A stretch of 64,000 nucleotides of DNA from Sphagnum compactum. Its lineage: Eukaryota. Position numbers and translations under genes: made by a program. Below are positions 1-64,000 of this stretch, one piece after another. Below the pieces are notes generated by a model that worked only from the letters and a program-made list of their open reading frames with translations, made no database searches and had not been told where the DNA came from. The stretch is from the NCBI GenBank assembly GCA_965153455.1, contig OZ234493.1:19768213-19832212 (forward strand), given 5' to 3'. Positions within the stretch are counted from its first letter, which is position 1, and each line of letters begins with the position of its first letter.

Positions 1-275
1 AGCTTCTGGCCAAGGTGCCAAAAGTGGGCATCATGCAGAAGGTACTGCCAGAGGTACCTAAAGAACATGGCTTGTCTTTCTTTGTTGGCAATGTGTATCT
101 CTCTGGTAGTCATGTCAACACTCAATAGGAACAACTGTTGATGTCTGAATCAAGTTTTTGGTGCACATGCTGGTGCACTGGGGGTGTGTGTATGCATGCA
201 CATATGTGCATGCATTGTTGTTCTGCTGAATATTAATTTCTGTTCACTCTATGTTGTATTTTTGCTGTTCAGCAG

Positions 276-3200
276 ATCTGGCAATGTCTCCACTGGAAGG
301 GCTGTTGTTCAGTTTTGGAGTGGATGTTGGGGTCATGTCTGTGACCGACAAAAACAGAGTTGAGGTTGAGAGATTGAGCCAGCTGCTGAAGGAGGCACAG
401 TGTCAAGTGGAGGATTTGAAAAAAGAGCTTGGAAGAAGGGGAGGTTGTATGCCTGAGGAGAATGAAAGGGCTAAGAAGGTCCAGGCTCCAGTGTTGGTAA
501 GTAGACTAGAGCTCTACAAGTCACATTATGAATGTCTTTCTGGGAAGTCAGGGAAGATGGTTGCCTGGAAAAGGACAACCCATAAGATGCTTGCATGGGT
601 ATTGAGCTTCTTGGAAGAGTACTGAAAGTAACTTGATTAGCTGAGTTGAAATGGATCTGATGAAGGTTTTGGGCTTTGTTGGTGAAACTTCCCCTTTATC
701 CAGGCAGTCGATGATGTGACGGACAGACCTCCAGTTGGCGAAGAAGCTGGAAGGACACAACCAACAACACTGGCAGTCACTGGCCAAGTTGATGGAAGGA
801 ACTCTGCACATAGAGGAGATGCTCATGATGAAATGCTCAGTGAAGACCATGAGTCCATTAGGAGTGTTGTCACTATGACTAGCTCATTGTTGCAAGGGGA
901 CCAGATGGCTGAACTTGAAGCTGAACTTGAGGCTGAACTGGATCAGTTGACAGGTGGTGACTCAGTAGTCCTCCAGCAGCAGATCTCTGTCTTTGATGAG
1001 GTAATATATACGTTCCTTGTACATGTAGCCCTTTTGGTTTTCCTGGCTCATTTTCATCTTTCTTTTATATTCACCTAACAGGATGTGGTTGCAGCTGCTG
1101 TCCTCTGCAAGTTTTTGGCTTTTGAGAAGTTTGTCAAGAGAGTACCTAGTGCACTATCTGACATGACAGGCAATTGGTGCAATCAGTTGCCTTTGGATGG
1201 TGTTCACATCCTGCACGGGGACCTTGCTTTTGACTGGCTTACATGTGCAGACAGAGGAGGAAATTGATGATGATGATTATTCAGCCCCTGCAGAACGAGT
1301 CCATATGAACAATTATGCCGTATCTCCACGGGAGCTCACACGGTTGCTTCTTAAGCTTCAGGTGAAACACAATAGTTCTGAATACCTCAGCCACTGACAT
1401 TGTTGGGGTCTCTAAACACTGGGCTTTCAGATAGGTTTTTGGAGTATTGCATTTATTGTGACAGGTGTATGTCTGTCTTATTAACTAACTAAACAGAGAA
1501 CACCAGACATCCCGAATTTTTTTCAACTAAACTGGCATAAATATGGGGGTATTAGAATGTTGACCCCCCAAAAAAATCTGTGACAGGCAACCCGACAAGA
1601 AGAGCTCATCACAGAGCTGGAGGAGGAGCTAGAAACAGCACAGACTCAGTTAAAAGACAAAGAGAAGGAGTTGGAGATGTGGAAAGATTGCGTGCGACGA
1701 CTTACTGAAGTCTCTCTTGTGCCTGCTTTCGCAGGTATTCAGCTTGTCCTCTTTGCAGGCCCCCAGGTTATCCTGATTGACCTTTGGAGCAAGGTTTTGG
1801 GGCCATTGGGTTGTTTTAGTTACTTAACTAGGCTTTTGCATTTTGTAGGTGATGAAACCTTGGCCGCACGAACTCCCACTGGTGCAACACCCATAACTCG
1901 CAGTGACAGAGATGTTGAGGTGACGGCAGCTGTGAGGAGCAGCCTGGTCTCTGAGGACCAAGAAAGCTACCACTTTTCTCTACCGAATTCAGGCAAATCA
2001 AGTAGCTTTTCATTATCAGAGTTGTCAGGAAAGAGGGCAACAAATTTGCGAGGTGGGATGGAGAACAAACCCCATAAAGATACTGCTGACCAGGTATATT
2101 CCCTTCAACATCTTTGTCCTTTGTGGTGTACTCAGAGACTCTGCAGATTCGTAATTTTCTGTTTTGCTGTATTGTAATGCTGAATTCTTACACTGTCTTC
2201 TGATGTATATGTGATTTTCTCTTTTACAGGATCATGGGGAATCTTTGAGAGAGGCCACCTCACACAGTGAGAACCAATGGGCAAGTGATGATGTTTGTGA
2301 TGAGTTCCTTCGGGTTATGTCTGATGGTGGTGTTGTTGAAGTAGTGCCACAAAAGGAGAAAGCTGTGCCATCATCATCCAGCACGGACTGCAAGTTGATA
2401 ATTGAGGACTGTGAGATTGAGAAGTTGCTCATCGACTCTGTTCAGGATCTCAAAGAACCAATAGCAGCTGAAAGCTCTGTCGTGGGTAGTAATACACCAA
2501 GTGTGTATGATTATTCTAGTAGAGTCTCAATGGAAGATGGGTGGGACAATCTTCCCAACACAGATGTGGGTGGTGTTGCTGCCTGGCATGTCAAATTGTT
2601 GGCACCACATCCTACCAGAAGGAGCTCGTTCAGTGGGCATGAGTCCAAAAGTAAACAAAGCAAGGAGAAGGAGGAGGAGGAGGAAAAGGAGGGATCTCAG
2701 TGGCATAGTGAGAAACTGGACTGGTCATCTACTGCCTTTGTGGAATGTTCCAGGGCTGTTGACTCATCAAAGATAGCCTCTGAGATACCCGACGGAGGCC
2801 TGGTCATGGACTACAAATCAAGCGACACACCATGTTCAGTCAAATACATCGACATGAGTGCAAAGCCTGCACATGATGATGTTGTAAACTCAGCTGAGTA
2901 CGGAGATAGCGATGGGCTCTGTTGTGCAGTAGGATCAAAATCTCCAAGTCATGAGGCAAGGGAACAGTTCCTCAAGACTCCTAGGAGGGTGGTTGAGCCA
3001 GAGCAGCAGCAGCAGCACAGTCTCTATGTCATCAAGAGAAATACTGTGGAGCTGAGCCCAACAGTACTTGACAAAATCGCCCACTGGGAGGGCTTAATGA
3101 TGGAAGGTGAGACTCCAGGGCCGATTATGGGATCAGATTGGGAGTGCCAGTCACGTGCATCTGAGTTGGAACAACCACAGTGCACCACCCTTGACTCTTC

Positions 3201-4069
3201 CTACGAGGATGGTGACGTTTTTGGTGAAGATGACCTGGTGTTGGAGGCAGAGGAAATGTTTGGACAGATGTTGATCACTCAGATTGTTGAGAAAACCAGG
3301 CGTGGATCCCACATAGTAAAGAATGCCCAAACGATGCTTGCCACATTTGAGAAGGATGAAATAGGAAATGTGGCAGTAGATACATGCTCCTCGCAAATGC
3401 CATGGATGGATGGAAGAACGGGAGAGCTAGGTGGGGTACCCCATCAGTTGGCAAAGCCTACACAACCTCACGATGACAATCCAGCAAGTCCAGAGACAGG
3501 CGCAACCACTGCTGCTGAACGAGAAACTGTGCAAGCAGAATATGACTTATTGGGCCGATTGACATTGCGAACAAAAGACAAAAGAGTGCCAGAAGGTCTG
3601 AAGGATAGGACTGGAAAGGAACCCAGCTACATGATGAGATTAGACATGGAGCAGATTCCAGTATTGGACTTGGGTGAAAACTCTCAATTTGTGCAAGGTA
3701 AATCCCTTGTTTCTCTGTCCATGGTGATTTTGTCCATCCCAAAGGTTGAAACATTTGTTTTGATGCAGTGGTCTATTTACTTTACGGGAGTATGAAGACA
3801 CTTGTTCAACATGACTTTCATTGTCTCCAGATTCTGCTTCTGTGTTTTCTGCAGGGAGTGAATCTTATGGTGTTAGGGATGTGGTTCTACATGACATTTT
3901 GTGTGGGAGTCAATCAACAGTGGGGAGTTCAAGAGACACCCGTCTGAGAGGAACAACTGATGTTAACAAGAGTGAGATTCGGCTTTCACATAGAGATGTG
4001 CATAGAGAGGTGTATGGAGGCAGTGGGTTACACAGAGAAGATGAAGTTCGCACTCGTAGGCGTTTATGA
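276..4069 (+). CDS. POLAR-like coiled-coil scaffold protein, 5'-partial (start lies upstream of the window)
   Basis: Phase-consistent GT-AG exons: 276-496, 704-1000, 1251-1361, 1587-1734, 1849-2093, 2230-3697, 3855-4069(TGA). Motifs recalled from the POLAR-like family: LFSFGVDVGVM..EVERLSQLLKE, MAELEAELEAELDQL, YAVSPRELTRLL..RQEELITELEEELE..KEKELEMWKD and LITQIVEKTRRGSHIVKNAQ. Confidence 0.75.
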
Positions 4070-6505
4070 AGGTGGGTTGCAGTTTCTGTGCATGTTTTCC
4101 AGTTGTACAAACTCATAGGTCATCAACAACAGTGTGTAATTTTTTATGTCTTTCTGGTGCCATCTATGGTTAATGTATTTCACAACAGTTTTTGGCACAA
4201 ACTGGGAAGTAAGTAAGTCCCTGCACTTTTGGAATTTTTCTCCAATCTTGAGCCAAGTACAGTTTAGTAGCTGTTTTTTTCCATTTTATTCAAGGTGGGA
4301 TGGAAGTTTCAGGTCCGCTCTCTTTTGACAACAGATCATCGATTGCAACCCATTCCTTTGAGTCTAAATGGATGCATCTGTGGCATTGTCTGGACATGCA
4401 TGCATCTACCATGTTGCATGGAACTAGTGAGTTGCTAACTAGCTGCAGGAGTCACCATTTTTGAATGTTTCTTCTGCCTATGATGATCATGATGATGCAC
4501 ATAAGACACTGAACGAAATGGCCTATGTAATTGCAGGTACCTTACAAATTTACCAGCAAGGAAGTCAAGATTTGGGATGGCTGGGACTCTAATGATAAAC
4601 TCTCACTAGTATGTTCCAAAGCCTCTACACATTATAATATTATGGCTGAGATCTTGTTTGTGATCTGTACCATAGAGAACAAGCTAACTTGGGTATTGTT
4701 CACAATTGAAAATTGTCTCCAATTACAACCGAGGGGGCACAGCCCAAGTCATTTTGACTTGGCTGAGAGACATGGTCGGGACATACATACATACATTAGT
4801 TCCCACAACAAATGCCATACATTTGTCTTTTCTGGTGTCCTGATACAATTCTTAAGAATGTAACAAATTTCTCTCCTCCATTTTCCCCTCCTATAAAGTT
4901 TTTGCTTTCTCATGGGTTTTAACAACTTTCTCTCCTCCATCCTCCTATAGATTTGATGCTTGCTCAACGTGTGTAACAAGATTTCCAAAGGGAAGAGCTA
5001 TTGTGAGTTTGTTGTTGAAAATCATATCCACCACCTTGTGATCCATTCCACAGTGCCTAAAGGTTAAGAATCAATTACAGCCTAGAACTTTCATCACACA
5101 TACACAATGCCATCTGCTTCGAAAGCAAAGTGTGCATTATGCAAGTGTGTCATTTCAATGTACATCTTGATGTTGCTAAACAATGTTGTATAAAAAGATT
5201 CAGTTTGAATTCAAGCTTAATGTTTGTCATTTTCTTGAGCTTCATTCTGAGGCATTGAATACGGAGGTCAGTTGTCTAGTCCACTCCAATTGTCTACTTC
5301 CAGAGAAGGCGGAAATGAGTATTCATGAATTAATTATACAAAATTCTTGATGTAGGAAAATTGAAAATCATAAATCATAAATAAGTATATCAAAGGTTAA
5401 ATTTCAGAAACTCGCTTTTTGAATTTTAAGAAAAAGAAATAATAATAATAATAATAATATTGAAAACTACAAGTTCATCCAAAAATGAAAGGGGGCAAAA
5501 CGAAAAAGAAAAAAGAAAAGTGAGAAACGAAAGTGATGAAAATGGCGCCAAACGGATGAAAGCGCGCGCCACCCAATTTCTCGTATTTTGCTGCGACTGC
5601 GCGCCTTCCCTTCCACTAAATTTGCACTCTGAAATCGGCGGCGTCTGGCAACGTTTCTCGCAGCTCCTACGACGAGTTCGCGTCCCCGGTTCGTCGTCTC
5701 TACACAAAGCAAGATGATGGCTTTCTTGCTTGCTTGCTTGCTTGCTTCTGGGATGTTGTGATTGAATTTTACACAAAGATTCAGTTTTTTTTTTCCCCGC
5801 CGCTATTTCTATTGTAGAATTTTTCTGGTAGCTGCATTTCTGCAAGCTTGCTGTTGCTGCATGGCCATGGCGTAGTAGTAGCTGTGGACGTCTTGCGTGA
5901 TTTGTTTGATTCAGAGGCGGACGGAAGGATGGACTGTTTTTTGCGATGATGATGGTCACGACGCGCGCGCGAGAGAGAGAGCAGAAGCTGAATCCGTCTC
6001 GAATGTGTAACAGTAATGGTGGCAGTGCTGGCAGCGGCTTTGGGATCGGTTTGCATGCTGTTGGCAAGGAGCAGCAAAAGCCTGCATGCATGTTTTCATA
6101 GCTGTTTGTGAAGCCAGAGTATTCGTTAGGACTGCAGCTGCTTCTTTAGGATCAATTCCAGGAGAGTTGGTTGTTGGGGTCACGCTTAATTCCATGCATC
6201 TGGGTTCGACTGAATTTCCTTCAGGATCAGAGGCTGGTAGAGTTCCGGGGCATTTGTCCAGACACGAGTGTCTATACTACTATGGTGTCAGGATGCGAGG
6301 ATTCTCCCGTGTTACAGTAGTAGATCAGTTGGCAAGCAGATCCAGATCAATTTTCTACTTCACAGGGAGCTGCATCTTCGAGTACAGCAATCTCTGCAGG
6401 TTGGCGCAAGAATAGATAGATGTAAGAGAGAATTGTTCTCCTCAGCCTGGAGTCTAGATCGGGAGATTCAGAGCTGCATAGTGGGGACCACCTGGGTAAG
6501 GAACA

Positions 6506-10990
<4,485 letters not shown>

Positions 10991-11817
10991 AAAAAAATAC
11001 AAAACCAATAGTGGAAGAAGCTGGTGTTGCTTGCTTGCTCACTCATTCCAAACGTGGTCTATGACATAAAATTTGCTTTGAATCTTGTTGATACCGCACA
11101 GCAATAGCGATTATTATTATTTAAAACACACGAAGACGAGCCTTGAGTTTTGACGAGGTTTTTAGCACATTGATTTGGATAAAACCCAAATGCCCATTGC
11201 ATATTTGTTTGCTCCAAGTTTTGAGTCATAGAATACTCAAGGAGTGCATTCTTCTAACTAGTAGTAGTACATCCGTTTTTGCATAATGAAATTGCTACTA
11301 TGTAAAGTGGCAAGGAAGAAACCCACGTGCAAAACAGATTGCTGAAAGTAATTCAAGATGATAATGACACAAGATGTGTGTCTCCTCATTTGTGTTACTA
11401 GGATCTCCTGACATTTTTAGTTTGGATTTCGAGATCCCGCAGGCAGGTGGGAAAAAAATGTGATACATTTTAGTAGTGTGAATTTGGATCATATGATGAA
11501 TTTTTTTTTTGCTTCAATCTATTCATGAAAAGCAGTGTAATGGTCTGCTACATTAGAGTGAGTTTCCCTTTCTTTGCTCATGGCTGCTCATCCCATTTTT
11601 TTGCTACTTGACAACTTGTCAATAGGTACCATTATTGGGCGGGTATTCGATTTTGTTAATAACCTCCGGTTCCATGTTTTAAGATTATTTCAGAATCAGA
11701 GTGCCACTGCCTCTGGGTTTTTGAAAAAAAAATCAGAATCAAAGAACTGTCTTTCTTTCTTTCTTTTCTTTTAATTTAACGTCAATACCCGGACCAGAGA
11801 GATCCATTTGACGACTA

Positions 11818-14800
11818 TTACCTAGTTGATTTGAGCAAAACACTCCTGTTGTCTAGGCAAGAAACTAAGTACAAAGCTACCGCTTTCTGAGTAGCCGAAT
11901 GCATCAATTCAGGCAGTAAGCTGCACGGTGTCAACTGTTTCCCTAGCTGTTGACCAAACTTGCAACGAATGTCATGGTGAGCTGGGCACACTAGCAACAG
12001 GTGGTCTTCATCCTCAACAGCTCCTAGGGAACACAGGCAACAAACCCTATCTCTCCTCGATACACTCTCAGGCTTTGCATGCCTGCCACACTCTACCTCC
12101 AAACGATGGTTTGAACATCTGAACCTTGACAAAGATTGCCTGAGCTGAACATTTGTGATCACTTGTAAATAACTCTGATGTGCATATGAGTACCCAGATT
12201 CTATTGTACAGCTCGTGTTCATTAGCTGGTATGTACGTAATCTGCTACTTCTGGCTCTGTCCTGTTCACCATAAGTGGATTCTAGATAAGAAGCCTGTGC
12301 ACTTGCTACAGCACACATGACATTAGTATAGAGAACCCCAACCCCTTGGTCGTCAAGCCACAACTGCACGTTCCGGAGCCAACACTGTTGGTTATCATTG
12401 AGCACACTGAGCATCTGGAGCTGGGTCTGGTAGGCACAGTACAACAGACAATCTGGTGTGGACTCCCGTAGTCTATCATAATACTTGAGAGTTTGTTGCC
12501 ACCAGAAATACTCCAATGGATACCTTCCAAACTCCCCCAACACAGCAAAAGTGCTTGTTGTTTTATTGACCCCTAATATTCCTCTCAGGAACATTCTATG
12601 TACTTGTTCTGCTTGTTGCAACCCTTTCGCCCCTGTACAACATGTCCACACCTCGCATGCATAGCTCAGTATTGGGCGTACCAGTGAGTCGAACAACTGA
12701 CACATTACTTCCGGATCTGTTATGCTCAGATCATTGCATCTGCAGCGTAATGCAAACAGTGCCTTCTTCCCAGCAGCAGTCAGTTTGTTTATGGCTACTG
12801 CCATGCCTCTTGTACTATGTAACTCTAAGCCCAGGTATCTGAATGATTGAACCCGCTCAATGGTTGTCCCTCTGTATGTGAATTCTGGCGCTGCACTGTG
12901 GCGTTTCTCAAACACCACCACCTTGGTCTTGCTCACATTGATGACCAATTGTCGTTCAACACAGAACTCAGACAGAGCATCTATTTGTTTCTGCAACCCT
13001 TGTGGGGTCTCTGACATCAATGCCAAATCATCTGCATACAGCAGTAATTTAACTACTATGTCTGCCACCTGTGGCGGGCTGTCGCCATCGAGTGCATTTA
13101 GATGCTTCTCAAGTCCATCAAGGTAGAGTCCAAAAAGCAGTGGGCTCAGTGGACAACCTTGTTTGACCCCAATGCCACATGAGAACCGCGCTAATAGCCC
13201 TTCTATTGGATGCATAATTCTGACGCTGTCTTGGCTGTACATGCTCTATAAACACTGCATGAAACGACCCACAATTCCCATCTCAGCCAGCACCTGCCAT
13301 AGCAGATCACGAGGCACTGTATCAAAAGCTTTGCGAAAGTCCACAAAACAACAATACGCCTTTTTGCGTTTGTGAGTGTTCTGTTCAATGAACGTTCACA
13401 AAATGTACAGGTTATCCGTGGTGCGGAAGTCTTTCCTAAAACCAGCCTGTCCCCTGGCACGTAGGCCCCTCTCTTCTGCCCAATTGCTCAACCGTGCCTC
13501 TAGAATCATGGCAAACACCTTAGCTAATACAGGAGCCACTGTGATTCCCCTGTAGTTCTCAAATTGCAAGGCATCACCACCCTTGTGCAATGCATGAATG
13601 ACTCCAGTAGACAGGCCTGCTGAATAACCTTGTTGCAACAACTTGTTGAACACAATCTGCAGTGGTACATGCAACATATCGCCAGCATCTAGCAGAAACT
13701 CTACTTTGATGCCATCTAAGCCAGCAGACTTGTTACGTTTGAGTCTCCTCACCACTTGCGCAATCTCATCTAAGGTTATGTCACAATTTAGTGTGCTGCA
13801 ATCATCACTTGCAAAAGGGTATGACAAGCTTGAGACCACTTGATCTGTAGAGCTACCCTGTCCCCCAGCTGTATTACTGGGGCATTATCCTTCCAGCAGC
13901 TTCTGGAAGCCAGCAACCAAGTCTGCTTTGCTGATAGCAACAGATCGCTCCTTGCTCTTGGAGTATTGCCTCCAAAAGCTGGCTGGATCTGTCTTTGTTA
14001 GTGCACACAACTATCGGCCTTGCAGCTTATTGTACGTGCGTTTCTTACGACGCAGTAGCTGTTTAAATTGCTTCTTCCGTTCGCGTGCTAGATGACTGTC
14101 AGGATGAAGCTTTACATATGCAGATACTTCCTTGTGCTTGCTGCAACATTCAGTATCAAACCATGGTTGATGACGATGTTGTGTCGTACTGGTGCGTGTC
14201 GCAGGGCAACCATGCACAGCCGAAGTGCGGTTACAAATGCAGTCATGCAACAACTGCACGGCCATGTCAACATTATCTGTGTCACTCATCTGTGTTGTGC
14301 ACTGGGCAATCTATTGCTGCAGGTGCTGATAATACTGTGTGCACTTGCTAGCATCATGTTTGAAACGACGAATGTCTGCACGTGATTCTAAAGTCGTTGA
14401 TGACACATGTTGCCAAGGTAACTGCGTTGAGTGAAAATGGCCTGTGGTCGGAATCACACCCTTTTCCACAGAATAGAGGGCATTTATGTACAACAAGTGA
14501 TGTGGCACAATCAAACAGAGCAAGTGATGCGACCATATAATCCACAAGGCTGGAGCCGCCATTGGCAAAGCAAGTGCACTCCCCTGATTCATCGCCTGTG
14601 ATCCTGCCATTGAGAATGAACAATCCCGAGGAGCGCCAAAGGTCTAAGAACTCATTGTGCCATCCTTTCAACCCCCCCTTGTCCGACTTATGTCGCTCAG
14701 GCAAAACCTCCGGGAAGTCAATCCCCAATGGCAACGTGTCAAGCATGTGATCTGCAAAGTAACGACAATCAACATAGTCGTCAGCTGCACTGGTCCTTGC

Positions 14801-15262
14801 ATTGAAATCACCAGTCAGTAAAATACTGCCCCCAAGATCCTGAATCATGCCGACCTCTGCAGCAATGTTATCAAACAAGCCTTCATCAACATATGGGGAC
14901 CCTTTGGATGGAGCATACACTACAGCCAAAAACAACGGTGCAGCCCCTGAGCGCTGGAACTGCAGCCACAACCTGGTGCCATCTGTGCTCTGTTTCCATA
15001 GGGATACACAGTCTGACCATGAGTCATTCACAAATACTACAACACCACCACTATGCTTCACTGCTGCTCTAACTAAGCTCATGTCAAATACAGGGCGTGG
15101 ACTGTGTAAACACTGAAAACCAGGCATATGCAGTGGTGTTTCATCAGGGAACAAGTGTGTTTCAGTCAGTGCAACAACATCTGAGTCATCAAACAGTCTC
15201 TGTATATGTGAACTGGTACTTAGTTTCGTGTTTGTCCCCCCATGGATGTTCCACAGGGAGAC
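11818..15262 (-). pseudogene. LINE ORF2 (APE endonuclease, reverse transcriptase, CCHC finger), frameshifted
   Basis: Fragments 14354-15262 (APE), 14011-14289, 13396-13839 and 11818-13242 (RT with YADD, CCHC) lie in shifting frames. Confidence 0.88.
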
Positions 15263-15289
15263 TCATAATGCTCTCTAGTCCCAGCACCC

Positions 15290-16193
15290 CTAGTGCTGAG
15301 CTATGACTTTGGTGTCATTGATGTAGAGGTCTGCGCCACGCCAGTAAGCTTTCTTCTTTTCCGCTTTGGCCTTCTCAAATAGATGCCATGATGCCTTCTT
15401 TTGCTCTTGCTATTGATTGGTCAAATCCTCTTCCAAGCCCCAATGGGTACCTTTCAGAGCTACACAGTTTTGACAGACAGCTTTTCTGTCCTCAGCTGTA
15501 GCAAAAGTAACAAGTACAGCTCGTGTGCGTACAGTCCCAGGCTTGGTCTTAGGTCTCCTGCTGATGGGTTGGCGCACTGCTACCACAACCTTGATGGCTA
15601 GCTTCATTTGTCCTTGTAGAACCTGACTATTGACTTTACCTAGCAGTCGCTGTGCTGTCTTGCCTTTTGTTTCGTCAAATCGTATGATACGTGCGCTGCA
15701 GGAGCGTGTGGAACGTTCCCTGGCCTTAGCTTGGCTAACAAAGTTGTCCATCTGTTTGCCCATCTTCTTCACAACGTCCACCCGCTTTCCCCCTGACTCT
15801 TCCACCACTTCTTTAACAAGTTGTTTTGTAACCTCATTGTCATGACTGGCAGTAGGGGCTGACTGTTGGGCTGCTGTGATACGTTCCAGAAAGTTGTTGG
15901 TGACCTGCTCAAAGATCTGTTGCGACTGTGCAATTTGTGCTTCGATCTTCTTTTGAGCACGTTCAAGCAGCGTGTTGAACTTGTCGTCATTGTCACTTTG
16001 TGCCTTCTGGCTTTTCTCAGACTTCACGTTAGGTGTTTCGAAAAAATGGTCAACAATTGCCAGATGTTGTTCTACCTTCGTTTTTCCTGACAGGCTGTAG
16101 AGCGCGCAAACGGCTTGGGCTTGCTTACCGTCGAGGCTCAGGACACACTTCAGACTGCGAGGGTGAAACTGTGAGGCGTCGTACTCGGCCATC
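15290..16193 (-). pseudogene. LINE ORF1 (coiled coil plus RRM-like region) with one premature stop
   Basis: ATG at 16193 (MAEYDASQ). Internal TAG at 15412-15410; the frame continues QEQKKASWHLFEKAKAEKKKAYWRGADLYINDTKVIAQH to TAG at 15292-15290. Confidence 0.75.
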
Positions 16194-19100
16194 GTTTCGG
16201 CAGCAATTTTCTTCAAAAACCTCAAAGAACTTATGAGTGTTCATGAAAGAGCGGGTAAATTACCAATGGTTTTATACTCTGTTGATTTTGTTTTCCAAAT
16301 ACTCTGAGAACCATGACTATGTATCACAACTGGTTCTTTGATTTCTTTTTGAGAACCACGGTTATGAACTCTGAGAATATACGGAACACAGTTCTAAAAA
16401 GATTTTTGCAGAAATTAATATGACTGCCTACAAAACCACCATTTCGGTTCTTTGAGGTTTTAGAAGTAACCAAAACCAGTGGTTATTTCATTTTGGACTA
16501 TTTCCCCCCAAAAAAACAAACCAGAACTGGCAGTTCTGGGGGATTCTGAAATGTTAAAACATAAAGGATAATATCATTTGCCCAACAAGTTCCATTTGGC
16601 CAGATTCAGGTAATACAGATTATTTTTGCCAAACTTTTTCACCCATCAGATAAGGATATATCATTTTGCCCCAAATTTTCTATCCAATCTGGATCAAGTT
16701 TTTTTTTTTTTTTTTTTTGGTCTGAAATTTTTTGTCGTTCGTTTGACCAAAAAAATTGGGATTTTTTTTGTTATTCTAGTGTAAATTTGACTAATAGTGC
16801 AGGAAACTTCACCAAATTTTCAATACCACAAATTTGAAGAAAAAGAAAACCCGCCTTTACACTGGCACAATTCATTAAAACCCCAAATTCTTTTGGCTTA
16901 GTTCTAAACATTATAAGCATCCCATCCTCGAAGTAAATCAGAGTCTTTGAGTCCAAATTTAACATTTCCTCGATTAATTATTGACTCTTAGAGGCCTTGC
17001 TCAAGAAGATGCAGGCACCATGTACGAGGTGCTGGCTCACCCTGGCCTAAAGTAAGGATATATATCAGCACCCAAAACATTCCATCCAGTATCAAATCTT
17101 TACCTATTGCATGAGGATATATGACTCTCACCAAAATTCCATTCAGGCCCCTATCTGGGGTATAACAAAAGAATTTGTCTGAAATACTTGCCCACCACAC
17201 AGGGGATATTACATCTACTCCCTTACGAGTGGGCCCATCATCACTCCCCCCTTAAAGCACCTGGAGGGAAATCCTAAATGTATTTGGATGGCACCTTATA
17301 TTCATGAATATGCCTCCTAGAAAAGACGAGGGGGATATTACATCTACTCCCTTAAGAGTGAGAGGGATCTTACACCTACCCCTCACTCTCAAGGAGTAGG
17401 CATCTAAACCTCATCTTCCTATGCCTCATGATCTACATATGTTTAAATTCATGATATTTTTTGACTGGTGTTTTATTCTTGAAATTATTATCAGAATTTT
17501 ATGAAGACTTTGTCTAATTTCTGAAGCACTAGGAGAAATTTCCTTTACACTTCCTAGTGTATAGGAGTGCTCTTATATTCATCATTATCCCTCTTAAGAA
17601 AGGATCTTAAGCCTATTTGTAGGTGTAAAATCCAGCTCAATCTTAAGGAGTCAGCATAAGAACCCTCCTTCCCCCTCCTGCCTCACTGATTGTTGCATGT
17701 GAGGTTCAGAGCATTTCCTACGGTGCTCAGTATGTGACTCCAGACAGTAAAATTGATTGCAAAAAAGTCAAAATGTGCCAGTTTAGCTCAGGAAATTGGT
17801 TTTTCGGCACCAAATTCGTGCAGCTTGCCCTGGCTGGTAAAGGGCCCAACACAGTTGTGCACCGCCAAATACGAGTGTAATAAATCGAACTTGATTGAGG
17901 CTCAGTATTTCTAATTGGTCGATCATAATGATTGGTCCAGGTGGTTTGCGATCCCTCTTTCAGTTTTATTTGGTGGGGTTGCCAAAAGAAAAACAGCTAG
18001 ACTTAGACATTCAATTTTACTATCCAAAGTTACATACTGAGCACCATTGGAGATGTTCTCATGCCAACGTCTCGTTTAGAGTTGGAGTTTTGTCATGCAC
18101 ACAGCCCATGGGTGGGAGGTTCATGATAAGGCTCATCTCATGCTTTGTCATGGGTAAAGCCCACCCTCCGTGTGTGGGACATTCCCAAAATGTGGGCTCG
18201 GCTACCTTATTCTGGGTTCGTTACTTACTTGCCTGCCCACCCTGGGGCTGTTTTAGTTGGTGTTTCACGCCTTTTCAATGAAATTCAGGATAGTGTTTTC
18301 ATGAGTTTCCAAAGTTGAATAGGGAATAGGTACCTCATCAATTCAATTTCTTTACAAGTATAGTGGTCTCAAAGTTTGCAATGTTTGTGCCCATTTGGTA
18401 TTTTAATACCCTTTCCACAATGATTTTTTTCGGGACAGTTTATCTAATGATGTCATTTAAAACAATGTTTTGCCATTCTGTCATTTGTGCCAAAAAAACA
18501 AAAAACAAACAAAAAACAAAAAAAAAAGAAAAGGTTTTGGCCATTTGTCCCATAGTGTCCCTATGAGAGTTTGAGTTCTCTTTTTAAAGAGATAATAGAG
18601 TAGCTAAAGTGTGTTGGAATTATGTGCTTATACAGAGCAACAGAGGACACATGCCAACTGAAATGATTACTAGAAAGAAAGAAAATTGTTGATTTTTTTG
18701 TAGTGTTAGTATGAAGAGCCATTTATTAAATCACATTATTTCTTTTCATTTTGTATAACTCCCTTTTTCATTGTATTAACTTTTTTCTATAAATTGATAA
18801 CCTAAAGTATCTCCCATTAATTAGGTACCTAATAAATAGCCAATCCTACCAGCAAAAAGATAATCAATAAGTAAATCATAAGTGGGTTGAATGGGTGGGT
18901 GGGACACCACATCAATTATTTGTCTATTTTCCACCCACCCACACACCACCACCACCAAAACAACCAAGAAAGAGGCGCTTTTGTCACACCTTTTCAGCAT
19001 TTCATGATCCATCTACTTTGGCCCACCAAGCATTTGGGGATTTTTCTTTTCTTTTTTCCTTTTTTTTTTCCTTTTTTGTCTTTTTCTCTTTTCTCCCCTA

Positions 19101-19545
19101 AATGTATCCTCATTTGAGAGAAAAATTTATAAAAATCGCCTGATTTTTTAATTTGGTTTTAAGTTTTTACCCATAAAGATAGAAGGTTGATTAAAAATTT
19201 GGACTTTGTCTCTGGTTTTAGCCAGTTCGTTTAAATCTTCCTGGGGATGATCGCCATTTTTCTCTACATTTTCCTTTCAATAATCACCACTTAGGCTACA
19301 TTGAAATTTTCATTTAAAAAAACACGTTTGTCTAATATTATTCATAGCCCAATATATCAATTTACCGTTTAAAATCCCTTGTTTTTTAACGTTTGAACCT
19401 CTTTCGTGTTCACACTAGGGCTGTTGATGATGACGACGACGATTGTCGTCTACCTCGGTTCTCCCGCCGACGAGAAACGCAGTTTCGGCGACCCCCGTCC
19501 GACTGGGCGGCTTTGTTTTCGTTTGTCTCGAGCGCGTCGTTACCG

Positions 19546-19869
19546 CAGCCTTTGTTTTTTTACTGGCGGAACTTCTCGAAATAAAATTAAGAAATCGAAA
19601 ATAAAAGTGATTTTGGAGGGTTTCAATAGCCAGAAGCGAGGGAAAAAAATAGTAAACATCGCCATATTTCAGTCATTTTCTTTTCATTGCGTAACAAACG
19701 ATGTATAGGCTAAAAGGTTTTGATTAAATATTCGTACATCATATCTGGTTTATAGCCAGATTTGGCTAAATATTCACTGGGATAAGCGCCAAAAAACTTT
19801 CCATCATACTATTGATTGTCGCCATTTAGGCTATATAGAAAAAACAATCCTAGGAAACAAAAAACACTG
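19546..19869. mobile_element. MITE-like dispersed repeat inside the CpG-rich rhomboid promoter
   Basis: Bounded by CAG..TGTTTTTT and AAAAAACACTG. Internal motifs (TAGCCAG.TT, GATGATCGCCA-like) are shared with the neighbouring copy at ~19110-19326. Confidence 0.5.
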
Positions 19870-20587
19870 CTCTGACTCGTCAGACGCGCTTCGCGGCGTT
19901 CATTCTCCGGCAGATCAGGAGCGAACTCCATTATTGTTCTTGTCGTGAGATCTTCATGTGGGTGGTCTGTGTAATTTCACTGCAAAAACGATCATCATTT
20001 TCTCTCTCCTTTTTCAAAAAAAATTCTGTCGTTATGCGTTGTGTCTACAGAGCTGCAGCTCTGACTCAAGACTCCTTTTGCAGTTTTTCTTCTTTTTTTC
20101 CTGTTGCTCCTGGCGTGTTTGGTGTGTGCACTGGAGACAGACAGTGGTAGATACATACATACATACACACATACATTGGTCTCGTCAGAGTTGGTTTTAT
20201 TATTGTAGTATACTTCTAAAAGATTCTGCAACTGTTATTGTCTCACAAGCTTCACAAAGAAGAAGCTGCTTTTGTTTCTGTTACTGAAGAAGAAGAAGTT
20301 GTTCAAGGAGTTGTCGAGAGTTCAAGTCGGTATCGACGAGGCAGTGGAATTGTAGATCGGTAAGAGAATAGATACACTGCAGCAGTGGCGCTCCAGCTTT
20401 CAAGGGTCGTTTTTTGGATCGAAAATGGAGTTTTAGTTCTGCTGGGAAACTGCGCAGATCAACCACGCTTTCTATAAGTAGACCAGCTGCACACCGAGAT
20501 ACTTTTACTGCATTCTTGCGGATTTCGGAGCTCCATTAGTTGCAAGGGAGAAGAGGTTGTTGAGAAAGAGACTGAGCTCAGATCATC

Positions 20588-21616
20588 ATGCCAGTCTACG
20601 ATGTGGAGAGTCTTGATGGGTCATTCAAGGGAAGGAAGAATTCGCACGCGCAATATAAGTTCCAGCCATCGCCGCTCAACGTTCCGCAACCGCCAGCACC
20701 CGAAGAAGAGAAGCGGAGATGGATTCCGTTCCTCATACCCATCATCCTGATTGCCAATATCGTGGTATTCGTCCTTACAATGTACTACAACAACTGCCCC
20801 GCACACATCAGCACCAGTGAGCCAAAATGCGTCCTGCCATGGCTGCACAGATTCTCCTTCCAATCTTTCAGGGAGAATCCTATGCTGGGACCATCTGCCC
20901 TAACTCTCCAAAAGATGGGAGGACTAGAACGCTCTCTGGTTCTCACCCACCATCAAGCATGGCGTCTGGTGAGTTGCATCTGGTTGCATGCAGGAGTGTT
21001 CCATCTACTTGTCAACATGATTGCACTCCTCATCATCGGCATTCGTCTGGAGATGGATTTTGGAGCTCCGAGGATCGGGCTGATATACTTGCTGTCAGGG
21101 TTTGGGGGCAGTCTGTTGTCTGCTTTGTTCGTAGAGAATCAAATCTCCGTCGGCGCTTCCGGTGCGCTGTTTGGGCTGTTGGGTGCAACACTTTCCGAGC
21201 TTCTCACCAACTGGTCTCGTTATGAGAACAAGTGCGCGCCGTTGGTCACGCTCATCTTGCTTGTGTTGGTGAATCTCGCGTTTGGTGTGATGCCGCATGT
21301 CGACAATTTCGCACACATTGGTGGGTTTGTGGCAGGGTTTCTGTTAGGGTTTGTGGTTCTCATCCGTGTCCAGTATGGGTACATCAACAAAGCGGATCTG
21401 CCTTATGGAGTTGATACAGAGGTGCCCATCAAGCGGAAATACAAAGCTTACCAGATTGTTTGCTGGGTTGTCTCTCTCATTCTTCTGCTTGGTTTGTACA
21501 TAGCCGCTTGTGTGGTGCTCTTCACCGGGATTGATGCCAACAAGAAATGCTCTTGGTGCCATTACCTGAGCTGTGTTCCAACAAGCCAGTGGCAGTGCAA
21601 CAACTTACCATCATAG
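20588..21616 (+). CDS. RBL: Rhomboid-like intramembrane serine protease (plant RBL type), single coding exon
   Basis: 342-aa ORF with RFSFQSFRENPMLGPS, WRLVSCIWLHAG, catalytic GASG (Ser) and AHIGG (His), multiple TM helices and a C-terminal CSWCHYLSCVPT motif. Confidence 0.93.
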   Translation: MPVYDVESLDGSFKGRKNSHAQYKFQPSPLNVPQPPAPEEEKRRWIPFLIPIILIANIVVFVLTMYYNNCPAHISTSEPKCVLPWLHRFSFQSFRENPMLGPSALTLQKMGGLERSLVLTHHQAWRLVSCIWLHAGVFHLLVNMIALLIIGIRLEMDFGAPRIGLIYLLSGFGGSLLSALFVENQISVGASGALFGLLGATLSELLTNWSRYENKCAPLVTLILLVLVNLAFGVMPHVDNFAHIGGFVAGFLLGFVVLIRVQYGYINKADLPYGVDTEVPIKRKYKAYQIVCWVVSLILLLGLYIAACVVLFTGIDANKKCSWCHYLSCVPTSQWQCNNLPS

Positions 21617-22984
21617 AAAAAAACTACAAATCACAGCCCTTCTTCCTTTTCTTCTTCTTCTTCTTGTTCTTCTTCTCCAGAACATATCTTCTTCATATCT
21701 GAAACGTGGAAGCACACTTGCATCACAAGGGAAAAAAGCTGACCAACCACAAGTGCAACAAATGCAAGAGGAGAAACGAATGAATGAAGATACAGTGTGT
21801 GTTGTGTTTACTCTTTTCCAAGAGAGTAGAAGATTCACATCCTTTGTGAATCAGCTGCTTTGGGCAATTGGCATACAGGAGGCAAGGTTTCCATAGAACC
21901 TTCACAGTGCAAACTAGCACTTTACTTACTGATGGTTTGATTCTGCAGTCTTCTTTGGAAGAAACAGAGATTGTTTAGAGTTCTCTTTTGGTGCAGAATG
22001 TGGGCAGTTTGTGAAGGATATTGTATTTTGGTTATGTATTTTGTTATGGTTCAGGCTGGTTGAGTGTTGTTGTTGCATTGTTAGACACATTCTTTAGAGT
22101 CATGAGAGATTTGATAGATTGGAGGTTGACGTGTTGCATTGTTTAGAGTTCAGACACATTTCTTTAGATAAAAGAGATTTTTGATAGATTGCATGATGCC
22201 CTTTGACACTTTTCTTATGCTCTTTAAATACTGGCACATTTGTCAAATTGCGGAGTTCAGATTGTGTCTGCATTCTTTGGTGTCTATCCTGTCATGTGTG
22301 GGAGCAATAATAAAAGAGCTACATTTTCTTTCTTGAGAGAGACTTGGGACTCCTTGCTTTTACCGCTCCATCAGATGAGTGCTGCTTGTGTGGCCTGAGA
22401 AGCCAAACAGTTGTTCCACCCCACATTGTTTAGTGAGCTGCAACTCTCCTGTTACATCTTGAGCTCCTGGACGGAGCTGGAGATAAAGTGGGACCTTTTC
22501 TTCAATGGGTTTTTCCCACAAACTACCTTTGCTGCTGTGAAGAATGCTTTAGGACCTTGGATCCAAGGTGGGCTTTTATTACTTGTATTCTGCTCGCTCT
22601 TATCTTTTGGCAACTTCAGGAGTTCACTAGAGCATACATTTGTGCGTATGGAGAACTGATTCTGGATGCTGGCTGTGACATTCTTCAACACTAGATCTAC
22701 TGATCTGTGGTTCCACATAGCTCTTTCATCATCTTGTTTATGAGACAAGCCATTGTAATGGAAGAGAAGACTCAGAGCTCTGTAACAAAGCTTGAGACTA
22801 CAGATCCAGAATCAGGGTGAGAATTGTTATCTACCCTTCTCAAGGAGCAACATAAACACAGTTTTGCAGTATTAAGTTTGCGAGCTATGAATCTTCAAAA
22901 GATGTGTCTCTTTGTGGAATCCATTCTTCATTGCCAACTTTGTGACAGCTCTGAAAACTTGAGCAATTTATCATGAGTAGTTGT

Positions 22985-24926
22985 TTAGTTTTGTTGGTTG
23001 CTGTTAGTCTTGTTTAGCTTCATTGTCCAAACTTCTCGGCAAAAAACTGAGCTTAGCCATAGCACACCATCTCGCTCACCAGCGTAACTGAGGAACTTTG
23101 TGGTCACATGGTTTCTATCCTCCAAAGCATCAAGGGCTTCTCCTGCTGGGTTATACTTGATCACCATTGAATGGGCTGGTTGTCCAATGTAATGGACAGG
23201 AACACCACACAGAAGTTTGCATAACCACAAGTTGTTTGCAAAGAAATATTGTAGCTGAGTTCGACGACTGTGAAGTGCAACCCAGAAATCCCCCTCTTTT
23301 GTGACATGAATGTTGTCTGGGTATCCAGGAACGTCTGCAAACTCTTCCATGCTTCCTGCCTTTGGCCCTTTCAGCCAGTACTTCATGATCCTGAGCAACA
23401 ACCAAACAACAGTTAATCTTGTCATTTAAGGTACTCCATAACCATAGCTCCTCATCCCATAGATGAGACTTGAAGCTTTTCTATTGCATGAGATTTTCTA
23501 CTTTAGTTGGCCATAAAGACACCATCACCATATCATTCTGACTAAGAACAGAATATTGTTTTGGCAGCTTAATCAACAAAAAGATGAGCAACAAATGAAA
23601 GCAAGTGGTTTTTGACACCACGGGAAAAGAAGCGATGCTTTTGATGTGAGTCAGTGCACTGCAGAACAGACAGGAGAAGGAGCTGAGGATGAACCTGCTT
23701 TTAGAAGTGAGCGAGACAAGGAGGAAGGTGCTATCCTTTGCAACAGCAACACCATTCGGGTAATAGAGATCTTTTGCAAGCACTGTGGTTTGTTGTGTAG
23801 AAGGCTCATATTTGAGCAGCCTGCCTGTCCTCTCCTGTTCAAATGTCAACAGGTTGCATTGCCTGCATCAAAAAACCATACACACTCTTCAGCCTATGAT
23901 ATCATCAATCCATCAAAGAAGACAATAAGCCATCAAGGGCTTGGCATGACCATGGATCTCTTCTTCCCAGATGAAATAGGTATCTGTGGATTCAACAATC
24001 CTGAGAAACATATTTGATCTTGGCTGTGTGAGCTTCACCTTCGAGGGCGGCGGGTGCTACTATCAGTGAAGTACACAGTCCCATTCTCATCCATATCAAG
24101 GTCATTTGTGAATTTGAAGGCTACCCCATCTGCCTGAGTGCTGACAGGATGTGCAACACCTCCTTGAGGACTCATGACAAGCAGACCAAAGTAGGCATCA
24201 GCAATATAGAGGTTGCCATGAGCATCAAACTTGAGCCCCAGTGGCCTTCCACATATGTGCTCATTCTTCAGAGCCACAGGCTTCCTGTTGCAGACATCAG
24301 TCCTGTATGGAAAAACATATACAGATTCTTTGGTTGAGAAGCAACAGTGAGGAGAAAGCAGAGGATCAATATCAGAGTAAAGAAAGTAGTGTCCTGGTTG
24401 AATCCAACATAGAAAATTAGCTATTTCTTTGAAAGAAGAAGACAGCAAACACTGTAGAAGCCAAGTTAGAAATGATTCTTAAGAGGTTGCATGTGCTTAC
24501 AGCATATATACTGCATTGACAGATGCAAAAGGGGTACAACCACACTTGCCTGACAGAGGAAGTGACACCAAAAGTTTCCCAGCCTCCTTGATTCCAGAAG
24601 AGGATTCTTCCATCCGACACACCAGTGTAAGGCCCACCTCCATTGCTGTCAAATGCCAGGCTCTCTGGTCCTGAAGCATCAGTTACTGAATGCAATCTTG
24701 CATACACAAGCTTGTTAGCAGGATCAGCTGGCCATGCATCCATTTCTGCCAATGGCCTCAGATCACTGGCATTCCAACCTGACCAGTCATAGTCCATGTG
24801 AGGGCATAGCATTGCAGGATTCCATGAGAAAATCAGAACTACAACACTGATGAAGATTACTATCCAGGATCTCCAGTTGGTGAAGGAGGCTTTGTCTGAG
24901 CCTTGTGTCATGATGGCTTTCAGCAT
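22985..24926 (-). CDS. SSL: Strictosidine synthase-like (SSL/APMAP family) beta-propeller protein with N-terminal membrane anchor
   Basis: Exons 24926-24550, 24302-24039, 23862-23695, 23390-22985, all phase 2. Motifs GPESLAFD, GPYTGVSDGRI, CGRPLGL, ADAYFGL, FTNDLD, YFTDSS, GRLLKY, YPNGVA and PGYPDNI. Intron 1 has a GC donor. Confidence 0.9.
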
Positions 24927-26721
24927 GGATTCCGTGCAGCTGCTGCTATAAACAGGATCAGTACAAGCTCATCGCAGTTGAAACCCCAAATGGAACACAA
25001 AGGAAAAATACAAAACTCTGGAGGAAATGTGTACTCTCTGGAGTCTGGAGGGAGTGTGTCCTCTCTGGAAGAAGTGTCTGCCCTCCACCTACACACATAC
25101 CAGCACATAAGGTGCCTGGATTACATAGGTGACCAGTAACTTTTGGTGCCATCTGCATGTGTTTCCTGCATGACTTGCATAACAAGGTTTAAGACAGATT
25201 CCCTTTGGTTCAAAAAGGATTAACTTAAGGGAAGAGTAAGCTAACAGCAATTCCAACACTGTTTGGAGAATCACTCTGCTTCAGCATTGCACATATTGTT
25301 TCAGTATTTATCAACATGCTTCACTGGCCTGGGTTAGCATTGGCAAGGTCTGGAGGTAGTAATTGGTTACAGGTGTTAGTGAACCCAGCCTGTATGAGCA
25401 CCATGGGGGTGACAGGATATGGTAGCAATCTAGTAGCACAATGAGGTACTTGACCAGATTTCTCATGCAAAATTATGTCAAATAGTGTGTTTCCTTGTTA
25501 AGAATGAGGTGCTGGTGAGCAAAAACAACCCGACAGCATTCCACAACAGCAACCAATTTGTGTATACCTAAACCTATTTTGTGTAGAATTGGAGGGTGCG
25601 AAGAAGGATGCAAGTGCCAGAGCCAGCAGGAGAGTGTTGGGGATGTGTTGTAGCTGCTGCAATTGTGTTGGGATCCTGCACTTTGGCTCATCAGTGTGAG
25701 TGCATTGCCAATCACATATTGAGCACCATGTCGCAGCAAAGTAATCAGGTCATTACCACCATCTGTGAGCTCATGATCAATGCCTCAGAGAAGTTGAGTG
25801 GGTTGACGGGTGGAGAGCTGCGGAGCTGCATTGGCACAAGGAGCTGAAGACTAGTTTTGTCTCCCTAGAGCACTCTTGAGGTACATACCTAACCCACTTC
25901 CATTGATGAACAAGATGAAGGTCCCATTTCCACAAAGCGACAACTCTTGTACAAATGGACTTGCTTCTTCTCCCCCACAAGACTCAAGATATAAGGTTGC
26001 TGCAGAGGAAGAGAAACGCAATTGAAGAGTTGCATCCCAGTTAAAGGAAATTCTGGAATCCAAACTGAGCTTTGGAGACTCAAACAGTGAGAAGCTCGCT
26101 TGCTGATGTACTGAAATTCATTCAGCACACACTTGCATGTCAAGGAGTTCTGAACCTTGTAAGAGCGACAATTATGTCAATGGCATCCCAGCAGGTTTTG
26201 CAGTGCTGATGATGATCAATTCAAGGTTCAATCTTGTACCATAGTCTACATGTGATATGTCTGTCCATGATTCTTCTTTCCACACAAAACCATGGGGTTG
26301 CAGATTTCTCTGGGAATAGACAAAGAAAGAAAAGAGGTTGTATAATAACCCTTACAACTGATGCAAAGCATCGTGACAAATGATGCATCATGGTCAATAA
26401 ATTTCTTGCTCAGTTCAACAAGCTCCTGGAATCAAAGAAGCTGCAGATGCTCCAAACATGTTGCAGTGATCCAAACATGTTGCTGGACAAAAATGCTACA
26501 AAGTACAAAAAGATGCACATCTTGCATCTCCCCAGACTGATGATACAGGACCATCACCAATCTTCCCTCTTCACTCGCAAAGAGATTCTCAAAGATTTTC
26601 AAGCTTCAGCCTGTTGTAATCAAGTGCAGGTCATTCATTGCTGAGCCTTCATTTTGTCACGATGATAAGGCTTCAATTCCTTAGCCAGATTGTTCGCCAT
26701 TGCCAACTTCTTGACTGGTGA

Positions 26722-27588
26722 TCACTGTATTTTGCGCCGCTGCTCTACTGGTTTCTCCGCAGCTAGCCTGTAGATCCAGTAAACCTGCCCCCCCCTCAAA
26801 TTTGCTTAGGAAAAAGAGATAAGGAAGAAGAAGCTCTTGCTGCTGTCTCTCTCTCATCCACTGTCCAAAGCTTTGATCAAACACACAAAAGTTTAAACAA
26901 AGCTCCTGCAAGATTTGAAACCCTGAAACAATCTGCAAATCTTTTGCAAAACAGTTTCTTGACTGCAAGTCCCACTGTCACCAAGAGGAGAGAAGAATTG
27001 CTGAGAACGCCAGTTGCAACGATCTGAACAGAAACTGAAGCAGCTGGAAAAGAATTCACGGGACTCCAAGGAAGGGAAAACAAAACCAAATACGAGAAGC
27101 TGCTGCCACAAACATCCTTTCAAGTTCCAAAAACATTCTGATTCCTTTTGAATCCTCTGCAATTCTCTTGAATCGCACAAGCAATCACCAGAATAGCAGA
27201 CTCTGAAAGAGAACCTTATTAGTTTCGACGAGACCTTACGGAAAAACCTCGCCCGATACCGCGACAAAAAACAAGAGAAGATTTTGTCCGAAACTCTGAC
27301 AAACAGCAGGAGAAGATTTGTCGAGAACTCTCTTCTTCTTCTTCTTCTTCACTCGCTTACAGAGATCGGCGAAGTAGTTGCGTAAAGACTCCAAATTCTA
27401 CGAGCGAGAGAGAGAGAGAAGAGGCGGCCATAAGCAACAGGAGCAAAAGACACAAAACTTACGAAAGCAAGCAGGTGAGCCACCACGAGACCTGACACCA
27501 GCAACGGCAACCATGGCAACACCCCGTTGATGTCGCCACCGCCGCCTCCTTCTCCTCTTCCAACTCCACTCCCTTGCTGCTGCGGCAT
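26722..27588 (-). CDS. 62-aa single-pass membrane microprotein (two exons)
   Basis: Exon 1 27588-27463 (MPQQQGSGVGRGEGGGGGDINGVLPWLPLLVSGLVVAHLLAF), GTAAGT donor, CAG acceptor, exon 2 26784-26722 (VYWIYRLAAEKPVEQRRKIQ*), phase 0. It resembles a small plant family with an H.LA.VYWIYRLA signature (recalled, not searched). Confidence 0.8.
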
Positions 27589-27916
27589 CGCTTCTTCTTC
27601 TGCTGCCTTGAGCCTTACTGCAACAAATGATCCAACGCTTAACTCCGACGCCGTAAGTCGTCCTGTCTCTCTCTCTCTCGCGTCCCCTCTACGACCCGCA
27701 CACCGACAACAAGAAGTTTCGCGAAGGTTCTCCAGAATCACCCGGTTTTGAACATAGGCAGATATAACACTCTCTTCTACATCTCTTCTACATCTCTTCA
27801 CTCTTCATACACTCGAGAAATTGTCATAAAAAAAATCCTCAACTCTAAACCCTACAAAACATGTAAAGAGGACGACAGTTTCTGTTAGGATTGAAATTTT
27901 GAGGAAAAAAAGTCTA

Positions 27917-29451
27917 TCTAATTGAACTGGGGTTTATGCAAAAACACAACAAGAAAGAAAGAAAGATCTAGGTATAGAGTCAATGGATGAAATTTTGTAG
28001 CAAGTTATGGTAGCTAGGTGCAATCACACACAGATGAGGCAAAAACCACGTCAAATTTCAATGAAAACTACAAATAATTATAAATATTTTTATGTATGGC
28101 TATTTGAAAATCAATGCATTGATGGGAGTTAGCTCGTTGCTCCTAGTCATTTTGAAGGTAAGTATGGTTTTGATACTTTGTGTGTGAAGGTTACAAGGTT
28201 ATGATCACAATCTGTCTTGTTGTGCTTGTTTTCCGTTTTAGCATTTGCAAGGTTATAAGTTATGACCGCAATCCTTCTTGTTGTGCTCATTTTGGGTTTG
28301 AGGTGTTACACAATGTTATGACCACAATCATTCTTGTTGTACTCATTTTCAGTTATAGGCACTCGCAAGGGTATGATCACAATCATTCTCCTTGTGTTCA
28401 TTTTGGGTTTGTTGGAATTGACTCAACAATTATCAACTACTTGTTATTGTGTAGGTTTTTACAATTGCATACATGTGTATGTGCATACGTTGTTTTATTT
28501 TTTCATGTTTGTTTACAAGTGGTGCTAATTAATTGTCAATATTGTTCATAGTTATTTTATTCACTATGTTATCATGTATGAATATAATTTATATTTTATT
28601 TTTTTTATAATTTTAAATTGTTAATGTGAAAATTAAAATTATTTTTAACTTTAATTACACAATGCATTATAATGAGTTAATCATTTTTTTAACATCTTTT
28701 CAACTATCAACATCATATATGAGTTGAACCATTAACTTTTAACTTGTTGAAATCATTATTTATGAATTATATTTTATATTTTTCATAATTAAATAAAATA
28801 CATGTAACAATTTAAAATTGACATTTATATTGGAACAAAGTAATATTTTTTCACATATCTTTAATTATCAACATGTACATGAGTTGAATCGTTCGCTTTT
28901 AACTTGTTAAAAGCATAACTCACAAATTGCATCTTATATTTATTAGATTATATTAAACACATGCAATTAATGTTCTGCAATTATATTTGAATGTTTTTTT
29001 TTTAAAAATTCGCATTTTTTGAACTATCAACATTTTTACATGAGTTAAATCATTCACTTTGAACTTATTGAAACCATTATTCAAATATTGCATATTGAAC
29101 TTATTAATATATGTATTGAAACACACGTAGCAACTTAATGTTTCACATTTATATTTGAACATATCAATGATTCATTTCACATTTTTTGAACTATTAACAT
29201 TTGCACATGATTTGAATATTCACTTTGAATGTGTTAAATTCATTATTAAATTTATCCGTGTTCATCACAATTTTTTGAAATGGATGTATAAAAATTTGAC
29301 GAGTTTCATATTTATATTTGAATGGGTTAATGATTATGTCAAAATGTTCATGCATCAAAGTATAGGATGCATGTAAACCTTTAAATTATATTTTTTTCAT
29401 ATTTAAAATTCTTATACATATATGTAAATTAGAATGTATGTTTTCCCCTAG
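27917..29451 (+). mobile_element. Probable non-autonomous Helitron with internal minisatellites
   Basis: A|TC at 27916/27917 and CTAG|T at 29448-29452, with an eroded subterminal hairpin (ACATATAT..ATGTATGT). Internal ~60-bp tandem array at 28190-28415 and ~160-bp array at 28700-29250. Confidence 0.4.
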
Positions 29452-29553
29452 TTTGCTTAAAGCATCATGGACAAGTTTTTTATTATGAATGTTCATGATG
29501 CCACACCAAAAAACACCAAAAATAACACCTAATTTTGTTTCCCATTTTCTTTT

Positions 29554-31653
29554 CACTAGTAAGGATGTGTCCCTAATCTACTAGGAGTTTCACTAACCAT
29601 TTAGGTGAAATCATTGCTAATTTGTAATTTAGAAATCTACTAAATTCACCAAACACCTAGTGATTGGTGACAAGTTGGAATGAACAAGGGAATTCACTAA
29701 GAATTAATCAATTTAGAAACTACCACATGGTATTTAGTCGAAATGTCATTTCACATCTATGTGCATGTGTGTTTTTATTTTCCCTAACCTACTTACACAC
29801 ACGTTTCTTCTAATTTGTTTATAAATTTTCTTTGGGTGAATGGAATTGGTAGAAGTTTTATAATGAGCTCAAGTACATTGTGAGCATTGGAGTCACAATG
29901 GCTAGCACAGCCATCGTCGTGAACCAAGAGTTGACGAAGTCGAAAGTCGAAGGCGTGGCAATGGAGGTGGCCCGAATGGGCCACCGGATTGACCATATGG
30001 ACAAGAAGTTCAAGCGAATGGAAAAAAAGATGGAAGAATAGTTGATTCAAATATTTGGTATTAATTCTTGGCCCTAGAGTCGTCGGTGTCGATGACGAAT
30101 TGTTGTTGCCACCCCCAAAAGTAAGTTTTTAAACCAATTTTCAACTTCAAGCAATGACCATATGGACAAGAAATTCAACCGAATGGAAACAAAGATGGAC
30201 ACGAAGTTCAACCGAATGGAAACAATATTTGGTATTAATTCTTGGCCCTAGAGTCATTGGTGTTGGTGACGAATTACTTTTGCCAACCCCAAAAGTAAGT
30301 TTTTAAACCAATTTTCCAACTTCAAGCAATGAGATCTTTTGCACTCTAGAGTAAGTTTTTGTACTGATTTGAGATTTTAAATATTATATTTAATATTAAT
30401 TCGAATTTTTCAATTTATATTCTTCATAAAAATAACATATATACATACGGTCGACATACAACGCAATGAAAAAAAAATTAAGTTGAATTTTAAAGATTTT
30501 ACCAAGATGTACACATCTTTAATAATTTTAAGTAAAAAACCTATTCAATTTTACTGAAAATGCATTTCAATCTTGCAATTGAATACATTTCAACAATGAT
30601 GTCTTGAAGATTTTTCCTTTTTTAAAACCATTACTATCTTTCTCATATTTTGTCCAAATGAAAAACTTTAAATTTCATTTCAGAAGATTTTTCCAAAATG
30701 TACAAATCTTTAACATTTTCAAGAAAAAAAATATTTAATTTGACTGAAAATACATTTGAAACTTGCAATTTAATGCATTTCAACAATGGTCTTTCGAAGT
30801 TTTTCTTTTCTTTAATCATTTTTTTTTCATACTTTGTCCAAATGAAAAAAATTAAATTTCAATACATATATATCCAAGATTTACACACATAAAAATATTT
30901 TAAGAAAATAAAAATTGATTAATTGACTGAAAATGCATTTAATTTTTTTATTTAATACATTTCAACAATATGTTTTTAAGATTGTATTTTTTCAAATAAC
31001 ATAATTTGTCAATGAGTTTATTTTTAAAACCCAATGGTTTTTTCCCAAATATTTGATTTTTGATCATGATTTATAATATTAGATTGCATCTCTTCACATT
31101 TTAAATGTATATTAATCAATATAAATTATATAAAACTTTTATTATATTAATCATAATTATTTAATAATTTAATTAAATGTGTAATATTTGAGTTATTATA
31201 CACATAATAAATTTTTTTTAAATGCTTTGTAATGTTATATAAAATATTAACATTATATGTAAACTTCATAATTATTAGTTTATACACATGTAATGTTTTT
31301 AGTATTGTAATTTATTAAAGTTTATTTTGAGGAATATTTTCATCTAATTTTTTGGAAAGGTTTTTTTTATTCATGAAAATAATTTTAATACAAATTGTAA
31401 CATGTTTTGAAAGTTCTATGAATATCAAATCTTTTAATAAATTAATAAATACTTAAATTCAAAAAATGTCATATTTCTACTGATTTATAAATAATTTGAA
31501 TAAAAAAAAAACGAACCTTAATGAATTAGGTGTAAATGATTTCACCAATGGTGAAATTGCATTAAGCTAAAACACTAGCTAGTGAATTCAATTCACTTTT
31601 AAGGTCTTTTAATGAAATGGGTTAGTGAATTGTATTCATGTTTCTTAGTAGTG
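29554..31653. mobile_element. Non-autonomous CACTA (En/Spm) DNA transposon, ~2.1 kb
   Basis: TIRs CACTAGTAAGGA (29554) and TTCTTAGTAGTG (ends 31653; revcomp CACTACTAAGAA, 10/12 match). Clustered subterminal TTCACTAA/TTAGTGAA repeats at both ends. Flanks TTT and CTT form an imperfect 3-bp TSD. Confidence 0.7.
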
Positions 31654-32749
31654 CTTGGTGTATGAAAAAATAATTTACGTACAATAGATGTATTTCCTAA
31701 AGAAGAGAAAGGAAAGGGCACTTCATGCACAAATCATAACTATTAAGCAATTTTTGTCTTCCTTCTGTGGGTGGATAGAGCATATACGTATATAAAATGT
31801 TGGACCATGGGAATTGTAAGATAATGTTCAACACAATGTTCGTGCAAACTAATTATAGTAATTGTGAAATGTGGTCCCAAGCAACATGAACATTAACATC
31901 AACTCTTAAATGTTTAAATCTAAATATAGTGAAGTCAAGAATTATTATAATCCAGCAACATTGAGATGTTGCATGCACAAAATATACAATAATGGTTCAT
32001 TCCATGATCACATCTTAATTCTTGGTCTTGTCAAACTTCCAACAATGAAATTGAATTGTCAACCCATGCTTAACAATTGAATTGTCACAATTATGATAAG
32101 GAAATATTTGTATTTTTGAAAATGCTGTTTTCATAGCATGTCATGATTCCCCACGGCATTGAAGGAACTGTCACAATGATAAAGGCCAATACAAACTAGC
32201 ACATCACTTGGTCACATTATTCTCCACATGTAGTCACAATGCAAGTTCCAATTGCCACCAAATGAAAAGTTTGAAAATTCTTGAGAACAAATTTGTTCAC
32301 TATATATCTTAGCTTCTATTATATAACAATTATGTAGGTGAAAATATATGAACAATATGCTTTAATTTTACTTTTCTACAATGTATGCCATACTTTGTGC
32401 AAGGTCCTCCCAGCACACACATTCGAAACTTTTCAACGATGACAACATACCTATATGACTAGACATGCTCTAACTGAAAAGAACCATAATTAACTAGTGA
32501 AAAGAATGACTATTGGCATCACCAATAATCCATGCAAGAACAAACACCACCATCATAGCAATGAAATCAATTGACATCCCTAGCTATAATTATTCTCCCC
32601 ACAATCTTGGTAATGAACTATGTACGACTAATGTTTATCATTACATATGACTTATCATTATAATGAAAGATCATAAGAATATATGCAGTAGAATGTATTG
32701 CACCCAATAAAACTTATACTTTGTTTATTATAAAATTTAGTGTCAATTG

Positions 32750-33780
32750 TTACACTCGACAATATGAGACATTACATATGCTCTCCATTTCCATCACGCC
32801 TAACAAGACTTCTTGCTCCTTGAAGACGTGATCATCTTTCAACGTGCAAAGGTGGGACATAACATGATTGACATGCATTTTCACATTATAGCATTGCACA
32901 AAAACTTCCTCAAGTTTACTACCTTGACCCACCTTGGAAAGTCGATTCAAAGTTCTTTCTGCCTCAAACTCGTAGGATGAAAGCTCATCTCTGTTTTTAG
33001 GTGTCACAAGCCAGATACCAACAAAGGTTGGTTTGACTAATTCATGCATCCCACTACCCAGATATTTGTATCATTCTTTGAGGTCTTCTAAAACTTTGGC
33101 TGTCAAAGGTGGACTGAAAAATCGATACTTAAATGAAAAGGATTTGACCACACTTAAATCATGACATTGAAAACATTTCAACACATTCAAACCAAAATTT
33201 TCAGATGTTTCTTCATCCACGACAATTTCTCCATTGTTTGTTGTCTTGTTTGCACTCCCTATGAATTGAATGAAGGTTTTGAAACCTCTTTGAACTTGTG
33301 CCCCACATTGTAGTGTAAAGTTGTTTGAGTGTGTATAAGTGGTGTTGGCACTTGTCTTTGTTTATTTGAAGGTCTCCTTTAATCTAAAGCTTGCATAATC
33401 AAGTTTAAATACTCCAATATTTTTCAAAAAAACTATTATGGGAACCTGATACCATCCAAATGAATCACTCATTGTATTTATTGGTGCAACCTCCCCAATA
33501 TCAAATGTTGTTGTGGTAATGTGTATCTTTTTGTCATAGATGACTCCATCCATGTTTAACTTATAGTTGAAGTTGAACACAAGGGTGAGATCTATTGACA
33601 TATTGCCCAATTCTTGTGGTATGCATTTGGGATCAAATGAACCTCCGAGACCAAGGCGAACAATTACTCGATGTAACTTCCCAATGATTTTGTGATGGTT
33701 GACTTTGTGTGACTATTTTTTAGGAGGCAAAATCCCATCATTATCATCACCATCAATGGTGGAGTTTTGCCATCCTTGTA
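32750..33780 (-). pseudogene. Pseudogene of an uncharacterised beta-rich protein (~340 codons in one frame)
   Basis: Track ORFs 33362-33610 and 32750-33049 share one frame, which is open from ~33780 to 32750 except for three stops (33715-33713, 33364-33362, 33073-33071), each one C>T away from a sense codon. Confidence 0.65.
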
Positions 33781-34674
33781 AACAAGTAGTTCATGAACAA
33801 TGATATAATTGATTGAATGTTGGATGCACCCCCAATATTTTGTTTTGTACCATTCACTCTTCCGCTATTGGATCCTACTCTTCCATCCCCATCACATTGC
33901 TTATCCATGATAACATCCGTGACCTTCTACAACAATAAATATCGAGCATACAAGGGCAATCACTTTTTGGTTCAACATCTATGGAAAGGACATGAGTTGT
34001 TTGGGATTGATGCAACAAACTTACACCATATTTTGTTGCACTTTGTTCTATTGTCAAACACTCAATGTTTCGAGTTTTTTCAAGTTTTTTTCCTTCTTTA
34101 TTGACCCAACAATGTTTACTATGTTAAGATTGTGATATCATTACTTGTTAACTAATAACTCTTTGCAAGGTTAAGGTTGAATCTAAATTGTTTGTGAACA
34201 TCCAAGTACAGATTTTAGATGTTTGAAATGTTTTGTCATGTGGAGTTGATGCACATTAACATCATTAACACATACCTTAAAAAAAAATCTCCATTTGTTC
34301 CCAAACTTCACCCTTTGTCTTCAAAAATGTTAGTTGCATTATCCATTCTAAAATGTACATTTTCCAATGACACAATCTTGTTTGTGGTGATTACAAAATT
34401 TGAATGCCTTCAAGGGCCATATGAATTTACCAAAAACCCTTCCATCCCATGCACCAATTTTCCCACTTAAATTAATACATCTTCTATCAATGACATTGGG
34501 TACAAAGTCCCTACCTATTTACCTATGCTACATACCCACCTACATACCTAGTTGCCTAGATAATATGAGGTGTAAATAGGAAGGTTTACAAGATAGGTAA
34601 CCAAAGTGGAACCTACCTTGATGACTTAGTTTGTGGTTCCAAACAATGTTGGGCAATTATTGGAGTTTTTATAA

Positions 34675-35535
34675 CTTCCCATTCCAATTTTTTGATTTAT
34701 TTCAAAATCAAAGAACCTTCAATTTTATAATTAAAAAAAATTAAAGAATTGGTGGTTTTTACTAAATAACCAAAAATCATATAGAAGGTTATTTGATTAG
34801 ATTTTAGAATTTTTTTAAAAAGGTGGTTGTATACCATAAATGCTTCCCAAATTTTTGAAAATTGTGCTGTAATATATGACCAATAATTTTATTTTTGTGA
34901 GAATCATGATTATATATCTTTGAAATCATTCATTATTAGGTTTCATTTCTGATAACCACCCAACATTAGTTCCAACCACAACTAAGTCATAATGGGTTTC
35001 CAACGGACGATGCAATGGTGGGTACAAGTGGATTTTTCTCCCAAATTTTTTTTCATTTTTTTCAAAAAAAGTTCGAATATTTTTGAAATTTTTCTTCTGG
35101 TGTAAATTTGACTAATTTAGCAAATTTCTTGGATTTTTTTTGCCAAAATGTCAAGATCACAAAATTGTAGAGAAAAAACCCTAGTGGGTGGGTGGGTGTT
35201 GGATATGTAATCGTTTAAAACCCAAGAATTTCAAACCCAAAAAAACTCAATTTAAATTTGATGTTCGTCAACAAACCTAGAATTAAATAAATTGAAAACT
35301 AATGAAAAGTGAGCTCCAAAGTCCAGACTCCATACCCCCCAAAGTCTTATGATGATGACTCAGAGACTTCAGATGCAAATGCAACAGACAAAAATACCCA
35401 AAATCATAAAATAGGTATTTAGCTCACCATCACAATGGAGAGAGATACATAATTAATTAAAATAAATGAAGATTTCATGTTGAAAATAAAATATTCCTGA
35501 ATATTCCAAATTTTTTTTAAAAAATCCAAAAGAAA
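34675..35535. repeat. Local segmental duplication, copy 1 (partner 48860-49620)
   Basis: 34675-35310 matches the reverse complement of ~48860-49487; 35424-35535 matches 49498-49620 in direct orientation. Confidence 0.85.
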
Positions 35536-38500
35536 TTTTATTGAAAATAATATTCAAATTTAATTTTTTTGTTTCTAAACATCATTTATAATATTATTAT
35601 TTAAATTATATAATGAAATTATCAATATTTTTTACTTATTTTAATTTTAAAACATGATTTATTAATTTTGTTAAGTTTTTTTTGTTAAAAATTTGTGTTT
35701 AAATATTTAAAGTTGAATTTTCAATTTTATTTTTAAAATTAAAATAAATAATAAACAATGATTATAATCATTATATCAATATTATTTTATCTTTTTTTTT
35801 TCTCAATTTTGTGGTGTTTTTCAATACTATCCAGACACAAAAATTGCCATGTTTTGGTTATAGACCATATATGGATGTACAATTTGTGAAAATATTTTTA
35901 TATTTTGTTACAATTCTGGAACCCATTCTGAAATGAAATCATTTTTTATCAAAAAACTAAAAATTTAACTTAAAATTCCCTTTGTTGATGTTGATGGCAC
36001 CTTTTTATGTTTGCAAAATGGTATAAATTCACCAAAAAAAAAATTTGATTACATCATTAATATGTTTTAAAAAATTTCAAAAAAATTGGATAAGGTTTAT
36101 TATGATCTGAAAGATTAAACTTAAAATGTTCAAATAAATTTCATGTTCGAATTGTTTATGTGTTTAAAGTTGAAATTATTAGAATTACTTTTATTTTTTA
36201 TTTATTAGAAGTAATTTTTTTTCTTTCAATTTTTTATTTTTTATTTTTTGGCAGTTTTTTGTTCTTTACATTTTTCCACGAATTTGCATTACTATTTCCA
36301 TTTTTTTCCCAAGAAGAATTGCCAAATTAAAAAATTTTGAAACAAAAAAAATAAAATGTTGACTTGGGGGAGGGGGGGGGGGGGCAAGGTAATTCAACTA
36401 TTTTTGTGTGTGTGTGTGTGTGTATTGACAAAAATAAAAACTTGACATTCTACAAAAAAATGGACATATTTTATGTAATAAAATAACATTGTTATTGAAT
36501 GCATTCTTGAAGTCACATTGAATTTACAAAAATTGTAGGTCAATTTAAACAAAATTATATTTGTTGATTTGTTCATGACATGCTATTTTAAGTGATTTTT
36601 TAAACCTTTTAAATTGAATATTTATAATTATTATTTTTTTGAATATATTATTGAATAAGCTTCAAGATCATGTCTTCATGTGTAGCATTTCAATAAATTT
36701 TGAAAAAAAAACATATGTTAAAATTTGAATTTTTAAAATAATTTGTGACAAATATAATAAAATTAAACTTTTTCCCTTTTGTAAATAAGGTCTTGAAGTA
36801 GTTTGGTGGTTACACTAGTGTTGGGTGGGTATCACAAATACCCCTAAACATCACCCAAGCATCCTAAACCTAATCCCTGTAAGGTATCACCATGAATGAT
36901 ACCCTAACTGAAAATTAAATTATCGATTTTCACTTATGTGAGAACTAGATGTGAGAACTAGTTTTTTAAAAAAGAACCAAAAAAATCTAAGAATTGAGTA
37001 AGGTCTACCTTTTACTTAGGTCAAGGTCTCAAGGTTTAGCCACCATCAAAAATTAGTACAAGCAATGAGAAAAAAATTATAAGCATCAAACTTAATTATG
37101 TTTCTATGCAAAATGGGACAACATTTTACTTACTACATCTTGTTGAACCATGGGTTTGAACTTTGGAGGTATGGTGTACTTTCATCACAAGACCCACATC
37201 AAAATTTGCCTATCAAGTCTAATTTGCCTTGGGAGATGGGAGATCCAAAGGAGGGCAAATATTTGGTGGTAGGTACTTATTAATGGTAGGCTAGGTCAAA
37301 TGGTAATGATGTTTAGAAAGTTTATTTTAAATGATGATTTATATTTAAAATCTTTCAAAAACCTTGAAAGGTGCAAACTTTTTAAGGTGTACCAAAATCT
37401 TGGCACAACATCACCCTTTTTTATCTTTTTTATCTAGTCCTTTTTTATCATGTAAAAACACATTTATGGATGATTATGATGGATTCTATAATTGTAATAG
37501 TTTAAAATATAATCCTTCTAAAATTTTTGACAACTTTTGATTCATTATTTTTTATAAAGATCAAAATATAAGGTAAAAAGGATTGCAGTAAGGACTAGGC
37601 CCTTTTCGTCCCGTGGGGTGCACCTTAAAGGATTTTCACCCTGAACCAAAGGTCCTTTGATTTTGAATTCTTTCAAAAAGCTAAAGTTATTGTTTACAAA
37701 AAATCAAATCAATAAATTTTTTTTAATTTTTTAATTTTTTCAATTTAAAAATATAAAGTAATACATGGTTTGTGATGATTGGTGAAGGATAATCGACTAT
37801 TCTCAAATTTTCGAAAACTGGCATTGTGAAAATTAGTTTAAATTTTTTTTAGAAATGTTGATACCCTTGTTTGGCATAGAAGTTTTATAAAAAAAAAATT
37901 GGGGAAAATTAAACCCTTTTATAAATTATTTTGTGAAAATCAGACCAAATGGGTATCATAAAATTGTGATAACCGCTCAACATTGGTTAAAACCTTGGTG
38001 CATTTCCTTACGGTCTTTGGTTCAAACCTTGATGGATGCGTGCACCAAGGTAACTTGTACAAATGTAGTATACAAAATCATATTTTATTAATTAATTATG
38101 ATATAAATTTTTTATGTATGTACTTATATAGTATTAAGCTTAATTTTTAGAAATATTACAATAATTTTTTTAAATGATGTCAAAATAGGATAAACTTTGT
38201 GTAATCTTATTAACACCCACAATTGATGGGACAATGCCATGCATCACCACGATTTTTGCCCCATTAAAGTTTTGAAACTTGTGTTTCATTGTGACAAGAT
38301 TAGTGGATACTAACAAGGCTTTGGATTCTTGAATTTATATTGCGTGTGCCATTATTGACTTTTAATGAATTGTTCAAAATGACAACCAATGGTTTGTAGA
38401 TGGACTTGGCTCCTTGAATGGATTTTGAGGGTGAAACGCATGTCACATAACACCATCTCCCAAACAAAAACACTATAACATGATTGCCAAGACAAATCCC

Positions 38501-41500
38501 ATGGATGATTTGTGAGATTTTGTATGAATTGAATAAAATCATATGATATGATATTTGGAGGATGATAATACCAAAATATAAAACTTCAAAAAATAAACTC
38601 CACAAATCGTGATAAGCCCCTTTTTCTTAATAGTATTTGAAAAAAAATCATGAACTTTGGATAGTACTTGTGCAAAGCCTAAGATTTTGAAATAACATCT
38701 ATACCTCGTACGATTGTTGGGAAAGTTTCATGTTATTTCTTTCTTTAAATGCTTGTGATTCTAGAGGATATGTCCAAGTGCAATTAGTTCACATAAGTTC
38801 ACATAGATTGGATTTTCAAGTTCCATTTTACTTGTTTGCATGTATATTCAGATGGACACATGCATTCAAATGAGAGATCTCATATCCTTAGATTTGATGC
38901 CAATTTATGTCATTTAGTATGGTGAATACTTGCGTTGATAATTTTCATTCTATGTTATTTTGGTAATATTTGCATTGGTTGCAAAAACCTTGAAGAATCC
39001 ATCATCACAAAACAATTTCAATACTTGTCCTTTTTTGATACACAAAAGTTGAACTAAATTCATCAATCAATCAAAGAATAAAATTCAAAACCTTTAAAAT
39101 ATGGGAAAGTTCCAATATTGATTAGGTTTTCAAATATTTTAATCCATGCAATGTAATTCATTTCAGTTCTTTAAATAATAAGGGAAAATATTTTATGATT
39201 CATATTTGTCAAAAAGTTAAACATGACTCAAATATAAAGTCTAATCAACAATCATCTCTAGATTCCAAAAGTAATCCATTGTCCCTTCTTATTATAATCC
39301 AATAAATTGCTTTAACAACAATAGACATGATTTTTTTAAAGTAATCTTGTGTTTTTTTATTCAAGTTCAATAGTGTTCTAAAACCCCCAAAATGGACTTG
39401 GCACAAACAATGTAATCTTGTTATAATTCTTTTTGGACATAAAATATATCCTCCAATTTTCACCATTTTAATGTTGAGTTGACAAGAGGTGGAAAGGGCA
39501 TTTATTCTAAAGGCAAAGTTATTATCAAATAATCACAAAAGCATCAAGACAATAAAGCTTAGTGGCCTTTAGGACATGTGACCATTATTCCTTATTTAAT
39601 TTGCTTAAATGGGGGCACAAATGGCTTTTATGGTAAAATGGAAGGAATGGATATTGAACATAAAATTAGGTACTAGTGTTCTTATAGAAATATAATGCCT
39701 TATTGCTTTATTCGATGTCCAAACTATCAACATTTTTTCAAACATAAAATCCAAAAAAAAAGACTTCCCTAAATTACTTTCCCTAAACTAAAAGGAAAAG
39801 TCATATGGTCCCTAGCTGTAAAACTTCAGATGATTAGGTACTTCTCCAACATTAGGACTCTTTGCAAGATCCTTCAAGCCTTTCTAGAAAGCAAGCGCAA
39901 CTATATTTGTTTGTGCCACTATATCTCTCTCCTATCATCCTAAACATGTAATAGAAATTTAATTACACGTTGAGTTTTTGCAATTGTTTCTGCAATCCAT
40001 GTTCGCATAATTGTAGAAACTCAACAGGTACTCGCAGACCATCCATAGCTCTTCCATACCATTAAATTATTAGGGCACAAATGGCAATGGCTATTCCATC
40101 CAATTTTCTTCCATTGTTTCATTATCAGAACTTGCCATCCTTAAATCTCCATATCATCAATATCATAAATTAATCAACTCAAGAAAAAAACTAGCAAATT
40201 ACTTGGACATGCATGGCATACTTGTACATATGCAAAGATTTCCAAAGCCACAACACAAGCCGCAGTTCATAACCAAGATCCTATTTGTTGTTGTTGCCAT
40301 AATGTTAATTTTAGATTCAATTCCATTTTTTTTGTGAATATTAGGTTAAACAACAAATCTTTGTTTCATCTTTGTCTTTTTTATGTTATGGCAAGTTACA
40401 ATCAGGTTTGGTGTTTTTGGATTAAGCAGAACAGAAATATCTAGTACTTTGAAAAGACTCAACACAATGGAAAAGTCAAGTGGGCTTTTTTCTTTGACCC
40501 TGATGGTATGTCTCAAAACGCATTGTTTTGTGTACAAAAGGAAATGGTCCAACCCATAACATAATAAACAAGTTTTTTTGTTGGAATCATTTTACTACAT
40601 TCCTCCAAGTTCTCAGTTAAAACTCAGTTAAACTCAATCTCAACACCTGATCCATCATTACAAGTTGGTGTGATACAACTACTTAGAATCTACCACTTGC
40701 TTTATGCAGTTGTTGTTCTTTGCACAATTTGCAATGTTTCCAACAAGTTTAAAGAACCAAAGAATGTTTCAATGGTTAATTTATTTTGTGTCATTGGATG
40801 AGGATGGCGGGAAATGGTGAGAAAGGTTGATAGTTGTTCCTTGGATAAATTTGAGTTGATGGTGTGGTGTGTCATGTGGATGGGGATTGATTGAATGTCA
40901 TTCTCCTAAATTTGTTGTGGAAATTAAGTTGTAGTTCATGTGATCAATGTATTACAAAGAATAGTTTAGAGATAGGAAATTGGCATGTTCCATCTTAAAG
41001 GCTACATGAGTTGTGGACTGTCTAAGCATAAAAGGCTATTGACATTTTCAAAAATGCCAGTGAACAAACTTTTAAGTATGCATGAGAAAACAAAGTTTTG
41101 CAAAGTTATTTGTTAAGCTTGTTTGACGATGTGTCAGAAATGGCAATCAACAGGTTTGAAATCTACATTGTGGTAGAGTTTTGCAAGGTCTAAATTGATA
41201 GTAATACCTTTAATTCTATTGGATTTGGTATTTCAACTTTGGATTTTTGGATTATCTTCCTCCATTGTAGCATATATGTATTGTGGTGATGACATTCAAG
41301 CATTTTTGAAATGTTTTTGTTGCACATGATGTTAATTTATATCTATGAAATCACAAAAATATGCTAAACAACAACACAACACTTTGAAGGTCGCCCATTG
41401 TGTCAATATTGTAAAAGACCTAGGACTAACACAATAAAGAAATGGGTGCAGCCATAATGTTACGAGTGTTTGTTTCTCGGTGTTAGGCCATCTTTCATCA

Positions 41501-42689
41501 TGAATAGTTTTGACAAACTACAATGATTTCTCACTAATTTTATCTATGCAAAAAAAAGAGGAATCTTACAATCTACCAGACACCAATAATGAATTTATGA
41601 GAATAGTGATGTCTCAATAAAAAACAGAAAAAATTGTGCTTCTTTTTATGTTTTTAAAGATCATTTATATATGTTGGAAGAAATATTTCTTAATTTTATA
41701 ATATGTATGCCATAATGATGTGATGATATATATTAAATGATTGTAACTTTTGATTGTATGAGAAGTTTAAAAATTATATGGTTAATAAATTGATGATCAA
41801 TGGGTAAAACAAGTCTAAACATGGTTCCTATCATGAACCTTTAGAAGTTAATTAAGTTTTAGGAAAGATATTTAATGTGTGTATCCCTATGAAACAATTG
41901 TGTAATTTGACACAAATTTCCATCAATTAAATACATATTGGTTATGTTTTTGAAATGAACATGTATGTTTATGAATAAGATGGTAATTTCATTTTTTCAA
42001 GTGTCATTCATAATAACTAAGACTAAGAATGGTTAAAATTAAAAACAAGGGGACTAGGGTAAAATCACCTATCATCGAACACATACTTATTGTCAAACAC
42101 TTTCCAATATTTTCCTTGTTCCTTAACCAAATTGAGCAATTTTTGTATCATTGCACACACAAATTAAAGGCTACAAATGTTCATTGAATCTCAAAAGTAA
42201 AAAACCAATGTAGAGGAGAATGAATGATAGTTTGCTTCAATTTTTTTGAAAAAATAGCTTTACACCCTCTCTAATTCTAGGCCCATATCTTCATCATTTT
42301 TAGTTTGTTTTGAATAATTAAAAACTTAATGGGTGCATCAAATAGGGCTTTCAAAAACTTTTTTGTATTCCAGAAGCAAAGATGTAATGATAAAATATTT
42401 TAAGCTTGAATCATAATCTATTTTAATTCATCCATCACCAACACTAAACTCCCTTACACCAACACCCCATATTTTCCCCATTCCTTCATTGAATTTAGAA
42501 TTTTTTGTGGCGGTGGAAGAACAAGCCAAAAGGCTACAAATGTTCTTTCAACTTCAAAAGCAAATTAATTTATCATTCAAGGTTGCCTAGGGTCTAAAGG
42601 TTTTGCGTGTGAAAGGTTTATGCTTGACAAATTTTAAGTTGTTCTACACAAATCTAGCAAAAATGTATAGTTTACACAAGTACCCACCA

Positions 42690-43260
42690 AACAAATATGG
42701 AATTTGATAAATTAGGTGTGCAAGTTAATTGAAATGCGGCCATGGGCAAGGGCTTTTATTTTAGATAAAATTGGTTTTATGTCTATGCATTCCATAACAC
42801 CAAATAAAGAAGGAATGATTGTCCATGTTGTCCTACATCAATGTAGTAGGAGAATCACTTCAGAAAAAAAATATTTTTAAAGGTTAGAAGTTTAATCAAA
42901 AACTACAAAACTGGCATTTACTTATTTTAAATGGCCAAAACTCTCATGTTACAATAGACATCATGCACAAGGCAAGGTGGATGGGTTGGTTTTCAATATT
43001 CTTTCATCACAAACAAACCACAATTATAGCCTTTCGATGTTGTAAGCTTCAAAACATTCAAAATTGCCTTTAAGCCTTATAAGGAAATATGGACATTGAT
43101 TAAAAAGATAAAAAGGTTGGAAAGGAAAATCTAGCACAATGGGTGTCCTTAATTCTTAAAATTCATTAACTCCATTGAACTTTTCCAAGAGTTTCAAGAC
43201 TACTAGAATTTGGCCATATAACCCAATTGCAATAGAAGGCAACATGCAACATAATGAGCA
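42690..43260 (+). mobile_element. Degenerate pogo/Tc1-mariner (DDE_1-type) transposase relic
   Basis: Broken-frame translations give QIWN, LSMLSYINVVGES, IFKG, LLILNGQNSHVTIDIMHKAR, FDVVSFKTFKIAFK and KSFKTTRIWPYNP, matching pogo-type motifs (D.H.SH, LDV..F..FK, GF..TGIWP.NP). Confidence 0.7.
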
Positions 43261-45341
43261 ATTCATTGAAACATCTAAACACCCAAGCCAAATTTTGAAG
43301 TTTTGGATTTGCAAGTTGAAGAGGTACTACGCAAGTGCACTAGGAGCATTGAACCCAACGTCTGCCATTACTATGTTGATATTAAAGCACAACGTGTTGC
43401 ACCATTACAAGAAAGTAGCATCATGGGTTTCGACAATGAACCAAGAAGCTTGTAGACCTTTGAAAAGGGCCAAATTGACACATAAGCACTAGCATATGTG
43501 ATGCCAATGGGTCTTGGTGATCACATAAGTTGTTTTTTAGCTTTGCAGAAGCTCATGCAAGTTGACTCACCATTTGTCAATGAAGGAGCCACGCATAGAT
43601 TATTCAAAAAATATTACATGATGAAACTTGACTACTATGTTTGTGTGCTTGAATTGAAAATGGCATGCAAGGAAATGTCAACTAAAGAGAGGTAGCACTA
43701 GAAGGAGAAAATGATTGTGTCAAAAGAAAAGAAAGTTGCAAAAAAAGCTCGAAGAAAGCTTGCCAAACACTAGAGGTCAAATGAGAGGGCCTTGAAAAAA
43801 ACTTTGACAAAGTGTGGTTTATCATATGTTGTGGTGAGAAAGGCAAAACACTAAACATGCAGCAAACAAAGCTAACATACTTCTACCTGTGAATGCCTAT
43901 CAAGCCCCATTCTATGAAATTATTCCTAGGATTTGATAGTTCAACATGAAGTAAACAATTACAAAATGAAAAGTGCAAAGAGAAGGTAGAGATGCTTCAC
44001 AAATTTCTTTGTTCGAACTAGCATGGATCCATAGAGGCATTCCAAACTTGGTTCATGTGGATTGACTCAAAGGTCATTGAAGTTGTTGAAGGAAACCTGC
44101 AACATTCACAGGGAGCCAATCGTGAAGAAAGTGCTCATGAATGATGTAGGATCACGTTGATTATTCAAGGTTTAAAGGCTAGTCCAATTACATGTAATGC
44201 TAGCCTACTTTAGTAGCAACTACTAGCACCCTTTTTTTTTTGGGAAGCACAACAGCCTGTTAGCACATTTTTAGCAATGATGTGTTTGCTCACTGGACAA
44301 TTTTTGTGACCTTTAAAGACTGGGCACTAATCCAACAATTTTCTTTTGATTCCAAGTCCCTCCCGATTTCTGTGCCCTGGCTTCAATCTGTCCATTGAAG
44401 GTCTGGCTACCTTGATTTGAAGTACCCAGTACCCACCACGAAGATGAAAGGCAACTGGAGTTGGACAAAATATTTCTGGAAGGGTTACAAATTACAACCA
44501 CAGTTGATCTGGTATCTACTTTTGGACATACCAGCCCGGTCCTGCTCTTGGAATTTTTCTTTATTTTCATACAAGTCTTTATAAGTACCAACCATGCCAT
44601 TAGGATCTTTATAAAGATCCTTCCTGCAAACCTGCACCAGTGGTGTAGGTAATTGTTTCCTTAGTGCCTAGGATTCATAACATTCTTGCATCATTTGAGT
44701 AGTCTGTGCTATTCAAAAGTTCAATAGTCGTGGCCTGAGTACCTCTTCCCAGACCCAAAATTGACCCATGATCCAGAATCAGCATTGGTTTGAACCTTGA
44801 ACTCAAAAACCTCAACTGACTTTCTTTCTTCAAATTTTGTTTTGGAGTTGCAATAACACAACTTTGGGAAATTGCATAATTTTCACTTCAGCCCTTAACA
44901 TATCCTGATGCCATCGTTTTGGATTTCAGCCAAACCTTCACATTTGGAATATAGCTTTATATTGGTTTTGTACAAAACAGGTAAATGTTTTAAGTGATTG
45001 TCCAAATCCACCTGTATGATGCCATCTATCTATTCCCCTTCCATAATATGTGCCTTTCCCACATTCTGGAAAAGGTGTTAACACACTTCAATGCATGTGC
45101 CAACATGTCAATAGAACTGAGCTCGCATTTGTTGAATTTCACCAAGAGAGAGGAGTGGTTGCTCCATACATTTACCATCAACAGCAGTACCACAGAGGCC
45201 CTAGTACATGCTTTAATTTGGATGGTGGATCACACTTCAGACAGGGTCTTACCTGCTCTGAACCTTGGAATATGGTGGTGTACTTATACAACAAGACATG
45301 CTCCGAATGAAAAGAGCCATTGAGAAGAGAGACTGCTGGCA

Positions 45342-48299
45342 TCACCAATAATCCTTGCAAGAACAAGCACCATCCTCAAAGTGATGAAACCGATTGGCAT
45401 CCCTGACTATGATTGTTCGCTCCACAATCTTGGCAATGAACTTTGTGGCTGTGTGACAGTCCCCACATACCCGCAGATTCTTAAAAATGCGCAGTGGAGT
45501 ATGAGAAGGTGTGCTGATGAGCCCAAATGCAATGGCCAATTTCTCACTATGGTGACACAACTGAGACACCTTTTCTTCTTCCTCCACATCATGCAGCACG
45601 AATTTCGTCTCTGGTACATATCCTTCCTCATGCATCCGTCCTGACAATCTCTTCAATTCTGCATGGATTTCACTAATCTGAGGATGGTCTTGATCATCTA
45701 CTACAAATGTATGCACCTTATTATTCAATTCGATCCAGGTGCAACCTGGCTGCTTTTTCACACCTCTTTCCTTTCTCAGCTGTTGAACTTTGTCCTTGAG
45801 ATCCCACCTGCCAGCAGCAGCGTAGATGTTTGATAGCAGCACATAGCCAGCAGCATTCTTAGGGTCCACTTCAAGAACTTGTTTTGCAACACGCTCTCCC
45901 ATCTCCATGTTACCATGAATTCTGCAGGCACCAAGCAAAGCCTTCCATGCTGCTGCATCTGGTTTACAGGGCATTGTCTTGATTATTTTCTCTGCCTCAT
46001 GCAGGTGGCCAGCTCGGCCAAGAAGATCAACCATGCAGGTGTAGTGTTCCAATTTTGCAGAAATCTTGTAAACTGCACTCATGGAACCATAACAGCGCAA
46101 TCCTTCCTGCACCAGGCCTGCATGGCTACAAGCTGAAAGAAGACAAAGAAAAGTGACATCATCTGGCTCTACACCCTCTTCACACATCCGTTCAAAATGT
46201 TGAAGGGTTTCCTCACCATGCCCATGCATGGCAAATCCTCTAAGCAAGGCATTCCAGGAGACCACATCATGTGATGACATCTTGTTGAACACCCTCCAAG
46301 ATTCTTCCATGCTCCCACATTTGGCATACATGTCAACAAGGCTACTCCTCACAAAGACATTTGACTCAAAGTCACTTTCTATAATTTGTTTATGAGCACG
46401 CCTGCCCTCTTCAAGTGCCAGTACACTTGCACAGGCATTCAGGACCCCAACAAAAGTGATAGGGTTTGGCAGAACACCTTCCTGTTGCATTTGTTGAAAC
46501 AGTTTCAGTGCTGCCTGCCCTTCCCCACATTTCACATTTCCCAATATCATGGCAGTCCATGAGACCACATCTCGTGAGGACATCTTGTTAAACACTTTCC
46601 AAGCCTCCTCCATGCTCCCACATTTGGCATACATATCCACCAGGCTACTCCCCACAAACACATCCAAGTCACAACCACTTTGAATGATCTGTTCATGAGC
46701 ATGCCTGCCCTCTTCAAGTGCCCCTACACTAGCACAAGCATTCAGCACACCCACAAAAGCAACAGAGTCTGGCTGCACACCTTTCTGCTGCATTTGTCTA
46801 AATAGTTCCAATGCCTCCCACCCTTGCCCACATTTCACATATCCCAATATCATAGCAGTCCAACAGACCACATTGTGTGATGGCATCTTGTTGAATGCTC
46901 TCTGAGCATCCTCCATGCTCCCACATTTGGCATACATGTTGATGAGGCTGCTCCCTACAAACAAATCAGTCTCACAACCGATTTGAATGACCTTCTCATG
47001 AGCATGCCTGCCCTCTGCGAGTGCTTGTAAGCTAGCACATGCATTAAGCACCTGAACAAAAGTGAACTTGTCAGGACTTATGCCTTCTCGTTGCAGTTGT
47101 TGGAAAAGCTGCAGTGTCTTCTCCGGTTCCCCAGCCTTGACATATTTTGCAAGCTTTTTATTCCATGCAAAAACGTTCAGCTGCAGTGTGCCTGGCACCA
47201 TTGCAGCCATCTCTGCCTCCACCCATGCAGGTGTCCAATGATCATCAATCCAGATGCCCACTTGCGTCTTCTTATGAGTAAAATCAGGATACCTTGCATT
47301 CATCTACCACCAGAATTACAAACTGAGTGCCTCATAGCATGTCCAGATCAGGTTCTGAAATTCACTAGAATGCTAACTGACTTCCTCCGAACAGTGAATG
47401 GTGGCAGACATTTACCTTCTCTGTCCTGTGATCCCACCATTGGGAAGGATCTGAAAAGAATTCCCGCCAAAGTTTCTCTCTCTGGCCTCTAGGATCCTTG
47501 GTATCTGGTAAAAACACAAGCTCCCATCTAATCATGGACTTGCTCAACAATAGGAAAGTTGTATTGAATCAATCTTGCAGTAAACACTTAGTTTGAGTCC
47601 AAAGTGAACATTTTATTTTGAAAGGATCAGAGAAGCACTTAGATTTTGCTGCAGCCTCTGGCCAGATATCACCTTGCTGCTTTCAAATAACATGCCAATC
47701 TTTTCAAGAACAAACCCTTACAAAATTCAGACAACCATAACTCTGCCACAATCTAAAATGAGGCACGACATCACATTCTGGAACAATGTACTCTTGGAAG
47801 ATTGCTTTGTTGTCCATAGTCTCCTAAGTTCTGCTGTGTTCCATCCATCAGCACTTCTGGTCGCAGATACATCTTGGGCAAATAGTGTGTGATCTTGTAC
47901 ATTCACTAGAGAAGAGATGAAGATTTTAGCGCTAAGAACGAGACAAAAGACAGTTTATTCAACCAAAACATCGTTCATACCTTTCCACGGAGCAGATGCA
48001 TATGAGAGCATTGGTGGTCTAAAGAAATATGTAAAAGAAGTAAGAGAAGGCAGTAGAAGAGAGGGGAAAAACTTACGATAGCCCTGATCTCTGAGTGCCG
48101 CATTTGTTTCAATCATCTGCCCCCTGGGAAGTAGAGCAGTTGATTGCAGGAGCAGAAATTGTTGCACTTGACGCGAAGGTGAAGCACAGACACATAGCAG
48201 GCCCTTGATCCGCGTCTCCCCTGGTCCCCATGTGGGAAAGGGCTGCTGCTCCCGAAAGAGCAATTGCAGTTCCCGCATTGACGATAATGCTATGTCCAT
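45342..48299 (-). CDS. PLS-class PPR protein with E1/E2 and DYW cytidine deaminase (organellar C-to-U editing factor), carrying an N-terminal OSB-type PDF motif
   Basis: Main exon 47303-45342: 12 PPR motifs ((P-L-S)x3, P2-L2-S2), E1/E2, PG box (PGCTWIE), HSEKL, CGDCH and terminal DYW. Exon 47504-47416 joins it in phase 0 (AAG|GTAAAT..TAG|ATG). Likely further exons 48299-48077 and 47905-~47790; these boundaries are uncertain. Confidence 0.9.
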
Positions 48300-48492
48300 C
48301 GCAACAATAACAGCAACTACAAAACCAACATCATCTTGCTTTCTCTTTTTTCACCGTCTAATTGCACAAAACCCTAAACCCTAAACTAGGAGAGGAGAAG
48401 ATGTGAAAGCAGGAAGCACAGACACGCCTTAAAGAACCGTGCGTTTTTGCTTCGTGTATTTTCAGGCCGGTTATACGCGAGAAGATCGCTCA

Positions 48493-48569
48493 GTACCTTA
48501 CGAAATCCGTAAGGAACCGGCCAGCTCAGCGCCAGCTCACGGGAGTTCCTTACGGATTTCGTAAGTTAC
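48493..48569. repeat. Near-perfect 25-bp inverted repeat upstream of the PPR-DYW gene
   Basis: GTACCTTACGAAATCCGTAAGGAAC (48493-48517) and GTTCCTTACGGATTTCGTAAGTTAC (48545-48569) are 24/25 complementary, with a 27-nt spacer. Confidence 0.85.
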
Positions 48570-48859
48570 TTCCCCAGTTCTTCATTCTTTTTTTCTTTTT
48601 TTAATCTTTTCTTTTTCTTCTAATTTCTTTTACATAAGTTCAAATTCCTTTCAAAGTGCAATTTTATTTTATTTTTCAAAACTCTTTGCATCTCATAAAT
48701 TTAAGTCCTAAATAATACTTACCTTCAATAATCAAACCCTAATTTTAAATTGATTTTCTAAACCTGAATAAAACCTAACCCTAATTTCTTAAACTCAAAA
48801 AAAAAAATTTACACTTGAACTTTGCTTGAGCTTTGCAAACAAGGTCACTTGCAACTTTA

Positions 48860-49620
48860 TTTTCATTAATTTTCAATTTATTTAATTCTAGGCTTGTCGA
48901 GGAACAACAAATTTAAATTGATTTTTTTGGGTTTGAAATCCTTGGGTTTTCAAGGGATTACACATCCAGCACCCACCCACCAGGGTTTTTTCTCCACAAT
49001 TTGATCTTGATTGACATTTTGGCAAAAAAATAATCCAAGAAATTTGCTAAATTAGTCAAATTTACACCAAAGGAAAAAATTTCAAAAAAATTCGAAATTT
49101 TTTTGAAATTATTTTTTTAAAAAAATTGGGAGAAAAATCCACTTGTACCCACCATTGCATCGTCCATTGGAAACCCATTATGACTCAGTTGTGGTTGGAA
49201 CTAATTAGAAATGAAACCTAATAATGAATGATTTCAAAGATATGTAATCATGATTCTCACAAAAATCAAATTATTGGTTATATATTACAGCATAATTTTC
49301 AAAAATTTGGGAAGCAATTATGGTATACAACCACCTTTTTTTTTAAAAAAAAATCTAAAAACTGATCAAATAACCATTTATATGATTTTTGGTTATTTAG
49401 TGAAAACCACCAATTCTTTGATATTTTTAAAAATTACAAAAAGTGAAGGTTCTTTGATTTTGAAATAAACCAAAAAATTGGGTGGGAGGTAGAGAGGCAC
49501 CATCACAATTGAGAGAAACATACATACATACATAATTAATTAATTAAAATGAAGATTCCATTTTTGAAAATAAAATATTCCTGAATATTCCAAAAAAAAT
49601 TTAAAAATATTTCCAAAAGA
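48860..49620. repeat. Local segmental duplication, copy 2 (partner 34675-35535)
   Basis: For example ACTTGTACCCACCATTGCATCGTCC at 49141 is the reverse complement of GGACGATGCAATGGTGGGTACAAGT at ~35005-35029. Confidence 0.85.
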
Positions 49621-50424
49621 AAATAATATTTTAAAATTCAAGATTGGAGTGTGAATTGGTTACCCAATTGATTTTTTCCTTCTAAAACCATTTTTGTAAT
49701 TCAATCAAACTTATAATGACAAAAATTTATTCAAAACTCAATGTCTCCCACACATTAGGGCTAAAAATCATATGACATTCCTATTGGATACAACCAATTA
49801 AACTCTTTTTTTAAATGGCAATGGATTATTGATGGATGGAGTTTTTTTTACATCCAAAGATAATGGAGACCTTCCATAACATCAACATGAGCATCTTTTG
49901 CTCTACCTATCAAAACTTTGGAACAACCAAATACTTGAATCAATTTTTATTATTAACATCACAAGGGCGAACTAAATTTCGTATATTTGTTCAATTTATA
50001 TGTCAATACTGACAAATAATTTATTGGCATTCCTAATTTGTTATCATATTTAATACATATTTAGGAGCATCGTCTAGAAATAGATTATCGCATTCAAAAC
50101 TACAGACAATACAAGGTGAAAAATCCAGGACAATCATTATTGCAAAATGTTGCTTCAGATAAATTATAAACTATTCTCAGAAAAAAAAACACATTTGAAG
50201 GTCAACTTATGTTTTTCAAACAAACTTGTGAATTTGTATGTCCATCTCCATAATAGTGTAACATTCAATCAAAAATCAAAGTCGGTCACATCAAAAGGAT
50301 ACAAATCTTTCCCAAGAGCAATCAAACCACTTGTTTGAATTAGGTCAAAAGCCACCACACATGCCTATACTCATTTGGATTCTACATGGTGTTAAGTGTT
50401 TAGAATTATACAGAACTAGACTAG

Positions 50425-50445
50425 TTTAGGGTTTAGGGTTTAGGG
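50425..50445 (+). repeat. Short interstitial plant telomeric repeat (TTTAGGG)3
   Basis: Three exact units followed by degenerate units. Telo-box-like AAACCCTA motifs also occur at ~48369-48385. Confidence 0.6.
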
Positions 50446-51210
50446 TCAGTGGTTTCGAGTTTAGGTTCACCACAATCAGGGAGGGACATTGGAGAGTTCA
50501 TATGTACAATGCTTTAGTGTGCCTCCAATGTGGAAATTGCACAAAGAATGTTGTGTCAATCATAGTTTAGAGATAAACATCATGTTGAGAGTCCATGAAT
50601 TGGTATCAAATGCTAACCTCAATTGGAGGTGCTTTATCCGGAGTTTTACAGGGGCAAAAAAACAACCGGAGTCTAAAGTCTAAACTCCACTTCCTTGGTC
50701 AGCATCTGTAATAATCTGGCCATGTGGACAATGAATTAGGAATTCGATTAAACCCAAGAAGGAAACACCACACAAGTAGGAACCCTTCTAGATCTGTCAA
50801 ACATGACAGAATCTATGACCTCGTCAGAGTCTAGATTATTGAGGAGATTAGTATACTGAAACCCGACACAATATCACAAATGAGTGACTTGTGTAAGATA
50901 GCATCAAATGGTGTAATGGGTACTTGCTAATTTAACACAAATCATGATAGTGGTATGGAGCAAATTTGTTTGAAGGCTAGTGACACTCCCTGGCGGAATA
51001 TCCTGGACAATCTGCCACCACCCACCATAGCCACAATGGCCAAAAAAACTTATTAAGGTAGAATGAAAGAAAATCCCAATTTGCATGTATGTGTGTATTC
51101 ACAATGTGCTTCTCATCTACACATATGCTCTCAATTAAATCCAGCACAGATCATTATGCTGGGGTGGAACAATAGAAGGAAAGTCTTGAAGGAAGAAAGA
51201 CCTCTGTGAT

Positions 51211-53904
<2,694 letters not shown>

Positions 53905-56900
53905 TCTTTTGTTTCTTGAACTCCAGTGAGGATGCCCACACCCCTCCTCTCCTCACCAGCAAAAATTTCACAGTAAAATTTTCAGAGCAAAATCTCCGAG
54001 AGTTTCAAAGCTAACCCTCTCTACCCGCCTGCCTGCCTGCCTGCCTGACTGCCTGTCTGCTTATAGAATCATGCCTCCTCCTCCTCCTCCTCCTCCTCCT
54101 CCACTCCGCCTTTGAACCCATCAATGTTCGGTAACACCCATCATGTTCGGTAACAAACCGCCAGCTTGAACAAAAAAGATTTAGTATTTTACCAAAACAT
54201 ACATTCTATATGAATTTTTGAATTAAGTGATTTAATGATTTTTTCATATTTTGAGATTTAAAGAAATTACAAAATTCAATGTAATTGTGAAAGTAAATGT
54301 TTTATTTAAATTATTATTAAGTTTCAAACAATACATAATATGAAATTTTTAAATAAATATTTAAAATCATTTTAATTGTTTGTTTGTTGTACATTTTGAA
54401 ATGGAAAAAAAAATCACAAAGTTTTATATAAATGAGAAAATAGATAATATTTGAATATATAACTTAATTCCAAATTTCAAAAAAATTGAATTTTTTTATT
54501 ATTGAATATTTAGAAATAGTTATAAATTTACATATATTTGTAAACTAAAGAAATTACAAAGTTCAATGTAATAATGAATCTACCAAATTAATTATGTAAA
54601 AAAAAAATCCTTTTTCTTTGTTCAAAATATGTGTTTTTATGTTTTTCGATGTCATTTTTGATATCATAAGAAATGATGGCTTGGTGGTTAAGGCTTCGGA
54701 GTGTGGCTGAAAAGGATATGGGTCATAACTCACTTTGAACATTCATCATGAAAAAATCCCTCAATACAAAAATTTAATGACTTGTACAACATCAACATTG
54801 AATCCCAAGTCAAAGGTTGGTAGGGTTTGGATTTATTTATGGTTTAAAAGAAATTTAAAACATCATAATGGCTTTATATATTCATTTTTAATAATTTAAT
54901 TTTAAGTTAAAAATTAAATTAATAATGCCATGTCAACTAATAGCTTTAGTCATTTTAGACAGTTGTTTTCAATCATGTTAATCATATTTTTTTGTCACAT
55001 TTGTGTCAAAAATGACTGATTTATTTTGATTACATGCAATTCTTTTGATTGTTTGATATGAATAAAAATATGCCCAATTCGATCTAAAAGACCAACTTAA
55101 AAACACATATTTGCAATAGTGATTAAAACTTTTTTGATTATGTTTGTTGAATTTGTTTAAAGTTTTATAAAAACAATATTCACTCATGTCACTATTGTTT
55201 TGCAAGTGGTCATTGAAATCATGACGAAGGAACTATATATTAGATTTTGAGCAAACTATTTGCTTGATGTATTGGGGATCATCTACTTTAAGTATTAATT
55301 AAAATATAATGTTGATTTGAATTTTGAACATCATAATTTGGTGATCAAAGGTCAATATTACTATGAATCTAGGTTGGGTATTTTAATGTCTTACAATATT
55401 GTCATTTTAAGACCTTCAACTATGATGTAGGATGTCCAAATGCACGATGAAAACTAATGTTGCAATAGATATATTTGTAAAGTCCATGACATTTGGGGCT
55501 GTAGACCATTTGTTCAACAAAAGATTAGATGATGCACACAACATGAAATGAACATGGTAATAAGGAAAATACCTCGAGTCAAATTTCAAAAATCTGTTGA
55601 GTTTGAGTGAAATTGGAATTTGAATTTGAATTTCTTGTTTTTGTGTGTTTAGGGTTTTGTGAAAAGAATGTTTCATGTGTGGTAGAAGTTGAAGTGAGCA
55701 AGGAGACAAGTTTGATGCATGACAAAGGTTGAAACGAGTGACAGGGTTAAAAGTGTAAGAAAAGAGGCAAGTTTTGGAAGCGCAAAGGCAACTTTAGGGG
55801 TTTGATAGTTGCATAAAATTCAACTTTGGAAACATGGAAGTAGCTAGAAGGGTTCAACAATTTTGGAGACTTGGTTTTGGAACTGTGGACACAAGTACAG
55901 GGGTTCAATAGTTCTAGAAGTTTAGTTTAGGAAGTGTGAAGGCACTAGAAGGACTAAAATGGTTCAATAATTTTTTAAACTTGGAGAAGGAAGCATGGAG
56001 GCAGCTTGAAGAATTTCAAAATTTTAGAAGCTCAAAGAAGCAAGCATGGAGGCAACTAAGAAGGTTTGATAGGGTTCCATAAATTTGGAAGCTTAGAAAA
56101 ACAAGTGTGGTATTCAACAATTTTGGAAGCTTAGAAGGTTGAATCGCATTTTAAAGTACAATTTGACTTTCTTATAAGCAACCAAAAGGGAATGTTTTAT
56201 CAAAGCGATGAAGTGCATCGTTTTAAGGTGAAGACTATAATCTTTCTGAAGTAATGGGCTTTGTAGGCAAAGTTCTTAAAGATGTCAATGTGTTTTATGA
56301 TCGTCAAAAAAAAATTATGTTTAAGAAACTATCATTTTGGTTGTGTGGTCTTTTTCCACACTTTGTTGCTCTATTTCTACCCTTTGTTACAAGTTTTCCA
56401 AATATGTATAAACTTTAACTACTAGTTAATTAGCTAATCTCTCAACATAATACCTTTACACCAACCCTTACAAATAATATATGAATAAGTTGATGCAGAC
56501 GAACCCACATCAAACTCCAATCTTAACCCAAAAATGTGCATTCAATTTGAATGCAACTTATTGCCACCTTTCATGGATTTTCTTGTGATTTCACACATTT
56601 TCCCTTCCTATGACCCTTTCAATGTTTTGGCATATGCGACGAATAAACAAAGCATGGTCTAAGGTGGTTGGAGAAAATGTCTTTAGGAATGCATTGGAGA
56701 TGGTGAAAATAGACCATAGACCTTATCTTCTTTCTATTTCTAAAATTGAACATTCAAGGACATGTTTTCAAAAACATTTTGAGCATGAGTTCAAATTCTT
56801 GAAGGTGTGTTTGGACATTACTAACATAAATCCCAACTTATGTGATTTAGATTCAATTTTTTTAGATTATGCTTCTAATGAATTACAATTACTTGAGTAG

Positions 56901-58539
56901 AACCATGTTGTAAATGACATGTTTATGCTAAGACCAAGGATTTTGAATTTTGTAAAGTGGGGAAACCTTTTTAAATTTCATGTTATGAATATTTAATAAA
57001 ATTGAATCTATGTTCTCTACTTTTCAAAGAACGTACAAATCTAAAACATTTTGTCCTTTCAAACTATCATTATTGACCATCTAAGAATGTTTTTTCATGT
57101 GGAAATCCAATGTGGGCTTGAATTACACCAAACCCTAAATTAGTACTAGAATTTCAAGGTTATCATATCATCTTTCCATCTTTGCAAAATTGTTAGTGGA
57201 TCTTCTTTCACTTTAAAATTGATTCAATTTTTCTTAAACATATCCAAGTTTTAAATATGGTTTGCAAGGTTGTAAAATCTTCTTTTAGATCCATTATTTT
57301 TATCAGTAGATTTTGGTATGGCATGTATGGCAAATTTTGACCTTTTCATGGAATAAAAAACAAGCGACTTCCATTCACCTGCACATGAACATGTTTTAAC
57401 CACAATATGTTGGAAGGCAAAGGTGATGTGGAAAGAAAAACACATAGATAATTAATGGAGTCTATACAACTCAGTACGTTGGCAATTGCATATAACCTTC
57501 ATTTTGGGTAGTATAGTTTGGACAATTATCTCAATTGATTCTTAGTGTAATATGGAAAATTTTATTCGCTGCATACAAATCATAATACTCAAATCGTACA
57601 TTCCAATAAAAAACATTAAAAGACCTATTGCAAGAAGCATTGAAGGAATTGAAAACATGGATGCCCAATGAAGATGATTATGACAATTCCACTTTTCAAT
57701 GTGATGATATTTTAGAAAAATTGAAGACCATTAACAAACACACCTTTAACAATGTTTTAAAAAGGCGACAATCCTTTATAGATGGTGCAAAATTCACATT
57801 TGCAATTAGTGTTTCAATAGACATTTAAATTGTTCATGTAAATATTAATGCCCTAAGTTTTGTATCAACTATGAGTTATACTACTTCAATTGAGAAACAT
57901 GTTCAACATATGTCAAAGGCTATACGTTGAACATTCAATTTACTAATATTGTGTGCATGGCTACACAATTTCAATTGAATAATGAAATTAAAGATGTTTT
58001 ATTACTGACCATGTTTACCCAACAAAAACATAACAAGGCCCAAATTGCAAATATGAAACAAGCTAAAAAATTGGAAGTGATATGCAAAGAGGGGTTGAAG
58101 ACAAAAGTAAAATTAATCCTAGGTTTTTAACAATCTATTTCAAATAAATCCAAAATCTTACTTGTTTATAAATTGGAAATAACTATATTACAATAAAAAA
58201 ATCTGAAATAAATTAAAAATTCTAAAAATAAAGACAAGTTTTAGACTTGTGATTACAAAATCCAAAAAAAAAATCTTCTTTTAAGGAAAAAAATTAGATT
58301 AAAATAATAATTTTAGACTTGAAATTTAGGATTATAGTAATAAAAATGATTTTTTTAGAAGTATAATAATAATTTTAGACTTGAAATTTTAAGTTGTATT
58401 AATAAAAAATAATTTTCTAAAATAATTTCAAACTTGACATTTCAGAATGCACAAATAAAAATGATTTATCTAGAAGATGAAATTTCAAATTCCAAAGATG
58501 AGATACAAGTTTTATACTTGAAATTTTAGTTTATAAAAA

Positions 58540-59012
58540 TGATGGATGTTATGGGGGTAATGTATCCCCAATATTGGCTTCAAGTTGATGTTGAATTTTT
58601 TTCAAAGGCACTTCACGTTGTTGAAAACACATTATTGTTATGAACGGAAGTTGAACATTTCATCTTCACCCATCTTGAGCCCAAGTGCCCTTGAGTTGCA
58701 ATGCAGCACATTCAAATGCACCATGAAAGCAAACACCACCTCTACCATGGAACCGCCAATCTTGTTGAATCCATTCATTTGCTTATGGAAGACACTTTCA
58801 ATTTCCAGGGTTCTATAAAACTCTATTTCAAAATATTTAAACTAGCAAAAACTGTTGTAATTCAAATGTTAAGGAGTTCATTCTCCTTTATGAAATCAAA
58901 GTTGCATAATAGATTCAATGAACACCTTTTAATAGTGGTTGGCATGTATTCACAAAGTTCTTACACCTTACAAAACTTCCCATATGATGTAGCTTCTAAT
59001 GATTGGAAGTAG
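58540..59012 (+). mobile_element. Degenerate hAT transposase C-terminal (dimerisation) region
   Basis: MDVMGVMYPQYW, NPFICLWKTL, KLAKTVVIQML and FSFMKSKLHNRFNEHL..VVGMYSQ..YTLQNFPY resemble plant hAT-like transposase C-termini; frameshifted. Confidence 0.65.
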
Positions 59013-61444
59013 GTGAAAATTACGAAAACAAAAGCTTAATGTGATTTCCTGACTTTTATTCCATTCTTAATGATGATAAATTGCTTAAAATTGAGTTTAA
59101 AGTTATGAAAGCTAAAAATTAAATGGTTTTTCATGGTTGTTTTGGTGATGTTTTTTGTTTGTGTTGTTTCTTATTCGGCCTTTTATCATGTTTAAACATG
59201 TTTTTTTTTTTTTTTCCATTTGTTGTTGCGCTCATGAGTTCAATCCTTTAAGTCATGTTTCAATCCCAATTTTGATAGTTTTTGTGCTTTGGAATTTGTA
59301 CCCCTATTCTCATCTAGTGTCTACTAGACTATGTTATGGGCGATTCATTTCTCCCTTGCAAATATCTAGTTTTTTCCTTTTTATGTTCCTTTGTATGTGG
59401 TATCTTGGTTTTTTGCCTTAACTTCTTTAAACATGTGGATTATGGATTATGGGCATTGGGCCTTGACATGATAATTTTGTCATATGTGCAATCTCTAAAT
59501 GCGATCTAGGTCATATGTTCAATTTTGATCATGATTCCTGAAAATGTTATTTGTTATAACTTCTTGAAGTGCAATGGTCATATGTTCCAAAAACGAAGTG
59601 GTCATTTGGGTCATATGTTCAATATCTTGAATTTGCAATTTTCATTCGTCATATTTTTCATTTTGGAATCCATGACTTTTATGTCGTAATTTGTATCATG
59701 GGTTTAAGGTCATATATTGCACCTTATGAAAGATAATTCAACTAGCTACATCTGAGAGAAGAATAAGGATTTCAAGATGTCCATCAAATCCCATTTGATT
59801 TAACCTTTTTGTATGTAGGTCATTTCATAATACTTCATATAATTGTTATTTATTTGTCACAAGTTATTGCTGAAGTAAACATGAACCTTTTGCTAATTTT
59901 ACACAAATTTTTTTGGGGCACATAGCCAATTTTTGATTTAAAAAATAAATCATTAGCCATATGCCTTATGCTTCAATGTTTGTATTATTGACAAAAATGT
60001 ACCCATATTTTTTAATATTAAAGCCATTCATTCGAAATTCAAAATTTAAAAAAAAAAAAAAGGTTGTTCTAGTCAGTAATGTTTGCCATAAGTACCATAT
60101 CTTAGTGGTGACATTTTCTTGTCACAAAGTTGAGTGGTTTTTTCAGTATATATATTTCAATTATTTGAAATTTTTTTTAGGGTATTAAATCTTCACTTTT
60201 TTGATAATTGATTTTTTTTTAGTTTTATTTTATGATGCGTCATCTTTTTGTGGGTTTTTTTGGGTCTATTTTATGTTTTATACTCAATTGACCTTTATAC
60301 CTAAACATTTATCATGCCTTTTTCGTGTTTTTTCCCCATTTTATTTATATTTATGGTTTTGAATCATTCTTTTTGTTGCCTTTTCATTTGTTCTTGTTGT
60401 TTCCCTCAAAAGAAAATATTTGAAAATGCTCAACCAATGTTTTTTTGTCACCCTTCCATTTGGTTTTGCTATTTTTTCGTTGATTTCTTGTTGGACCTTT
60501 ATCAATGTGTTTAATTACAAAAAATGGCATTTGTTAATTTCCCTTTGGTGTTCCATCATGTTTTTAATTTCTTTAACATTTGCTCTAGATGTTTTTCCCT
60601 TAATATCTTGTTTTTGGTGGTCAATTGATGGTTTAGTTTTTATATTTTGTTCTTGTTGCGTTAACCTAGATGCCTTATATTTGTTCTTGCCTTAATTTCT
60701 TGTTTTTTAGGTTCAATCAATGTGTTTGGTCGTAATTATATTTAATTATATTTATTTTAGTTTTTGAAGCACTCAATTGATGTTTTGACTTGTCATTTGT
60801 GTAATTAAAGAGTCACCTAGCAAGATGTTTCAAAGTTAGGAGAGATTTGAATGGCCTTATGTGCATTGTGAAATTGCTCTATTGTATTAGGTTCAATGAT
60901 TTTTTAAAACAAAATCCCGGGTTTTTTCACAAAAGATTGGGAAATGTTTGGAAGAGAATGTTTTTCTAGTGTAAATTTTGACTAATTTTGCTATTTTTTA
61001 AGAGCTTTACTACATTTTTTATATCACAATATTTGGGGGTGGAGAGGGGGAGGAAAGAAAAAAGCTTGATTAGGTTGTGTAGCCATAAGTTATGTATATT
61101 TACACTTTTAGAAATGTTGCTAGCTTCTGCTGTTGTTGTATTGGTTAAATTTTTCGCCAACTTGTAATGAAATTTCGTGGTAAGTATGGCCCAAGGTAAA
61201 AACCCTTGGGGGAGGCCGTTGCCAAAATTGGCTTTACCTCATGTGATAACTGGCGAAAAGTTAGCCAAGTGTTCACACTTTGCATTTGTAATATCGCCAT
61301 AAATGCACCAAATTTTCCTTAATAATAGCGTCCTTTTCCATTTTTCGAAAATCTTAAAGAAAAAAGGCTCGGGAAGGTGAAAAAATGGCGGTTAAAAACG
61401 GTCAACAGTGTTTTCTGCCCTCGTTACCGGAAAAGGAAACAATC

Positions 61445-61710
61445 GTGTCGGGGAACTTTCTAGGGTCTGCAAGTGTCGGGGAACTTTCTAGAAACTGTGA
61501 GTAGGGGAACGCCCTTGTTTCTCTCTGGAGAACAGACAAGGGGAAGTAAGTTATACGAGGAACACGGGAACTCACTTGGGAACTCGTTCGACTCAGAGGA
61601 TGGATTTATAACAAAATGACTGAGTTTTAGAAATTCTTGAATTTTATCGACCGTTAGACTTGATCAGTTATGTGATCGGACGGTGAGAAGCTCGTAGAAA
61701 GTACTAGAAG
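61445..61710 (+). promoter_or_regulatory. Heat-shock element cluster upstream of HSP90
   Basis: Perfect gGAActTTCtaGAAa at 61480-61494, overlapping a 19-bp direct repeat (61445-61463 and 61473-61491). GAA units at exactly 10-bp spacing (61687, 61697, 61707) and TTCttGAA near 61635. Confidence 0.75.
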
Positions 61711-62094
61711 CGGCGTAAGCGGGATTCATGATGCTCCCTGTTTCGAGAGTGAAGGTGTCAACGGGCCAGATGCTACCATCCTTGTGGATCGGACGGTGAC
61801 AAGTGGACCTAGGTCGTTCCTGTTTGTGAGCGCCCGCCCTTCAAAGACCCCCGCTCCATGCTTGCGCTCGCGCATATGTTTCATACTGCTTTCTTTCATC
61901 TTTGCTCTCGCAGAAATCGCGCAGTCGATATTCCATTTCTCGTGTATATCTTCGGCTTCCTCGTCGTGCTCTGCATCTGCACAGTATTTTGTGTGATTTT
62001 GTGAAACGGTTTTTGGTCGTGGATTTCGTGAGTTAGGTTCAGAAGCCGGCCGATTTGTTGAAACTCTGTTTTGGTTGCGTTGAAGTTGAAAGCG

Positions 62095-64000
62095 ATGGCG
62101 ATCGTGTCCGAGGACGAGCAGCAGTCGGGAAGTGATATGATAGTCGAGGAGCCGCAGCAAGGAGGGGAGGTGGAGACCTTCGCTTTCCAGGCCGAGATTA
62201 ATCAGCTGTTGAGTCTTATCATCAACACTTTTTACAGTAATAAGGAGATCTTCCTTCGGGAGCTTGTTTCCAATGCCTCTGATGTAAGCTAGCTATCTCT
62301 CTGCCTACATGCTGTCCGAAATCTTGATATTCCGAGAACATGATAGAATAATATTTTTCTATGTATGGAAACTCAAGTGAAAAATAAATATAATGAAGGC
62401 GGCCTTTCTCGGTGCGCCTTTATGTGCTTTAGATTTTTCTGGTTTTCCTGTCGGTTGTTCCTTAATGCTACACGCACATCTCTCTGGTGAAACTTTTTGT
62501 TATCCGGCTAAATTCAGTCATCTAGAGTTCACCTGTCGACTTCTGCGAACCGTAGGACTTGGGCCTGGACTTCCAGTGTTGCCGTAAGATGAAGAGAAAG
62601 CGTTTCGCAGCTGATTGAGCCGTGCGACATGTATTTCCTCTTGCCGTATGCTGTCGTAGCGTGTTTCGGCTTCTGGACTGCATACTCTTGAAGAAACAGA
62701 TTTCTTAGATTCTGAATTAAAATCTGAACTCTTGCACTCTCATTGGCCTATTCTATCTTCTGAAAATGGGATTGTGGATTGTGTGTGAGTTTTCAAACGC
62801 TTCCCCTTTTTGCAGTGCTATGCACTTGTTTATTTTCTATAAATAGTGGCAATCGACAGTGTCGTGGGTGCTCATTCCTATTGTACTTTTGCAGGCATTG
62901 GACAAGATTCGGTTTGAAGGTCTAACAGACAAAAGTAAGCTGGAGAGCCAGCCTGAGCTCTTCATTCACATAGTGCCAGACAAAACCAACAACACTATTG
63001 CAATTATTGACTCAGGAATTGGAATGACCAAGGCTGGTAAGGATTTTAAAACTCTAACATCAAGTTTTTCTCGATTGTTGACTATTGAAGCAGGTGGATT
63101 TTGTGGTTGCAAGTTTGCTGTCTTTGAGTCACTTCAGATTGGCTGACAATGGTTGCTCTGCAGTGTTGATTCTACTTCATGTGTGATGACTCAACCTGGC
63201 TTCCTGTGATACAGATCTGGTGAACAATCTTGGAACAATTGCAAGATCAGGAACTAAATCATTCATGGAGGCACTCTCTGCTGGAGCGGATATCAGCATG
63301 ATTGGACAGTTTGGAGTGGGATTTTACTCTGCATACTTGGTTGCTGACAAAGTTGTGGTCACATCCAAGCACAATGACGATGAGCAATATGTCTGGGAGT
63401 CTCAGGCTGGAGGCTCTTTCACCATTCGAAGAGATACTGGTATGCAATCTTGAAGTCTCACATCAAATGTGTGTTCTCTTCCTGATGTTGAACGTCATTG
63501 GCAACTGAGTGCAACTAGTGTTTTCACTGTTCTGGCCTGTTCCAAGTGGATTGTCAAGTCCTGTGGTGTTTGGTGAAGGATCCACAGCAGTTATTTGTCA
63601 TATTCATTCCAACAATCTCAGTTTCCACTACTTTTGTTCAGTCAACTTTTGAAACTTTTGAAGGGTTTTAGTACTTGTAATGAGCTTTTTGTAGTACCTG
63701 TTCAGTTAATGTTGTTTGAATAGAAATCTTTTCAGTTTGTGGTGGTGGGTGTGTTCATTTATTCCAATTGCCATTATTCAGGTATGCCATGGTGTTAGTT
63801 CTGGGACTGATTTGATGTGAGTGTACCACTGTGAAGGTGAGGACTTGGGTCGGGGCACAAAGATCCTTTTGCACCTGAAAGAAGATCAGCTGGAATATCT
63901 GGAGGAAAGGAAGTTGAAGGACTTGGTGAAGAAGCACTCAGAGTTCATCAGTTACCCCATCTCTCTGTGGACTGAGAAGACAACTGAGAAGGAGGTGTCA
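62095..64000 (+). CDS. HSP90: Cytosolic heat shock protein 90, 3'-partial
   Basis: Exons 62095-62283, 62895-63036, 63215-63439, 63837 to window end. Motifs [64 protein letters not shown] and [15 protein letters not shown]. Confidence 0.96.

Follow-up and report, generated by a model that had tools for sequence, protein, structure and literature searches.

Within the window, by which we mean the whole stretch of 64,000 nucleotides of DNA analysed here, lies a nuclear gene of a Sphagnum-type moss that is expressed, has three exons and encodes a 757-aa protein combining a presequence predicted to be disordered, one PDF motif, a short linker of fixed length, an array of 12 PLS-type PPR motifs with E1, E2 and E+, and an intact cytidine deaminase domain of the DYW:PG type. 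That this PDF-PPR-DYW gene is real, is expressed and has a family of relatives is next to certain; that, in addition, its PDF works as an accessory binder of nucleic acid gives a fuller reading, which we favour with slightly better than even confidence. The combination of PDF, PPR array and DYW domain was noticed in a preliminary description, and as an observation it is upheld by the gene model, the annotation, the RNA joints and the homology of the PDF; the interpretation that accompanied it is partly supported overall.

The gene lies on the minus strand in exons 48299-48077, 47504-47416 and 47303-45342, which join into a coding sequence of 2274 nt (757 codons plus a stop codon, with no internal stops). 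Its features are as follows.

48077..48299, minus strand: exon 1, with the ATG at 48299, 74 codons and 1 base
47505..48076, minus strand: intron 1, 572 nt, GT..AG, phase 1
47416..47504, minus strand: exon 2, 89 nt, with the first half of the PDF motif at 47416-47478
47304..47415, minus strand: intron 2, 112 nt, GT..AG, phase 0, interrupting the PDF motif
47208..47303, minus strand: start of exon 3 and second half of the PDF motif, matching PDF profile positions 27-58 (P0001/P0002)
45957..47174, minus strand: PLS-type PPR array of 12 motifs (Pfam PPR_2 and PPR; motif parse)
45753..45956, minus strand: E1 and E2 motifs (Pfam E_motif, 2.2e-21; motif parse)
45342..45752, minus strand: PG box, E+, DYW cytidine deaminase domain and stop codon (Pfam and sequence)

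The preliminary description had set the gene at 45342-47504, a range that holds for exons 2 and 3 and leaves out exon 1 (48299-48077) and intron 1. The donor of exon 1 reads TATC followed by GTAAGT, and tblastn aligns this exon at 87% identity with residues 1-79 of P0009, the annotated 757-aa protein of S. fallax (KAH8955356.1). Read on the minus strand, exon 47504-47416 finishes in ...CACAGGACAGAGAAG, and GTAAAT comes next; intron 47415-47304 ends in ...GGTAG; and exon 3 opens with ATGAATGCAAGG at 47303. The splice between 47416 and 47303 that had been proposed is phase 0 and gives the protein reading described earlier, and the same junction is present in P0009 and in the annotated 757-aa protein P0024 of S. 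magellanicum (KAH9555682.1). In the orthologous loci L067-L070, exon 2 corresponds to PDF profile positions 3-30. A 631-aa isoform in the annotation (P0008) takes a different acceptor and has no in-frame PDF, so the motif may be absent from some products. Public 653-aa models begin at the methionine after intron 2 and so lack the first half of the PDF, which bears out the earlier remark that the motif is easily overlooked when ORFs are called without splicing. No further copy of the PDF was found in the 64,000-nt window, where tblastn matches outside the gene had E values of 0.19 or higher.

RNA evidence comes from four runs, X22 (raw polyA RNA), X2, X9 and X1. The joint between 47303 and 47416 occurs in all four, as one read in X22 and one contig each in X2, X9 and X1, and the joint between 47504 and 48077, which skips 572 nt, occurs in one of the four (X1); the RNA backing of the junctions is thin, at one read or contig per run. 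Read depth in X22 is 4-24 in bins of exons 2 and 3 and 0-0.5 in bins wholly within the two introns (0-0.43 across intron 1). Over exon 1 it is low, at about 3.8 in bin 48086-48196 and below 0.4 in bin 48197-48307, and it is 0 in bin 47975-48085, which contains the last 9 bases of that exon. Some contigs retain intron 2 (X2 record 14 and X9 record 23).

Sequence comparison identifies the 58-aa segment ahead of the first PPR repeat as a true PDF motif of the OSB type, as had been proposed. A phmmer search with a 64-aa segment against 1.84 billion proteins returned 758 matches at E<=1e-3, 213 of them at E<=1e-10; among the best 150 of the 758, 49 possess an SSB/OB domain (OSB type) and 19 possess PPR motifs. 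Profile A1 matches angiosperm proteins named OSB1, OSB2 and OSB3, and BLASTP aligns the segment with the four PDF repeats of Eutrema OSB1 (E values between 1e-13 and 8e-10; identity 25-45%, and 43-45% in three of the four) and with an SSB-domain protein of Adiantum (5e-15). The segment bears the signature of the OSB family over about 50 aa (W..FF..P..WWD.R..K.....PDF.HK.....LW.....P.WV), and ten columns (W, P, W, D, R, P, F, W, P, W) are invariant over 24 PDFs of the OSB and PPR types; at two well-conserved positions the window PDF departs from the consensus, with PDFTHK for PDFKHK and GIW for ALW. The OSB-type SSB domain was not found: a scan covering the exon 2 frame and the PDF segment yielded neither PF00436 nor any other Pfam match, whereas OSB-type relatives do show PF00436. 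Pfam assigned the PDF segment to no family (the sole match, Arc_MA at E=0.061, is below its cut-off), and residues 70-140 of P0009 gave no usable match in the ESM Atlas. Because Pfam has no PDF model and unspliced gene calls truncate the motif, its presence in PPR proteins is easily missed.

The remainder of the protein has the composition of a PLS-class PPR-DYW protein: tandem P-L-S triplets, E1/E2 and E+ motifs, and a DYW deaminase. The 653-aa ORF at 45342-47303 matches Pfam PPR_2 (3.1e-73), PPR (4.7e-59), Eplus_motif (3.3e-05; its 24.0 bits equal the Pfam cut-off of 24) and DYW_deaminase (7.5e-45, spanning all 93 profile positions). The array parses as three P1-L1-S1 triplets followed by P2-L2-S2, with motif lengths of 35/35/31 and 35/36/32, and for its P and S motifs the PPR code predicts 5'-U?AG?GA?GU?G-NNN-C. 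The deaminase region contains QPGCTW, HSEK, CGDCH and a terminal CSCKDYW, which comprise the PG box, HxE and CxxCH, so the catalytic motifs described as intact are indeed present. In AF2 models the helical PPR repeats exceed a pLDDT of 85, and residues 1-77 fall below 50; the product of exon 1, the least conserved region of the protein, is a presequence that is probably disordered and presumably targets an organelle, and the modelled disorder of the 77-residue N-terminus is compatible with a transit peptide. AF2 folds the PDF as a compact helix-hairpin-helix mini-domain (pLDDT 92), a fold retained in the full-length model. Comparison of the PDF model with the PDB by Foldseek gave a best E value of 2.2 (WW domains, probability 0.06), and the highest Z that VIA-align reached among 48,161 chains was 3.2; neither result assigns a solved fold, and neither implies that the fold is novel.

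The PDF is conserved about as well as the deaminase domain. Over 30 proteins from mosses, a liverwort and a lycophyte, the frequency of the majority residue is 0.81 in the PDF, 0.84 in E+/DYW, 0.76 in the PPR array and 0.48 in the presequence; the linker between the PDF and the first PPR is conserved at 0.80, and the PDF accounts for 18 of the alignment's 25 invariant columns. Between the window gene and its orthologues in S. fallax and S. magellanicum, the PDF region differs at 0 and 1 positions and exon 1 at 6 and 7, respectively.

Judged by sequence, the window gene is a member of a large, conserved PDF-PPR subfamily of non-seed land plants and not a one-off chimera; on this point the earlier interpretation is not supported as it was stated. 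A PDF directly precedes a PLS-type PPR array at no fewer than 12 loci of S. fallax and 10 of S. magellanicum, in three proteins of the leafy liverwort Calypogeia fissa, in at least 24 locus tags of the lycophyte Diphasiastrum and in two ferns. A search with residues 78-180 of P0009, which requires shared 5-mers, listed 62 matches, 61 of which possess the PDF, always 5-7 residues before the start of the PPR alignment. No P. patens protein is among the 62 listed PDF-PPR matches, from which, in a search by shared 5-mers, absence does not follow. Nor is there a seed-plant member among the matches listed. The subfamily is apparently undescribed so far; no description of the architecture was found in the literature searched.

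Metagenome loci give a view of how the motif is encoded: 54 of 80 hold the full PDF and PPR motifs within one uninterrupted ORF, 14 of 80 (four groups by ORF length) split the PDF near the point of intron 2, and nine of 80, which could be pseudogenes, interrupt it at profile position 46-47. An intron splitting the motif throughout the family, as truncated models starting at position 26-29 had suggested, is ruled out by these counts of 14 split and 54 intronless motifs among the 80. Some lycophyte and fern members hold two or three copies of the PDF. In a FastTree phylogeny, the six motifs of the three-PDF fern proteins P0040 and P0253 fall outside the clade that contains 75 of the 81 PPR-type motifs; the case for an independent origin of these two proteins is weakened, as a single clade is compatible with the AU test (p=0.44).

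We propose that the PDF-PPR-DYW protein would be imported into mitochondria or plastids and would perform site-specific C-to-U RNA editing as other PLS-DYW factors do, with the PDF, to judge by its position and homology, as an accessory element that would bind single-stranded nucleic acid regardless of sequence. A PPR array and the RNA that it binds run in parallel, the N-terminal repeats holding the 5' nucleotides; a PDF located 5-7 residues ahead of the first repeat would therefore touch the transcript immediately 5' of the PPR footprint, about 16 or more nt upstream of the edited C, where it would raise affinity or hold the stretch of RNA single-stranded.

The main rival, originating in the preliminary description, is a tether to the nucleoid, in which the PDF binds organellar single-stranded DNA (transcription bubbles, R-loops, or intermediates of replication and recombination), which would gather the editing factor at nucleoids and make editing co-transcriptional. 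We regard it as unlikely, at about one part in the credence to every three against it. Recombinant AtOSB1 and AtOSB2 are reported in a review to favour ssDNA over dsDNA or RNA (PMC4166229), a preference that favours tethering to DNA over binding of RNA. According to reviews, OSBs bind ssDNA through the PDF, and OSB1 and OSB2 prefer ssDNA to RNA; furthermore, residues invariant in OSB-type PDFs are retained in PPR-type PDFs, and the two or three copies in some lycophyte and fern members resemble multi-PDF OSBs. Against this, a mere tether would allow a linker of variable length, whereas the linker here is fixed at 5-7 residues and conserved; such constant spacing is somewhat more in keeping with an integrated nucleic-acid-binding unit than with a flexible tether, and the literature searched yielded no report of localisation or DNA binding for any PDF-PPR protein. 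A broader version, in which the PDF-PPR class is ancient and overlooked, its ssDNA-binding motif couples editing to the nucleoid or transcription bubble, and deamination of ssDNA is possible in some members, seems to us improbable. Under it, the class may also have disappeared from seed plants, which employ separate helper proteins such as MORF/RIP.

Still more doubtful is a purely structural or interaction role, in which the PDF would cap the first PPR helices, or dock or oligomerise with proteins of the editosome or nucleoid, without binding nucleic acid. It would account for the tight and invariable adjacency of the PDF to the first PPR, it accords with the compact mini-domain that AF2 models at high confidence, and AtOSB2 is reported in a review to form a tetramer (PMC6963530); yet most PPR proteins do without such a cap, and the PDF positions common to both types are mostly aromatic or basic (W, F, R and K), which we consider typical of nucleic-acid contacts. 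Redirection of the DYW deaminase by the PDF to organellar ssDNA, converting C to U in DNA, is highly improbable, since the one point for it is that an ssDNA-binding motif and an intact cytidine deaminase occur in one protein, against a PLS array, E1, E2, E+ and DYW that are canonical for RNA editing factors and dozens of paralogues with diverged PPR arrays in the pattern of site-specific RNA editors. Equally remote, and largely refuted by the present evidence, is an accident of annotation or assembly or a decaying, functionless remnant: the thin junction coverage, the many public gene models that lack the PDF exon and the nine possible pseudogenes in its favour are set against the 54 loci with PDF and PPR in a single ORF, a PDF conserved like the DYW domain across 30 proteins, 0-1 PDF changes among three Sphagnum orthologues, and spliced joints in every RNA run.

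PPR-DYW proteins are the RNA editors of plant organelles, and programmable RNA base editors are built on them; the modules known in these proteins are the PPR array, E1, E2, E+ and DYW. To these the PDF adds a further module, strongly conserved at a fixed distance ahead of the array in dozens of paralogues from four lineages of non-seed plants, and homologous to the ssDNA-binding element of the OSB proteins of genome stability. The questions that it raises are whether a non-specific single-strand binder boosts PPR affinity or editing efficiency, which, if true, would be useful for designer editors; whether editing is coupled to the nucleoid in early-diverging plants; and by what route the PDF was exchanged between OSB and PPR genes.

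Among known systems, the OSB proteins share with the PDF-PPR-DYW protein a PDF of about 50 aa (40-47% identity, end to end, to the SSB-domain rows of alignment A1) and presumably an organellar location. Reviews (PMC6963530, PMC4166229 and PMC6451138) describe OSB proteins with a central OB/SSB-like domain and copies of the PDF C-terminal to it, whereas in the PDF-PPR-DYW protein no SSB domain was found and a single PDF is N-terminal to a PPR array; OSBs act on DNA recombination, and the PDF-PPR-DYW protein instead bears an RNA-editing deaminase. Moss PLS-E-DYW editing factors such as PPR56 and PPR65 of Physcomitrium patens resemble it in their PLS triplets, E1, E2, E+ and a DYW domain with HxE and CxxCH (PMC6397227 and PMC10482289), and all are presumably single-protein C-to-U editors; the published descriptions that were searched do not mention a PDF motif. 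The text of PMC13386178, on RRM-PPR fusions, contains zero occurrences of PDF, OSB or single-strand. In general plan, these fusions and maize PPR4, with its N-terminal RRM and PPR motifs (PMC9459714), likewise place an accessory nucleic-acid-binding module N-terminal to the PPR array; in them the module is an RRM, whereas in the PDF-PPR-DYW protein it is the PDF.

The PDF-PPR-DYW gene lies on the minus strand at 48299-45342 and has three exons. Its range had initially been placed at 45342-47504, which is right for exons 2 and 3 but omits exon 1: tblastn with an annotated Sphagnum protein as query locates orthologue residues 1-79 at 48299-48063, and joining 48299-48077, 47504-47416 and 47303-45342 gives an open coding sequence of 2274 nt (757 codons plus stop) with no internal stop. 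Intron 1 is bounded by donor TATC/GTAAGT and acceptor TTTACCAG/AT. The other features of the 64-kb window listed here have no evident tie to the PPR gene.

Features of the PDF-PPR-DYW gene and its neighbourhood (window positions)
48299-48077, minus strand: exon 1, from tblastn with the annotated orthologue
47504-47416, minus strand: exon 2, ending in AAG followed by GTAAAT in the sequence
Between exons 2 and 3, minus strand: 112-nt intron ending in TAG, from the window sequence
47303-45342, minus strand: exon 3, with an ATG start at 47303
45342-47303, minus strand: ORF for a PLS-class PPR protein of 653 aa, from the window sequence
11818-15262, minus strand: LINE-like element (reverse transcriptase and endonuclease/exonuclease/phosphatase ORFs)
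6500-8647, plus strand: protein-kinase exon
20576-21616, plus strand: rhomboid-domain ORF

By exact-sequence look-up, close annotated relatives are the Sphagnum genes BDL97_08G133600 (S. fallax) and CY35_08G128100 (S. magellanicum), and their 757-aa isoforms (P0009, KAH8955356.1, and P0024, KAH9555682.1, respectively) contain both proposed junctions identically. The window product differs from P0009 at 25 of 757 positions and from P0024 at 21: 6 and 7 in the exon 1 presequence, 0 and 1 in the 64-residue PDF region, and 19 and 13 in the remainder. The annotated 631-aa S. fallax isoform P0008 uses another acceptor inside exon 3 (window 47213-47303), which puts exon 2 out of frame and costs the product its in-frame PDF; alternative splicing might therefore yield an editing factor both with and without the motif.

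The splice from exon 47504-47416 to 47303 proposed in the preliminary description thus agrees with the annotated isoforms and also with RNA: the joint 47303 to 47416 (112 nt, GT..AG, minus strand) is present in all four RNA runs examined, as a single read in X22 (raw polyA RNA-seq) and a single contig in each of X2, X9 and X1, and the joint 47504 to 48077 in one of the four (X1). RNA backing for the junctions is thin, and intron 2 is retained in some contigs (X2 record 14, X9 record 23). Depth in X22 is 0-0.5 in wholly intronic bins, 4-24 in exon 2 and exon 3 bins, and thin over exon 1 (approximately 3.8, below 0.4, and 0 in the bin with its last 9 bases); first mates are nearly all on the plus strand, the pattern that a stranded library would give for minus-strand RNA. 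Of 524 X22 reads, 335 mapped at only 90-95% likeness and therefore derive from paralogues. The exon 2 bin (47420-47530) has 2-4 times the X22 depth of adjacent exon 3 bins, and many loose read ends with differing continuations begin at 47479, which indicates that this conserved stretch, where the motif is encoded, also attracts reads from transcripts of PDF-PPR paralogues.

The 653-aa ORF matches Pfam PPR_2 (3.1e-73), PPR (4.7e-59), E_motif (2.2e-21), Eplus_motif (3.3e-05; 24.0 bits, at the Pfam cut-off) and DYW_deaminase (7.5e-45, all 93 profile positions covered). It parses into 12 PPR motifs, namely three P1-L1-S1 triplets and a final P2-L2-S2; after them come E1, E2, the PG box QPGCTW, HSEK, CGDCH and a terminal DYW, so that the catalytic HSEK and CxxC motifs are indeed intact, as originally described. 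The protein has every feature of a PLS-E-DYW editing factor that can be read from sequence. Its P1-L1-S1 triplets closely resemble one another, as if the unit had recently been duplicated within the gene or had undergone concerted evolution.

Pfam has no model for the PDF motif; its identity rests on other searches. A phmmer search with the 64-residue P0009 segment against 1.84 billion representative proteins yields 758 matches at E<=1e-3; 213 of them reach E<=1e-10, and 23 reach E<=1e-30. Local sorting of the best 150 of the 758 gives 49 with an SSB/OB domain (OSB type, 1 to 13 motif copies), 19 with PPR repeats and 82 with neither, many of them fragments; Pfam bears out these classes, with PF00436 in OSB-type matches and PPR, E and DYW in PPR-type matches. 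A profile of 24 motifs retrieves 1048 proteins at E<=1e-3, and many of these bear the name OSB1, OSB2 or OSB3 in NCBI or UniRef. In BLASTP, the P0009 segment aligns to all four repeats of Eutrema 'protein OSB1, mitochondrial' (E 1e-13 to 8e-10; identity 25-45%, with three of the repeats at 43-45%) and to both repeats of an Adiantum SSB-domain protein (5e-15 and 8e-15). Ten columns of the motif alignment are invariant across OSB-type and PPR-type motifs (W12, P19, W22, D24, R26, P35, F37, W47, P54, W56), and the window copy keeps all ten, departing from consensus in PDFTHK (usually PDFKHK) and GIW (usually ALW). The N-terminal segment is accordingly an OSB-type PDF motif, as first proposed. Passages in PMC6963530, PMC4166229 and PMC6451138 describe this motif of approximately 50 aa as the ssDNA-binding element of OSBs.

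Some of the matched protein models are unusual. P0028 (Kingdonia uniflora, 1160 aa) has 13 PDF repeats, matched as 13 stretches, far above the maximum of five in the OSB survey PMC13393729. In P0071 (Coptis chinensis, 1526 aa) and P0046 (Striga hermonthica, 1063 aa) the PDF lies in a kinesin-motor model and in 'Interactor of constitutive active ROPs 2', the latter also with a weak SSB match; an OSB gene may have been merged with its neighbour in these gene models, rather than truly fused.

The gene, first described as a chimeric editor, is not an isolated case and belongs to a family found in mosses, a liverwort, a lycophyte and ferns. With P0009 residues 78-180 (PDF and first PPR motifs) as query, 62 proteins at E<=1e-8 are among the matches listed; 61 contain the PDF, and in all 61 the PPR alignment begins 5-7 residues past its end. 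Six of the 61 are gene models starting inside the motif (profile position 26-29), as do public 653-aa models of the window gene. The matches listed include at least 12 locus tags in S. fallax, at least 10 in S. magellanicum, several each in S. jensenii, S. tenellum, S. troendelagicum, S. balticum and S. compactum, three proteins in the leafy liverwort Calypogeia fissa, at least 24 locus tags with 1-3 PDF copies in the lycophyte Diphasiastrum complanatum, one protein (KAI5061374.1) in the fern Adiantum capillus-veneris and one EukProt transcript in the fern Pteridium aquilinum. No seed-plant, hornwort, Physcomitrium or Selaginella PDF-PPR protein is among the matches listed (150, 120 and 62 rows; one search with shared 5-mers).

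A pattern scan of JGI metagenome contigs finds 553 stretches encoding a relative, of which 80 loci were retained, many being the same gene from different samples and hence not a gene count. In 54 of the 80, the full PDF and PPR repeats share one uninterrupted ORF, and the architecture there is therefore independent of splice prediction. In 14, falling into four groups by ORF length, the motif is split at about the same point as in the window gene, and four of these (L067-L070) match the query at 97-100% identity in the second motif half; three encode the PDF without PPR in the same ORF. In the other nine (L001, L011, L034, L049, L050, L052, L062, L065, L066) the PDF reading frame ends at profile position 46-47 or begins at position 32, with the tblastn match running through the break; pseudogenisation, a frameshift or an intron at a second site could account for this.

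A FastTree phylogeny built from 284 non-redundant PDF motifs includes 81 of PPR type. Of these, 75 group in a single pure clade with support 81, and the six motifs of the fern-type proteins P0040 and P0253, with three PDF copies each, sit among OSB-type motifs. A single clade of all PPR-type motifs is not rejected by the AU test on a 90-row IQ-TREE analysis (p=0.44), in which likelihood even rises with the main PPR-type group held together. These phylogenies are compatible with one ancient fusion, and ferns may possibly have had a second. Chlorophyte records, too, contain proteins with several PDF copies: P0037 from Sanguina aurantia, P0264 from Gonium pectorale and P0284, which also carries PF00436, from Ulva mutabilis. 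The motif is therefore older than land plants, and these records are relevant to the view in PMC13393729 that OSB genes originated once the Chlamydomonas lineage had split off.

The PDF is strongly conserved: it holds 18 of 25 invariant columns in an alignment of 30 PDF-PPR proteins from Sphagnum, Calypogeia and Diphasiastrum.

Conservation by region: mean majority-residue frequency; share of columns at or above 0.9
Presequence: 0.48; 3%
PDF: 0.81; 55%
Linker: 0.80; 40%
PPR array: 0.76; 31%
E1/E2: 0.76; 28%
E+/DYW: 0.84; 61%

AlphaFold2 on the motif alignment (mean pLDDT 92, pTM 0.76) predicts a confident mini-domain of helix, two short strands and helix. In the full-length model (mean pLDDT 80.7), PDF residues 79-138 reach pLDDT 70-81 with the same secondary structure, PPR repeats mostly exceed 85, and residues 1-77 fall below 50, compatible with a cleavable targeting sequence. 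No credible structural relative of the PDF model appears in Foldseek against the PDB (best E 2.2) or VIA-align against 48,161 chains (best Z 3.2).

The protein is thus a canonical DYW:PG-type editing factor with a disordered presequence and a conserved PDF at fixed distance ahead of the first PPR. PLS-DYW proteins are imported into organelles and edit specific sites in RNA from C to U, and family membership suggests that this protein would do likewise. By the PPR code, read from the fifth and last residues of each motif (ND=U>C, TD/SD=G, TN/SN=A), the array predicts the candidate target 5'-U?AG?GA?GU?G, three nucleotides, edited C. PPR arrays bind RNA in parallel orientation; therefore, the PDF would sit at the 5' edge of the footprint, where it could add affinity or hold upstream RNA single-stranded. 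On balance, we favour a PDF that serves as an accessory single-stranded nucleic-acid binder without sequence specificity. The nucleoid or ssDNA tether of the preliminary description is the chief alternative, at perhaps half that plausibility: a review (PMC4166229) reports that AtOSB1 and AtOSB2 prefer ssDNA over dsDNA or RNA, which speaks for a tether, but the short PDF-PPR linker is invariant and conserved, which speaks against it. A purely structural or protein-docking role is improbable, and DNA editing, or an artefact or relic, is very improbable.

These proteins are already public, annotated as 'hypothetical protein' or 'pentatricopeptide repeat protein'. Openly searchable literature on the PDF motif or OSBs with PPR, DYW or PLS-class proteins yielded no PDF-PPR protein, and an earlier mention elsewhere is possible; none was found pairing 'organellar single-stranded DNA' with DYW, and that on PDF motif or domain, OSB and plants yielded nothing about PPR. 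In their main texts, the 2026 OSB-family survey (PMC13393729) has no occurrence of PPR or pentatricopeptide, and the 2026 kingdom-wide survey of editing-factor domain fusions (PMC13386178) none of PDF, OSB or single-strand. Unlike OSBs, the window protein has no OB/SSB domain (Pfam and predicted disorder) and is for that reason not an OSB; the PDF module is their only common ground. The closest analogy is maize PPR4 (RRM-PPR), in which an accessory N-terminal nucleic-acid-binding domain is likewise joined to a PPR array.
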